A stretch of DNA of 64,000 nt from a bacterium (GTDB lineage Bacteria; UBA8248): positions 1-64,000 of the forward strand of contig CBDBZY010000012.1 in assembly GCA_965213685.1 (NCBI GenBank). Reading direction: 5' to 3'. Shown here in pieces: positions 1 to 64,000 of this stretch; the stretch's first letter is position 1; each line of letters begins with the position of its first letter. The translations under genes and the position numbers were made by a program. The notes beneath the pieces were generated by a model that did not search any database, was not told where the DNA came from, and saw nothing but the letters and a program-made list of their open reading frames with translations.

Positions 1-2039
1 TGGAGTCTCTCGAAGGCGGGCTCCGCGTCGTCTACCAGGTCAGCGAGAAACCCACCATCAACAAGATCGAGATCGTCGGAAACAGCAATGTGGACGCCGA
101 GAAAATCCGCGAGCGCCTCACGGTGAAGGCCCAGACCATCGTGAACGAGACCATCCTCAAGGAGACGGTGCGGAGCGTCCGGGCGCTGTATCAGGAGCAG
201 GGCTATTATTTCGCGCGCATAGAGGCCGTGCTGAAGGAAAGCGGCGAGAACACCGTGGCCGTCACGTTCCTCATAGACGAGGGGGAGAGCGTCCGCATCG
301 AGTCGATCTCTTTTCGGGGGAACGAGGAGGTGTCCGGCAAGGACCTGCTCAAGGCGATGGAAACCAGCGAGGAGGGTTTTTTCTCTTTCATCACGAACTC
401 CGGGATATTCCAGGAAGAGGCGCTGCAGAAGGACCTGGTGCGCATCCGCCTCCTGTATGAGAACCGCGGATACATGAAGGTTCAGGTCGGGCAGCCCGCC
501 ATTCGCGAGGATCGGGGCAGGGGCCGGATTCACATCACCATACCCATCACCGAGGGTTTTCAGTACGAAATCGCAAACATTGATGTGCGCGGCGGAGAGG
601 ATGTCGTCCCCTCGGAAGAACTCAAACGGAAGATGAGCCTTTTCGTGGGGGACACGTTCAACAGGTCCCGCCTGATTGCCGACGTTCGGGAGATAACCTC
701 CCGGTTCTCCGACCAGGGCTATGCGTTCGCCGACGTTCGTACCGACACGAGGACGAACGATGAGAAGAAGACCGTGGACGTGACGATCCGGATCAACAAG
801 GGACGCAAGGTCTACATCGGCAAGGTGAAGGTCAAGGGCAACACGCGGACGCGCGAGAACGTGATTCGCCGGGACGTCCGGGTTATCGAGGGGTCTCTCT
901 ACAGTGCGAAAGGGATGGCGGGAACGCGCCATCGCCTCAATCGCACGGGTTATTTCGAGACGGTGAAGGTCGTGGAAAAACGGCGTCCCGATAACGATGA
1001 AATACTCGATATCGAGATCGAGGTGAAGGAGAAGCCGACCGGCTCGGTTACGGGCGGCGTCGGCCTCAGCAGTGATGAGGGCTTTTATCTGCAGGGGGAG
1101 TTGAAGGAGTCGAATTTGTTCGGCAAGGGACTGGTCGCCTCGATATTCTCCAGAATTTCTTCCGAGCGTTTTGATCTGGTCGCGGAATATTTGGACCCGA
1201 ACTTCCGGGATACGGGATTCTCGCTCGGAGGGAGTCTGTTTTTCGTGGACCAGGAATTCGACACCTTCGATCACGATAGGCGGGGCGGACGGGTAACTGT
1301 CGGCAGGGAATTGCAGGAGTACCTGAACGCTTATGTCTCCTATGAGCTTTCCAGATCCCACATCAGCGACGTCGACCCCACGGCGACCTCGCAGATACTG
1401 GATCAGGAGGGAGACACTTTTCTCGAGAGCAGCGTCATCCCCCGCCTGGTGTATGACGACCGGAACAGGCCTATTTTCCCGACGGACGGGACGTTGTGGA
1501 GCGTTGCCCCCACCATTTCGACTTCGCTTCTGGGCGGGAACGTGGACATGTTCTCCTTGGAAGCCGAATTCCGGCAGTACCACAGCATAGGGGAGCGCTT
1601 CCGAGTCCGCCTCCTGCGGGAATTGATTCTCAGCCTGAGAGGGAACGTCCGCTACGTGGAATCGCTCAAGGGCGAATTGCCCGCGTTTCGCCGGTTATAC
1701 GCCGGCAGAAGACACACCGTCCGCGGTTTCAGCTCCGGCGACCTGGGCCCCCAGGATACGCAGGGCGAGGCGATAGGCGGGTTCTCCGCCGCTCTCGCCT
1801 CCGTGGAATTCTCGCATCCGTTTATTGGCCCCACCCAGCTGGCGGCGTTTTTCGACGTGGGGAACATCTGGGGGGAGGATGACGCGTTTGACGTAGGCGA
1901 TTTGCGGTACGGAGCCGGAGTTGGATTGCGCCTCGTCACCCCGATTGGTCCGATGCGTCTGGACATTGGATACAAACTGGACAGAAAATCGGACGAGCGC
2001 AGGCGAGAGACGCACCTGGGAATTGGCGCTGCATTTTAG
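1..2039 (+). CDS. bamA: Outer membrane protein assembly factor BamA (5' truncated by window)
   Basis: POTRA repeats (GNTRTRENVIRR), beta-barrel with VRGF motif and C-terminal Phe; frame is open back to base 3. Confidence 0.96.
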   Translation, partial: ESLEGGLRVVYQVSEKPTINKIEIVGNSNVDAEKIRERLTVKAQTIVNETILKETVRSVRALYQEQGYYFARIEAVLKESGENTVAVTFLIDEGESVRIESISFRGNEEVSGKDLLKAMETSEEGFFSFITNSGIFQEEALQKDLVRIRLLYENRGYMKVQVGQPAIREDRGRGRIHITIPITEGFQYEIANIDVRGGEDVVPSEELKRKMSLFVGDTFNRSRLIADVREITSRFSDQGYAFADVRTDTRTNDEKKTVDVTIRINKGRKVYIGKVKVKGNTRTRENVIRRDVRVIEGSLYSAKGMAGTRHRLNRTGYFETVKVVEKRRPDNDEILDIEIEVKEKPTGSVTGGVGLSSDEGFYLQGELKESNLFGKGLVASIFSRISSERFDLVAEYLDPNFRDTGFSLGGSLFFVDQEFDTFDHDRRGGRVTVGRELQEYLNAYVSYELSRSHISDVDPTATSQILDQEGDTFLESSVIPRLVYDDRNRPIFPTDGTLWSVAPTISTSLLGGNVDMFSLEAEFRQYHSIGERFRVRLLRELILSLRGNVRYVESLKGELPAFRRLYAGRRHTVRGFSSGDLGPQDTQGEAIGGFSAALASVEFSHPFIGPTQLAAFFDVGNIWGEDDAFDVGDLRYGAGVGLRLVTPIGPMRLDIGYKLDRKSDERRRETHLGIGAAF

Positions 2040-2048
2040 GGGCAACGT

Positions 2049-2636
2049 ATGGGGAGGATGGTTGTCGTGAGACGTTTGGGCTTGTGGATTGCGATGCCGG
2101 CGGCGTTTTTTCTCCTTGACGGTCCGGTCGACGTGGAATCGGCGGATACAAAATACGGCGTGGTCAACATCCAGCGCGTCCTGCGCGCGTCCAAAGGCGG
2201 ACGCAGGGTGCGCGCTTTCCTGGCGCGCGAGAAGAAAAAGCTCGAGAGCGACATTCGGAAAAAGCGCGACGCTTTGACCAAGATGGCGCGGGAGGCGCAG
2301 GGCCTGCAGCTGGCGATCGATCAGAAAAGCGCGGTTTGGCGTCCGGAAGAAAAGGAGCGCAAGACGTTTGAGTTGCGCTCTCAGAGGAGGCGCCTCGCGC
2401 GGGAGCAGGACAATCTGAAAAGATTGCTGCGGGAGAGCCAAAGGGATCTGCAGGAGCGCCAGAGGATAGGCGTTACGAAGGTCTTGAAAGAGGTGCGGAG
2501 CGTCGTTCAGGAAATCGGGAAGGAAGGGGATTGGGACGCCATCGTGGACAGCACCTCCGGCGGCGTTTTGTTTGTCAGCCCGAGGGTGGACCTGACGGAG
2601 AAGGTGATACAGCGATACGATCAGAAGAAGAAATGA
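2049..2636 (+). CDS. skp: OmpH/Skp periplasmic chaperone
   Basis: GVVNIQRVL, long coiled coil, DLTEKVI C-terminus; canonical position after bamA. Confidence 0.9.
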
Positions 2637-2637
2637 C

Positions 2638-3645
2638 ATGCTTCTTGCAGACATCGCGCGTCTGGTGGGCGGGCGGCTCGCTGGCGATGGAAGCCTGGAC
2701 ATTCAGGACGTAGCGGAATATGAGCGCGCCTCGCCCAAGGAATTGAGTTATGCGGACTCGGCGAAAAGGCTGAGGACGCCCTCCGCCGCGGGTGCCCTCA
2801 TCGTCCCGCAGGGTCTGGAAGTGGATCGTCCCCACGTTGTCGCGGAAAACCCCCGCCTGTCGTTCGCCCGCGCGGTCTTGCTGTTGCGCCCGCCCGCAAC
2901 GCCCCAAGCGGGCGTCAGCGCCAAAGCCAGCGTCTCCGATGCGGCCCGTCTGGGGCGCGACGTGTATGTAGGGCCGTTCGCGTCGATCGCCGCCGGCGTC
3001 GCGGTGGGCGACGGCTCCCGCATCGGGGCGGGCGCGCACGTAGGCGAAAACGTCCGGATAGGCTCCGGGTGCGTCATCCATCCGAATTGCGTTTTGTACG
3101 CCGGTGCGGAGATAGGCTCCCGGGTTATCCTGCACGCCGGCGTCGTCGTCGGCTCGGATGGTTTTGGATACACGCCGGATGAGGATGGCCGCATTTTTAA
3201 ATTCCCGCAAACGGGCAGGGTCGTCATTGAGGACGACGTGGAAATCGGGGCGAACACCACGATCGACCGCGCCGCGCTGGGAGAAACGCGAATCGGCCGC
3301 GGCACGAAAATCGATAACCTGGTGCAGATTGCGCACAACGTCGTGATTGGCGAGGATTGCCTCTTGGCGAGCCAGGTGGGCGTCTCCGGGAGTGCGCGGA
3401 TCGGCCGGGGCGTCGTGATGGGCGGAAATGTCGGGGTGGCGGATCACGTGGAAATCGGCGACGGCGCGACGCTGGGCGCGAGAACCGGCGTGCCCAAAAG
3501 CCTGGCGGGCGGACGGACGTATCTCCATTCCCCGGCGGCGGAAATTCGCGAGGCGCGCAGGCGAATCGCCGCGTTGAGGAATTTGCCGAGAATGGCGGAC
3601 AAAATCAACGAGCTCGCGAAAAGAATGGGTGAGCTAGAGGGATGA
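2638..3645 (+). CDS. lpxD: UDP-3-O-acyl-glucosamine N-acyltransferase
   Basis: Hexapeptide repeats, [27 protein letters not shown]. Confidence 0.96.
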
Positions 3646-4079
3646 TGGATAGTCGGCGGATACAGGAGCTCATCCCGCACAGGAGTCCGTTCCTTTTCGT
3701 TGATGAAGTAACCGATGTGAACGCAGAGGATATTTCCATCGTAGCCAGGAAGCGCATCACCCGGGCGGAGCCTTATTTCGAGGGCCATTTCCCCGGTCGT
3801 CCCATCATGCCGGGCGTGTTGGTCGTGGAAGCGTTGGCGCAAACCGGCCTGATTTGCCTGTTCGAGTTGCGTCTGATTGAACCGGGGACGGAATTTTTCT
3901 TCGCCGGCATTGAGCAGGTCAAATTCAGGCGTCCGGTCGTTCCCGGCGATTTGCTGCAGCTGCACGCCAGGCTGCTGAAAAGCAGAAAAAAGGTGTGGAA
4001 GTTTGAAGGAAAGGCGTTCGTGGATGGCCAGATGGCCGCAGAAGGTTTTTTCACCGCCTATACTTCTCCCGGATCCTGA
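3642..4079 (+). CDS. fabZ: 3-hydroxyacyl-ACP dehydratase
   Basis: [33 protein letters not shown]. Confidence 0.96.
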
Positions 4080-4085
4080 CGCCCG

Positions 4086-4868
4086 TTGAACGATATCGCT
4101 CCCACCTCCCACATTGACCCCAAGGCGGAGCTGGGGGAGGGTCTGCGGATCGCACCGGGTGCGTTTGTGGGCGCGAACGTGGTGCTGCGGGACGGGTGCG
4201 AAATCGGGCCGAACGCCAGCGTTCACGGCCCCGCCCGCATCGGCGCGGGGTGCCGGATTTTTTCGAACGCCGTCATCGGGGCGGAGGCGCAGGTCGTCGA
4301 TTTGGCGGCGGATTCGGGCGGCGTGGAAATCGGAGCGGACACCGTTGTCCGTGAAACGGCGACGATTCATCGTTCGATGTATCCGGGGCAGGACACGACG
4401 CTCGGCAGAAGGTGCTACATCATGGCCGGTGCGCACGTGGCCCACGATTGCCGCCTGGGCGACGGGGTGATCCTGACGAACCAATGCTCTTTGGGCGGGC
4501 ACGTGGAAGTCGGCGACCATAGTTTCATATCCAACTTCGTCGGCGTGCATCAATACGGTCGGGTCGGCGGGGGGACGATTCTCACGGGCCCTGCGGCGGT
4601 GAGAAAGGACGTGCCTCCTTTCGTGAAGGCGGTGGGCGAGCCTCCGCGCGTGGTGGGGCTGAACGTGGTCGGTTTGCGCAGAAACGGCGTTTCCGCCGAG
4701 GTGCGGGCGCACCTCAAGAGGGCGTATAAAATCCTTTTTGACGAGGCGGGGACGATGGCGCAGAAAACGGAGAGAATCGAGGCGCAAATGCCGTCGGGAG
4801 CGGAAATTCAATCCGTGATAGCATTCGTGCGGCGTTCCGGGCGCGGCATCTATCAAGGCCGCATGTAA
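4086..4868 (+). CDS. lpxA: Acyl-ACP--UDP-GlcNAc (or GlcNAc3N) acyltransferase
   Basis: Hexapeptide repeats, AHVAHDC, GHVEVGD, HQY, KDVPP, GLNVVGLRR. Confidence 0.93.
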   Translation: MNDIAPTSHIDPKAELGEGLRIAPGAFVGANVVLRDGCEIGPNASVHGPARIGAGCRIFSNAVIGAEAQVVDLAADSGGVEIGADTVVRETATIHRSMYPGQDTTLGRRCYIMAGAHVAHDCRLGDGVILTNQCSLGGHVEVGDHSFISNFVGVHQYGRVGGGTILTGPAAVRKDVPPFVKAVGEPPRVVGLNVVGLRRNGVSAEVRAHLKRAYKILFDEAGTMAQKTERIEAQMPSGAEIQSVIAFVRRSGRGIYQGRM

Positions 4869-4900
4869 GCACGCAGGCGCGCTGCTGAGGTCGAAACCCC

Positions 4901-5872
4901 ATGGTGGATTCTTTGCGAGTCGGCGTTGTCGGCGTTGGCCATATGGGCAACTATCACGTGGTCGCGCTCTCCGAGATTCTGGATGCGGACTTGGCGGCCG
5001 TTTGCGATATGGACTCCCGGCGCTCGCGGAAGCTGGCCGACAGATATGGTGCGGAGGCGTTTGTCGATCCGGCCGACCTGATAGGCCGCGTAGACGCCGT
5101 CACCGTCGCCGTTCCCACCCCGCAGCATTTTGCGGTGTCCCGCGTATTCCTCGAGCATGGCGTGCACGTGCTCGTGGAGAAGCCCATCTGCACGACGATG
5201 GAGGAGGCCCGGGAGTTATTCGATCTGGCCACCCGAAACAACCTGGTTCTGCACATTGGCCACGTCGAGCGGTTCAACGGAGCCGTCCAGGAGTTGGGCA
5301 ACATTGTGGACAGGCCCACGCTGATCGAGTGCCGGAGGCTCGGGCCCTTCTCGCCGAGGGTGCGCAAAGACGGCGTCGTGCTGGACCTGATGATTCATGA
5401 CCTCGACATCGTCCTGCGGCTGGTGGACGAGAGGATCAACCTCCTCTCGGCGGTCGGTGCCAAAGTTTTCTCCGATCGGGATGACGTGGTGAGCGTGCAG
5501 ATTTGCTTCGCCGGCGGATGCGTGGCGAACCTCATCGCGAGCCGCGTGACGCAGAACAAGATACGGACGCTTTCCGTATCGCAGCCGGACGCTTTCATCA
5601 CGCTCGATTATGCGGACCAGGAGCTCAGAATCCATCGCCAGGCCACCAGCGAACGCTACCTGACGCGCGAGGAACTCAAGTATAGCGAGCAATTTCAGGT
5701 GGAGAGGCGGTTTGTCCACAAGGAGAATCCGCTCAAGATCGAGTTGCGGCACTTTTTGCAATCGGTGCGCTCCTCGACCGTCGTGCGCGAGCCGGAAAGG
5801 GAGTTGCGCTCCCTGGACGTCGCCATTCGCGTTGTAGAGATGCTGAAAAACTCCGCGCCCTCCGCGCCATAG
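4901..5872 (+). CDS. Gfo/Idh/MocA oxidoreductase, GnnA-like (candidate UDP-GlcNAc 3-dehydrogenase)
   Basis: GVGHMG Rossmann motif, VEKP, GHVERFN, DLMIHDLD; lies between lpxA and lpxI/lpxB. Confidence 0.85.
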   Translation: MVDSLRVGVVGVGHMGNYHVVALSEILDADLAAVCDMDSRRSRKLADRYGAEAFVDPADLIGRVDAVTVAVPTPQHFAVSRVFLEHGVHVLVEKPICTTMEEARELFDLATRNNLVLHIGHVERFNGAVQELGNIVDRPTLIECRRLGPFSPRVRKDGVVLDLMIHDLDIVLRLVDERINLLSAVGAKVFSDRDDVVSVQICFAGGCVANLIASRVTQNKIRTLSVSQPDAFITLDYADQELRIHRQATSERYLTREELKYSEQFQVERRFVHKENPLKIELRHFLQSVRSSTVVREPERELRSLDVAIRVVEMLKNSAPSAP

Positions 5873-5878
5873 CTTCCC

Positions 5879-6711
5879 GTGCCCGACTCCCAGGAGAGAA
5901 TCGGCCTCGTCGCAGGCTCGGGAGCGTTGTCCTCCGAGTTCGTTTCCCGCGCCAAGGAGCGGGGCAAGCACGTGTCCGTGGCGGCGCTGTCCCCCGAAAT
6001 CAGGGATATGCTGTCGGGAGCGGCGGATTCCGTCTCCCACCTCCCTCCTACCCAGCCGAACAAGATCATCCGCTTTTTTCGGGAAAACGGCGTGGGGGAG
6101 ATAGGGTTGGTGGGGAAGGTGGAAAAAAATCTTCTGTTCCGCTCCTTGCGGTTCGATCTGACGGCGCTGCGCTTCGTGAAAAACGCCCTGAATACGGCCG
6201 ATGCGACGATCATGGACGCCGTCATCGCGCTGGTGGAGGAGAACGGCATCCGGGTGGTTTCCCAGACGGAGTATCTGGAGCATCTCGTTACCCCCCCTGG
6301 GCGCCATCAACCGGAAGAGGCTGCGCCAGTCCCAGAGGAGGAGCGCGGAGTATGCGTTCCGGATGGCCCGAAGCGTGGCGGCGCTGGACATAGGCCAAAC
6401 CGTGGTGGCGCACAGGGGAACGGTGGTCGCCGTGGAGGGCGTGGAGGGGACGGACGAGACGATTCGCCGGGGGTGCGCCCTCGCCGGCAGGGGGGGCCAT
6501 CGTGTGCAAGGTGGCCCGCCCCGGGCAGGATATGCGCTATGACGTGCCCACCGTCGGGCCCGAGACGCTGGGGGTGATGCGGGCGGGCGGGGCGTCGGCG
6601 CTGATCCTGGAGGCGGGCCGGACTTTCCTCATCGACCGCGCGCGCCTGATACGGGAGGCCGACGCGGCCGGCATCGTCGTTGCCGGCTGGTCGGCACAGG
6701 GGCGGGGATGA
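5879..6711 (+). CDS. lpxI: UDP-2,3-diacylglucosamine pyrophosphatase LpxI; two apparent frameshifts (C run ~6291-6297, G run ~6489-6496)
   Basis: IGLVAGSG N-terminus, DIGQTVV..AVEGVEGTDETIRR, CKVARPGQDMRYDVPTVG spread over three frames. Confidence 0.88.
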
Positions 6712-7892
6712 GCGCTGCGGGAAACGGCGTCATGGTGGTCGCCGGCGAGCCGTCCGGCGATATGCACGCCGCGAATCTGGTGGCCGCCCTCGCAGCCAGA
6801 ATTCCCGACCTCCGGGGTGTCCGGCATGGGGGGGGCGATGGATGGCCGGGGCGGGAGTCCATCTCCTCCACGACATCGGCGACATATCCATCGTCGGCTT
6901 CGCCGGGGTTCCCCGCCTGTATCCGAGGCTGCGGAGAATCAAGAAGGACTTGCTGGATCGGATCGGGACGCAAAAGCCCGGGGCCGTGATTTTCGTGGAC
7001 TACCCGGGCTTCAATCTCGCGCTGGCGCGCTCGGTGCGCGCGCTGCCGCAGGCCCCGAAGCGGATATATTTCATCACCCCCCAGGTGTGGGCCTGGTGGA
7101 GGAGCCGCGCCCGCGTGATTGCGGACGTTTTCGACCTGGCGTTGAACATTTTCCCGTTTGAGCCTCGAATTTTTCGGGAGCTGGGCGGAAGGGCCGAGTT
7201 TGTCGGCAATCCCGTCGCCCATGCGCTTCGGGACGCGCCGTCGAAAGAGGCCGCCCGGCGTTCGCTGCGCATACCGCCGGGGGAGAAGGTGATCGCGCTT
7301 CTCCCGGGCAGCCGCCTCAAGGAAGTCAACCTGCACCTGGACGCCATGTTGGATGCGTTGCGGATCATTCGCAGGGAAACGCCGGGTGCGCGCTTTCTGA
7401 TCTCGGAGGCGGACGCGTTGCCCGAAGGATATGTCGCCAGCCGCCTGAAGCGGTCGGGGGGCGGGATGCAATGCGTCCGGGGCGATTCCCAAAAGGTGAT
7501 TCGAGCGGCGGGACGTCGTGGCGGTGGCGAGCGGCACGGCCTCTCTCGAGACGGCGCTGCTGGGCGTGCCGATGGTTGTTCTGTATGCCGGGGACAGGCT
7601 TACCTATACGCTGGCCAAGTATTTTCTGGTTCACGTGGATTATCTCAGCCTTGTGAATTTGCTGTCCGGCCATGAGGCCGTCCCCGAACTGTACCAGGGG
7701 AGGGTGCGGGCGCGGCCCATAGCGAACGCGCTGCGGGAAGTGCTCTGGAGCGATGAAGTCCGGGCAAGACAGATCCGGGCGTTTCAGCGGATTCAGGGCG
7801 CACTGGAAGGAGCGGATCCCTATGCGCGCGCCGCGGCGCGCATAGCGGCGGAGCTGGGGTTTGCAGCCCCACGGGACGCGCGCGATGGATGA
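6708..7892 (+). CDS. lpxB: Lipid-A-disaccharide synthase; apparent frameshifts near 6830 and 7510
   Basis: VAGEPSGDMH, VDYPGFN, PQVWAW, LLPGSR, ASGTASLE. Confidence 0.92.
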
Positions 7893-8617
7893 GGAGGCGA
7901 CCGCTTATGATGAGTGGGGCCGCGACCCCGCCGCGCCGCTCTCGGCGCGCCTGGGCGGGATGGCCATCGCGGGCTACCTGAAGGCGGTGGGCGCCACCTC
8001 CCGCATCATGGCGCCGCGAACGGGTTTTTATGAAAAACCGCTGGAGGTGCCTGTCAAAAAATATATCTGGGCGCTTTGGCATCGTCATCTGGGGCTGGCC
8101 TCCTTCTTCTGTCCCGATGATTTTCCCCGCACGTGCATGGCGAGCAGAAGCCGGGACGGGGAGTTGCTCGCCCAGGTGGTGTCCCGCCTCGGCACGCATT
8201 GCGCCAGAGGCTCCTCCGCCTCCCTGGACGGAACGGACAAGGGGGGGGCCGCCGCGTTTCGACAAATGCTCCGGGCGGCGCGGGGGGGCCGCCGTCAACT
8301 CGTCATCACGCCGGACGGGCCAAAGGGTCCGCCCGGGAAAGTCAAGATGGGGGCCATCTCCCTGGCGAGTGCCGCGGGCGTTCCCGTTTGCCCGGTCGCT
8401 TTTGCCGCATCCCGTTTTTTCACCATCCCCACGTGGGACAGGACGGTGATTCCTCTGCCGTTCGGGAGAATAGCCGTTTTCTGCGGCGAGCCGCTGGCCG
8501 TGCCGCGCACCCGGGACGAGGGTCTCCTGGAGGGCAATGCGCGCGGAAATCGAGACGCGGCTCGTTCGCGCGAATGAGGAGGCGAAGCGTCGCCTGGAGC
8601 CTCCTCCGGGGAGATGA
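7885..8617 (+). CDS. DUF374-family acyltransferase (LpxJ-like); apparent frameshift near 8535
   Basis: LWH, SRSRDGE, ARGSS, ITPDGPKGP, WDRTVIPLPF motifs; C-terminus continues in another frame to TGA at 8615. Confidence 0.8.
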
Positions 8618-8624
8618 GCCGCCG

Positions 8625-9902
8625 ATGCTCTTTCTGTACAACCTCGCCATCGTTCTCCTCTCGCCGGTTCTTCTCGGGTATTTCCTGCTCCGCCTGCGCC
8701 TCCGCGGGCACCGCCCGCCATCTCTGCGGCAAAGGTTCGGTTTCCCGCCAGCGCTGCCCGACGCGGCGGGAGGGCGTCTCTGGCTGCACGCCGTATCCGT
8801 CGGGGGAGGTGGGCGTGGCCGCCCTGCTGATCCCCGCCCTGCTGAAAAAAAAACCGGACCTGAAAATCGTCCTCTCCACGGTGACGCAGACGGGAAGGGC
8901 GGAGGCGGAAAAAATATCCGGAGTCGAGCAGCGCATCTATTTGCCGCTCGATTTCTCCTGGGCCGTCCGTTCGGCCTTGCGGCGGATTCAGCCTTCCATG
9001 ATTGCGCTCATCGAAACCGAGATATGGCCAAATCTCGTGGGCGCGGCCGCGCGCCGCAACATTCCCGTGGCCATCGTCAACGGAAGACTCTCGGAAGCGC
9101 TCGCATCGCGCCTACAGGCGATTCCGGTTTTTCTTCTCCTCCGTTCTGGAGCGCGTCCGGAGCGTGCTGGCGCGCGGAGCGGAGGACGCCGAGCGGTTTC
9201 TGGATTTGGGGGCGGCTTCCGTGCAAGTTCTCGGAAACATGAAGTTTGACGCACCCCTGCCGAGCTCGGGACGCGCCCCCGCCCGGCTCGTATGGCGTGT
9301 GCCCGCGCGGCGGCGTCATCGTGGCCGGCAGCACGCATCCGGGCGAGGATGCGCTGATGGGAGAGGTGGTGTCGTCCATCCATCGAACCATGCCGGGGGT
9401 GGGCCTCCTCCTCGCGCCGCGTCACCTCGAGAAAGTTCCCCGGGCGGAGAAGGCGTTGCAAGACTCGGGCGTCTCCCCCGTGCGATGGAGCAGCGTCAAA
9501 GATGCGGATGACTATCACCGGGTTGTCATCCTGGACGTGATGGGCGAGCTCGCCGACGCCTACGCCTGCGCGTCGGTGGCGGTCATCGGCGGAAGTTTCG
9601 TTCCGCACGGCGGCCAGAACCCGATAGAGGCGGCGCGTTGGGGCGTGCCGTGCCTGTTCGGCCCCCATATGGAGAATTTCATGGAGGTGGCGCATGAGCT
9701 GGTGGAGGAGGGCGGCGCCGTGCAACTGGGCGGGAAAGAAGACCTGGAGGCGGCCATCGTGAAATGGCTGGAAGATACCGCATCCCGGAAGCGGGCGGGC
9801 GAGGCGGCGCGCCGGATGGTGCGGAACAACCAGGGGGCGACCGACCGAACCGCGTCGCACATCCTCGAAATCCTGGCGGGAACGGACGGAGACGCCGCAT
9901 GA
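8625..9902 (+). CDS. waaA: Kdo transferase; several apparent frameshifts (~8805, ~9095, ~9290)
   Basis: WLHAVSVGE, ETEIWPN, NGRLS, GNMKFD, AGSTHPGED, GGQNPIEAA, GPHMENF. Confidence 0.92.
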
Positions 9903-10984
9903 GCCTGCGCCGAGGCGTTCTGATGGCCTGGGAGGGGAATCCCTCCTCCCCGGCCTGGGCGCGCATGTTGACGGGCGGCCTCGCGCCGTTGGGCGTCGCC
10001 TACGGGGCGGTGATGTCGCATCGTCGTCGTCGCCATGAAGTCGGCAAGACCCGCGCGGAGAAAATTCCCGCGCCCGTTGTTTCGGTGGGCAACCTCACCC
10101 TGGGGGGGACGGGCAAGACGCCCGCCGTCGCCTGGATGCTGGAGAAGCTGCTGGCGCGAGGGCGAAAGCCCGCCGTGGTGAGCAGGGGCTATGGCGGGAG
10201 GCCCAGGGACGTGATGGTTGTGGGCGACGGCCAGGGGAAGCGGATGCCGTCGCCGCCGGCTGCGGATGAGGCGGCGATGCTCGCCCGGCGCTATCCCGCC
10301 CTCCCCGTTCTCACGGGTGCGGACCGCTCTTTCGTCGCCAGAAAGGCGGTGGAGGAGTTTGGAGCGGACGTCGTTGTGCTCGACGACGGCTTTCAGCACC
10401 TCGCCCTCGCACGGGAGATGGATATGGTGCTCCTGCGGGGAGACCACCCTTTCGGAAATGGCAGGGCGACGCCGGCGGGCGCCCTCCGCGAGCCGGTCTC
10501 GGCCCTGCGGTGCGCGGACGCCGTTTTGGTGATGGGGGCCTGCGCCGCGCGCACGAGGAGCGAGATTCGGTCTCTCGCCCCGGACGCGCCCGTTTTCGCC
10601 GGAAACCTCGAACCGCATTCGCTCTGGAATGCGCGGGGCGAGAGAACGGGCTTGCCGGATGCGTTGGGGGGAGCGCGGGTCGTCGCGGTGAGCGGGTTGG
10701 GGAACCCGCGCGCCTTCGAGAGGACGCTGGAATCGCTGCGGGTCGAGGTCCTCGCACACCATGCGTATCCAGACCACGCGCATTATGCGCTGGCCGATGG
10801 CGTGCGGCTCATCTCGTCGCTGCGGAAAACGGGAGCCGATTTCATCCTGACGACCGAGAAAGACGGGGTAAAGCTCTCCCCCCTGCTGCAGGCGGTGCCG
10901 CTCCGCATCCTCCGGGTGGTCATGAAGGTCGCCGAGGATGCGGAGGCGACGGCGTTGGTCGAGAGGAAGCTGTCCGTATCCTGA
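9899..10984 (+). CDS. lpxK: Tetraacyldisaccharide 4'-kinase
   Basis: VGNLTLGGTGKTP, SRGYG, LDDGFQH, LREP, TTEKD; ATG overlaps the waaA stop. Confidence 0.95.
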   Translation: MSLRRGVLMAWEGNPSSPAWARMLTGGLAPLGVAYGAVMSHRRRRHEVGKTRAEKIPAPVVSVGNLTLGGTGKTPAVAWMLEKLLARGRKPAVVSRGYGGRPRDVMVVGDGQGKRMPSPPAADEAAMLARRYPALPVLTGADRSFVARKAVEEFGADVVVLDDGFQHLALAREMDMVLLRGDHPFGNGRATPAGALREPVSALRCADAVLVMGACAARTRSEIRSLAPDAPVFAGNLEPHSLWNARGERTGLPDALGGARVVAVSGLGNPRAFERTLESLRVEVLAHHAYPDHAHYALADGVRLISSLRKTGADFILTTEKDGVKLSPLLQAVPLRILRVVMKVAEDAEATALVERKLSVS

Positions 10985-10997
10985 ACGGGGGGCGTCG

Positions 10998-12086
10998 CTA
11001 CCCCCGCATGGAGACGATCAGATAGGCGCCTCCGGTGAGGAAAAGGGCGTTGGGCCCCCAGGCTGCGAGGATGGGCGGCAGGCGTCCGGCATGTCCCAAG
11101 GAGAGGCTCATATAGAAGAGGACGAGGTAGATGGCGCCGATTCCCATGGCGATGGCGACCCCTAGGGCGGCGCCGCCGCTTCTGTCGCTGCGGACGGAGA
11201 AGGGGACGCTCATCAGCGCCAGCACGAAACTGATGAAGGGCATGGAGAGTTTGCCCCACATGTCCACGACGTAGCGGGTGGGGTCCACGCCGCCTTTTTT
11301 CAGCTCCTGGATGTAGCGGACGATCTCCTGATAGTTCATCGTCTCGGGGTCCGCGCCCGCTTTCTGAAAATTCTCCGGCCTCTCCGGGAAGTCGAACGCC
11401 TTGCGCCGAAAGGATTCCTGCCGGATTCGCCCCCCATCCATCAGGTGGTGAATGACGACCTGGTGAAATATCCAACGTTTTCTTCCGGGCGCCCAAACCG
11501 CCTCGCTCGCGTCGATGCGCTGGATGAGGCGATTGGCCGGGTCCATCCGGTAGAGGGTGACCCCTCTCATTTTTTTCGCGGACGGATCATAGCGCGTGAT
11601 TTGCCAGACGACGTTCTCCTCCGAGCGATACCACATTTTGTCTCTCTGGAGATGCGTTTGCAGTCCGACCTTTTTGATGTTGACCCGCCAGATGTATTCT
11701 ACGCGCTTGTTGGCGAGCGGCACGACGAATTCGTTGGCCAGGAAGGTGAGGATGCTGATTCCCAGGCAGGCGACCAGGATGGGCGCGATGATTCGGGAGA
11801 GGCTCATCCCGTTGGCGCGCATGGCGACGATCTCGTTTCCTCTCGAGAACAGAACCAGGGTGAGCGTGCTCGCCAGCAGAACGGTGAGCGGAACGGAGAG
11901 GAAGACGAGCTGGGGCAGCTTGTAGAGGAAGTACAGGACGCCATCGATCAGCGCCGCTTTTTTTTCGATGAAATCGTCGATGCGCTCGATGAACTCCACG
12001 ATCAGGAACAGGGTGATGGCCCCCGCCTGGCAGAGGAGGGTCATGCGCAGGAACTGCGCGAGGATATAGCGGCCGAGTATGTTCAT
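10998..12086 (-). CDS. lptG: LPS export permease LptG
   Basis: ILGRYI start, NEIVAMRANGMS, AAWGPN; tandem with lptF. Confidence 0.9.
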   Translation of the reverse strand: MNILGRYILAQFLRMTLLCQAGAITLFLIVEFIERIDDFIEKKAALIDGVLYFLYKLPQLVFLSVPLTVLLASTLTLVLFSRGNEIVAMRANGMSLSRIIAPILVACLGISILTFLANEFVVPLANKRVEYIWRVNIKKVGLQTHLQRDKMWYRSEENVVWQITRYDPSAKKMRGVTLYRMDPANRLIQRIDASEAVWAPGRKRWIFHQVVIHHLMDGGRIRQESFRRKAFDFPERPENFQKAGADPETMNYQEIVRYIQELKKGGVDPTRYVVDMWGKLSMPFISFVLALMSVPFSVRSDRSGGAALGVAIAMGIGAIYLVLFYMSLSLGHAGRLPPILAAWGPNALFLTGGAYLIVSMRG

Positions 12087-12095
12087 CGCCAGAGG

Positions 12096-13320
12096 TCAGG
12101 ATGGGTTTCCGGTGCGCAGGGAGACGGACTTCAGGAACATCCCCGGGACGTCGATGGCCCCGCCCCGTCCCACGGCTCGCACCAGGAGCCCCGCGATGAG
12201 GGCCAGCAAGATGTTCGGACTCCATGCGGCGACCCAGGGGTTCACCTGTCCGCTCTCTCCCATCCCCTCGGCGAAGGTGACGATCATGTAATAGAGGATC
12301 ACGACGGCCAGGCTCAGCGCGAAGCCGCCGTGGCGTCCCGAGCGCCGGTTCCGCACCCCGAGAGGCGCCCCCAGGAACGCCAGGAGGAGGCACGCGAAAG
12401 GGAGCGCGAATTTTTTGTTCAACTCCACGAGGATGGCGTTATACCGGCTTGTCCCCGGTTTTTGTTCTCTCAGTTTTCTTCTGAGTTCTCCCAGCGGAAG
12501 GGAGCGGAGGCTCGCCCGCAGCGCCTTCGTCTTTCCGATGGCGGCCGCGGGGTTCAGGCTCAGGTCGTATGTCCGGAAGCGGGCGATCTGGTAATGGTCC
12601 TTTTCATTCGTGGAGGCGGAAACGGGGGGCGCGCCCGTTTTTTCATCCGGGGCTTCCGGGGATTGGCTGACCGTGTGGACGGTCCCCCCGGACGAGGCGC
12701 AGCCATACCTTGGGGGAGGTGGCGGATTTGAGGAGCATTCCACGATCGGCGAAGATGACCCGCTTCTTTTCCGCCTCTCGCGCATCGGAAATCATGATGC
12801 CCCCCATCTCGTTGCCCGACGCCGCGGTTTCCCGCACGTAGAGCATGACGCCGTCAAAATTGTTGTTGAACACCCCTTCCCGCACCTGGAATGCGGCGGC
12901 GGGGTTGCGAAGTATCTCCTGGCTGAGCTTCACGGTGGCGCCCTGGCTCCAGGGGAGAGCGAATATCAGGAGAAATCCGCTCGCGGCGGCGGTGGCGGCT
13001 CCCACCACGCCTACGGGGATGATCTGGGAGTAGAGGCCCATGCCGGAGGCGGTCATCGCCACGAACTCGCTGTCGCTCGACAGGCGGCTGAACGCCATGA
13101 CGCAAGCGATGAGGGTGGACATGGGCAGCGTCGCGAGCAGGAGGACGGGCAGGGCGGCGAAGAGGAATTGCGCGACGACCGAGAGAGGCACCCCGCGGTT
13201 CACCACCAAATCCGTGAATTGCAGCATTTTGTGGAGGAGGAGGACGAACGTGAGGAAAAACAAGGAGATGAGAAGGTAAGATACCAATTCGCGCAGGATG
13301 TATCGGTGTAGTATGCGCAA
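12096..13320 (-). CDS. lptF: LPS export permease LptF; apparent frameshifts ~12690-12790
   Basis: LRILHRYILRE, RLSSDSEFVAMTASG, KKFALPFAC, AAWSPN; TTG start at 13320. Confidence 0.88.
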
Positions 13321-13519
13321 AGGGGATCCTCTGGGAAGCGGTCGTCCAACGCTCTTCGCCACGCGATACGAGACTATACGAGCGGTTTCCGGATTGCAAA
13401 GCGCGTTTTTCCGTTCATTGACGCTCAGGGCGTCGATTGATAGCGTGGAAAGAAGGGGGGCCGCTCGTCGTTCGGCCCCCGGATTTGCCGTGAGGCGGCG
13501 CGTCGAGGAGGCACCGGGT

Positions 13520-14578
13520 TTGAGCGATGACGCCCATGGGGGGGAGGTGCACCTGGTGGTGGCGCCCACGTGGATCGGCGACACGGCGATGGCCGCCCCT
13601 TTTTTCTCGTCGTTGCGAAGGGCGCGTCCGGAGGCGAGGGTGATGGCGGCGGCGGGCCCCTGGACCTGCGGGTTGCTACGCACCTTTCCCTGGATCGATC
13701 GGGTCTTGTCGGTGGATGCGGGAAAATGGAGAAGGTTCCCCTCGCTCCGAAGGATGCTGCGCGGCGAGAGGGTGGATTGCGCGTGGATTCTTCCCAACAG
13801 CTTTCGCGCGGCCCTGCTGGCGCGGTGGACGGGGGCGCGGCGCCGCATCGGGTATGGCACTGATGGCCGCGGCTGGCTTTTGAGCGGCCGGGTGGAGCCT
13901 CCGCCGAATGCGCCGCATCTGGTGGATTATTACCTTCGCCTCCTGGAGGCGCAGGGGCATGAGACGCGGGCGGAGGTGGACGATTTCCGCATCGCCCCCG
14001 AGGCGCGGGAATTCGCCGAGAATCTGCTGGGGGAGCGTCCCGGCCCGAGAGACGCGCCTTTGGCGGGAGTCCATCCCGGCGCCTTTTTCGGCGAGTCGAA
14101 GACCTGGCCGCTGGAGCATTTCCGGCGACTCATCCACCGGCTCGCGGATGAGGAGGGGGTGCGGGTTTTCATATTGGGCGGGCCGAATGAACGGGCGCTT
14201 GCGGAGAAACTGGACGCGATGTCCGGCGGGCGGGCGGTGAATCTGGCCGGAAAGGACTCCCTGGACGTGCTGCCCGCCCTGCTGTCCCGCCTGGATGTGT
14301 TCATATCCGGCGACACGGGGCCGTTGCATGTGGCGGCACTGGCCGGGACTGCGACGGTCGCGCTGTTTGGCCCCACGGACCATCGCCGAACGGCGCCCCG
14401 AGGCCTTGGGGCGCGAACCATTCACCGGGGCCTCGACTGCAGCCCGTGCTTCGAGAGAACCTGCCCGCTCCTTCATCACGACTGCATGAAGCGGATTGCG
14501 CCGGAGGAGGTGGCGGACGCGGCCGTCGCGCTCCTGCGCCAAAAGCGCGGGACGCGCCGGTGCGGAGGCGGAGGGTGA
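13520..14578 (+). CDS. waaF: Heptosyltransferase II (GT9)
   Basis: APTWIGD, PNSFRAA, HPGA..KTWP, DTGPLH, CSPC..CP..HHDCM; GAGGAG RBS before TTG at 13520. Confidence 0.88.
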   Translation: MSDDAHGGEVHLVVAPTWIGDTAMAAPFFSSLRRARPEARVMAAAGPWTCGLLRTFPWIDRVLSVDAGKWRRFPSLRRMLRGERVDCAWILPNSFRAALLARWTGARRRIGYGTDGRGWLLSGRVEPPPNAPHLVDYYLRLLEAQGHETRAEVDDFRIAPEAREFAENLLGERPGPRDAPLAGVHPGAFFGESKTWPLEHFRRLIHRLADEEGVRVFILGGPNERALAEKLDAMSGGRAVNLAGKDSLDVLPALLSRLDVFISGDTGPLHVAALAGTATVALFGPTDHRRTAPRGLGARTIHRGLDCSPCFERTCPLLHHDCMKRIAPEEVADAAVALLRQKRGTRRCGGGG

Positions 14579-14579
14579 T

Positions 14580-15170
14580 ATGTCCGGGAGGCCAGCGGTA
14601 TTTTTCGACAGGGACGGAACCTTGAACCGCGACGTGGGCTACGTCACCCATCTCGACGCATACGAACTCCTGCCGAGGGCGGCGGCGGCCGTTCGCAGGG
14701 TGAACGAGGCGGGTTGGCTTGCCGTTCTGATTACGAACCAGGCGGGCGTGGCCAGGGGCTATTTCCCGGAGTCCATGCTGGAAAAGGTGCACGGCAAACT
14801 CCAGGACGAACTCGGCCGCAAGGGCGCGCGGCTGGACGCCATCTATTACTGTCCGCACGTTCCGAACGGAGACGACCCCGCGTATGCGATAGACTGCAAG
14901 ATGCGAAAGCCATACCCCGGCATGATTTTGAAGGCGGCGGCGGAGCACGGCATCGATCTGGAGAAATCCGTCATGCTGGGAGACAAGTACTCGGATTTGG
15001 AGGCGGGCTGGCGCGCGGGCTGCCGGTCGGGTCTTCTGCTCACAGGGTATGGACGGGGGGAGAGGGCGCTGCGCGGGCCGCAGTGGCCGCGGCAGCCGGA
15101 TTTCGTGGCAGAGGATGCGCATCATGCGGTGGAGATGATTTTCGGGCGGGGCTGCGGGTCGCGCGCATGA
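14580..15170 (+). CDS. gmhB: D-glycero-D-manno-heptose 1,7-bisphosphate phosphatase
   Basis: FFDRDGTLN, TNQAG, CPH, CKMRKP, GDKYSD. Confidence 0.93.
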   Translation: MSGRPAVFFDRDGTLNRDVGYVTHLDAYELLPRAAAAVRRVNEAGWLAVLITNQAGVARGYFPESMLEKVHGKLQDELGRKGARLDAIYYCPHVPNGDDPAYAIDCKMRKPYPGMILKAAAEHGIDLEKSVMLGDKYSDLEAGWRAGCRSGLLLTGYGRGERALRGPQWPRQPDFVAEDAHHAVEMIFGRGCGSRA

Positions 15171-16159
15171 ATCCGGGTCTGGCGGATTACGTCCGCAAAT
15201 TCTCGTCCGCGCGCGTGGCGGTAATCGGCGACTTCATCGCGGATGAATTCGTTCACGGCGCGACCTCCCGCATCAGCCGGGAGGCGCCCGTTCTGGTCTT
15301 GGACTTCATCGGCCGCGAGGTTGTTCCTGGCGGCGGTGGCAACACGGCGATGAACGCGGCGGCCCTCGGCGGAAGCGTGCGCGCCATCGGCGCTCTTGGC
15401 GTCGATGAGGCGGGTAGAGACCTTCGCCGCGTGATGGGTGCGCGCGGGGTCGATACGAGGCTTTTGTGGGAGGATTCCGGGCGCGTCACGCCCAAGAAGA
15501 CGCGCGTCATGGCGGGAGGCCGCAACTCCGTGCGCCAGCAGGTGATTCGCGTGGATCACGAGAAGAAGACGGCTCTGGGAGAGCGTCTGGAGTCCCGCAT
15601 GCTCCGCGAGGTCGAGCGCGTAGCGGGCGGCGGCTTGGACGCTCTCATCGTCTCCGACTATGGCCTGGGCGTTGTGACGAAGGGCGTGAAGGAGGCGATC
15701 CGGAAATTGCCGAAACGCCTGCTCGTCACGGTGGACAGCCGCTATGCGGGAGATTCGTTTCCGGGCGTCACCGCCATCACGCCCAACGAGGAGGAGGTGG
15801 AGGGCCTGCTCGGGTATTGGCCCGACGGGGGGCGCCTGAATGAGGCGGGCGCCGCGCTGCTGCGAAGGACGGGTGCGCGGGGCGTGCTGATCACCCGGGG
15901 CGACAAGGGGATGAGCCTTTTCGAGAAAAACGCCCCCAGGGCGGACGTTCCCGTCCACGGCTCCGATCAGGCGCTGGACGTGACGGGCGCGGGGGACACC
16001 GTCATCGCCGCGTTCACGCTGTCCCTGGCCGTGGGTGCGTCGATGCGGGAGGCGGCGGAGATAGCGAATCGCGCGGCCGGGCTGGTGGTGATGAAGGCGG
16101 GAACGGCGGTGGTGGAGCCCGACGAACTCCTGGCCACGTTTGAGGAGGAGGATGCGTGA
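15167..16159 (+). CDS. hldA: ADP-heptose synthase kinase domain (RfaE1/HldA)
   Basis: GDFIADEFV..RISREAPV, SDYGLG, TPN, DVTGAGDT. Confidence 0.88.
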   Translation: MNPGLADYVRKFSSARVAVIGDFIADEFVHGATSRISREAPVLVLDFIGREVVPGGGGNTAMNAAALGGSVRAIGALGVDEAGRDLRRVMGARGVDTRLLWEDSGRVTPKKTRVMAGGRNSVRQQVIRVDHEKKTALGERLESRMLREVERVAGGGLDALIVSDYGLGVVTKGVKEAIRKLPKRLLVTVDSRYAGDSFPGVTAITPNEEEVEGLLGYWPDGGRLNEAGAALLRRTGARGVLITRGDKGMSLFEKNAPRADVPVHGSDQALDVTGAGDTVIAAFTLSLAVGASMREAAEIANRAAGLVVMKAGTAVVEPDELLATFEEEDA

Positions 16160-16662
16160 GCGTCCAGGGGGACTCATGCCGCGGGAAATGGATGGGGCTG
16201 GATGCGCTGAAGCCGGTTGTGGAAAAATTGCGCGAGGACGGCAAGCGCATCGTATTCGCCAACGGCTGCTTCGACATTCTGCATGTCGGGCACGTGCGCT
16301 ATTTCCGCGCCGCGAAGGAAAACGGGGACGTTCTGGTGGTGGCGGTCAACAGCGACGGCTCGGCCCGCGCCCTGAAAGGGGAGGGTCGGCCGTATGTGCC
16401 GCAGGATGAGCGTCTCGAGATTCTCTCCGCCCTGGAGCCGATAGATTACCTGTTGCTGTTCGATGAGCGCGACGCGTCGCGCCTCCTGCGCGCACTGAAG
16501 CCCGACGTGCACGCCAAGGGGACGGACTACACGAGGGAGACGGTCCCCGAGCGGGAGACGGTGAGAGGCTATGGCGGGGAAATCGTGATTTGCGGAGACC
16601 CGAAGGAGCGCTCCTCCACAGACATGGCCGCGCGCATCCAGGGTTTGGCCCTTGGCGGGTGA
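16156..16662 (+). CDS. hldC: ADP-heptose synthase adenylyltransferase domain (RfaE2/HldC)
   Basis: NGCFDILHVGH, NSD, KGEGRP, KGTDY, SST. Confidence 0.88.
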   Translation: MSVQGDSCRGKWMGLDALKPVVEKLREDGKRIVFANGCFDILHVGHVRYFRAAKENGDVLVVAVNSDGSARALKGEGRPYVPQDERLEILSALEPIDYLLLFDERDASRLLRALKPDVHAKGTDYTRETVPERETVRGYGGEIVICGDPKERSSTDMAARIQGLALGG

Positions 16663-17704
16663 GCGCTTCCTGATCGTCCGTCTGGGCGCCATAGGCGATG
16701 TCGTTCACACCCTCCCCCTGGCGTCGGCCATCAAGGATGCGCGGCCCGACTCCCATGTCGCCTGGGCGGTCGAGCCGACTCCCGGAGAAGTGCTCCTGGA
16801 AAATCCGGACGTGGATGACATCCTGCCCATCGATACCAGGGCATGGAGAAGAGACCTGCCCGCCGGCGGCCTCTCCGCCCTGGGGCGCGACCTGCGCGCC
16901 ATCCGGAACGCGGGGGCCGACGTGGCGCTGGACGCCCAGGGGTTGATCAAGAGCGGCTTGCTGGCCTGGGCGTCCGGGGCGCCCGTGCGCGTGGGGTTTG
17001 AGCACCGCTCCTGCCGGGAGGGGATGAACGTCCTGTGGACTACGCACCATGCGCATCCTCCGGGAAATCCGCACCACGTCATAGAGAAGAACCTGTCTCT
17101 CCTCCAGCCGTTGGGCCTGCCCGTCCCCCCCCGGGAGAAATGCCGCTTCCCCCTGCGCGAGACGCGGCAAGAGGGGGAGTGGGCGGAAAGATGCTTGGCG
17201 GGCGCGGGTCATGTGGACGGCCGCCCCCTGCTGGTGATTCACCCGGGGGGCGGATGGGCGACGAAACGCTGGGCACCGGCCCGTTTCGCGCGGCTTGCCG
17301 ACCGCTGGCTGGATCGGAACGCGGGGGATGCGCTGCTGATATGGGGGCCGGGCGAGAGGGGGATGGCGCAAAAGGTGGCGAACGCCATGCGCGGGCGGCC
17401 CTTTGTCGCTCCCGCGACGAGCGTCCGCGAGATGATGGCGCTGATTCGGCGCGGCGATTGCTTCTCGGGCGGCGATTCGGGACCGGCGCACCTGGCCGCG
17501 GCGATGGGCGTCCCGTGCCTGATGGTCATGGGGCCTACCGATCCTGTGAGAAACGGCCCGTGGGGATGCGGGCATGTCGTTTTGCATCGCCGTCTCGCCT
17601 GCAGCGGTTGCTATGCCAGGACGTGTCCGGATACGGAGTGCCTGGATCGCGTGGGCGCCGAGGAGGCGGCGGACGGGCTGAATCGGCTTCTTTCCGGGTC
17701 ATGA
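16652..17704 (+). CDS. waaC: Heptosyltransferase I (GT9)
   Basis: IVRLGAIGDVVH, DAQGLIKS, DSGPAHLAAA. Confidence 0.85.
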   Translation: MAGERFLIVRLGAIGDVVHTLPLASAIKDARPDSHVAWAVEPTPGEVLLENPDVDDILPIDTRAWRRDLPAGGLSALGRDLRAIRNAGADVALDAQGLIKSGLLAWASGAPVRVGFEHRSCREGMNVLWTTHHAHPPGNPHHVIEKNLSLLQPLGLPVPPREKCRFPLRETRQEGEWAERCLAGAGHVDGRPLLVIHPGGGWATKRWAPARFARLADRWLDRNAGDALLIWGPGERGMAQKVANAMRGRPFVAPATSVREMMALIRRGDCFSGGDSGPAHLAAAMGVPCLMVMGPTDPVRNGPWGCGHVVLHRRLACSGCYARTCPDTECLDRVGAEEAADGLNRLLSGS

Positions 17705-17842
17705 AAAAGGCGGCTGAATGTGGGAGGATACCGGAGTTTCGGGAATGAAGGGGGAGGCCGCGTTTCCCTTCTCTGAGGCGACGGCGGCGTCGCCCGGCGC
17801 CTCGTTTCGGCATCTGGATGGACGAATGGAGAGAACCTGAAG

Positions 17843-18043
17843 ATGAGCGTGGACAAGGAGTTGTTGCAAATCCTGGCGTGTCCTGTCACCAAGACCCCGC
17901 TGGAGCTGAGCGCGGACGGGAATTTTCTGATCGCCCGGGAGTCGGGGCTGGTCTACCGGATCGAGGACGGCATCCCCATCATGCTTGCGGACGAGGCGAT
18001 GCCGCTGGCCGAGTGGGAGGGGAGCCAGGAGAAGAAGGGCTAG
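17843..18043 (+). CDS. Trm112/YcaR family protein
   Basis: LLQILACPVTK..YRIEDGIPIML.DEA. Confidence 0.92.
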   Translation: MSVDKELLQILACPVTKTPLELSADGNFLIARESGLVYRIEDGIPIMLADEAMPLAEWEGSQEKKG

Positions 18044-18048
18044 AGGAG

Positions 18049-18870
18049 ATGTCCGGCTCACCGGGAACGTCATCCGCCGATGCCGCGACAACGCCTCGGT
18101 CCGGCGCGGCCAGGAGGCCGGTGAGCGTCACGATTGTCGCCCACAACGAGGCGGCCCGCATCGGCGCCTGCATCGACAGCGTCGCCTGGGCGGATGAGAT
18201 CGTCGTCGTGGATTCCGGCAGCGTGGACGACACGCCGGAAATATGCCGCCGGCGCGGCGCGGTGCTCATCCGCCATCCCTGGCGGGGATATGCCGCGCAA
18301 AAGAACTTCGCCATCTCCCGCGCGCGCCACTCCTGGATATTCAGTCTGGACGCGGACGAGCGCGCGAGTCCCGCGCTCCAGAAAGAGGTTCTCTCCGTTT
18401 TGGCCGCCGAGAGTCCCGCCGAGGGGTATCGGATGCCCCGGAAAAATATATTTTTTGGCCGCTGGCTCCGCCACGGCGACCTTTGGCCTGATTATCAGAT
18501 ACGCCTGTTCCGGCGCGATGCGGGAGCGTTTGGCGAGCGGAGCGTGCATGAAGCCGTCCTGGTGCGTGGACGGGTGGGCACACTCTCCGCTCCGCTGGAA
18601 CACTACAGCTATGACGCGCTTTTCGATTTTTTCCAAAGGCAGGTGAAATATGCTAGTTTGGCGGCTGATGATTTGTTCTCGCAGGGTGCGCGGCCTCGCT
18701 TGGGCGATTTTGTCGTTCGTCCGCTTTGGCGTTTTTTCAAGGGTTATGTCCTGAAGATGGGCGCCCGGGACGGGACCGCGGGTTTTTGGGTATCCGCCGG
18801 CGCCGCCTGGTACGTGTTCATGCGCGCCGCCTTTTTGTGGGAGCTGTGGCGAGAGCGTGAGAGCTCTTAG
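18049..18870 (+). CDS. GT2 LPS glycosyltransferase (WaaE/KdtX-like)
   Basis: DEIVVVDSGS, LDADE, PDYQIRLF, VHE; GAGGAG RBS before 18049. Confidence 0.88.
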   Translation: MSGSPGTSSADAATTPRSGAARRPVSVTIVAHNEAARIGACIDSVAWADEIVVVDSGSVDDTPEICRRRGAVLIRHPWRGYAAQKNFAISRARHSWIFSLDADERASPALQKEVLSVLAAESPAEGYRMPRKNIFFGRWLRHGDLWPDYQIRLFRRDAGAFGERSVHEAVLVRGRVGTLSAPLEHYSYDALFDFFQRQVKYASLAADDLFSQGARPRLGDFVVRPLWRFFKGYVLKMGARDGTAGFWVSAGAAWYVFMRAAFLWELWRERESS

Positions 18871-19966
18871 CGTTGTTCATACAGAAGCCTCGCGAGGCTG
18901 GGGAGGGCAGGAGAAGAGAATCCTGCTGGAGGCCACCTCCCTTATCGAGCGTGGGCACAAGGTTCTGCTCATCGGGCAGCCGGATGGCCAGCTGGGGAGC
19001 GAGGCGCACGAGGCGGGCGTGCCCTTTGTGCCGATACGCATGCGGGCTTCCTGGGACGTTTGGGGGTTGGGCGCGCTTGCCAGGCGCATTCGCAGCTATC
19101 GTCCGGACTTGATTCATACGCACAGCAGCATAGATTCCTGGCTCGGCGGCGTTGCGGGCCGGATGCTCGGCGTCCCCGTGGTGCGCACCCGGCACGTGAC
19201 CATCCCCGTGAGTTCGCACGGGCTGAACTGGGTATATCGGCTTCCGCAGCGGGTGATGACGACGGCTGCTCTTACCCGGAACATGTTGGCGGATTCCGGG
19301 GCGTGTCTCCCGGATCGCGTCAGGGTTTTGCCGACGGGCGTGGATTTCAGGCGCTTTCACCCGCGCGTGACGGGCGATGGTTTTCGCAAGGAAATGGGGT
19401 TGAGCGCAGATGCCCACGCAGTCGGGATGATGGCACAACTCCGGGGCAGCAAGGGGCATCGGGAGTTTCTGGCGGCCGCGCGGCTGCTCAGGGACGAGGG
19501 GTGTGCCGCGAAGTTTTTCATCGGAGGGAGCGGGGAATCACGAGGGATGTATGAGGCGGAAGCAGGGCGGCTCCGCCTTTTGGACGGCACCGTCCGGTTC
19601 ATCGGGTATCGAACGGACGTTCCCGAAGTCATGGCCGGTCTGGACGTGTTGGTGATCGCGTCCACGAGAACCGAAGCCATCCCCCAGGTCGCCCTGCAGG
19701 GGATGTCCATGGCTTGCCCCATTGTGGGTACCGCCCTCGGCGGCATACCCGAGGTGCTGGAGCCGTCCGGTGCCGGAGTGATTGTGCCCCTCCACGACCC
19801 CGTTGCCCTGGCGGGCGGCATACGGGCCCTGCTCAGCGACCCCGCCCTGAGAGAGGAAATGGGACGCTCGGGCCGGGAGTATGTCCGCGAGCGCTTCTCG
19901 CTCGAGAAGATGGTGGACGATACGCTGGTTCTGTACGAAGAGGTGCTTTCCCCATGCGGAAGCTGA
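18857..19966 (+). CDS. GT4 glycosyltransferase
   Basis: GWGGQE, HTHSS, KGH, EAIPQVALQ, GGIPE. Confidence 0.88.
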   Translation: MRALSVVHTEASRGWGGQEKRILLEATSLIERGHKVLLIGQPDGQLGSEAHEAGVPFVPIRMRASWDVWGLGALARRIRSYRPDLIHTHSSIDSWLGGVAGRMLGVPVVRTRHVTIPVSSHGLNWVYRLPQRVMTTAALTRNMLADSGACLPDRVRVLPTGVDFRRFHPRVTGDGFRKEMGLSADAHAVGMMAQLRGSKGHREFLAAARLLRDEGCAAKFFIGGSGESRGMYEAEAGRLRLLDGTVRFIGYRTDVPEVMAGLDVLVIASTRTEAIPQVALQGMSMACPIVGTALGGIPEVLEPSGAGVIVPLHDPVALAGGIRALLSDPALREEMGRSGREYVRERFSLEKMVDDTLVLYEEVLSPCGS

Positions 19967-21125
19967 GCGTCGTTCAGGTGGTCGGCACCCCCTGGTGGTC
20001 GGGTGCGGGGGCGCCCGCGTTGTGCCTCGCGTCCGACCTGGCCAAAAGGGGGCATCGCGTGGAATTCGTTTGCGTCTCCGGGGAGCGACTCGAGGAAAAA
20101 GCGCGGGAGGAGGGGTTGCCCCCCGTGCGGGGCCTGGAGCCGACGCGAAGCGTGCATCCCAAAAGGATATGGGATTTCGTCTCGGGCTTGTCGTCCCTGA
20201 TAAGGCGGTTGAACGCCGATATCGTGCACGCCCACCTGACGGCGGACCATTGGCTATCGCACTTCGCTCTCCAATGGGCACGCCGGGGGACACGGTTGGT
20301 TCGCAGCGTTCATCACCCCCGGGCGGTCGGCAAAAGCATGGCGTCAAACTACCTGCTCGGCCATGCGGCGGATGCCTTGATACCGGTAAGCCGCTATTTG
20401 GCGGACCTCCTGGGGAATCGCGCGCGCCCCTCTCCCGATAGGGTGCACGTGGTCTCCGGGGGCGTGGACCTGGAGAGGTTTCGGCCAGCCTGTGCGGAAA
20501 CCCGGGCCGCCGGACGGAAAATACTCCGCACCCCGCCCGATGCCCCGCTGGTTGGCATTGTGACGCGCCTTGCCGCCGACAGGGGGCTGTACGGATTGTT
20601 GGCGGCGTTTCAGAGGGTGGCGCAACAGATGCCCGACGTTCGCCTCGCCGTTATCGGCAGAGGGGAGTTCTTGCCGCGTTTGCAGGCGCGGGTGCGGGAC
20701 CTGGGAATTCAGGATCAGGTGGATTTTGCGGGATACCATGGAGACGATCTGGTGGAAGTGCTTGCCGCACTCGATGTTTTCACGCTCGCCTCGCCCGGAT
20801 CGGAGGGGACTTGCCGTGCGGTGCTCGAGGCCATGGCCATGGGGCTCCCCTGTGTCGTGACGGACAAGAACGGCCTGGCCGAAATTGTCGAAGATGGGAA
20901 GACGGCACAAGTGGTCCCCTTGGGCGCACTCGGGGCGACGGAAGCGATGGCCTCCGCACTGAAGACCCTGTTGGCGGATGAGCGGCGCCGCCTTTCGTAT
21001 GGGCGAGCGGGTCGGGAGCGGGTCGAGAGGCTCTACGATCGCGCACGAAGGGCCGCGCTCGTGGAACGGGTATACGCCCGGACGCTGCGCATGGCGCCCG
21101 GGTTGCATCTGGAAGAGGATTTTGG

Positions 21126-21129
<4 letters not shown>
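19954..21129 (+). CDS. GT4 glycosyltransferase
   Basis: HAH, GVDLERF, EGTCRAVLEAMAMG. Confidence 0.88.
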
Positions 21130-22915
<1,786 letters not shown>

Positions 22916-22919
<4 letters not shown>

Positions 22920-24121
22920 CCGCCCCGAAAACCTTGCAGACGGAATCATCCGGTCGGCCGGGAGAGGACGCGCGTCCTCTCTCCGTGCTGCAAATCATGA
23001 CGTGCCGGGGCTGGAGCTCGGACGCCTGGGCGGCGATGGGCCTCACGCTGGGGCTTCAGTCCCATGGCCATCGCGTGATGATGCTCTGTTGCGGCGTCGG
23101 CAAGGGACGCGCAGTCGCCGAGCGCATACGGGCGGAGGGCGTGGAGGAGGTGGATTGTATCGAGGCGAGCGGTAAATTCAGGCCCGCCAGTCATCTGAGG
23201 GATGTCGCAAAAATCAAAAAACTCGTGAAAGAAAGAAAAGTGGACGTGGTGCACGCGCACAGGGGGATGGAGCACTGGCTTGCCGCCGCCGCCCTGCTGG
23301 GGAGTGCGCGCGGCCCCGCCCTGGTGCGAAGCCGCCACATCACGCAGCCGGTGAGCCGCCACTTGCTGAATCGCTGGCTGTATGTACGCGCCACGGACGT
23401 GACCCTGCCGGTGTCGGAGGAGATTCGGGCGGGATACATGAAAGGCCGGGCGTTCTCGAGGGCGTCGTTTCGCACGGTGATGGGCGGGGTGGACGCCTCG
23501 GCCTACGATCCGCACGCCACGGGGGCGGAGTTTCGGGACGCCTGGCGCATTCCTCGGGAGGCGCGCGTCGTCGGCATGGCGGGCAGCATCGATCTCTGGA
23601 AAAAGGGGCACGACGTGTTCCTGCGCGCGGCGGCGCGGCTGGTTCGGGAAGATTCCGTTTGGGTGGTCGTGATGGGGGAGGGCCGGAATGCCGGCTCCCT
23701 CCAGCGGCTGGCGACGGATTTGGGGGTAGCGGAGAAGGTGGTGTTCCCTGGCTTTCTCCCGAGACTCGGGAGCGGCCTCGCCGCCTGCGACGTTTTGGCG
23801 TTTCCATCCGTCGGCTCGGAGGGCACGAGCCGGGTGCTGTTCGACTACCTTGCGGCGGGCAGGCCCGTGGTGGCCAGCCGCGTGGGGTGCGTCGAGGAGA
23901 TCGTCCGGGATGGAAAGGAGGGCATTCTGGTGCCCGCGGGGGATGAAAACGCGCTGTGCCTGGGGCTGGAGACGTTGCTTTCGGATGCGGGGCTGGCCCA
24001 GTCTATGGGCCGCTCCTCGCGCGCGCGCGCGAAACGGGAGTTTGACAGGGGCGTCATGGCGCACCGGGTGGTGGAGATTTACCGGGAGGTCATCCGCTCG
24101 GGAAGCGCCGCCGCCGCATGA
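22916..24121 (+). CDS. GT4 glycosyltransferase
   Basis: HAHRG, KGHD, SEGTSRVLFD; resembles the two upstream GT4 proteins. Confidence 0.85.
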
Positions 24122-24300
24122 AAGGATGAACCCGCGCGGCCCATCCGAGCACCGACGTTCGGGATGCGCGCCTGACGGGTGGCCATTTTCCGGGAAGTTC
24201 GGGTTTCCCGCGCCCTGCGTTCTCCGGGAGTGATGTCAAAAAGCAAAAAGGGCGGCGGCTCGCGCACCCGGCTGAGCCGTCCCGCCGGAGGCTTGTTTTC

Positions 24301-25485
24301 GTGAAGATCGCACTCATCCGATCTGCGGTGCACCGCCACGGCGGGGCGGAGCGCTACGTCTGGCACCTGGCTGAGGAGATGGACAGGCGCGGGCATGAGG
24401 TGCATATCATCGCCAGGAGATGTCCGGAGCTCCCCTCCGCCTCCATCCGGTTTCACGCCGTGCGCGTTTCGGGTCTTTTTTCCTTCCAGAAGGTTCTGGC
24501 TTTCGCAAGAGGGGTGGAGAAAATTCTGGAGGAGGAGCGGTTCGACATCGTCCACGCGTGTGACCGGATTCACCGATGCGACGTCTACCAGGCCGAGGAG
24601 GGGCTGCATCGCGAATGGCTGCGCGTCTCGGCGCCGTACCTCTCGCCCGGCGCCCGGCTCATCCGGAGCCTGGATCCGCTGCACAGGGTGCTTTTGAGGC
24701 TGGAGGAGAACCTCATCGGCAAAGGCGGCGCCCGGTTGGTGACGGCCATCAGCCGCAAGGGGGCCGAGGAGATTCAGAGGCATTTCGGTCCCAGGGAAAC
24801 TCCCATCGTCTATAACGGCGTGGATGTGGAGGAATTCCGGCCGCCAACAGGTGCGGAGCGCGCGCAGGCGAGGCAAAGGATGCATCTGGCGGAAAGCGAT
24901 TTCGCCGTTCTCTACGTGGGAACCGGCTTTTTTCGCAAGGGGCTGCGCTATCTGATAGAGGGGTTCGCCAGGACGGCGAGCCCGCAAAATGGCAAAACCC
25001 TCCGGTTGCTGGTGTGCGGGCGAGGGGCGAGAGGCCCCTACGAACGGCTCGTGCGCGCGCATGGCCTGGAGGCTCGGGTTCGCTTTGTGAACGATGGCCC
25101 GCCCATGGCGCTGCTGTATCGGGCGGCGGACGCCTTTGTGTTTCCCACCCTGTATGAGCCGTTTGGAAACGTTTGCCTGGAAGCGATGGCGAGCGGGTTG
25201 CCCTGCGTGTTTTCATCGAGAAGCGGCGGGGCGGAGCTCATCCGCGACGGGAGAGAGGGTTATATTCTGGAAGACCCCACCAGCGCAGACGATATTGCGC
25301 GCCTCACCTCCTTGTGCATGGATGAAGAGAAGACGGCGGCCATGGGAGAGGCGGCGCGCGCGCTTTCGCTGCAATATGCCTGGCGGGCCAATGCGGATGC
25401 GACCGAGAAGCTCTACCAAAAAATTCTCGGACGCAAGAAGGCGGAGGCAGAATCCGCAAGTCCGGACGCGCGCATCGGCCGGTGA
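24301..25485 (+). CDS. GT4 glycosyltransferase, WaaG-like
   Basis: GGAERY, YNGVD, RKG, YEPFGNVCLEAMASG. Confidence 0.88.
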   Translation: MKIALIRSAVHRHGGAERYVWHLAEEMDRRGHEVHIIARRCPELPSASIRFHAVRVSGLFSFQKVLAFARGVEKILEEERFDIVHACDRIHRCDVYQAEEGLHREWLRVSAPYLSPGARLIRSLDPLHRVLLRLEENLIGKGGARLVTAISRKGAEEIQRHFGPRETPIVYNGVDVEEFRPPTGAERAQARQRMHLAESDFAVLYVGTGFFRKGLRYLIEGFARTASPQNGKTLRLLVCGRGARGPYERLVRAHGLEARVRFVNDGPPMALLYRAADAFVFPTLYEPFGNVCLEAMASGLPCVFSSRSGGAELIRDGREGYILEDPTSADDIARLTSLCMDEEKTAAMGEAARALSLQYAWRANADATEKLYQKILGRKKAEAESASPDARIGR

Positions 25486-25729
25486 ATGCGTTTCGTGCAG
25501 CACAAGGCGGCGCAGGCCCGCAAGAGCGCATGCTGAAAAATGGGCGATGGCCTGTGAAGGGCGTCGATCTTTGGCGTGACGGCCGCGCCCCCGCGTTTCA
25601 TTCCGGCGGTCTGTTTCTCACCCTCTCCCTTGCGACGTCCGATGCCGTTGTGCGAGAAGGCGCGCAATCCGGGCGCTTGGCGGGCAAGGGGGCAGGAGGT
25701 GTGTTTGATTCCGGGGCGAGGGCCGGGGT

Positions 25730-26953
25730 TTGATGGATGACTTGAGAGAATCTTTTGGGGAATTGCGCGCTCGCTTGCGGAGGCGTTCGCCGCTGTGCCG
25801 GGTGGCGTTTGGCGGGCTTTTCGGTTTTGTCGTCAGCTCTCCGTTTTCGATATCGCTCGCCCAGATTTGCGTGTTCACGGCCATGGCGGCGTGGCTGGCT
25901 TCGATGGGCAGGGAGACTCCCCTGCTGACGGAAAAGTTTCCCTTGTGGAGGCCCTGGCTCCTTTTCGCGCTGCTGACGCTCGCAAGCGCCTTTCATTCTC
26001 CCGCTACCATCCAGAGCCTGATCAAGGCCAAGGAGTTGACGCAAATCGTCATCTTCTATTTGGCCCTCAACCTCATCGAGGATGACCGGGAGGCGCTTTG
26101 GCTGGTGAAGGCTCTCTTCGTGGCCGCCGCCGCCGCCGCCTTGTATCCTCTGGTCGTTTCACTGCAAACGCCGTTGTCGCTGAGCAACCGGATGGCGGGT
26201 TTTTTCAGTAACCCCATGACGCTCGGCGGCTATTTCCTCGTGGTGGGCACCTTGGTGCTATCCTATGTCTTTGTGCCGGGGCCGAAGCGCGGGAGGGCGT
26301 GGGCATACGTCCCGACCCTGCTGATCGTCGCGGCGTTGATGACCACCCTGAGTCGTCATGCGTGGGTGGGCCTCATCGTCGGGGCGGTGGCGATCGCCAT
26401 GGCGGGCAAAAGCAGAAAGGTCGGTTTGTTTATGGCGCTGGTGGTTGCGTTGGCGCTGTTCGTGATGCCTCACGTCATACGGGAGCGGATGAAGGACATC
26501 GGGAATCCTGCGGAGAGAACGGCTGTGATTCGCTTCGACCTGTGGAAAAGCGGCTTCCACATGTGGATGGACAAGAAACTCCTTGGGGTTGGCCCTGGGC
26601 AGGTCAAATCCCACTATGGGCATTATGCGAGCCCTGGAGCAGCGAATAAATCTCGGGGCCATTTGCACAACAACGTCGTGCATTTGGCCGCCGAACGGGG
26701 ACTTCTTGCCCTGGGCGCCTGGATTTGGGCCTGGATCGGGTATTTCGTCCTGGTGATTCGGCGCGTCCGGGATACGCGAGACGCGCCTTTCGGAACGCGA
26801 TTCCGCATGGTGGGCGGTCTGGCCGTCGCCGCAGGCTTCCTCAGCGCCGGCATGTTTGAATACAACTTCGGCGATTCCGAAGTGGTCATGCTCATGTTCT
26901 TTGCGAGCGCCCTGCCTTTTGTGGGCGGGACGGACGAGACGCCCCCGGGCTAG
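25730..26953 (+). CDS. waaL: O-antigen ligase family protein
   Basis: Many TM helices, TLSRHAW, R..LW, GVGPG, HLHN, ERG. Confidence 0.85.
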   Translation: MMDDLRESFGELRARLRRRSPLCRVAFGGLFGFVVSSPFSISLAQICVFTAMAAWLASMGRETPLLTEKFPLWRPWLLFALLTLASAFHSPATIQSLIKAKELTQIVIFYLALNLIEDDREALWLVKALFVAAAAAALYPLVVSLQTPLSLSNRMAGFFSNPMTLGGYFLVVGTLVLSYVFVPGPKRGRAWAYVPTLLIVAALMTTLSRHAWVGLIVGAVAIAMAGKSRKVGLFMALVVALALFVMPHVIRERMKDIGNPAERTAVIRFDLWKSGFHMWMDKKLLGVGPGQVKSHYGHYASPGAANKSRGHLHNNVVHLAAERGLLALGAWIWAWIGYFVLVIRRVRDTRDAPFGTRFRMVGGLAVAAGFLSAGMFEYNFGDSEVVMLMFFASALPFVGGTDETPPG

Positions 26954-26978
26954 GCTCCCCCCTTGCCGCCGCGTATGG

Positions 26979-28163
26979 TTATGGTAGCCGCAGCAAAGAC
27001 TGGAAAAAGCCCAGCTTCTTGACGCGCTCGGCGGCCACGACGCGGATTTCTCCCAGTTTGTTTCCGCCCAGCTCATATACGACGCGGCCCACCTTTTGGC
27101 CTGCGCGGACGGGTGCGGGTATCGCCTGGGGCAGTTCCGCCTTCATGGATATGCGCTTCTCCTCGCCGCGTCTTATCAGCGCCCTGAGTTTTCCTTGCGG
27201 GCGGAGGCGGACGGCCCGCTTCTGGCCTTTCAGCACCTTGATCTCCCGTCGCTTCCACGGCTTCGCCTTCTCCAGGTGGACCCAGTGGTATCGGGCAAAA
27301 CCCCAGCCGAGCAGGCGCCTGGCCTCCTTGAATCGACGTCTGGAGTGGCTCGAGCCCATGACGACGGCGATGAGCCGCAGATTTTTCCGCCTGGCCGTAG
27401 CGACGATGCTGAACCCCGCCTTTTTGTGATAGCCCGTTTTCAGGCCGTCCATCCCCCGAAACCGTCTCAGCAGGGTGTTTGTGTTCTCGAGAGTGAAGGT
27501 TCCGTTTCGGAACGGAGCCTTCCTGATGGAGCTCCACTCGGTGATCTGCGGATGCTTGAGGACCTCGCGGGCGAGGAGGCTGGCGTCTCGCGCACTCATG
27601 CGATTGCCCGGCCTCCCGCCTCCCGGGGGAAGGCCGTTGACGTTTACGAAGCGGGTGTCCGTCATGCCGAGCTCCCGGGCGCGCTCGTTCATCATTTCAA
27701 CGAAAACGTCAACGTCTCCGGCAATGTGTTCCGCCACGGCGTAGGAGGAATCGTTGGCGGAGCTGATGATGATGGATTTCAGCAAATCCCGGAGGGAGAA
27801 TTTCTCCCCCTGTGCCAGATACACCTGCTGCCCCCCGATCCGGGAGGCGCTTCTGCTGATGGTGATCACCTCATCGAGGCGGATGGTGCCTTTTTTCACG
27901 TGCTCCATGGCGATCAGCGCCGTCATCATCTTCACGATGGAGGCGGGCTGTGCGGGAAGCCGCGGGTTGTGCGCCTTCAACACCCGCCCCGTATTCGCCT
28001 CGACGAGGTACGCGGAACGATAGGGCACAACTTTGTTGCGGGAGCGCCTTTTTCGCGCGGAAGCCGAATCGGGGCAGATCGTCAGGAATGAGGCGCACAA
28101 GAGCAGCGCGAGTGTCAGGGCGGCGAAGCGAAAGTGCTGGTGTTCCTGGGAGGCAGGCGACAT
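26979..28163 (-). CDS. dacA: D-Ala-D-Ala carboxypeptidase (S11)
   Basis: SxxK (PASIVK), SAN, KTG motifs; signal peptide; PBP5 C-terminal domain. Confidence 0.9.
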   Translation of the reverse strand: MSPASQEHQHFRFAALTLALLLCASFLTICPDSASARKRRSRNKVVPYRSAYLVEANTGRVLKAHNPRLPAQPASIVKMMTALIAMEHVKKGTIRLDEVITISRSASRIGGQQVYLAQGEKFSLRDLLKSIIISSANDSSYAVAEHIAGDVDVFVEMMNERARELGMTDTRFVNVNGLPPGGGRPGNRMSARDASLLAREVLKHPQITEWSSIRKAPFRNGTFTLENTNTLLRRFRGMDGLKTGYHKKAGFSIVATARRKNLRLIAVVMGSSHSRRRFKEARRLLGWGFARYHWVHLEKAKPWKRREIKVLKGQKRAVRLRPQGKLRALIRRGEEKRISMKAELPQAIPAPVRAGQKVGRVVYELGGNKLGEIRVVAAERVKKLGFFQSLLRLP

Positions 28164-28411
28164 GTTTTCCCCTCAGCGCTTGGGCGATTCGGGCGGGGGC
28201 TTTATGGAATTTCTGAGTATACCAGGCCAACATTATGAATTGTAAGAAGATTAGGGTTTTTGCGCGCGTTTGTCAAAGTGCCCATAACGACGGGGCGCAA
28301 CGGGGCGTGGCCATCGCAGTCCGCCCGGCGGCGGAGATGCGGGGTTCCGCGCGCGCCGGCGGGAGGGCGAAATTCCGTTTCTTGCGTCTCGCGGATTGCT
28401 CTGATAGGATT

Positions 28412-28510
28412 TGCGTCATCCGGAAAGAGTTCTGGAATGCGCCGGTTCCCTATGGCGACGCACCTCAAGCGTGCCCCGTGACGAGAATGGGGCTTGGGAT
28501 TCTTTTTTTG
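28412..28510 (+). promoter_or_regulatory. Structured leader with terminator-like hairpin upstream of dapA (candidate attenuator or riboswitch)
   Basis: Pairings TGCGTC/GACGCA, TCCGGAA/TTCTGGA, GCCCCGT/ATGGGGC followed by a T-tract at 28500-28509. Confidence 0.4.
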
Positions 28511-28540
28511 GCCGCGATGGGCGGAGAGGGAGGTCTTCTC

Positions 28541-29431
28541 ATGTTCAGGGGCTCTTATGTCGCAATGGTCACCCCGTTCCGCGACGGAAAACTCGACGAG
28601 GAGGGCGTGCGCTCTCTGGTGGAATTTCATGTGGAGAATGGAACGCACGGGATCGTGGCGTGCGGCACCACCGGAGAATCCGCCACGCTGAGCCATGCGG
28701 AGCACGACCGGGTCGTCGAGCTGGTGATCGAGCAGGTCGGCGGGAGGCTGCCCGTCATCGCCGGCTCCGGCTCGAACAGCACGGCGGAGGCCGTCCAGCG
28801 CACCCGATTCGCCGCGAGGGCCGGTGCGGACGGCGCGCTCCTCGTGGCGCCCTACTACAACAAGCCGACGCAAGAGGGGCTGTATCAGCATTTTCGCGCC
28901 GTCGCGGAATCGGCGGATATCCCCATCGTTCTCTACAACGTTCCCGGCCGCACGGTCGTCCAGATAGCACCCGACACGGTGGCGCGCCTCGCAGAGATTC
29001 CCAACGTCGTGGCCATCAAGGAGGCGACCGGGAGTCTGGCGAATTGCTGCGACATCATCTCGCGCGTGCCGGATGATTTCATCGTGCTTTCCGGAGACGA
29101 TTTCGTCACCCTGCCCATGATGGCGATGGGCGCAGTGGGCACGATTTCGGTGACCGCGAACGTGGCGCCGGCGGATGTGGCCCGGATGTGCCAGGCGCAG
29201 CTGGACGGAGACGCCGCGGCGGCGCGGGCGCTGCACTACAAGATGTGGGAGCTCAACCACATGATGTTTTGCGAGACGAACCCGATTCCGGCCAAAGCGG
29301 CGCTGGCGATCATGGGGCGCATCGCCCTCGAATACAGGTTGCCGCTCTGCGCGCCGTCCGAGGCCAACATGAGGAGACTGGAAGCGTTCACGAAGAAATA
29401 TGGCCTGATCGAAGAGGCGGTGACGACATAA
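28541..29431 (+). CDS. dapA: 4-hydroxy-tetrahydrodipicolinate synthase
   Basis: GTTGES, PYYNKP, YNVPGRT, IKEA, ETNPIP; GGAGG RBS before 28541. Confidence 0.95.
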   Translation: MFRGSYVAMVTPFRDGKLDEEGVRSLVEFHVENGTHGIVACGTTGESATLSHAEHDRVVELVIEQVGGRLPVIAGSGSNSTAEAVQRTRFAARAGADGALLVAPYYNKPTQEGLYQHFRAVAESADIPIVLYNVPGRTVVQIAPDTVARLAEIPNVVAIKEATGSLANCCDIISRVPDDFIVLSGDDFVTLPMMAMGAVGTISVTANVAPADVARMCQAQLDGDAAAARALHYKMWELNHMMFCETNPIPAKAALAIMGRIALEYRLPLCAPSEANMRRLEAFTKKYGLIEEAVTT

Positions 29432-29451
29432 CGGGCCGCATGAGGCGAAAA

Positions 29452-29488
29452 GGCGAGGGGGGGAGGAGCAACCCTCCGCTTTCTCGTC
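29452..29488. terminator. Hairpin between convergent dapA and amidohydrolase
   Basis: GGCGAGGGG.GGAGG pairs with CCTCC..TTTCTCGTC. Confidence 0.45.
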
Positions 29489-29497
29489 TGGAGGCGA

Positions 29498-30376
29498 TTA
29501 TTCCTCCAGGCCCAGAACCCGGAGGGCGTTTCCGCCGCACCAGAGCTCTTTGACGTCGTCTTTGAGCGGAAACTTGTCCAATTCGGCCAAGCTCTCCCCG
29601 GGGCTGATCATCGGCCAGTTCGAGGCCCATAGAATCTTGTTCTTCAGCACGGAGTTTCCGTAGCGAATCAAGGGCTCCCAGCCGGTGCCGGGTGCCCGGA
29701 TGTATTTCGGCATCGTGCCGCTGATTTCGATATACAGGTTGGGGTGCCGCCAGCTCACCGCGACCATTTCCGCGATCCAGGGCCAGCCCCCGTGCACCGC
29801 CACGATGCGCAGCTCGGGAAAATCCCTGGCCACCTCGTCCAGGTAAATCGGGCGCCCGAAATCCAGGAGGTGGGAGCTCGAGAGGTTCATCGACGTGTGG
29901 AGGAGAACAGGGATATCCAGCTCCACGCATTTGGCGTAGACGGGGTAGAATTTCTTGTCGTTCGCATACAGCCCGAGCTCCCACGGTCCCATGTTCACGC
30001 CCCGTAGTCCGTACTCCTTGACCTCGCACTCCAGGTCGCGCAGCGCGTCCATGCCGCGGAAGGGGTCGCACCCGGCCGTTCCGATGAGGCGATTCGGGTA
30101 ATCCCGGATATATTCGTGGAGGACTTCGGCGGGGAATTTCGCGCCGGATATCGTCGTCATGTCCGAGGTCTTGACGAGGGCTTTGTCCACTCCCTGCGCA
30201 TCCAGAAAGGCGATGAACTCGGCCGGTGCCATGTAGCCGTGCTCCTCCTCGTTCCCGTATACCCTGTCGCCATAGTGCCTGGCGTAGTCCGCGAAGCGCC
30301 CTTCCGGTTTCAGGTATCTGTCCAGACCTTCTGGAATGGGGCACGAGACCCTGAAGTCAACGACGGGCTTGGCCAT
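29498..30376 (-). CDS. Amidohydro_2 family protein
   Basis: YPVYAKCVELDIPVLLH, FPELRIVAVHGGWPW, SNWP, GGNALR. Confidence 0.85.
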   Translation of the reverse strand: MAKPVVDFRVSCPIPEGLDRYLKPEGRFADYARHYGDRVYGNEEEHGYMAPAEFIAFLDAQGVDKALVKTSDMTTISGAKFPAEVLHEYIRDYPNRLIGTAGCDPFRGMDALRDLECEVKEYGLRGVNMGPWELGLYANDKKFYPVYAKCVELDIPVLLHTSMNLSSSHLLDFGRPIYLDEVARDFPELRIVAVHGGWPWIAEMVAVSWRHPNLYIEISGTMPKYIRAPGTGWEPLIRYGNSVLKNKILWASNWPMISPGESLAELDKFPLKDDVKELWCGGNALRVLGLEE

Positions 30377-30522
30377 TTCTTAGTCTCCGGAAGATGGGAA
30401 TCGGAAAACGGGAGGATACATCAGGACGGACGCGCCGGGATACTTGGGGACAGGAAACGACCCTCCTCGCCAGCGGGCGCCGAATCCCTTATCCTCCTCC
30501 GATGCCGGAATAGGGGGGTCGT

Positions 30523-31764
30523 ATGCGGGAGCGCGATACACCGGCGAACGGCTGGCTGTGGGCGATTTGCGCGGCGCAGGTGCCCATGATGCTCGTCTAC
30601 GCGAATTACGTGGCGGCACTCCCGCTCCTCCAGGCGGAATGGAACCTCACCAACGCGCAGGCGGGCACGATTTACACGGCGTTTTACGTGGGCTACATCC
30701 TGGCTTCGGCCGTGCTGGCGACCGCGACCGACTACATGAGCGCGAAGCGGATATATCTGGGCGCGAGCCTGTGGCTGGCGCTCCTGAACCTGATGTTCCC
30801 CCTCCTCGCCGACGGCTTCGTCAGCGCGTCGCTCTTCCGGGGACTGGCGGGCGTGGGGCTGGCGGGCACCTACGCCCCCGCCCTGCGGCTCGTGGCGGAG
30901 CATGCGCCGGCGCAGAGGCGCGCCCGCATGGTGGGGGTGTACACGTTTTTTTATACCGTGGGCGTCGCCGTCTCGATGTACGCGACGGGCGCGCTCGTTG
31001 CGCATTACGAGTGGCGCGCGGCGTTCGCGCTGACCTCCCTCGGCCCGGTCGCCGGATTTTTGTGCATGGCTCTCCTGCTGCCGTCCACGCCCTCGCCAAG
31101 GGCCGGCGAAGATGGCGGCTTCGAGTTTCCCAACCTTCCGGCGCCCGTGTGGGTGCTCACGGGCGTGGTCGGGGCGCACCGCTGGGAGGTGTTCGCGTTC
31201 AGGGGCTGGATCGTCACCTTTCTGGCGGCCTCCCTGGTGATGACGGGAGGGGAAACGCGGGAGGGCGCCCTGCGGGCGGCGTCCTCGGCCGCCGCGCTGA
31301 TCATCGGGCTGAGCGCCGTCTCGAAACTCATCGGCGGGTGGCTTGCCGATAGAGTCGGCCGTCCCCCGACGATCGTCGGAAGTCTTTTTCTGAGCGGGGC
31401 CATCTCGGCCTCCATCGGGTTCGCCTTCGGGATGCCTTTTGGGGTGCTGCAGGCCTTGTGTCTGCTCTGGGTGATCGTGATGCACGTGGACGCCCCCGTC
31501 CTGGTGGTGTTGACGGCGGAGCTCACGCCTAGGCGCCACCTCGGCTCGGCGTTGGGCCTGCAGTCGGGACTGGGCTTTCTGCTCGGCTCCCTCTCTCCCA
31601 TGGCGGTGGGCAAACTCCTGGATATGACCAACCGCTCGGGTGACGCCGGATTCCCCGCAAACTGGAGCTGGGCGTTCACGGGTCCGGGAATCGCGGCGAT
31701 CCTGGGGGCGATCGCCACCATTTTCATCGCCCGGCGCCTCCCGCGCGGAGGAGGAGAGTCCTGA
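30523..31764 (+). CDS. MFS transporter
   Basis: About 12 hydrophobic segments; GWLADRVGR motif A. Confidence 0.88.
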   Translation: MRERDTPANGWLWAICAAQVPMMLVYANYVAALPLLQAEWNLTNAQAGTIYTAFYVGYILASAVLATATDYMSAKRIYLGASLWLALLNLMFPLLADGFVSASLFRGLAGVGLAGTYAPALRLVAEHAPAQRRARMVGVYTFFYTVGVAVSMYATGALVAHYEWRAAFALTSLGPVAGFLCMALLLPSTPSPRAGEDGGFEFPNLPAPVWVLTGVVGAHRWEVFAFRGWIVTFLAASLVMTGGETREGALRAASSAAALIIGLSAVSKLIGGWLADRVGRPPTIVGSLFLSGAISASIGFAFGMPFGVLQALCLLWVIVMHVDAPVLVVLTAELTPRRHLGSALGLQSGLGFLLGSLSPMAVGKLLDMTNRSGDAGFPANWSWAFTGPGIAAILGAIATIFIARRLPRGGGES

Positions 31765-31856
31765 AGCGCAAGAAGGGGGGGAGGGTTCTGCGGTAGAGAG
31801 GGGGGAGAGAGCTCCTTCCGCCGGACGGGAATGATTTCCTGGCGAAATTACCGCGC

Positions 31857-31884
31857 TTGACGATGCGGGCGATTTCGATATAAT
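31857..31884 (+). promoter_or_regulatory. Sigma70-type promoter for the ABC operon
   Basis: TTGACG-N16-TATAAT. Confidence 0.65.
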
Positions 31885-31996
31885 GCGCAACATCTTGGGA
31901 AAAGACCGACGCATGACGGCTTGCGGGAAAACTCTGGAGATACGCTTTCTTTATCGCTTTCGTGCCCGCTACCCCACTAGGACAAGGAGAACACAC

Positions 31997-33010
31997 ATGC
32001 TGAAGGCAATGATCACGGGTCTCATGGCGGCGGCTTTTTTGAGCGCGCCGGCGTTCGCCGCGGACGAGGCGACCATGCGCGCCGCAAAGAAAGAGGGGAA
32101 GGTTACCTGGTATTCTTCCATCACGCTGAACATCGCGCAGGACATCTGCAACCGCTTCAACAAGAAGAAAACGGGCGTTCAGTGCGTTCTCCACCGCGAC
32201 GGATCGGGCAAGCTCTATCGTCGTTATCTGCAGGAGCGCAAGGGCGGGATTTATGTCGCCGACGTGATTCACACCTCGAACCTGGGCCATTTCCTGAACC
32301 TCAAGGCCAAGAAGATCATCACGCCCTACAAGCCGGCCGGCACCGACAACTTCAACCCGAAGTTCGTGACCAAGGACAACTACTGGACGATCCTTCGCGC
32401 GGGCGTGTTGATGCCCTTCTACAACACCAACAAAATCAGCGCGAAAGACGCGCCCAAGACATATGCGGATTTCCTCGACCCCAAATGGAAGGGCAAAATC
32501 GTTCACTCGCACCCGAGCTATAGCGGATTCGTCACGAACGGGATGATCAACCTCGTGAACAAGTTCGGCTGGGATTATTACAAGAAGTTGGCCAAGCAGA
32601 AGCCAAAGATCGTGCAATCCGCGGCTGGCGGCATTCCTCTCGTGGCGCGCGGCGAGCTCTGGCTGGGCGCGGGCACGACCTCCTATGCGCTGCTCAAGAA
32701 AATCCAGGGCGGCGAGCCGCTCAAGCCCATCGTTCCTCCGGCGGGCCTGGCGCTCGTGACCTCGCCCAACGGCGTGTTCACGAAGGCGCCGAACCCCAAC
32801 GCCGCGCGCGTGTTCACCGACTATCTGTTCAGCATGGAGACCATGCAGCTGCTGGCGGACTACTTCCTCTATGTGGGCAACCCCGACGTGAAGTATCCCA
32901 AGGCGCTGCCGCCGCTCAAGGACATCAACCTGATGAGCATCGGCGGGACGGAGTTGAAGAAGAAGAACAAGCCGACGCGCAAGCAGTTCAAGAAGTTCTT
33001 CGGCGTATAG
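31997..33010 (+). CDS. ABC substrate-binding protein (Fe3+/thiamine/polyamine-like cluster)
   Basis: Signal peptide, AKKEGKVTWYSS, YNT, PKW.GK, APNPNAA; AAGGAG RBS. Confidence 0.88.
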   Translation: MLKAMITGLMAAAFLSAPAFAADEATMRAAKKEGKVTWYSSITLNIAQDICNRFNKKKTGVQCVLHRDGSGKLYRRYLQERKGGIYVADVIHTSNLGHFLNLKAKKIITPYKPAGTDNFNPKFVTKDNYWTILRAGVLMPFYNTNKISAKDAPKTYADFLDPKWKGKIVHSHPSYSGFVTNGMINLVNKFGWDYYKKLAKQKPKIVQSAAGGIPLVARGELWLGAGTTSYALLKKIQGGEPLKPIVPPAGLALVTSPNGVFTKAPNPNAARVFTDYLFSMETMQLLADYFLYVGNPDVKYPKALPPLKDINLMSIGGTELKKKNKPTRKQFKKFFGV

Positions 33011-33018
33011 GAACAGAG

Positions 33019-33077
33019 GGGCGGGGGCGGCTTCTTAGCGCGAAGTCGAGAGGTCGCTCCCGCTTCATTCTTGTTTT
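33019..33077 (+). terminator. Long intercistronic hairpin after the binding-protein gene
   Basis: GGGCGGGGGCGGCTTCT pairs with AGAGGTCGCTCCCGCTT, followed by a T-rich run. Confidence 0.55.
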
Positions 33078-33157
33078 TCGGCAGACTGCGTTTTTCAAAA
33101 TGACTTGATGGAAAATGACTTGACGGGTTGTCACCGCCGGGCAGAAAAGAGGCGCAC

Positions 33158-34907
33158 ATGACGCAAGACGCACGCCCGCTTCCGCGAATGGTATCGAGCG
33201 GAGAGCCGCCTTCAGCCACCAGAAAGTTCGATTACACCGTCATCGTCTGGGTGGTGATGTTCATCCTGCTGGTCATCCTGGTGGCGAATCCCATCTTCCA
33301 GCTTTTCAAGGAGAGTTTCTTCGTCTCCGAGGACGAGACCGGCGGCTTCACCTTTCAGAATTATTTCGACGCCTTTCAAACCTCGGAATACTACAAGCCG
33401 ATATACATCACGATGATGCTCGCCCTCTCCGTGGGCGTCATATCCCTGGTGGTGGGGGCCGTGATGGCCTGGGTGGTCAGCCGGACGGACGTCCCCTATC
33501 CGAATTTGCTCCGAAACGGCATCCTGGCCTCTTTCGTGACCCCCCCCCTTTCTGGGCGCCATCGCCTGGATATTCCTGGCCGGACGCAACGAGGGGTGGC
33601 TGAACAAGCTGATACGCTGGATATTCTGGCTGAGCGACGAGTTTTACGTGTTCGACATCTTTACGATGAAGGGCGTGGTGTTCGCGATGTCGCTCTACAC
33701 GTTCCCCCTCGTCTTCATCGTCGTCCTGTCGGGCCTGAACAACATTTCCTCGGACGTGGAGGACGCGGCCAATGTGGCGGGCGGCGGCACGTTCCACACG
33801 ATGTTCAGCATCACCCTGCCGCTGGTGGCGCCCTCGCTGTTCGCCGGCTTCATCCTGGCGGCGCTGGAGGCGATGATTCTGTTCGGCATCCCCGCCGTTT
33901 TGGCGATTCCGGCCGGCCAGCACACGATGACGACCCAGCTGCGCGCCTTCATGGTCTCGGAGGACGACCTGCTCGGCCTCGCCTCCGCCTACGCGATGCC
34001 CATGCTCGTTTTGGCGATCTGCATGGTCTGGACGCGCGGCGTGGTCCTGGGCCGCCGGGGCTACGCCACCGTCGGCGGCAAGGGCGGCCAGCGGCGCCCG
34101 CAGAAGCTCGGGGTCTGGCGAATTCCGGTGTTTTTACTCTGTCTGCTCCCGCTGGTGTGCGCGATCGTGCTGCCCTCGTTCTCCCTGCTGACCACCTCGT
34201 TCATGAGAAACCTGGGCGGCGGGTTGAACTGGGCGAATTTCACCCTCTGGAACTATCATTTCATCCTGACAAACGACGCGGTGCGGGTGGCGATTTACAA
34301 TACGATTCTCCTGGCCGTCATGGCGGCGACCGGCGCCACCATCGTGGCGGCGATCTCGGCTTTCATCGCGCAGCGCCAGCTCATCAAGGGGCATCAGTAT
34401 CTGGGGTTCATGGCGACCGCGCCCATCGGGATTCCCGGCATCGTTCTGGCGGTGGGCCTTTTCGCAGCCTATACGAAGCAGCCCTTCGTGCTGTATGGAA
34501 CGCTCTGGATCATGTTCCTGGCCTATCTCACCAAATATCTGCCCCTGGCGTATCAGACGTCGAACGCGGCGCTCACGAGCATCCACCCGGAGCTGGAGGA
34601 GAGTTGCCGCATCATGGGCGCGAACCGGCTGCAGGTTTTCAAGGATGTGACGGTGCCCCTGTTCAAGACGGGGATCATCGCGTCGTGGATACTGGTGTTC
34701 ATGCCCTCGCTTCGGGAGCTGAGCGCCTCGGTTCTGCTCTGGACGACGAACACGAAGGTCATCTCGGTGGTCATCGTGGACTTTTATGAGGAAACGCTGC
34801 TGGGGCCCATATCGGCCCTGGGCGTTTTGCTGCTGCTCATCACTTTGGCGGCGATTGCGATCGGTTTCCGCTTGGTGGGGAGAGACTTCATGCGGTCGGC
34901 CGGATAG
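33158..34907 (+). CDS. ABC permease (fused double TMD, FbpB-like); apparent frameshift in C run ~33540-33548
   Basis: Two EAA-like loops (VEDAANVAG, LEESCRIMGA); two ORF-track fragments join at the C run. Confidence 0.88.
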
Positions 34908-34924
34908 CGAAAGGGAGATTTGCG

Positions 34925-36004
34925 TTGGCGGTTCTAGACCTGAAAGGCCTGTTGAAGATATTTGGCACGGACGTGCGCGCGGTGGACGAGATAGACCTCC
35001 ACATCGAGCACGGGGAGCTCATCTCCCTCCTCGGCCCCTCGGGCTGCGGCAAGACGACGACGCTGCGGCTCGTGGCCGGTTTCATCGATCCGAACGCCGG
35101 CAAGATCGTGATGGACGGGGAGACCATATCGGACGGCGCCAGCGTCATTCCGCCCGAACGTCGCAACATGAGCATGATTTTCCAGAGCTACGCGATTTGG
35201 CCGCACAAGACGGTGGCCCAGAACGTGGGCTACGGGCTGAAGTTTCGGGGCATCACGGGCGCCGAGGCGGACAAGCGCGTGAAGAGCCTCCTCTCCATCG
35301 TGCAGATGGACCACCTGGGCGCACGGTATCCGGGGGAGCTTTCCGGCGGCCAGCAGCAGCGGGTGGCGCTGGCGCGCGCCCTGGTGGTGGAGCCGGCCGT
35401 GTTGCTGCTGGATGAGCCGCTCTCGAACCTGGACGCCAACCTGCGCGAGGAGATGCGGTTCGAGATCAGGCGCCTGCATGATGAGTTTCACATCACGAGC
35501 ATTTACGTGACCCACGATCAGGCCGAGGCGATGGTCACCAGCGACAGGATTTGCGTCATGAACAACGGAAAGATCGAACAACTCGGCTCGCCCTCGGAGA
35601 TATACGACGTTCCGGCGACGAAGTTCGTGGCCGAATTCGTCGGCGTGACGAACTCGATTCCGGGAAAGATCAGCGTCCCCGGTCTTTTCGAGGCCAGCGA
35701 GGGCGCGAAATTCATGATGGCCTCCGACGGCGGAACGGCGGGGGGCCTCGTCTCGATACGGCCCCACCGCATCCAGGTCCATCCCGAGGGCGCCGACGTG
35801 GGCGGCATGGACGCCCAGAACGTGATCGATGGCGAGGTGATACGCGGATATTACTTTGGCAGCACGGTGGACTATCTGGTGAGAGTGCCCGGCCTGGTGG
35901 AGCCGCTTCGGGTGATTGGCGACCCGCACGAGTTTTTCGACGTGGGCAGCAGGGTGCGGCTGACCATCGACAAGTCGGCGGTCATTCTCGTGAGCGACGA
36001 TTAG
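34925..36004 (+). CDS. ABC ATPase (PotA/FbpC-like)
   Basis: GPSGCGKT, LSGGQQQR, LLDEP, VTHDQ, TOBE tail. Confidence 0.93.
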   Translation: MAVLDLKGLLKIFGTDVRAVDEIDLHIEHGELISLLGPSGCGKTTTLRLVAGFIDPNAGKIVMDGETISDGASVIPPERRNMSMIFQSYAIWPHKTVAQNVGYGLKFRGITGAEADKRVKSLLSIVQMDHLGARYPGELSGGQQQRVALARALVVEPAVLLLDEPLSNLDANLREEMRFEIRRLHDEFHITSIYVTHDQAEAMVTSDRICVMNNGKIEQLGSPSEIYDVPATKFVAEFVGVTNSIPGKISVPGLFEASEGAKFMMASDGGTAGGLVSIRPHRIQVHPEGADVGGMDAQNVIDGEVIRGYYFGSTVDYLVRVPGLVEPLRVIGDPHEFFDVGSRVRLTIDKSAVILVSDD

Positions 36005-36020
36005 TCGTTCTCCTCCGTTC

Positions 36021-36983
36021 ATGCAAATCGTCATTCCCGACGACAGCTTCCGGTTGTTTGAGAATTCCGAGGCACTCGAACGCCTGCGCACCCTGGGCGA
36101 CGTGCGCCACTACACCGAGAGAGCCGAAAGCGGGGAGGCGCTCCTGGAGCGTCTCCAGGATGCGGAAATCATTCTGACGACAAGGTATCAAACCGACTTC
36201 AAGACGACCGATTTGCTGGATCGCATCCCCCGCCTGAGGATGATCTCCGTGATGGGCACGCGCCCGCGCATGATCGACATGGAGCGCGCCAACGCGCGCG
36301 GCATCGTGGTGAGCACCACGCCTGCGGCGAGTGCCGCCTCGGTCGCCGAGCACACGATGATGCTGGTGCTGGCCCTCTCGAAGAGGATGCCGATCATGTT
36401 CCCCGCCATGCGAGCGGGGGGCTGGCCGCAAGACCAGGGGGTCGAGCTGGCCGGAAAGACGCTGGGGCTCATTGGCTTCGGCCACATCGCTCGCCTCGTT
36501 TGCCGCATGGCGCTCGGCTTCGGGATGCGCGTCGTCGCTTGGTCGCGCTCGATGACGCCTGCGCGCGCGGGGGCGGAGGGTGCGGAGGCGGCCTCCGTGG
36601 ATGAATGCCTGGGGGCGGATGTGGTGTCGCTCCACATCCATCTGCCGGCGGGGGCCGCGCCCTTCATGTCGAGAGAGAAATTCGCCCGGATGAAGAAAAC
36701 GGCGTACTTCATCAACACTTCGCGCGCCCGCATCGTGGATGGCGACGCCTTGCTGGACGCCTTGCGGGATGGCCGCATCGCCGGTGCCGGCCTCGACGTG
36801 TTCGAGCCCTTCGAGCCCCTGCCGGGGGATTCGCCGTACCGCTCCCTGGACAACGTCCTCATCACGCCGCATTCGGCCTGGATCACCGACGGCACGTATG
36901 CGCGATTCCGGAACGCGCCGGTGGCGAACGTCGAGGCGTTTCTCAGAGGCGCGCCCACCCACGTCGTGAGAGAGGACGCCTGA
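36021..36983 (+). CDS. D-2-hydroxyacid dehydrogenase family
   Basis: GLIGFGHIA, NTSR, DVF..EPL, TPH. Confidence 0.9.
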   Translation: MQIVIPDDSFRLFENSEALERLRTLGDVRHYTERAESGEALLERLQDAEIILTTRYQTDFKTTDLLDRIPRLRMISVMGTRPRMIDMERANARGIVVSTTPAASAASVAEHTMMLVLALSKRMPIMFPAMRAGGWPQDQGVELAGKTLGLIGFGHIARLVCRMALGFGMRVVAWSRSMTPARAGAEGAEAASVDECLGADVVSLHIHLPAGAAPFMSREKFARMKKTAYFINTSRARIVDGDALLDALRDGRIAGAGLDVFEPFEPLPGDSPYRSLDNVLITPHSAWITDGTYARFRNAPVANVEAFLRGAPTHVVREDA

Positions 36984-37073
36984 GCGGCGCCCGCCCGCGC
37001 GGAACCCCCGACGCGCAAACGAACCCCCCGCCCGCTGCCCGCTGCGCAGACGGCGGGAATGGGGTCGCGCGCG

Positions 37074-37754
37074 CTAATCCTTCTTGATCAGTATGTTGTT
37101 GTACAGCACCGCCGCCGCCACGCCTCCGATGATGGGCCCTATCCAGTAGACGAGATGGTTGACGCCGTCAAAACCGCCGCCGGCGAGTGCGGTGCCGAAG
37201 GTGCGCGCCGGGTTCATGGCCGCTCCCGTGAGCGGGCCGCCCATCAGGATGTCGGCGGCGACGGTCAGGCCAATCGCGAAACCGCCGACGTCAGGGCGCC
37301 TGTCGTCCACGGCGGATCCCCAGATGGCGGTCACCAGGAAAAATGTGAGGACGATCTCGATCAGGACGCCCGTCCCGAAGCTCACGTCGCTCGCGAGGGT
37401 AGGCGTCCCCAGATTCACCTTCTGCCAGACGTCGGCGTCAAAAATGACTCGCAGGAGGATGCCGGCCACGGTTCCCCCCACCAGCTGGCTGATGATGTAG
37501 GAGGCGCCCGTCCCGCCGTCGGTCTTTTTCGTCACCATGAAGCCGATGGTGACGGCCGGGTTGTAATGGGCACCCGAGACGTGCCCCAGTGCGGAAATCA
37601 TGACCGACAGGATCAAGCCGTGCGCCAGGGCGATGCCGATCAAGCCCACGGCGCCTCCCGTTTTTTGGTTCAGGATGATGGCGCCGGCGCCGATGAAGCA
37701 CAGCGCGAAGGTGCCGATGGCTTCGGCCACGCAGGCTCTTCCTGTAGGACTCAT
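37074..37754 (-). CDS. MIP family channel (aquaporin)
   Basis: Two NPA motifs (HYNPAVT, MNPART), AEAIGTF, YWIGP. Confidence 0.95.
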   Translation of the reverse strand: MSPTGRACVAEAIGTFALCFIGAGAIILNQKTGGAVGLIGIALAHGLILSVMISALGHVSGAHYNPAVTIGFMVTKKTDGGTGASYIISQLVGGTVAGILLRVIFDADVWQKVNLGTPTLASDVSFGTGVLIEIVLTFFLVTAIWGSAVDDRRPDVGGFAIGLTVAADILMGGPLTGAAMNPARTFGTALAGGGFDGVNHLVYWIGPIIGGVAAAVLYNNILIKKD

Positions 37755-37891
37755 TTTTCCCCTCCTTGCTCATCCGGGCGAAAGAACGTATGGCAGTCCG
37801 CGCGCTCCGTGGACTTTATATGTGGGACTCCAGCGGCCTCCAGTGAAAGGGAACGGCTCGTTTTCAAGGCGCCCCTCCCCATCATAGCAAA

Positions 37892-38851
37892 TCATGGAGC
37901 GGACACCACGTTTTGGGGCTTCCCCGAGAGGGCGGCGGCGATGTTCTCGACCGCCATCAGGAGGCCGGCCTCCGTCACCTCGGGCGTGATGCCCGCGTTG
38001 TGGGGGGAGAGAACCACGTTTTCCAGCTTTCCCAACGGGTGGTGCGGCGGCAGGGGCTCCTGGTCGAACACGTCGAGGCCCGCGGCGGCCAGGGCGCCGT
38101 TTTCCAGGGCGGATACGAGCGCCCCCTCGTCCACGATGGGGCCCCGTGCGGTGTTCACCAGGATGGTGTTTGGCCCCATGCGGGAAAACGCCTCGGCGCC
38201 GACCATGCCGACGGTATCCGCCGATTGCCGCACGTGGACGGAGACGACGTCGGCCCGCTCGTACAAATCGTCCAGCCCGACGAACCGCAGTCCCACCTCT
38301 GCGGCGAAATCATCGTCCGGATGAAACGTCCAGGCGATGAGGTGCATCCCGATTCCGGCGGCGATGCGGGCCGTCTGCCGGCCGATGGCGCCCAAGCCGA
38401 TGAGGCCGAGGGTTTTTCCGCTCAGCTGCGTCATCCGGCCACGGGGCCATTCCCCCGCCCGCATGGCGGAGTCGTTCCGGGGTATCTGGCGCGCGGCCGC
38501 CATCATGAGCGCCAGGGCATGTTCCGCCACGGAAACGGCGGCCACGCCCGGCGTGTTCGATACGATGACGTCTGCGGCCCCGGCCGCCTCCAGTGCGACG
38601 TGATCCGTGCCCGTTCCCCAGATGGACAGCACCCGGAGGCCGCGACAACGCGAGAAAAAATTCGCGTCGAACTTGCAGAAGGCCCGTATGTTGATGACGC
38701 CGTCCGCCCCGCTCACGCGGCGGAGCAATTCTTCGGGCGTCTGCGGATTCGACCCGTGAATTTCCGCATCGCCGATCTCCCGCAGGCGCGCCTCGGCGGC
38801 GCTGCCCGCGAAAACGGACGGGTAGTCGTCCGGCACAACGATTCTGCTCAC
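37892..38851 (-). CDS. D-2-hydroxyacid dehydrogenase family
   Basis: GLIGLGAIG, NTARG, DVFDQEP, SPHNAG. Confidence 0.9.
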   Translation of the reverse strand: MSRIVVPDDYPSVFAGSAAEARLREIGDAEIHGSNPQTPEELLRRVSGADGVINIRAFCKFDANFFSRCRGLRVLSIWGTGTDHVALEAAGAADVIVSNTPGVAAVSVAEHALALMMAAARQIPRNDSAMRAGEWPRGRMTQLSGKTLGLIGLGAIGRQTARIAAGIGMHLIAWTFHPDDDFAAEVGLRFVGLDDLYERADVVSVHVRQSADTVGMVGAEAFSRMGPNTILVNTARGPIVDEGALVSALENGALAAAGLDVFDQEPLPPHHPLGKLENVVLSPHNAGITPEVTEAGLLMAVENIAAALSGKPQNVVSAP

Positions 38852-38973
38852 GAACCCTCCCTCCTCCTTGCGCGCCAGAAAATGAACGCGCCCGACGGTT
38901 CTCTTTTGCCGTCCCTTTGTGCATCATGCGCAAGTTCGCCTGTATTCTTATGACACTGAAGGAGACAAGACAA

Positions 38974-39528
38974 GTGACGCCCCTCGACCCACGCAAAGAC
39001 AGCGCAATTCCCGGCGAGCGCACGATTGACAAGCCGGAACTGCCTCCGCAGGGCTATGCCTTCACCATGTCCGCCGACACGGAAACGATAGAGGGAAAGG
39101 GACAACTCAAGCGGGGGACGCACAGACACTTCGAGGTGTATTGCGACGAGCCGCCCCGCATCGGAGGCGAGGACTCCTACCCGCAGCCGCTTTGCTACAT
39201 CGCCATGGGGGTGGGGTTCTGACTGCTCACCCAGCTGGCGCGGTACGCGCACATGATGAAGGTGTCCTTCCGGCACGCCAGGGTGCACGTGGATTTCGAC
39301 TATTTTCTCGGCGGCTCCGTCCTCCGGGGGACGGTGCGTTCGGGCTGCTCCGAGGTGCGCACGCATTTCGAGGTGGAGTCCGACGAGGCGGCGGAGAGGA
39401 TTCTGGCGGTCATCCGGAACGCGAAGCGAGGGTGCTTTGCCGAGCAGATGGTGACGGCCGCCGTTCCGCTGAAAAGCACGGTGGCGCTGAATGGCGAGTC
39501 GGTTTCCCTGGGCGGCGCATCGGAATGA
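38974..39528 (+). CDS. OsmC-like selenoprotein (184 aa, Sec at UGA 39220-39222)
   Basis: The two ORF-track fragments are in the same frame, separated only by TGA; DEPPRIGG..P.PL.Y....GF-U-LLT then a second Cys in RGCFAE; AAGGAG RBS before GTG 38974. Confidence 0.85.
39223..39264 (+). promoter_or_regulatory. Bacterial SECIS-like hairpin
   Basis: GCGCG-GTA-CGCGC apical stem at 39238-39250 with a G-initiated loop about 20 nt after UGA; lower stem includes CACC/GGTG. Confidence 0.7.
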
Positions 39529-39610
39529 GGCGCGCGTCCGCGATGCGACGGGCGTCACGCGGTCGCGGAGGGGATTTCAGTTCCCCGGGGCGCGCACCGG
39601 GAATGAGGCG
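39459..39610 (+). repeat. Imperfect tandem duplication (~74-78 bp) of the osmC-like 3' end
   Basis: TCGGTTTCCCTGGGCGGCGCATCGGAATGAGGCG (39499-39532) versus TCAGTTCCCCGGGGCGCGCACCGGGAATGAGGCG (39577-39610). Confidence 0.7.
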
Positions 39611-39655
39611 GAAAACGCCCGGAGGCCGGGTCTCGCGTCGGCTGAAGCCTGCGCT

Positions 39656-41167
39656 CTAGGCGGGGGTTGAATTCGCCGCCACCGCGCGCCGTCCCGCAGC
39701 GGTTCCCGCCAGTCGCCCGTATACGGAGCCGAGGGTGAGCCCCGCTCCCCCCGGGTAGTTGAAGTAATAGACGCCGCCCACGAGTTCGCCCGCGGCGAAA
39801 AGCCCGGGGATGACCTCGTTTTCGGCGTTCATGACCTCGGCTTTGGGCGTCACGCGGATGCCGCCGAAGGTGAACGTGATGCCCGTGGTGACGGCGAAGC
39901 CGAGATAGGGCGGCGCGTCGATGGGCAGTGCCCAGTTCGACTTGGGCGGGTCGATGCCCTTCGTGCGTTTGCCGTCCTTGATGGTCGGGTTGTATGCGCC
40001 CGGCTGAACCGCCGCGTTGTATTCCCGAATCGTCCGGACGAAGGCGTCGACCTCGATGTCGAGCTGCTCGGCGAGTTCCTCCAGGGTGCCGGCCTCGGCC
40101 TTGGTGACCTCGCGGATGCGGTATTCGTCGCGGAGCATGTGCACCGTTTTCTGGTCGAATATCTGGAAGGCGGCCCGCTGGGGCTGCTGGAGGATGTTTC
40201 GTCCGTATTTGGCGTAGGTGTAGTTTCGGAAGTCGGCTCCCTCGTCCACGAAGCGCTTGCCCTCGATGTTCACGATGACGCCGAACGGGTAGGAGTGCTT
40301 CTGGTAGGATTCGCCCACCGTGAGGTCGCCGAAGGGCGGGGCGTTCAAATCCCAGGCGACGGCGTGGCAGCCGCTCCAGTTCCCGTAAGGCTGGGCGCCG
40401 ATGTCGAGGGCCATCCGGATGCCGTCGCCCGTGTTGTAGGGGGTGCCGCGGACTTTCGCGAGCTCCCAGCCCGGGCCGAGGTATCGGCAGCGCATCTCGG
40501 AGTTCGCCTCGAAACCGCCCGAGGCCAGCACCACCCCGTGCGCCTCGATTTCGTAAGGCCCCTCGGGGCCTTTCACCTCCACGCCCCGCACGCCGCCCAT
40601 GGGGTCCGTGAGAAGTCGGGTGGCCTTCGATGCGTAGCGGACCTCGACGCCCGCCTTGTTCGCGGCGTCGAGGAGCGAGTCGATGAGGCCGCGCCCGCCC
40701 CCGACGATTTCGAGAATCAGCCCGCCCCAGAAGCGCATCTTGCCGTCCACCTGGAAGGCCTGCCTGCCGGCGGCGAGGATGAGCCGCAATCCCTTGGACT
40801 GCATCCATTTCAGGGTCGGGAACGATTCGTGGATGAGCACGGAGGCGAGGTCGCCGTCCGTCTGGTATTCGGTCAGCATGGCGAGGTCGTCAAAGAATTT
40901 TTCGGACGTGTAGGGCTCAATCTCGATGGCTTCCTTCTCGGCGTCGGACAGATCGGGCACGAGCGAATAGATGTCCTCGATGCTGTGGAAGGCGAAGCGA
41001 AACAGCCCTCCGGAAAAAGCCGAGTTGCCGCCGCGCCACGCCTCGGGCGCCTTCTCCAGGGCCAAAACCCTCTCCGCCCCCTGGTCGCGGGCCGCGAGCG
41101 CCGCGCAGAGCGCGGCGTTGCCGCAGCCCACGACGACGACGTCGTATTTCTCTGTAGCGTTCGGCAT
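39656..41167 (-). CDS. tcuA: FAD-dependent tricarballylate dehydrogenase TcuA-like
   Basis: VVGCGNAA, RGGNS, ASGGFEAN, RGTPYNTGDG, GITFTFGG, NYPGGAGL. Confidence 0.8.
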   Translation of the reverse strand: MPNATEKYDVVVVGCGNAALCAALAARDQGAERVLALEKAPEAWRGGNSAFSGGLFRFAFHSIEDIYSLVPDLSDAEKEAIEIEPYTSEKFFDDLAMLTEYQTDGDLASVLIHESFPTLKWMQSKGLRLILAAGRQAFQVDGKMRFWGGLILEIVGGGRGLIDSLLDAANKAGVEVRYASKATRLLTDPMGGVRGVEVKGPEGPYEIEAHGVVLASGGFEANSEMRCRYLGPGWELAKVRGTPYNTGDGIRMALDIGAQPYGNWSGCHAVAWDLNAPPFGDLTVGESYQKHSYPFGVIVNIEGKRFVDEGADFRNYTYAKYGRNILQQPQRAAFQIFDQKTVHMLRDEYRIREVTKAEAGTLEELAEQLDIEVDAFVRTIREYNAAVQPGAYNPTIKDGKRTKGIDPPKSNWALPIDAPPYLGFAVTTGITFTFGGIRVTPKAEVMNAENEVIPGLFAAGELVGGVYYFNYPGGAGLTLGSVYGRLAGTAAGRRAVAANSTPA

Positions 41168-41378
41168 TTCTCAAAACCTCCTCGAAGCCTTTCTCTGGGG
41201 ATGGCCTATGTCTGGGTGGAGAAGCGGAAAATCGCGTCGTTTTGCAGGGGTTTTCCGTCCCGTCTGGCAAGATCGTGCGAACCCGGTTCCTGTCTAGCAT
41301 ACGGAAGCGGCCCGGTCAAAACTCCGGATGCGAGACGTCCGCGCCCATCGGCGTGGGCGGAGCGTGGTTTCTCCCTGG

Positions 41379-41407
41379 TTGACGGACGGGATGCGCTTTC
41401 GTATAAT
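41379..41407 (+). promoter_or_regulatory. Near-consensus sigma70 promoter for tcmP/DUF5131
   Basis: TTGACG-N17-TATAAT. Confidence 0.75.
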
Positions 41408-41482
41408 TTTCTCTTGACTGAATGGAGATGATGGCAAGGCGTGCTGGACGGCATGAACGTTTGGAGAATAGGAGTCTAGAAT

Positions 41483-42349
41483 TTGTCGGGTGGCGAAAAA
41501 CCGTTTGGCGGAGATTGGACGCGCGAGAAGCTCGATATACTGGAGAAGTATCTCGATGCGTATACGACAGCGCTGAAGAACCGGCGTTTCCGGCTCATCT
41601 ACATGGATGCGTTCGCGGGCACGGGCCGCGTAGAGCTTTCTGGTGACAAGGAGGAGAGGCGCCTGAGTAAGGAGGAGGGGCGCTTCCTGAGTGGCTCCGC
41701 AGAGCGTGCCGTCAAGGTTGACGACAAGCCTTTCGACAAGTTGATTTTCGTCGAAAAAGACTCTGCGCGGTGCGAGAAATTGAAGGGCTTGCGCGAGGCG
41801 TATCCCTGCAGAAATATCCAGATCGCAAACGAGGATGCGAATGCGTTTCTAGCCAGCTTTCAAGTAAATAGGGATGAGTGGCGCGGCGTCTTGTTCCTGG
41901 ATCCGTTCGCCACCGAGGTCGAATGGGAGACCGTCCGTAAAATTGCAGGGTTGCGCGCCCTGGACACCTGGATTCTGTTTCCCACGTCCGCTATCGCGCG
42001 GATGCTGCCAAGGTTGAGACAGCCGGACGATATCAGTGAGGAGTGGGTGAACCGCCTGAACAGATTTTTTGGTGACGAAAGCTGGCGGAAAGTGTACAAA
42101 GAGAGTCGGCAGGGGGAGCTGTTTGGTGAAAATGCGCAGACCAGGGAGCCGGGCGTCGGCGAGTTTCTCGAAATCTACAAGGACAAGCTGGCGGAATTGT
42201 TCGACAAAAGGTTTCTACGAAAATCCAGGAAGCTGTCCAACTCCAAAAATTCCCAGTTGTTCGAATTTTTGTTTTGCGTGGGCTATGATAGTAAGAAAGC
42301 AATCCGTCTCGCCAAAGAAATCGCAGAACACATCCTGAACAATCTGTAA
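41483..42349 (+). CDS. tcmP: Three-Cys-motif partner protein TcmP (SAM-dependent methyltransferase-like)
   Basis: WT.EKL.IL.KYL.AY, YMDAFAGTG, GSA, FVEKD, DAN, FLDPFA; adjacent to DUF5131. Confidence 0.85.
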   Translation: MSGGEKPFGGDWTREKLDILEKYLDAYTTALKNRRFRLIYMDAFAGTGRVELSGDKEERRLSKEEGRFLSGSAERAVKVDDKPFDKLIFVEKDSARCEKLKGLREAYPCRNIQIANEDANAFLASFQVNRDEWRGVLFLDPFATEVEWETVRKIAGLRALDTWILFPTSAIARMLPRLRQPDDISEEWVNRLNRFFGDESWRKVYKESRQGELFGENAQTREPGVGEFLEIYKDKLAELFDKRFLRKSRKLSNSKNSQLFEFLFCVGYDSKKAIRLAKEIAEHILNNL

Positions 42350-42351
42350 CC

Positions 42352-43080
42352 ATGCCCGCGCACTCTGCGATCGAATGGACCGAGGTCACCTGGAACCCCG
42401 TGACGGGCTGCACGAAGATCAGCGAGGGGTGCAAGCACTGCTACGCGGAGCGCATGGCCAGAAGGTTGCAAGCCATGGGAGTGGAGAAATACAGGGAGGG
42501 GTTCTCTGTCGCCGTTCACGAAGCCGCACTCGACGCTCCGCTGAAATGGCGGCGGCCGCGTCTCGTCTTCGTCAACTCCATGTCCGACCTGTTCCACAGG
42601 TCGGTTCCGTCAGCGTTCATCGAGGCCGTCTTCGACGTCATGAATCGGGCGTCCCGGCACACCTTTCAGGTGCTCACCAAGCGCCCGCGCCGCGCGGTCG
42701 CCCTGAACAAGAAGCTGCGCTGGTCGCCGAACATCTGGCTGGGCACGAGCATCGAGAACGAGAGGTGGCTGGAGCGGCTGGCGGTGCTTCGGGAGACCGG
42801 CGCTCAAACGAAGTTCCTGTCTCTCGAGCCCCTGCTGGGGCCCTTGCCGGGTCTGGACCTGCGCAGCGTCGACTGGGTGATCGTCGGAGGCGAGTCGGGG
42901 CCGGGAGCGAGGCCGATGGAAGCGGACTGGGTGCGGGAGATACGGGACAACTGCTTTCAGCACGACGTGCCGTTCTTCTTCAAGCAATGGGGAGGCGTAT
43001 TCAAAAAAAGGACTGGGCGGACCCTGGATGACCGCACATGGGAGCAAATGCCGGCACCGGTATCGCGGCGCAGGGAATAG
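42352..43080 (+). CDS. DUF5131 / phage Gp37-Gp68 family (radical-SAM-like)
   Basis: IEWTEVTWNPVTGCTKISEGCKHCYA (CX6CX2C), SMSDLFH, LTKR, SLEPLL, WVIVGGESG, FFKQWGG. Confidence 0.93.
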   Translation: MPAHSAIEWTEVTWNPVTGCTKISEGCKHCYAERMARRLQAMGVEKYREGFSVAVHEAALDAPLKWRRPRLVFVNSMSDLFHRSVPSAFIEAVFDVMNRASRHTFQVLTKRPRRAVALNKKLRWSPNIWLGTSIENERWLERLAVLRETGAQTKFLSLEPLLGPLPGLDLRSVDWVIVGGESGPGARPMEADWVREIRDNCFQHDVPFFFKQWGGVFKKRTGRTLDDRTWEQMPAPVSRRRE

Positions 43081-43118
43081 GGTTTGGTTGGTTTCCCTCC
43101 TCCGGAGCCGCTCCCCCC

Positions 43119-43805
43119 TCACCGCCTCGTCAGGACGATCGGGAAATATCCCCATTCATACGTTTTCCCCAAAGAGACGTGGCGCAGGGGGATGATCAGG
43201 GAGGGCTTCGCGCGCTCCCGGTCGGTCAGTCTCGGGTCGCCCCGAAAATACAGCTGCGTCACCAGAGGCCGGTAGTCCGGGTGGCGGATGTAAAAATGAA
43301 TGTGGGATGGCCGCCCCCAGAACCCGAAGCCGTAATGCCCCGGGTGCACGGTGCGGAGCTGATACAGTCCCCGTCGCGTCGTGCGCATCCGCGCGCGATA
43401 GAGAAAATTCTCTCTCTCGTCCATGCCGTGGTAGCGGCCGTTCGCGTCCGCCTGCCATATGTCGATGGTCGCGCCCGGAAGAGGCTTCTGCGTGTCATGC
43501 CCATAGACGTGGCCGCGGATGATCATGGGCGTGCCCGGCGCGTCGCCCGGCGCCGCGTAGCCGCGAAAAGGCGCCCCTTTTTTGTAAAACGGCCCCCAGG
43601 CATCGGAGGCGGTTGGCTCCCGCCTCTTCGGGAGTGCTCCATCCGCCGATTCGCCTTGCGCGCGCAAGATTTTTTCGAATTCCCCCAATTCCCCGTGCGC
43701 TGGCGTGGGCGCCAGCGTCTTTTGAAGCGCGAAGCCGCCCGCCCCCAGCGCCGTCAGTCCGAGCAGAGCGTTTTTGAGCAACTCCCGCCTGTCCCATTTT
43801 TTCAT
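43119..43805 (-). CDS. Intradiol ring-cleavage dioxygenase-like protein with Tat signal
   Basis: MKKWDRRELLK twin-Arg, GPFY, DIWQADANGRY, PGHY, RPSHIH, TQLYF. Confidence 0.85.
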   Translation of the reverse strand: MKKWDRRELLKNALLGLTALGAGGFALQKTLAPTPAHGELGEFEKILRAQGESADGALPKRREPTASDAWGPFYKKGAPFRGYAAPGDAPGTPMIIRGHVYGHDTQKPLPGATIDIWQADANGRYHGMDERENFLYRARMRTTRRGLYQLRTVHPGHYGFGFWGRPSHIHFYIRHPDYRPLVTQLYFRGDPRLTDRERAKPSLIIPLRHVSLGKTYEWGYFPIVLTRR

Positions 43806-43855
43806 GGCGACCCCCTCCCTCTCGCTCTCCAAACCCCGCAGGCGGCGCGCGGGAA

Positions 43856-44242
43856 TCAGCCGCGCTGGGCCATTTCGATGCTGATGTTGTCCGGACCTTT
43901 GATGAAGGCGATCTTCACGCCCGGCCGGATCTCCCAAGGCTCGCAAATCCACTCGGCGCCCTTCTCGGTGAGCTCCTTTTGCGCTTCATCCATGTTGTCG
44001 ACCAGAAGGCCGAAGTGATCCAGCCCGTAGCGGGGCTCGGAGCCCGTCCGCACCGGGTCTTCTCCCTGCGCCCTTCCGGAGACGAGAAAGACCATGCCGT
44101 TCAAGTCCATCTGGAACGACGGGGCACCGCCCAGCTCCCTCTCCTCCAGGACGGCGGCGCCGAACATGCGGATCCAGAAGTCGCGGGCGGCGTGCGGGTC
44201 TTCGCTCCGGAAGTGCAGATGATCGTATGCGTATTTCGCCAT
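43856..44242 (-). CDS. VOC/glyoxalase family protein
   Basis: DHLH, DHFG, FIKGPDNISIE. Confidence 0.88.
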   Translation of the reverse strand: MAKYAYDHLHFRSEDPHAARDFWIRMFGAAVLEERELGGAPSFQMDLNGMVFLVSGRAQGEDPVRTGSEPRYGLDHFGLLVDNMDEAQKELTEKGAEWICEPWEIRPGVKIAFIKGPDNISIEMAQRG

Positions 44243-44378
44243 GCGGCAGTCCCCCTCCAGAAGTGGCGCCAGACCATCGGGTGAAATGACGTGCGCGATT
44301 CTCGTCGGACGTGGCGCGCCTGGATTCCAAGGGTTGGGGCCGGCGGGAGCCGGCGGGCAACCGGGGAGGGATGCGGGC

Positions 44379-45020
44379 CTACCCAGGCCCTCCCTCTTCC
44401 GTCTTCATGAGTTTTTCCGCTTCGGCCATCTCGTGGAACAGCTGGCAGGTGGCCGAAAAATCCCTTTCCAGTTTATCGAAGAGTCGTCTGGTTTGCTCGG
44501 GAGAGATGACTTTTGCGAGCTGGCCGTGGACCGCCTGCCACGTGTGCGTTCCGCGCTCCCCGCGCTGGAGGGCCGTCTCCTCGCTCGCCGTGATGGCGTC
44601 GTACGCCTCGTGCTCCAGGTCGAGCAGATCCCGGAGGACGGGTTCGTAGTTCGGATCGTCGGCCTCAATGTACCGCATGAGGTAGGGGCGGAATTCGCGC
44701 GTCGTCTCCATCGCCTCCGGGTCGGACATCTCGCGCATGGTCTGGCATGTAGCGGAGAAATCCCTCTCGAGGCGGTCGAACACCTGCTCGATGTGGAAGG
44801 GGGTCAAAATATCGGTCAGCGCCGTGAAAACGACGTGCCACGTCCGGGTGCCCCTCTGCCCGCGCCCCAGGTCCGCATCCGCGCCAGCCGTAATCTCGTC
44901 ATACACCTCGTGTTCATACTCGAGCAGATCCCGGAGAACAGGCTCGTGGTTGGGATCGTTGGAGTGCAGATACCGCATGAGGTAGGGTTTGAACTTCCGT
45001 ATCTTGTGGAGTCTGGCCAT
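44379..45020 (-). CDS. Hypothetical protein of two tandem ~100-aa repeats
   Basis: PYLMRY..DPN.EPVLRDLL..EHE.YD.IT....RG.RGT.TW...LERDFSATCQ occurs twice, exactly 300 nt apart. Confidence 0.8.
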   Translation of the reverse strand: MARLHKIRKFKPYLMRYLHSNDPNHEPVLRDLLEYEHEVYDEITAGADADLGRGQRGTRTWHVVFTALTDILTPFHIEQVFDRLERDFSATCQTMREMSDPEAMETTREFRPYLMRYIEADDPNYEPVLRDLLDLEHEAYDAITASEETALQRGERGTHTWQAVHGQLAKVISPEQTRRLFDKLERDFSATCQLFHEMAEAEKLMKTEEGGPG

Positions 45021-45267
45021 CGCGTCTTGTCCCCGTGTCGAGCAGCCGCCGGAATCTCGCGAGGATGGAGAGAATGCGCATGAGCGGGGGGAGGCGAGAC
45101 GCCCCCCGCATCCCCCTCCCCTGAACGGCCCTCTCCAGCGCACCATATCACGAATCCGGGCAGTTCCGCTACGAAATGATGCGCGACTATGGCATGCTCC
45201 CTTCGCAGCGTCTGCATCCTGGTCGCATACCGGCACGGAAAAACAAACGACACGGAGAAATACGACA

Positions 45268-46389
45268 ATGGAAGATGTGCGCGTCGAGCGAATGGCCGAG
45301 ATCATAACGGGGTATTCTGTGCGCCTGAAGCGAGGCGATGTCGTGGGCATCCGGGGCAGCACGGCGGCCGAGCCCCTGATTCGCGCGGTGTATGCCGAGT
45401 GCGTCCGGCGCGGGGCGCATCCCTATACCCATGTGGGGCTGACGGGGCTGGATGAGATTTTTTATCAATACGCCAACCGCCGGCAGTTGACCCACCTCTC
45501 GTCCATGGCGCGGTTTGAGGTGGAAAACGCGGACGTCATCATCAGCATCCTGTCCGAGACGAACACCCGGCGGCTCTCGGGCGTCGACCCCAAAAAACAG
45601 GCACTCGCGTCCAAGGCCAGGCAGCCCATCATGGAAACGTTCATGAAGCGCTCCGCCCAGTATGAGAAGACGGGGCGGGAGGGATTGCGGTGGACGCTGA
45701 CCCTGTTTCCCACGGAAGCCTACGCGCAGGACGCTGAGATGGGGATGCGGGAGTATGAGGATTTCGTCTTCGGCGCGTGTTTCGCCGACGAGCCAGACGG
45801 CATCCGCCGGTGGCGGGGGCTGAACAGGCGCCAGGCGCGGGTGATTCGCTACCTGGAAGGCCGCAAGGTGGTGGAGATCGGGGGGCCGGGCACCGACTTG
45901 CGGGTCGGCATCGCGGGGCGCCCGTTCATGAACTGCTCGGGGCATCACAATTTCCCGGATGGCGAGATTTTCACCGGGCCGGAGGAGGGGAAGATCGACG
46001 GCAAGATTCGCTATTCCTTTCCGGCCTGCCTCTCGGGGCGCGAGGTGGAGGGGGTGGAGCTGGAGTTCGAGAAGGGGGAGGTCGTGAAGGCCCGGGCGGA
46101 GAAAAATGAGGCCTTTCTGAAATCGATGATCGGCATGGACGCCGGCGCGCGCCGGGCGGGGGAGTTCGCCTTTGGCCTCAACTACGGCATCCAGCGCTTC
46201 ACCAAGAACACGCTGTTCGACGAGAAAATCGGCGGCACCCTGCACATCGCCTTGGGCAAGGGTTATCCGCAGAGCGGCTCGAAGAACGATTCCGCCCTTC
46301 ATTGGGATATGGTGTGCGACCTGCGCGAGGGGGGCGAGGTGTACGTGGACGGCAAGCTGTTCTCCCAAAACGGGGAGTTGAAGATTTAA
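45268..46389 (+). CDS. M29 aminopeptidase (AmpS/AmpT-like)
   Basis: NFPDGEIFT, GEFAFG, FDEKIGGTLHIALG, SALHWD. Confidence 0.93.
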   Translation: MEDVRVERMAEIITGYSVRLKRGDVVGIRGSTAAEPLIRAVYAECVRRGAHPYTHVGLTGLDEIFYQYANRRQLTHLSSMARFEVENADVIISILSETNTRRLSGVDPKKQALASKARQPIMETFMKRSAQYEKTGREGLRWTLTLFPTEAYAQDAEMGMREYEDFVFGACFADEPDGIRRWRGLNRRQARVIRYLEGRKVVEIGGPGTDLRVGIAGRPFMNCSGHHNFPDGEIFTGPEEGKIDGKIRYSFPACLSGREVEGVELEFEKGEVVKARAEKNEAFLKSMIGMDAGARRAGEFAFGLNYGIQRFTKNTLFDEKIGGTLHIALGKGYPQSGSKNDSALHWDMVCDLREGGEVYVDGKLFSQNGELKI

Positions 46390-46487
46390 TGGGCGGGCGG
46401 TGAATACAACCTCTTTATGCGGACGCGCTAACCCGGTGCTTGGCGATACGGGAAATTTGATAGACAGGCGGTGAATGCAACCTCTTT
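46343..46487 (+). repeat. Imperfect tandem duplication (~71-74 bp) of the aminopeptidase 3' end
   Basis: 46381-46416 versus 46452-46487: 29/36 identical and all 7 differences are A/G. Confidence 0.8.
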
Positions 46488-46554
46488 CGCGCCGGATCGG
46501 GAGATGGTCGCCGAAAGGCGGGGATGCTATTCTCCTGCGACTGCTTCTCTACAT

Positions 46555-46630
46555 GGGCGGGTAGCTCAGTTGGCAGAGCGGTGCCCTTACAAGGCATAGG
46601 TCGGAGGTTCGAGCCCTCTCCCGCCCACCA
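46555..46630 (+). tRNA. tRNA-Val (TAC)
   Basis: 76-nt cloverleaf: GGGCGGG/CCCGCCC acceptor, anticodon loop CTTACAA, TTCGA T-loop, encoded CCA. Confidence 0.97.
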
Positions 46631-46659
46631 GAGAGCAGGTGAGGCGAAGGAGCGTTTCC

Positions 46660-47427
46660 GTGGCTGAGCCGAAGGTGTATCTGTTCTGGGATAACTCGAA
46701 CATATTTATATCGGCTCGACAGGTCGTTCCGTACAAAGATCCCCGAGCGGTCGAGAACGCTCTCCGGGTCCACTTCCTGAATCTCTACAAGCTGGCTGTG
46801 GCGGGTCGTAGTTACGGCGGAGGAATGGCGGTTGGATCCGTTCCTCCCGAACAGCGTGGTCTTTGGGGGAAGATGAAAGAGGATACCGGCATTGACCTGG
46901 TGCTTTTGGAGCGCGGCGAAATTTCGGGAACGGAACAGGGCGTCGACCAAATGTTGCAGACGCACATGCTTCGCACCGCGCTGGATAATCAGGATAACCC
47001 CCAAGTAGCCGTTCTGCCTTACCGGAGATGGCGCCGGCTTCAGCGATGGCACCGGTTTCCCACGCGGATTATGGAGCGTTTATACAAAAATGGTTGGGGA
47101 GTCGAAGTTCTGGCCTGGGACGTCTCGTGCAAGAGAGAGTTGAAAGAATGGGCGGAAAAGGTTGGCGTTTACGTGAAAACTTGAAGATTACTACGATTCG
47201 GTTACCTACATGGAAGGGGGGCGTCCGGGCGAAAAGCCTGAGGTTTGACCAGAAGGCACAAGGCCACGAACAGGAGAAGCCCCAATGCTATCCGCCTCGA
47301 CGAACTTGCGAGAGAAAACGAAATTTTGAAGCAAAGGTTGGGTTCTCGTGAAAAATATAATGAGAAACAGAAAAAAGGGACAAATTGCATCAGGGCAAGC
47401 GAAGGAAAAGGCGAAACCGCTGAATAG
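46660..47427 (+). CDS. NYN/LabA (PIN-fold) domain protein; multiple apparent frameshifts after ~47015, end approximate
   Basis: FWDNSNI, EQGVD, and LLTGDG plus GWGVEVLAW once single-base insertions are removed. Confidence 0.75.
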
Positions 47428-47440
47428 CCGCTGCCTGCAA

Positions 47441-47476
47441 AGGCGCCCGGCCCGGAGGCCTCCGGCCCGGGCGTCT
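47441..47476. terminator. GC-rich palindrome between convergent genes
   Basis: AGGCGCCCGG-C-CCGGAGG / CCTCCGG-C-CCGGGCGTCT. Confidence 0.55.
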
Positions 47477-47526
47477 CTGCTTATATCGGCAGACCGCTAC
47501 GGGTGCTTGTTCTTCTCCGCCGACGC

Positions 47527-49263
47527 TCATTTCGCCACCGCACCGGGCCGCCCTTTGGAGATGATCGGCAAGAGCAGGTGGCGACCGCGCACTCGGGGCC
47601 CGTGTGCAGGGTGGTGCGGCCGCCAAAAACCTCTTTCGCCCGGTCGACGGGATGGTCATGAAGAAACGGCCCCGAGCCCGCGCGAGGGCACGTAGGCTTC
47701 GACCGCCGGCCCCGGCCTGTCGAAATCCTGACCGGCGATGTTGACGGCCAGACGAAAGCCTTCGGGCAGGACGATGCACTGGGGCCAGATTTCCACGTCG
47801 AGTTCGTACATCCGCCCGGGCGTCAGCGGCTGCTTGTCGTCGTGGGTGTGGTACGGCCGCCAGGGCGTGGATTGCTCCGCGTCCAGCTTGCGGTGAGAGG
47901 CGCGCAGCCACCCCTGGGCGAGCGGCGTCTTGGGGTCTACCGTGCCCTGGAAGTAGACCTCTTGCCCCTCGGGCGAGAACGCCTGGACGGTGACGAACAA
48001 ATCGGCGTCTTTGGTGGACGAGGAGACGAACAGCTTGGCCGCCATGGGGCCCGTGATCTCGGTCCTCCTCCTGGAGCGGCGGCGTCATCAGGGTGATGCC
48101 GCGGGTCAGCGCCTCGAAGGTTTTGGAGCCATTGTCCTTCGGCGCCTGCCAGTCGAGCCTCCCCTCGCCGCCCGCGTGCAGGTACAGCTTCGTCCCACTC
48201 GGTGCCCTTGAGGGGCCATTCGTGCTCCTTGCGCAATTCCACCTCGTCCGTGAAGGGACGCCGGATGTTGAGCCATACCCGCGGCTCCTTCTCCCAGCCG
48301 TTGCGCTCTCCCTTGAGATAGTAGTCGAAGAAGCGTTTTTGCAGCTGCATCCCGTATTCGAGATAGAACCACTCCTCGTGTCTGCCGGGGTGCGCCTCGA
48401 GCCATTTCTCCTTGGATGCCGCCTGCGTGAAGGCCTCGAAGTTGCCGCGCGGGTGCAGGCCGAAGCCCGCCCAGCTCGCCGCGCTGAGGAAGGGGACGGT
48501 CACGCGCGACCAGTCCGGCGAGCGGGAGCGGTACCAGTCGTCGTCCATCTCGCGGGCCAGGAAGTTCTCCAGCGTGTCGGCCCCGGTTCTCCGCGAGCTC
48601 TTCTTTCGAGAGGGTCGCCGGGCCCGTCGAGCGCGTCTCCATCCAATGGTCGCGCGGGCCGTCGGGGTTGCCGTGCTGCACAGCCTCGACTTGGCGCGGA
48701 TACCAGATTTCCATGAACTTGTTGGAGAGAATGCCGCCGTGTCGCGCCCAGTCGCGGTAGTGGTCGGCGGCCCCCTCCCAGGGGATCATGGCCGTGAGGT
48801 GCTTGGGCTGCAACGCGGCGACCTGCCATTGGTTGATGGCGTAATAGGAGACGCCGTTCAGTCCCACCTTGCCGTTCGACCAGCTCTGGCGTCCCGCCCA
48901 TTCGATGGCGCCTGCGAAAATCCCCTGGTTTCGCGGGGGGAGAAAATGTCGAGATAGCCGGGCGAGCGTCCCGCCCCGCGCGAATCCAGGCGGGACGCAG
49001 GCGTAGCCCCACGGAACCCAAATCTCGGGGTCCACCGTCTCCCACGTCAGCCATCGGTGCTCGGAGCCGGCCAGTATGTCGGGGTTGCATCTTCACCAGG
49101 GAGTCCCAGAGCGGCTTGTAGTGCTCTGATACTTGACGCCCTTGCCGTAGGGGCCGCCGGCCATGACGACGGGCACCGGCTCCTCTGTGTCCGGCCTGTA
49201 GACGTCTACCCGCAACACCACGCCGTCGTCCATTTCGACGGGCAAGTCACGTTCGATGATCAT
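47527..49263 (-). CDS. CocE/NonD family hydrolase; many apparent frameshifts
   Basis: MDDGVVLRVDVYRP, GPYGK, WETVDPE.W, WSNGKVGLNGVSY, LRASHRKLD, HLLLPII. Confidence 0.85.
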
Positions 49264-49590
49264 ATGCGTTCTCCCGTTTTCCAGATAAGAACGAAGCCGT
49301 CCCGAATACGGCGTTCTTCGGGCGGGTCATGCTTCCGCGTGGAGGGACAGGAGAACAATTATGCGGGAGGTCGCCGTATTTTTCAATTTGGGCCCCCGCG
49401 CCTCTTCCCGTCTTCGCGCGTCCAGGGAGGGCCTCTCCCCCCCGGGCGGGACGGTGCGCGAAAGCCGCGCGCGCGTTCACTGGATGTCGATAAGCGATTA
49501 TCATCGGCGAGAGGGGGTCTCGCGTTTGCGGTTTTTGGACGCGGGGGCAGGCGCCGCGCGCTCTCATGGACGCAGAGGGGGGTGAACGAG

Positions 49591-50051
49591 ATGCCTTTGA
49601 AGAAGTACGTCGACGAAATCGATCGCCATATCGCAACCTGGATGAAACCGCTACGGCCGGTTGCTGCTCCGCGTTTCGCTCGCCGTGATTTTCATCTGGT
49701 TCGGCATCCTCAAACCCTTCGGGGCGAGTGCGGCGGCCGAACTCGTGCGCCGCACGGTCTATTGGCTTCCGCCGGATTTTTTCATCCCCCTCCTCGGCTG
49801 GTGGGAGGTGGCGATAGGCGTGGGGCTGCTTTTCCGCCCACTCATCCGCGTCGCCCTGTTCCTGCTCTTCTTGCAAATGCCGGGGCACGGCTCTGCCCCT
49901 CGTCCTCCTGCCCGAGGTCTGCTTCACCCAGGTTCCCTTCGCTCCCACGCTCGAGGGACAATACATCATCAAAAACCTCATCCTCCTGAGCGCCGCCATC
50001 GTCGTGGGCGGTGCGGTGCGCCGGGAGGAGGACGCGCATCCGCGCACCTGA
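49591..50051 (+). CDS. DoxX/YkgB-like membrane protein; two apparent frameshifts
   Basis: [31 protein letters not shown]. Confidence 0.75.
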
Positions 50052-50146
50052 CGGCTCGCTGAAAGGGGCGGGCAAAAAAATGCTATAGTGCTTTCCCGTT
50101 GCTATCGATATATCCGCCATCATCATTTTCTCGGACGGGAGCGATC

Positions 50147-50540
50147 ATGAATGAGCCGCGAATCACCGCGCAGGATGTGTTGAACGCCAGTGCGGGCTGT
50201 CTGCAAAAGCAGATGTACGTCTATTTCACCAGGCCGGCGAACGGCATGGGGCCGGTGATGGCGAATCTGGAGGATCACCTGGAATTCCAGGTCGCCCTGG
50301 AGCAACGGGGCGTCATGTTCGGTGCGGGTCCATTCTGGACGGATGACGAGAAGGGCTGGGAGGGGGAGGGCATGGTCATCATCCGCGCCGGCTCCCTGGG
50401 GGAGGGCGCGAAAAATCGCCGAGTCGGACCCCATGCACGCCAGCGGGGCGCGCACGTTCACGATACGCCCCTGGCTGCTGAACGAGGGCGCCGTGACGAT
50501 GCGGGTCACCTATTCGGACGGGAAGCGGGAGGTCATATGA
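50147..50540 (+). CDS. YciI family protein; apparent frameshift ~50400
   Basis: DHLEF, GAGPF, GMVIIRA, SDPMH..G.R, PWLLNEG. Confidence 0.82.
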
Positions 50541-50577
50541 CGCGGCGCGGTTTTCTCCTTGAGGAGGTGGAGGAAAG

Positions 50578-51451
50578 ATGAACTGGATCCCAAGACGAGA
50601 GAAATTTCGCGCCCTGCTCTGCGGCGAGCGATGCGTTCATCCAGCGTCGGTGTATGATCCCCTCTCCGCGCGCATGGCGGAGGAAATTGGCTTCGAGGCC
50701 GGCATTTTCGCTGGCTCCACCGCTTCGCTCACCGTGCTGGGTGCGCCTGACATCACGTTGCTGACGTTGACGGAATTCGCCGAGCAAGCCCTCCGGATCA
50801 ACCGCGCGACGAACATCCCCCTGCTGGTGGACGCGGATCACGGTTATGGCAACGCGCTGAACGTGAAGAGAACGGTCGAGGAGCTGGAGACGGCGGGCCG
50901 TGGCGGCCCTCTCGATAGAGGACACGATACTCCCCCGGGCGTTCGGTGCGGCGGGGGCTGCGCAGCTCAGCAGCGTCGAGGAGGGCGTCGGCAAAATGCG
51001 CGCCGCCCTGGAGGGGCGCCAGGACCCGACTCTCGTCATCGCGGGCCGGACGAGTGCGTCGCGCCTCACGGGGACGGAGGACGCCATCGCGCGGGTGCGG
51101 GCCTACGAGGCGGCGGGCGTGGACGCCATTTTTCTGGTGGGCGTCCAGAGCCGGGAGCAGCTGGAGGCCATCTCGGCGGCGGTGACCCTTCCCATTATCC
51201 TGGGCGGCAGCAGAAAAGAGGTGCGGGGGCTGGATTATCTCTCCGGCCAGGGCGTGCGCGTCGCACTCCAGGGACATCAGCCCATCATGGCGGCGGCCCA
51301 CGCGGCCTATTCCATCTTGAAGGCGTTCCGGGACGGCGCGACGCCCGAGGAGTTGGAGAACGTGCCCTCGGCCGACTTTATGAAAAAATACATAAAAGAC
51401 GCCGACTATCGACGCCAGATGCAGGCGTTTTTGGGCGATGGAGAGGGATGA
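50578..51451 (+). CDS. Isocitrate lyase/PEP mutase family (oxaloacetate decarboxylase-like); apparent frameshift ~50897
   Basis: [35 protein letters not shown]. Confidence 0.85.
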
Positions 51452-51583
51452 TTCATCGCGCGCGCGTCCGACGCTTTTCGCCCGGCGCGCCGAAAGCGCC
51501 GCCTCCCGGATGACGAAAGGCGTTGGGGGTGAATATACTGCGCGGGCCATTCCCATGGAAAAGCCGCGCGCCGGGAGAATTTC

Positions 51584-52727
51584 GTGGCCATAGAGCTGGC
51601 ATGGTACATGTCTTGCGACGGGGACAGCGCGCACATCGGCCAGAAGTACGCCGACCACCCCCCGAGCTACGACACGTTCACCCGGATCGCCCAAAACGCC
51701 GAGCGCAGCGGCTTTACCACCATTCTGGTGCCGACCTCCCAGGTGAGCGGCCACTATGGGCCGCAGGCTCCCACGTGGGACAGCATCGTGAACGCGGCGG
51801 TCATCGGCCCGGCGACGAAGACGATAAAACTTCTTTTGGCGGTGCGGGTGGGAATTATCGACCCGGCCATCTGCGCCCGGATGATGGCCTCGCTCGATGA
51901 GCTCACCAACGGCCGCATTCTCTATAATATCGTGACGGGCGGCGCCGCGCTCTCGAACTATGGCGAGGAGCTGGATCACGATGCGCGCTATGAGCGGACG
52001 GACGAATATCTGCAGATCCTCGAGGGGTTGTGGACGCAGGAAAAATACTCGTTCGAGGGGAATTTCTACCGCCTGAAAGACGCCACCGTATATCCCCGGC
52101 CCGTGCAGAAGCCGAGGATCCACTATTTCATGGCGGGTGCCTCGGACGTCGCGCAGGACATCGCCATCCGGCGGGCGGAGTATTCGGTGTTCTGGGGGGA
52201 GAGCCCGGAGCAGGTGGCGGAGCGCGTCGAGCATATGAACGGGAAATGCGAGCGGGCGGGGCGCACCCGGGCGCTGAAGTATGTGACGCGCTTTCAAATC
52301 TTCGCGCGCGAGACGGAGGCGGAAGCCTTCGAGGCGGCGGAGGAGGTGATGCGCCGGGTGGACCCGGACGTCCTGGCGCATCGGGGGAAGGTGATCTCCT
52401 CGTTCGACAGCAAGGGAACCCGGGAGCAAACAGGCGCGCGCGCGCGAGGAGATGGTGGGGCCGAACCTCTGGGCGGGCATGGGCCGGATTCGCTCGGGCT
52501 CCGCCGTCGCCATCGTGGGCTCGTATGCGCAATGCGCGCAGAAGATCATCGAGATCGAGCAGGCCGGGGTGGATTTGCTGATCCTCTCCGCCTTCCCCCT
52601 CCATGGAGAGTGCGAGAACGTGGGAGAGCATGTGATTCCGCGCGTGCGCGAGATGGAAAGAGAGCTGGGCCTGGTCCATGCGGAGGACGCATCGTTTTTA
52701 TTTCCGGGCGGGCGGGCCTCCGCCTAG
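51584..52727 (+). CDS. LLM-class flavin-dependent monooxygenase (SsuD-like); apparent frameshift ~52440
   Basis: AERSGF, LLAVR, GRILYNIVTGG, HDARYERTDEY, GPNLWAG, IVGS. Confidence 0.85.
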
Positions 52728-52804
52728 TTTGTCGTGGATGCCGGCCAGTGCGCATGGGCGGAAAGCCGGGTTTCCTATCCTTTCACCGATGAGGGCGAAC
52801 CTAC

Positions 52805-53984
52805 ATGGATTTTGATTTGAACGAAGAGCAGCGGGCGTGGCGGCAGAAGGCGAGAAAATTCGCGGAGGAAGAGATTGCGCCCATATCCCTGGAGCGGGAT
52901 CAGATGTCCGATCCGCGCGAGACGTTTGACTGGGAGATCATCAAGAAGGGGTCGCGGCTCGGTTTTCGCACCGCCGTCGTTCCTAGGGAGCGCGGAGGAG
53001 GCGGCATCGACTTCGCCACCCAGGCGCTGGTGATGGAGGAACTCGCGCGCGGCGACAGCGCGATATCCAAAACCTTCAGCCAGTGCTGGAAGTGGAGCCA
53101 CCTGATAGCGGCCTCTTGCACGGATGATCAGAAAGACAGGTTTCTGAAGCCGTTTCTGGAGGACGACACCTATCTCCTTGGCAAGGGAGGAACGGAGGCG
53201 GCGGCGGGTTCGGACAATCGCCTGCCCACGGACGATTCCGAGAACGGGCTGGAAGCTGCAGGCGGTGCGCGACGGCGAGGCCTGGGTGCTGAACGGACGC
53301 AAGCGCTACATCGCCAACGGAAGCGTGGGCAAGCTCTTCTTCATCGACGGCAGGACGAACCCCGACGTCCCCCTGACGGAGGGCACCACGCTTTTTCTGG
53401 TGCCGGCGGATACGCCCGGGTTCCGCGTGGGGAAGGTGTATGACAAAATCGGCTGGCGCTTTTATCAGAATGCGGAGCTGATTTTCGAGGACGCCCGCGT
53501 GCCGCACGCCAACGTGGTGGGCGAGGTGAACCGGGGGGGTGCAGGCGCGAAAGGGCGATACGTCGGAGTTCGGCGACCTGGAGGCTCTCCGCCAACGGGC
53601 TGGGCGTGTGCCAGGCGGCGGTCGACATGGCGATGGCCCATGCGCGCACGCGCTGGCAGGGCGGCCAAATACATCATCGGGCACCAGGCCATTCAGCTGA
53701 AGCTCTCCGAGATGCACATGCTCACCGAGGCGCTCCGGTCATATGTCATGCGCACCGCGTGCGACCTGGAGAAGGGCGCCGACCGCGACATGAAACACAA
53801 CGTCCTGCTGATGAACTTTGCCACGGACGTGATCCAGCGCGTCACCCACCTGAACATGGACATTCACGGGGGGGCCGGCGTCATGAAGGACGTCGGGGCG
53901 GAGAAACTGGTTCGCGACGCGGCGGTCTGGACGCACCTGGCCGGCGACGCCGTCCAGCGCATCAAGGTCATCAAACACCTGTGA
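52805..53984 (+). CDS. Acyl-CoA dehydrogenase-fold flavoprotein; several apparent frameshifts
   Basis: MDFDLNEEQ, EELARGD, TEAAAGSD, LNGRKRYIANG, IHGGAG, EKLVRDA. Confidence 0.85.
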
Positions 53985-53997
53985 GCGGGAGAGTCCC

Positions 53998-55077
53998 ATG
54001 AGCGGAGAACCGGTTTCCCTGGCCGTCATCCTGGGCGACGGCGTGGGGCATGACGTGCTGCCCGTGGCGACGGAGGTGATTCAGGCGGCGGCGGGCGCCG
54101 CGGGCGTCGAGGTGCGGCCCGAGGTGTACGACTATGGCGCGCTCCACTATCTCGAGCACGGAACCCCCCTGCCGGACGATGTGGCGGGCCTGGTGCGCTC
54201 TTTGGCGGAGGCGCACGACGCCATCCTGTTCGGCAGCGCGGGCCTCGACCCGAGGGTTCCGAAAGACGTGAATTGCCGGGAGCTCCTCCGCACCCTGCGC
54301 TTCGAGCTGGACCTGTATGTGAACCTGCGCCCATCGCCGCTGCTGCATCCGGATTTTTGTCCCCTGAAGCGGGAGGTGCCCATCGACCTGGTCGTTGTCC
54401 GCGAGAACACGGAGGGGCCGAACGTGCGGGTGGGCGGCAATTTCAAGATGGGAACGCCGGACGAAATCGCCATTCAGGAGGATATCAACACCTACAAGGG
54501 GGTCTCGCGCATCTGCCGCTATGCGTTCGCGTATGCGCGAAAGCACGGCTACCCCAAGGTGACGATGACCGACAAGCACGGCGCCCTGGTTCATGCGCAC
54601 GGCCTCTGGCAGCGCGTCTTCTGGGAAATCTCCGAGGAGTTCCCGGATGTGGAGGGGGAGCATTACTTCGTCGACACCCTCTGCCAGGACCTCTTGTACA
54701 AGCCTGAGCACTTCGGCGTCATCGTCACCAACAACATGTATGGCGATATTCTGAGCGACCTGTGCGCCGGGCTGGTGGGAGGCGTGGGGATGGCTGCCTC
54801 CGGCTGCATTCACCCGGGCCGCGTGTGCATGTTCGAGCCGGTGCACGGCACGGCGCCCGACATCGCCCTGAAGGGAATCGCGAACCCGTTTGCGGCATGC
54901 CTCACCGGAAGAATCCTGCTGAACACGCTGGGGCTGGAGGAGGCGGCGAACCTGATCTGGGAGGCCGTAGCCTCCGCCGTTCGGGAGAAGAAGGTGACGG
55001 CCGACCTGGGCGGGGCGCTGAACACCAGGCAAGTGGGCGACTATCTTTGCGCGCACATCCAGAAATCGGGCGCCTAG
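53998..55077 (+). CDS. Isocitrate/isopropylmalate/tartrate dehydrogenase family
   Basis: GDGVG, LR..LDLYVNLRP, VRENTEG, NMYGDILSDL, FEPVHGTAPDI. Confidence 0.9.
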   Translation: MSGEPVSLAVILGDGVGHDVLPVATEVIQAAAGAAGVEVRPEVYDYGALHYLEHGTPLPDDVAGLVRSLAEAHDAILFGSAGLDPRVPKDVNCRELLRTLRFELDLYVNLRPSPLLHPDFCPLKREVPIDLVVVRENTEGPNVRVGGNFKMGTPDEIAIQEDINTYKGVSRICRYAFAYARKHGYPKVTMTDKHGALVHAHGLWQRVFWEISEEFPDVEGEHYFVDTLCQDLLYKPEHFGVIVTNNMYGDILSDLCAGLVGGVGMAASGCIHPGRVCMFEPVHGTAPDIALKGIANPFAACLTGRILLNTLGLEEAANLIWEAVASAVREKKVTADLGGALNTRQVGDYLCAHIQKSGA

Positions 55078-55121
55078 CTTTGCCGATTCCCGGTTCCGTT
55101 TCTTGATGGGGGAGTCTGTTC

Positions 55122-56807
55122 ATGGGCTTTGAGGTGGGCGCGCCGGTCCATGCGGGCCAGATCGTCGTCGACGCACTCGTGAAGGAAAACGTCCAGAGGC
55201 TCTATTGCCTTCCCGGCTCCCATCTCCTGCAGTTCTACGATGCGCTGCGGGAAGCGCCCTCCATCAAACTCGTCACCTGCAAGCAGGAGCCAAACGCCTC
55301 CTTGATGGCGGACGCCTACGGGCGGCTCACGGGAGAGCCCGGCGTCTGCCTGCTCACGGCGGGCCCCGGGGGGGCGAACTCCATCGCGGGCGTGGCGCAG
55401 GCCTACGGGGCGGCGTCGCCGGTGGTGCACATCACGGGCTCCGTGCCCCTGGATGCGGCGCGCGAGGCGTTTCACGGGGTGGACGATCCGGATTTTCTGG
55501 TCGATATGTTTCAGAAGGTCACCAAGTGGAGCGTTCGCGTGAGAAGCATGGAGGCCATCTCGGGCGTCATGGCCGAAGCGTTCCGAATCGCCAGGAGCGG
55601 AAGGCCGGGGCCGGTGCACGTCGAGATTCCGCGACTCAGCGACTACAGCCCGTATCTCTTGCAGGAAGCCCCCATCGAATTGTCCGCGTACGAGCCGAAG
55701 CCCACCCGGGTCGTCTCCCCCTCGGAGGAGGACGTCGCCCAATACGCCCGAAGGTTGCTGGATGCGAAACGCCCCGTCATCTGCGCGGGCAAGGGGGTGA
55801 TGCGAAAAGGAGCGATGGGGGAGCTGGCGCGGATTGCCGGGAAATTCTCGATTCCGGTGATCTATCCCCAGGATGCGATGGGCGTCATCCCTGATGACCA
55901 TCCCTTCGCGGTGGGGCACTATTTCGCCTTTCGGAACACCGCGTTCCTGAACAGCGTCACGGCGCCGTGCGATTTGATGATGTTCATCGGCCTTCGGGCG
56001 GGGACGGCGGAGGTGGCGCACGTCGAGGGACATGCGCCTGCGCGTCGGATTTTCGTGGGCTTCGATGACGCGGAGGACGCGCACTATGGCGGGGCGGATC
56101 AGATAGTGGCGGACCCGAAAATGTTTTTGCGCGCCCTGGAGGAGCGCCTGGCGGACGAGAGCAGGCCCGTGAACGAGGGGTTGCGGGAGGAGATCGCCCG
56201 CGGCAAGGCGGATTTGAGAGCGCAGGCCGCAAACGTGATCAAGGGCCATGAGGGCGACGTTCCGATTCATCCGGCTCTCCTGATGGAGAGGCTCGCCGCC
56301 CACGTCAAGCCGGATGCCATCCTCGTCAGCGACGTGGGGAATTGCCAGATGTTCGCGCGCTATTATATGCCGCTGAGAAACCCCTTCTCCTTCATGCAGT
56401 CGGGCGTCTGGAACGCCATGTCCTTCGCACTGCCCACCGCCATCGTCGCCAAGATGGAGTATCCGCATCGCGACGTCGTCGGCCTGGTGGGCGATGGCGC
56501 TTTCCTGATGACGATCGGCGATTTCGTGACGGCGAGCGAGCTTGGGGCCAACATCGTGATGGTCGTCCTGAACGACGGCGCCTATGGCCAGATCGACCGG
56601 CAGCAGCAAAACCTCTATGGCGCGGCGTATGGCTGTGATTTCCAGAGTCCGCGCTTCGCCGAGATGGCGCGCTCTTTCGACGCCTTTGGCGTGCGCGTGG
56701 AAAACCCCGCCGATCTCGATGCGGCCATCGAGCAGGCACTCTCGGCGGGCAAGCCGGCCATTCTCGAGGTGATGACGCGCGAACAGCCCCTGCCGAACAT
56801 CTGCTGA
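55122..56807 (+). CDS. ThDP-dependent enzyme (acetolactate synthase large-subunit-like)
   Basis: KQE, YGRLTG, GPG, RPGPVH, GDGAFLM..NDG. Confidence 0.9.
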   Translation: MGFEVGAPVHAGQIVVDALVKENVQRLYCLPGSHLLQFYDALREAPSIKLVTCKQEPNASLMADAYGRLTGEPGVCLLTAGPGGANSIAGVAQAYGAASPVVHITGSVPLDAAREAFHGVDDPDFLVDMFQKVTKWSVRVRSMEAISGVMAEAFRIARSGRPGPVHVEIPRLSDYSPYLLQEAPIELSAYEPKPTRVVSPSEEDVAQYARRLLDAKRPVICAGKGVMRKGAMGELARIAGKFSIPVIYPQDAMGVIPDDHPFAVGHYFAFRNTAFLNSVTAPCDLMMFIGLRAGTAEVAHVEGHAPARRIFVGFDDAEDAHYGGADQIVADPKMFLRALEERLADESRPVNEGLREEIARGKADLRAQAANVIKGHEGDVPIHPALLMERLAAHVKPDAILVSDVGNCQMFARYYMPLRNPFSFMQSGVWNAMSFALPTAIVAKMEYPHRDVVGLVGDGAFLMTIGDFVTASELGANIVMVVLNDGAYGQIDRQQQNLYGAAYGCDFQSPRFAEMARSFDAFGVRVENPADLDAAIEQALSAGKPAILEVMTREQPLPNIC

Positions 56808-56830
56808 GGGGAGGGCGCTGAGGGGAGGGC
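56803..56830 (+). repeat. Perfect 14-bp tandem duplication spanning the stop codon
   Basis: GCTGAGGGGAGGGC twice. Confidence 0.8.
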
Positions 56831-56942
56831 GGCTCCCGTGCGCCCCCGGCTGCGCGTCTTGCGGAACGCCTCGCGGGCGTCCCGGGGAGGGCGCGGCGGC
56901 GGGCGTGGAAGGGGGATTTCTCGCCCCCGCGGTCGCCCGTGT

Positions 56943-57740
56943 TCAGGACGCCTGGCGCCCCAGGGCTTCCGACAGGGCGCTGAGCAGGAACAACGCCGCC
57001 GCCGCCACGACGACCGACGGGCCCGCGGGCAGATTCCATTGCATCGAGGCCCACAGGCCGATCCCCACGGAGGAGACGCCCGCCAGAATAGCGAGTCCCG
57101 CCATCTGTTCGGGCGTTCGGGAGAATCGCCGCGCCGCCGCCGCCGGTATGATGAGCATCGAGGTGATCAGCAAAATCCCGATCAGTTTCATGGCGATGGC
57201 GATGACGAAGGCGATCAGGAGCATGAAGACGAGCCGGACGGCGAAGGTCGGGACGCCCTCGGCGCGCGCGAGTTCTTCGTGCGCCGTGATGGCGAGAAGG
57301 TCGCGCCATATCCATGCGAGTGCGCACAAGGCCGCCGCTCCGCCGGTGTATATCCACAGCAAATCCGCCGGACCTACCGCGAGGATGTCCCCGAACAGGT
57401 AGCCCATCAGGTCCACGTTGAGCGTCTCCATCGCGCTGATGGCGATGATGCCGACGGAAAGCGCCGTGTGCGCCAGAATGCCCAATAGCGTATCGGTGGA
57501 AAGTTTCCTTTGGCTTTGGAGCATGAGGAGGAAGAGCGCGAGGCTGACGCAGGAGATGAGGATGCCGAGTTGCAGATTGATTCCCAGGGAAAACCCCAGC
57601 ACTACGCCGAGCAGGGCGGTGTGGGCCAGGGAATCCCCGAAATAGGCCATCTTGCGCCAGACGATGAAACAACCGATGGGGCCTGTGACGATGGCGACGC
57701 CCACCCCGCCGAGGAGGGCGCGCAACATGAAATCCTCCAT
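56943..57740 (-). CDS. znuB: Zinc ABC permease
   Basis: GCFIVWRKMAYFGDSLAH, YLFGDILAV, LARAEG, LIIPAAAAR. Confidence 0.95.
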   Translation of the reverse strand: MEDFMLRALLGGVGVAIVTGPIGCFIVWRKMAYFGDSLAHTALLGVVLGFSLGINLQLGILISCVSLALFLLMLQSQRKLSTDTLLGILAHTALSVGIIAISAMETLNVDLMGYLFGDILAVGPADLLWIYTGGAAALCALAWIWRDLLAITAHEELARAEGVPTFAVRLVFMLLIAFVIAIAMKLIGILLITSMLIIPAAAARRFSRTPEQMAGLAILAGVSSVGIGLWASMQWNLPAGPSVVVAAAALFLLSALSEALGRQAS

Positions 57741-57855
57741 CAGGAGTTTCCGGGGACGAGGTTAGGGCGGCGCGATTCGGTGGTCGGTGCGGCGCGCAAC
57801 ATGAAATCCTCCATCAGGGTTTTCCGGGGGGATGGCGGCGGACGGCGTCGGCTTC
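57717..57855 (-). repeat. Tandem duplication (period 74) of the znuC/znuB junction
   Basis: 28-bp perfect repeat GGCGCGCAACATGAAATCCTCCATCAGG at 57717 and 57791, then GTTTCCGGGG in both copies. Confidence 0.9.
57740..57814 (-). CDS. Possible 24-aa bridge peptide MEDFMLRAAPTTESRRPNLVPGNS
   Basis: TGATG overlap with the znuC stop at 57814 and with the znuB start at 57740. Confidence 0.45.
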   Translation of the reverse strand: MEDFMLRAAPTTESRRPNLVPGNS

Positions 57856-58602
57856 CAATGGCAGGACGTCCCCTTCCGGCCCGTGGGCGTGGTCGTGCGC
57901 GTGCCTGTAAATGGCCAGGGTCTCCGCCGCTTGCGGGCCGAACAGGGTCAGGTATTCGGGGTGTTCGCCCACCGCTTCGGGATGTCCCGAGCAGCAGATG
58001 TGCCGATTGAGGCACACCACGCGGTCGGTGAACGCCATGACGAGATGGAGGTCGTGCGAGATCATCATGATCCCGCAGCCCCTCTCGTCTCTGATCCGTA
58101 TGATGAGGCGGTAGAGTTCGGCTTGTCCGGAGATGTCCACGTTCTGGATGGGTTCATCGAGAACGAGGAGTTCCGGGTTGCGCAGCAGGGCGCGGGCGAG
58201 GAGGACGCGCTGGCGCTCCCCGCCGGAGAGACTCTGGACGGGATGCTCCAGCAGGTTTTCCGCGCCCACCTCCTCGAGGCTCTCTTCCATCCGCTTGCGC
58301 GATGGCTTTTGCGTGAGGCCGAGCAGCCTGCGCACGGTGAGGGGAAGCGAGGCGTCCATCTCGAAATTTTGGGGCACATAGCCGATGGTGAGCCCCTCCT
58401 TGCGGTGAACCTCGCCGGAATCTGGCGCAATCAGCCCGAGGAGTACCCGGACGAGGCTGGTTTTGCCCGCTCCGTTGGGGCCGATGAGGGTGAGGATTTC
58501 TTTCCGGGAAATCTGGATGTCGATGTTTTCGAGAATCGTCGTTCCGCCCAGGCGAAGGTGGAGGTTTTTGGCGGAAACGAGGAGGCCCGGCGCGTCAATC
58601 AT
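57814..58602 (-). CDS. znuC: Zinc ABC ATPase
   Basis: GPNGAGKT, LSGGERQR, LDEP, SHDL, ICCSGHP, His-rich tail. Confidence 0.95.
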   Translation of the reverse strand: MIDAPGLLVSAKNLHLRLGGTTILENIDIQISRKEILTLIGPNGAGKTSLVRVLLGLIAPDSGEVHRKEGLTIGYVPQNFEMDASLPLTVRRLLGLTQKPSRKRMEESLEEVGAENLLEHPVQSLSGGERQRVLLARALLRNPELLVLDEPIQNVDISGQAELYRLIIRIRDERGCGIMMISHDLHLVMAFTDRVVCLNRHICCSGHPEAVGEHPEYLTLFGPQAAETLAIYRHAHDHAHGPEGDVLPLEADAVRRHPPGKP

Positions 58603-59083
58603 AACAACACCGGAGGCACCGCCCCCTGATTTCCACCACAAAGGTCTCGACCTGAAAGCCGGATTGGGTGGCGCCCGCCTCGATGGCTTCGCCGATTTTC
58701 TCGTTGTGCGTTTCGGACACGTTTTTACAATCGCGGCAAATGAAAAACTGTGCCTGGTGGGCGTCGGCCGGCATGGGGCAGCCCACGAATGCTTTCAGGC
58801 TCTCGATGCGGTGGATGAGGCCATGCGCCAGAAGAAAATCCAGCGCCCGATAGGCTGTGGGCGGGGCGTTGCGGCCCCCCTGGGCGTTCATGCGCTCGAG
58901 CACGTCATAGGCGCCCAGAGGCGCGCGGCTCTCCCAGACGATTTCCAGCACCCGCCGCCGGAGCGCCGTGAGCCTGACGCCGCGGCGCTCGCAAAGCGTC
59001 TCCGCCTGGCGCAGCGCGTTCTGGACGCAGGCGGCGTGGTCATGCGGATGATGCGGAACATGTTTTTTCTTTGTCGCGGTCAC
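58595..59083 (-). CDS. zur: Zinc uptake regulator (Fur family)
   Basis: RLTALRRRVL, AYDVL, PPTAYRALDFL, CxxC twice. Confidence 0.92.
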   Translation of the reverse strand: MTATKKKHVPHHPHDHAACVQNALRQAETLCERRGVRLTALRRRVLEIVWESRAPLGAYDVLERMNAQGGRNAPPTAYRALDFLLAHGLIHRIESLKAFVGCPMPADAHQAQFFICRDCKNVSETHNEKIGEAIEAGATQSGFQVETFVVEIRGRCLRCCYD

Positions 59084-59119
59084 GGGAAAGTCCTTTGCCG
59101 TTGTGTTGCTATTCTGTTT

Positions 59120-59142
59120 GTAATGTTATAATATAACGAAAA
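59120..59142. promoter_or_regulatory. Zur box
   Basis: AATGTTATAATATAACG resembles the proteobacterial Zur palindrome; lies between divergent zur-znuCB and znuA. Confidence 0.88.
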
Positions 59143-59190
59143 CTTGCTGCCGGCAACCTTCTATTCAACATCATATCATGGAGATTGGCG

Positions 59191-60288
59191 ATGAAACGCG
59201 TAGAATATCTGCTGATGGGTCTGGGTCTGGCCATCCTCTTCCACGTCCAGGGAGTGCTTGCCGCATCCGCTGCGCCTCGGGTGGTGGTTTCCATCAAGCC
59301 GCTTCACTCCCTGGTCGCAGGCGTCATGCAGGGGGTGGGCGCACCGCATCTTTTGATAAGAGGCGCCGCCTCGCCGCATACGTTTTCCCTGAAGCCGTCC
59401 GACGCGAGGGCGATAGAGGACGCGCGCCTGGTTTTCTGGGTCGGCGAGACGCTCGCTCCCGCCCTGAAGCGGCCCCTCGAGGTTCTTCCCAGGCGGGCGA
59501 AGGTCGTTGCCCTGGCGGAAATGCGAGGCATAGGCGTCAGAATGCGCAAGGTGAGAACGGGCGGCTTGTGGGAGGCCCATGCGCATGACGATGGGCACGA
59601 GGCGCACGGGCACAAAGAAGATGAACACAGGCATGGCGCGGACAAGCACAAAGAGGATGAACACGCGCACGAGTCTGACAAGCATAAAGAGGATGAACAC
59701 GGGCATGAGTCGCACAAGCACAAAGAGGCCGGGCATGATGATCACGGGGAGGAGGAGGAGCACCACAGTTGGGACGTGCACGTCTGGCTCGACCCGCTGT
59801 ATGCCGGCAGGTGGGTGGAGGTCATCGCCCGCGAACTCGGCGAGGCGGACCCGCCGAACAGGGGAAAATACGAGGCGAACGCGCGAAATCTCCAGGCCCG
59901 GATCGATGGCCTGCACCGAGAGTTGGAGGGTGTCCTCGCGCCGGTGAGGAATGCGCCCTACATCGTTTTTCACGATGCGTATCAATACCTGGAGAAGCGC
60001 TACGGGCTGAACGCCATAGGCTCGGTGTCCCTGTCGCCGGAGAAGAAGCCGGGCGCGGCGCGCCTGGTGGAGATTCGCAGGAAGATCAGGAGCTTGAAAT
60101 CGGTTTGCGTGTTCGCCGAGCCGCAGTTTCGCGGCGGGTTGACGGAGGCCATCGTCCGGGGCACGAGCGCCCGCACCGGCGTGCTGGACCCGCTCGGGGC
60201 GCACATCCCCGCCGGGGAGAGCGCGTATTTCGCCATCCTGCGCACGATGGCGAAATCTCTCAGGACGTGTCTTTTGCAGAAGAATTGA
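59191..60288 (+). CDS. znuA: Zinc ABC substrate-binding protein
   Basis: SIKPLHSLV, ASPH, His-rich loop, HVWLDP, FHDAYQY, CVFAEPQ. Confidence 0.95.
   Translation: MKRVEYLLMGLGLAILFHVQGVLAASAAPRVVVSIKPLHSLVAGVMQGVGAPHLLIRGAASPHTFSLKPSDARAIEDARLVFWVGETLAPALKRPLEVLPRRAKVVALAEMRGIGVRMRKVRTGGLWEAHAHDDGHEAHGHKEDEHRHGADKHKEDEHAHESDKHKEDEHGHESHKHKEAGHDDHGEEEEHHSWDVHVWLDPLYAGRWVEVIARELGEADPPNRGKYEANARNLQARIDGLHRELEGVLAPVRNAPYIVFHDAYQYLEKRYGLNAIGSVSLSPEKKPGAARLVEIRRKIRSLKSVCVFAEPQFRGGLTEAIVRGTSARTGVLDPLGAHIPAGESAYFAILRTMAKSLRTCLLQKN
59611..59728 (+). repeat. 36-bp coding tandem repeat (about 3.3 copies; HKEDEHxHxxxK)
   Basis: Units begin CAYAAAGA at 59611, 59647, 59683 and 59719. Confidence 0.85.
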
Positions 60289-60967
60289 CGCGGGGCGCAC
60301 GATTCGAGGGATATGGGCAGACCGCATGGAGCGGGCATTCGGCGCACTTGGGCCTGGGGCGGCAGCAGGCGTGCCCCAGGCGCACGAGCAGGGCGTGGTA
60401 TTCGTTGAACAGGGCGGCGTCGCGGGGCAGGTGGGCGGTGATCGTCTCTTGCAGGGAGAGGTAGTCTTTTCCTGCGTTTCGGGATTCCTCAAAATGCCCG
60501 AGCCTGGCGAATATCCGCTTCGTATAGGCGTCCACCACGAACACCGCCCTCCGCGCGGCGTAGAGGGCGATGGAGTCCGCCGTCTCGCGCCCGATGCCGT
60601 CGAGGGCCAGGAGTCGCTCGCGCAGCTCCTCTTCGGGCAGGCGCAGGAGGTTTTCCACCTCTCCTCCGTGATGCGCCCATAGACAGGAGACGAACCCCTT
60701 GAGTCTTCTGGCCTTCACGTTGAAAAACCGCGCGGGCCGGATGAGGCGGGCGAGGCGTTCTGTCTGCGCTTCCCGCAGCCCGCTCTCCGTGAGGAGGTTC
60801 GCTTTTTGGAGATTCGCAATCGCGCGCGCCGCGTTCGTCCACGACGTGTTTTGCACCAGGATGGCGCCGACGCAAATCTCGAGGGCCGAATCGCCAGGCC
60901 ACCAGCCTTGCGGGCCAAAGCGGGCGTAGAGGCGCTCATATACGTTCATCAGGCGCTCCCGGCTCAT
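60260..60967 (-). CDS. Endonuclease III-related HhH-GPD protein
   Basis: GPQGWWP, GAILVQNTSW, GIGRETAD, VVDAY, HALLV, CX6CX2CX5C. Confidence 0.9.
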   Translation of the reverse strand: MSRERLMNVYERLYARFGPQGWWPGDSALEICVGAILVQNTSWTNAARAIANLQKANLLTESGLREAQTERLARLIRPARFFNVKARRLKGFVSCLWAHHGGEVENLLRLPEEELRERLLALDGIGRETADSIALYAARRAVFVVDAYTKRIFARLGHFEESRNAGKDYLSLQETITAHLPRDAALFNEYHALLVRLGHACCRPRPKCAECPLHAVCPYPSNRAPRVNSSAKDTS

Positions 60968-61176
60968 GCGTGATCGTCGGGCCACGGATTTTCTCCTGCT
61001 CCCCTCGCCTCGGCGACGTCCCTCGTGTAGATTCTTACCCTTATACGGGGGCATGGCGTTTCGCAATCATGCGTCCGCCGTTTCTGCGGGATTTTCGGGT
61101 TTCGCGGGACGGGCTGCGCCGGCGAGCCCCGCTTGCAGGCGTGGCGCGTCCGTAGGCCGGGCGCACAGGAGGCGGC

Positions 61177-62142
61177 GTGGAAAACGGAGCGAGGATTCTC
61201 GTCAACGACTGCGCGGGCGTGAAGGCGGGAGAGGACGTTCTGATCGTCACCGATTCGGAGCGTCTCGCTATCGCCCAGGCGCTTTGCGCCGAGGCGCGGG
61301 CCCGGGGCGCGCAGGCGACGATAGCCGTATGTCCGCCCAGACGCATCGACAACGAGGAGCCGCCCCGGGCCGTGGCCGAAGCGATGCGGGCGTCGAACGT
61401 GGTCTTTCTCCCCATCACCCACGCCCTCGCCCACACGCGGGCCACGCGGGAGGCGATAGGCGCGGGTGCGCGCGTCCTCTCGATGACGGCGTTCACGCCC
61501 CGGCAAATGAAGGCGGGCGGCCTCATGGCGGACTTCCGGGCGAGGAAACCGCTTTGCGACGCCCTGGCGAGGCTCTTGAGCGAGGCGCGGGAGGTCCGCG
61601 TCACGAACCCGGCGGGCACCGATCTCGCCATCGGCGTCGAGGGGCGCGTCGGCAACAGCCATTGCTGCGTGCTGGATGGCCCTGGCTTCACCGCCGTTCC
61701 CAACATCGAGGCCAACATATCCCCTCTGGACGGGACGACGGAGGGCGTGCTCCGGGTGGATGGCAGCATCCCGTATTACGGCGTGGGCGTCATCGCCGAG
61801 CCGGTTGCCTTCCGGATTGCGGGCGGGTTCGTGCGGGAAATATCGGGCGGGGAGCAGGCGGATTTCCTGTCCCGGCTCCTGGCCGCCCAAAATGACAGGT
61901 GGGTGTACAACGTCGCGCAGTTCGCGATGGGACTGAATCCGGAGTGCAGGGATTTTACCGGCGAGATGCTCAACGACGAGGGCGTGAACGGCACGGTGCA
62001 TATCGGAGTCGGAACCTCCGCCAACCTCGGGGGCGCCGTGCAGGCCAAGACCCATTTCGACGCCATCATCAGGGCGCCCTCGGTCTGGTTCGACGGGAAG
62101 CCCATCCTGGAGAATGGCGAGATGCTGATGAACCCGGAATGA
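61177..62142 (+). CDS. M29-fold metalloenzyme (aminopeptidase/NicX-like)
   Basis: GTDL, PNIEANISP, QFAMGLNP, DEG..GTVHIGVG, THFD. Confidence 0.78.
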   Translation: MENGARILVNDCAGVKAGEDVLIVTDSERLAIAQALCAEARARGAQATIAVCPPRRIDNEEPPRAVAEAMRASNVVFLPITHALAHTRATREAIGAGARVLSMTAFTPRQMKAGGLMADFRARKPLCDALARLLSEAREVRVTNPAGTDLAIGVEGRVGNSHCCVLDGPGFTAVPNIEANISPLDGTTEGVLRVDGSIPYYGVGVIAEPVAFRIAGGFVREISGGEQADFLSRLLAAQNDRWVYNVAQFAMGLNPECRDFTGEMLNDEGVNGTVHIGVGTSANLGGAVQAKTHFDAIIRAPSVWFDGKPILENGEMLMNPE

Positions 62143-64000
62143 CGCGCAAGGCCTCGCGGATTCGATTGGGAATCGACATCGGGGGCACGTTCACCGACCT
62201 CGTGCTCATGGATGAAGCCAGGGGTGCGGTCCACATCGCCAAGGTCCTGACCACGCCCGACGATCCCGCTGCGGGCGCGCTTTCGGGTTTTGGCCGCATA
62301 CTGGAGTCTGCCGGCCTGACCGCCCCGGACGTCGCGAGCGTCGTTCACGCCACCACCCTCATCACCAACGCCCTGATCGAGAGGAAGGGCGCTCGCACGG
62401 GCCTCATCACGACGCAGGGGTTTTCCGACGTCATCGAGATCGCCCGCGAGAAACGCTTTGATCTGTATGATCTGCACCAGGAGACGCCCGCGCCGCTGGT
62501 TTCCCCGGAATTGCGGGCGGAGGTTCCCGAGCGCGTGCATGTGGATGGCGAGATCGCGGTGCCCGTCGACCTCGAGGCGGTGAAAAGAGAGGCGCGAAAA
62601 CTCGTGGAACGGGGGGCGGAATCCATCGCCGTCTCCTTTCTCCACGCACCCGTGAATCCGAAGAATGAGGAGGCGGCCCGGGCCGCCCTCCTGGAAGCCG
62701 TCCCCGGGGTGCCCGTTTCGATTTCCTCCGCCGTGGCGCCGGAAACGGGAGAGTATGAGCGCGCGTCCACCACGGCGGCGAACGCTTATGCGCGGCCCAT
62801 CGCCGACGCCTATCTGACGCGCTTGCTGGAGAGCTTGGGGGATTCGGGATTCGGGGGGGATCTTTTCATCATGCTCTCGAACGCGGGCTTCGCGGGGATC
62901 GACAGCGTGCGGGAGCACCCGGTGAGAATCATCGAATCAGGGCCGGCGGGCGGTGCGCTCGCGGCCGCGCAAATCGCCAAATCCCGGAAGGAGGCCCACG
63001 CCTTGGGATTTGACATGGGCGGCACCACGGCCAAGATATGCCTGATCGAAAACGGAGAGCCCGCCACGGAGAACCGCTTCGAGGTGGCGCGGACGTCGAG
63101 ATTTCAAAAAGGAAGCGGCTTGCCCATCCTCTCGCCCACCGTGGATTTGGTCGAAATCGGAGCGGGCGGCGGTAGCATCGCGCAGATGAGCGCGCTGGGG
63201 CTGCTCCAGGTCGGCCCCCCAAAGCGCGGGGGCGGCCCCGGGGCCCGTTTGCTATGGCCGGGGAGGGGAGCGCCCCACCGTCACCGACGCGAATCTGGTT
63301 TTGGGCTACCTGAACCCCGATTTTTTCCTGGGCGGTGCCATGCGCCTCGACCCGGAAAAAGCGCGGGAGGCGGTTGCCTCCCTGGGGCGGAAGCTCGATA
63401 TGCGCGTGGAGGATGCGGCGTGGGGGGTGTATGAGATCATCACCGAGCAGATGGCGAGTGCGGCGCGCGTGCACATCGCCGAGAAAGGGGGCGACCCGAG
63501 AAATTACGTCCTGATCGCCACGGGGGGCGCCGCTCCCCTGCACGCCTGCCATATGGCGAAGAAGCTCTACATTCGCCGCATCGTTTGTCCGCCGGACGTG
63601 GGCGTGGCCTCGGCCGCCGGCCTCCTGGCGGCGCGGCCGAGGGCCGACGCCGTTCGTGCCCTGGTGTCCGACGTCGACGCGGTCGACTGGGCGCGCGTCG
63701 CCGAATTGTACGGGGAGATGGCCGCCCAGGTGAGAGATTCCCTGGGAGATGCGCTCCACGGGAGCGAGGAGCGGGAGATGCCATGCGCGGCCGATATGCG
63801 CTACCGGGGGCAGACGGATACGGTGAGCGTCCCCCTCCCCGGAGAAGGGGGCGTGCCGGTTCCGGACGCCGCAGCCGTGAAGGAATTGTTCGAGCGGGCG
63901 TACGCGAGGCGGTATCTGAGAAAAATCGAGAACGTGGCGGCGGAGGTGGCTGCCTGGCGGTTGGCGATGCTGGGGCCCCGCCCGGGCGCCGTGCGCGTCC
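62139..64000 (+). CDS. Hydantoinase A/oxoprolinase subunit (3' truncated; apparent frameshift ~63220)
   Basis: GIDIGGTFTD, HATTLITN, EYER, ESGPAGG, DMGGTT, IGAGGGS, PTVTDANL. Confidence 0.92.

Follow-up and report, generated by a model that had tools for sequence, protein, structure and literature searches.

A predicted OsmC-like UxxT selenoprotein gene, divided by an in-frame UGA into two open reading frames, in a bacterium of the GTDB lineage UBA8248

The region analysed here, hereafter the window, comprises 64,000 nucleotides of contig CBDBZY010000012.1 (positions 1 to 64,000, forward strand) of assembly GCA_965213685.1. On its plus strand, two open reading frames, 38917-39222 and 39253-39528, lie in a common frame whose sole interruption is the TGA codon at 39220-39222. 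Reading through this codon from the GTG at 38974 yields a protein of 184 residues that carries the motifs GVGF-U-LLTQ, with the putative selenocysteine (Sec) at position 83, and KRGCFAEQ, with a cysteine at position 154; the single frame broken only by one TGA, as proposed in the initial annotation, was reproduced from the sequence. The coding sequence of the predicted OsmC-like selenoprotein spans 38974-39528 (+), with a GTG start, 184 codons and a stop at 39526-39528 (+) that is also TGA and has no hairpin behind it equivalent to the one that follows the internal TGA. The in-frame UGA at 39220-39222 (+) is read as selenocysteine (U83, motif U-L-L-T) by comparison of TGA and Cys at this column among homologues. 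The TGC codon at 39433-39435 (+) encodes Cys154 in the context G-C-F-A-E; this presumed resolving cysteine is invariant in 47 of 47 family members and corresponds to the second conserved cysteine of the structures 3cje and 2onf. The locus also contains a SECIS-like hairpin at 39237-39251 (+), with a G+C core of 5 bp (39238-39242 with 39246-39250) that closes a GUA loop at 39243-39245.

A Shine-Dalgarno-like AGGAG, identified by reading the sequence, is located at 38960-38964 (+), 9 nt 5' of the start codon, and the same stretch is retained in the orthologues as K-E-T codons 5' of the start. The open frame of one orthologue (L094) extends just one codon 5' of the counterpart of GTG 38974, and a stop codon two codons upstream leaves this counterpart as the only possible start; in another (L097) the start lies one residue away from it. 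The AGGAG and the frame opening in L094, with the nearby start of L097, support GTG 38974 as the initiation codon. At the other end of the gene, TAA, TAG or TGA stands at the same place in loci L081-L099, and the 17 genus-level orthologues (L081-L096 and L130, the last outside the stop scan, which covered L081-L099) end mostly in TAA. A scan of 38800-39750 for promoter and terminator consensus sequences found none.

Isolated on its own strand, the selenoprotein gene is flanked by two genes of the opposite strand: a 2-hydroxyacid dehydrogenase of about 320 aa (37892-38851, -), which is divergent from it, and an FAD_binding_2 oxidoreductase (39656-41167, -), which is convergent with it. Since the flanking genes lie on the opposite strand, they do not form an operon with the selenoprotein gene. 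Further upstream are a MIP channel gene (37074-37754, -) and a second 2-hydroxyacid dehydrogenase gene (36021-36983, +), also of about 320 aa, so that two dehydrogenase genes on opposite strands flank the channel gene; a DUF5131 protein at 42352-43080 (+; 336.5 bits) is unrelated to the selenoprotein. The order MIP channel, 2-hydroxyacid dehydrogenase, OsmC-like selenoprotein and FAD_binding_2 oxidoreductase is kept in the 17 genus-level loci (L081-L096, L130). Among more distant loci, L105 and L106 retain both the channel and the dehydrogenase, L100 and L101 only the dehydrogenase, and L097 and L099 only the channel. No peroxide regulon genes were seen among these kept neighbours.

The read-through protein matches the NCBIfam model NF041052, "OsmC-related (seleno)protein", with 179.9 bits (E 2.5e-53; cut-off 95), and the match covers model positions 2-144 of 144; when the genome was scanned with the same model, this gene scored 171.9 bits with one TGA inside the match. 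The Pfam OsmC domain (PF02566) is matched with 46 bits against a cut-off of 27.5, and the OsmC domain spans both halves flanking the UGA, whether judged by Pfam, by NF041052 or by the structure model. That model was computed with AlphaFold2 on a 47-row alignment, which drew on 42 of 51 representatives at less than 85% identity out of 114 unique sequences, and it has a mean pLDDT of 90.2 and a pTM of 0.81. Its top PDB matches in Foldseek are all OsmC/Ohr proteins, namely 2opl (E 4.5e-9), followed by 2onf, 3cje, 1lql, 6mjn, 1vla and Ohr structures, and these results bear out the initial assignment to the OsmC family. In the sequence alignment, 3cje and 2onf each have their two conserved cysteines at the columns of U83 and Cys154. 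U83-L-L-T86 and C154 are invariant in all 47 aligned members, as are D58-E59, and R90 is nearly so in the same family alignment. In Ohr/OsmC proteins, a catalytic Arg and a Glu surround the reactive Cys. On the evidence of its sequence, the gene is a predicted OsmC-like UxxT selenoprotein and a member of NF041052.

The occurrence of TGA at the Sec column was examined at several levels of relatedness. Within its own genome, three genes score above the threshold of NF041052, and in all three a single TGA stands in the context GF-U-LLTQ. Across this genome and its relatives the family is present in 31 of 41 genomes and TGA occurs in 100 of 100 family matches, while in the phylum 48 of 51 genomes contain the family, at 2 to 11 copies per genome, and one TGA is found in 150 of 150 among the matches listed, 27 further matches having been obtained in the same survey. 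In public species-representative genomes, a search pattern that accepted any residue at the Sec column returned TGA at 83 of 83 motif matches, in 80 loci. Among the sources of these loci are metagenome-assembled genomes (MAGs) labelled Betaproteobacteria and Burkholderiales, and the Sec form thus extends beyond one lineage; the closest relatives of the window's gene, at 84-89% identity, come from MAGs labelled Nitrospinota or Nitrospinaceae. In the relatives' loci L073, L074, L101 and L105, NF041052 genes also occur as tandem pairs with a spacing of about 600 nt, and every copy has a TGA and a hairpin of its own. A protein database search returned seven relatives, full-length or partial, six of which were aligned (P0008, a fragment of 117 aa, was left out); four of the six carry Cys at this column (GFCLLTQ; P0002, P0003, P0004 and P0006) and the others carry W (P0005) and S. 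Selenoprotein prediction is founded on such pairing of Sec with Cys. The homologue column proposed for checking in the initial annotation thus holds TGA in all 83 public motif matches and Cys in four of six database proteins, and its description of a clean TGA codon exactly at the Cys site stands.

Two further observations concern the integrity of the codon and of the frame behind it. Three runs of one study, possibly those from which the assembly was made, yield contigs that span the entire stretch and show no difference from it, and a second study contributes a contig spanning 39185-39585, which has five differences, all outside the TGA; the codon proposed for confirmation in sequencing data is accordingly present in contigs of four runs from two studies, without difference at 39220-39222. 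Among the 17 orthologues, the part 3' of the TGA shows 244, 189 and 568 differences at codon positions 1, 2 and 3, respectively, and its changed codons comprise 477 synonymous against 295 non-synonymous ones. This concentration of changes at third codon positions, mostly synonymous, indicates that the part 3' of the TGA is translated in frame.

The core of the hairpin, GCGCG-GTA-CGCGC at 39238-39250, begins 15 nt after the UGA, and its loop G (39243) follows the A of the UGA at a distance of 20 nt. A sixth pair, 39237/39251, is G.A in the window's copy and is paired in most relatives. Conservation of the structure was evaluated in an alignment of 50 distinct related sequences, obtained from 52 unique motif matches minus two chance TAA matches (L043, and L051 on the minus strand). 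In the six-pair helix (alignment columns 18-23 with 27-32), 97% of 300 cells are paired, compensatory changes occur in four of the six pairs, with 42 cells changed on both sides, and pairing falls to 9-72% when the partner strand is displaced by 1 to 3 columns. Pair types at one helix position include C-G, A-U and G-C, and at another G-C, A-U and U-A, and the covariation score of the alignment is not attained by any of 500 shuffles. In the loop, G and U do not vary among the 50 sequences, and the last of the three bases is either A or U. For example, in the codon for residue +6 a change at position 2 from C to A or G is matched by a wobble change from G to T or C in the opposite Ala codon. Because such non-synonymous changes in the 5' arm are offset by synonymous wobble changes in the 3' arm, the RNA appears to be selected beyond the peptide; the hairpin lies within a strongly conserved peptide, and part of its conservation is at the protein level.

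The 71-nt stretch folded alone is no more stable than shuffles (z = 0.73), and since this single-sequence value is unremarkable, support for the hairpin is comparative rather than drawn from folding energy. A scan of 39100-39400 against Rfam, at E values up to 10, found no matching family. The initial annotation had described a SECIS-like hairpin with a loop G about 20 nt from the UGA, set on a lower stem closed by CACC/GGTG; the upper hairpin, its compensatory changes and the position of the loop G held, and the lower stem was dropped from the element, as it is paired in 65% of cells against 97% for the upper hairpin in the same 50 sequences.

The genome carries genes for Sec insertion. A tRNA-Sec gene scores 78.6 bits against a cut-off of 47 and is called tRNA-SeC with anticodon tca by ARAGORN; selA scores 501.6 bits and occupies an open frame of 568 aa; and selB, which adjoins selA, occupies an open frame of 652 aa whose wing domain scores 77.6 bits. 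The selD gene matches with 172 bits and is present in at least three frame pieces in the assembly. It is itself a TGA gene, with TGA at the catalytic G-G-U-G-S-K site (contig C31, approximately 101342-102130, minus strand; L011/L014/L016), and at least three shifts of frame occur along roughly 1 kb of its sequence. An assembly error is likelier than decay as the cause of these breaks, since indel breaks had been noticed in other genes; if they were real decay, Sec synthesis would fail. The earlier proposal that the host has the Sec trait is borne out by the tRNA-Sec, SelA and SelB, with a selD that is matched and frame-broken as assembled.

Several observations on the remainder of the assembly were made alongside. 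A selD-like gene beside a paralogue on contig C44 was considered as a functional link and dropped, being AIR-synthase-like and scoring 86.2 bits against the selD cut-off of 125. At C44:160715-162345 (-) the paralogue lies about 480 nt upstream of this AIR-synthase-like gene, and the intervening translation looked tRNA-like; the tRNA-Sec gene is also on C44, about 60 kb away. The assembly comprises 7.97 Mb in 71 contigs with 54% G+C, approximately twice the 2.9-4.6 Mb of 22 genomes of the same genus, and notwithstanding this larger size its NF041052 copies are the usual three. A second kind of OsmC-family gene is found at C31:8790-9281 (+) (L022:1438-1929), with TGA at the catalytic column (A-G-H-A-G-U-G-L-Y-T) and a C-terminal N-C-P-I-H. 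It scores 50 bits for Pfam OsmC and 58.9 bits for NF041052, below the cut-off of 95, and RNAfold places a hairpin about 13 nt after its UGA; it may be the Sec form of a different OsmC branch outside the curated model.

Considering these results, we regard it as very probable that 38974-39528 is an intact gene for an OsmC-like UxxT selenoprotein of 184 residues, in which the UGA at 39220-39222 would be decoded as Sec by SelB and tRNA-Sec by means of the hairpin, and the TGA at 39526, which lacks an equivalent hairpin behind it, would terminate translation. During decoding, SelB and tRNA-Sec would be directed to the UGA by the hairpin at 39238-39250. In the structure model, the long central helix (residues 72-94) would carry Sec83 where OsmC/Ohr proteins have their reactive Cys; from this position Sec83 could attack a hydroperoxide or other oxidised substrate and be converted to a selenenic acid. 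Cys154, located where helix 140-153 meets helix 155-161, would then resolve this intermediate to a selenenylsulfide, and a thiol reductant would recycle the latter. Such a peroxidase-type redox mechanism of Sec83 and Cys154, suggested by the OsmC/Ohr fold and the aligned reactive positions, has about an even chance of being correct, and we infer a possible peroxide or sulfur-redox role solely from likeness to OsmC/Ohr.

The alternative that fares best accepts a genuine selenoprotein and assigns it another task: it would be no hydroperoxide reductase and instead some other Sec/Cys redox protein or carrier, acting on persulfide, selenium or disulfide, as is conceivable for the uncharacterised COG1765/YhfA-like branch of the OsmC superfamily. 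We consider this a serious possibility, somewhat short of an even chance. The 2005 paper that described the family files it under COG1765, "predicted redox protein" (PMC1088965), the closest solved structures are titled only OsmC-like or putative, and the presence of 3 to 11 copies per genome suggests several substrates. The kept neighbours (MIP channel, 2-hydroxyacid dehydrogenase, FAD oxidoreductase) point in the same direction, with no peroxide regulon gene seen among them; however, the selenoprotein gene is alone on its strand, so these neighbours are not an operon with it, and both the fold and the two reactive positions match those of the OsmC/Ohr peroxidases. A bolder proposal starts from the lineage itself (MAGs labelled Nitrospinota or Tectomicrobia), where the family appears only in Sec form and in several paralogues, with the window's copy in a fixed place: the paralogues could be selenium-dependent enzymes with non-hydroperoxide substrates, representing a new activity within the OsmC fold. 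We regard this proposal as improbable.

It is very unlikely that the UGA is instead read as a residue other than Sec, either by reassignment to Trp or Gly or by near-cognate read-through, or that it acts as a stop, with the second half translated separately from ATG 39253. The W at the Sec column of homologue P0005 would agree with reassignment, and it may be a gene call made under a code in which TGA is Trp. Against a reassigned code, TGA is also the codon at which this gene terminates, and in the orthologues that position is occupied by TAA, TAG or TGA, so that TGA is a stop in this lineage. Any non-Sec reading must also be set against a genome with tRNA-Sec, SelA and SelB, a conserved hairpin after the UGA, and Cys at this column in homologues that lack the TGA, as expected of a Sec/Cys pair, while two separate halves conflict with an OsmC domain that spans both. 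The notion of a Cys-type OsmC gene turned into a pseudogene by a nonsense mutation, or artefactually interrupted through faulty sequencing or assembly, draws on the frame breaks elsewhere in the assembly (at least three switches in selD) and on the single base that separates TGA from TGC and TGT, but it is hardly credible and in practice refuted by TGA in 100 of 100 family matches, in 150 of 150 among the matches listed for the phylum and in 83 of 83 public motif matches, besides the three paralogues of the genome itself, by contigs from two studies without difference at the TGA, and by a downstream part that evolves as coding sequence.

The selenoprotein reading places the gene within a documented group. 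The earlier statement that UxxT OsmC-like selenoproteins had been predicted before is in line with Zhang, Fomenko & Gladyshev (2005; PMC1088965), who list an OsmC-like protein with the motif UXXT and a predicted SECIS, under COG1765, among 15 new prokaryotic selenoprotein families; two reviews, PMC9312934 (2022) and PMC13188914 (2026), list the OsmC-like selenoprotein again. According to PMC13326102 (2026, BSepDB), MAGs of GTDB UBA8248, labelled Nitrospinota, carry 48-54 selenoprotein genes and are among the richest bacteria in this respect; FO_M_Nitrospinota_01, a MAG in that work, is the source of loci L099, L113 and L158. A literature search on Nitrospin and selenoprotein found only this article, whose main text does not mention OsmC; its supplements, like those of PMC1088965, may list the family genome by genome. 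The feature is therefore already known, as a curated and published family in a lineage known to be rich in selenoproteins. The gene would be an added member of the family described in 2005 and modelled by NCBI, and its recognition is an annotation fix rather than a discovery. In practical terms, the two fragments should be merged into one Sec gene, as should those of the two sister copies elsewhere in the genome, which is itself best handled as Sec-decoding.

Compared with known systems, the hairpin resembles bacterial SECIS elements in lying directly 3' of the UGA inside the coding sequence and in presenting a small loop with a conserved G followed by U. The type example of such elements is that of E. 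coli fdhF. In contrast to them, the window's element is very short (5-7 pairs with a 3-nt loop) and matches no Rfam model, and its binding by SelB is putative. As for the protein, its best matches, 2opl (GSU2788), 3cje (Jann_2040) and 2onf (Ta0195), with sequence E values of 1.3e-7 to 1.8e-3 and fold E values of 4.5e-9 to 3e-7, are Cys proteins from structural-genomics entries whose titles go no further than OsmC-like or putative. With the OsmC/Ohr thiol peroxidases (PF02566; 1vla, 6eb4, 1n2f and 1zb9) the predicted selenoprotein has the fold in common (Foldseek probability 1.00, TM 0.45-0.62), and the two reactive positions are in equal places, Sec replacing the first Cys. It differs from them by an identity of only 13-21%, by roughly 30 additional residues at the N-terminus, for which the confidence of the model is low, and by a second Cys situated in G-C-F-A-E, whereas in typical OsmC/Ohr proteins the second Cys is found in a C-P context. 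With the OsmC-like UxxT family of NF041052, as described in PMC1088965, the agreement extends to the U-x-x-T motif (here U-L-L-T), the Sec/Cys pair and the small apical loop with a G; no difference of kind separates the window's gene from this family, its particular features being a TGA as true stop and a G.A at the outermost pair of the hairpin.
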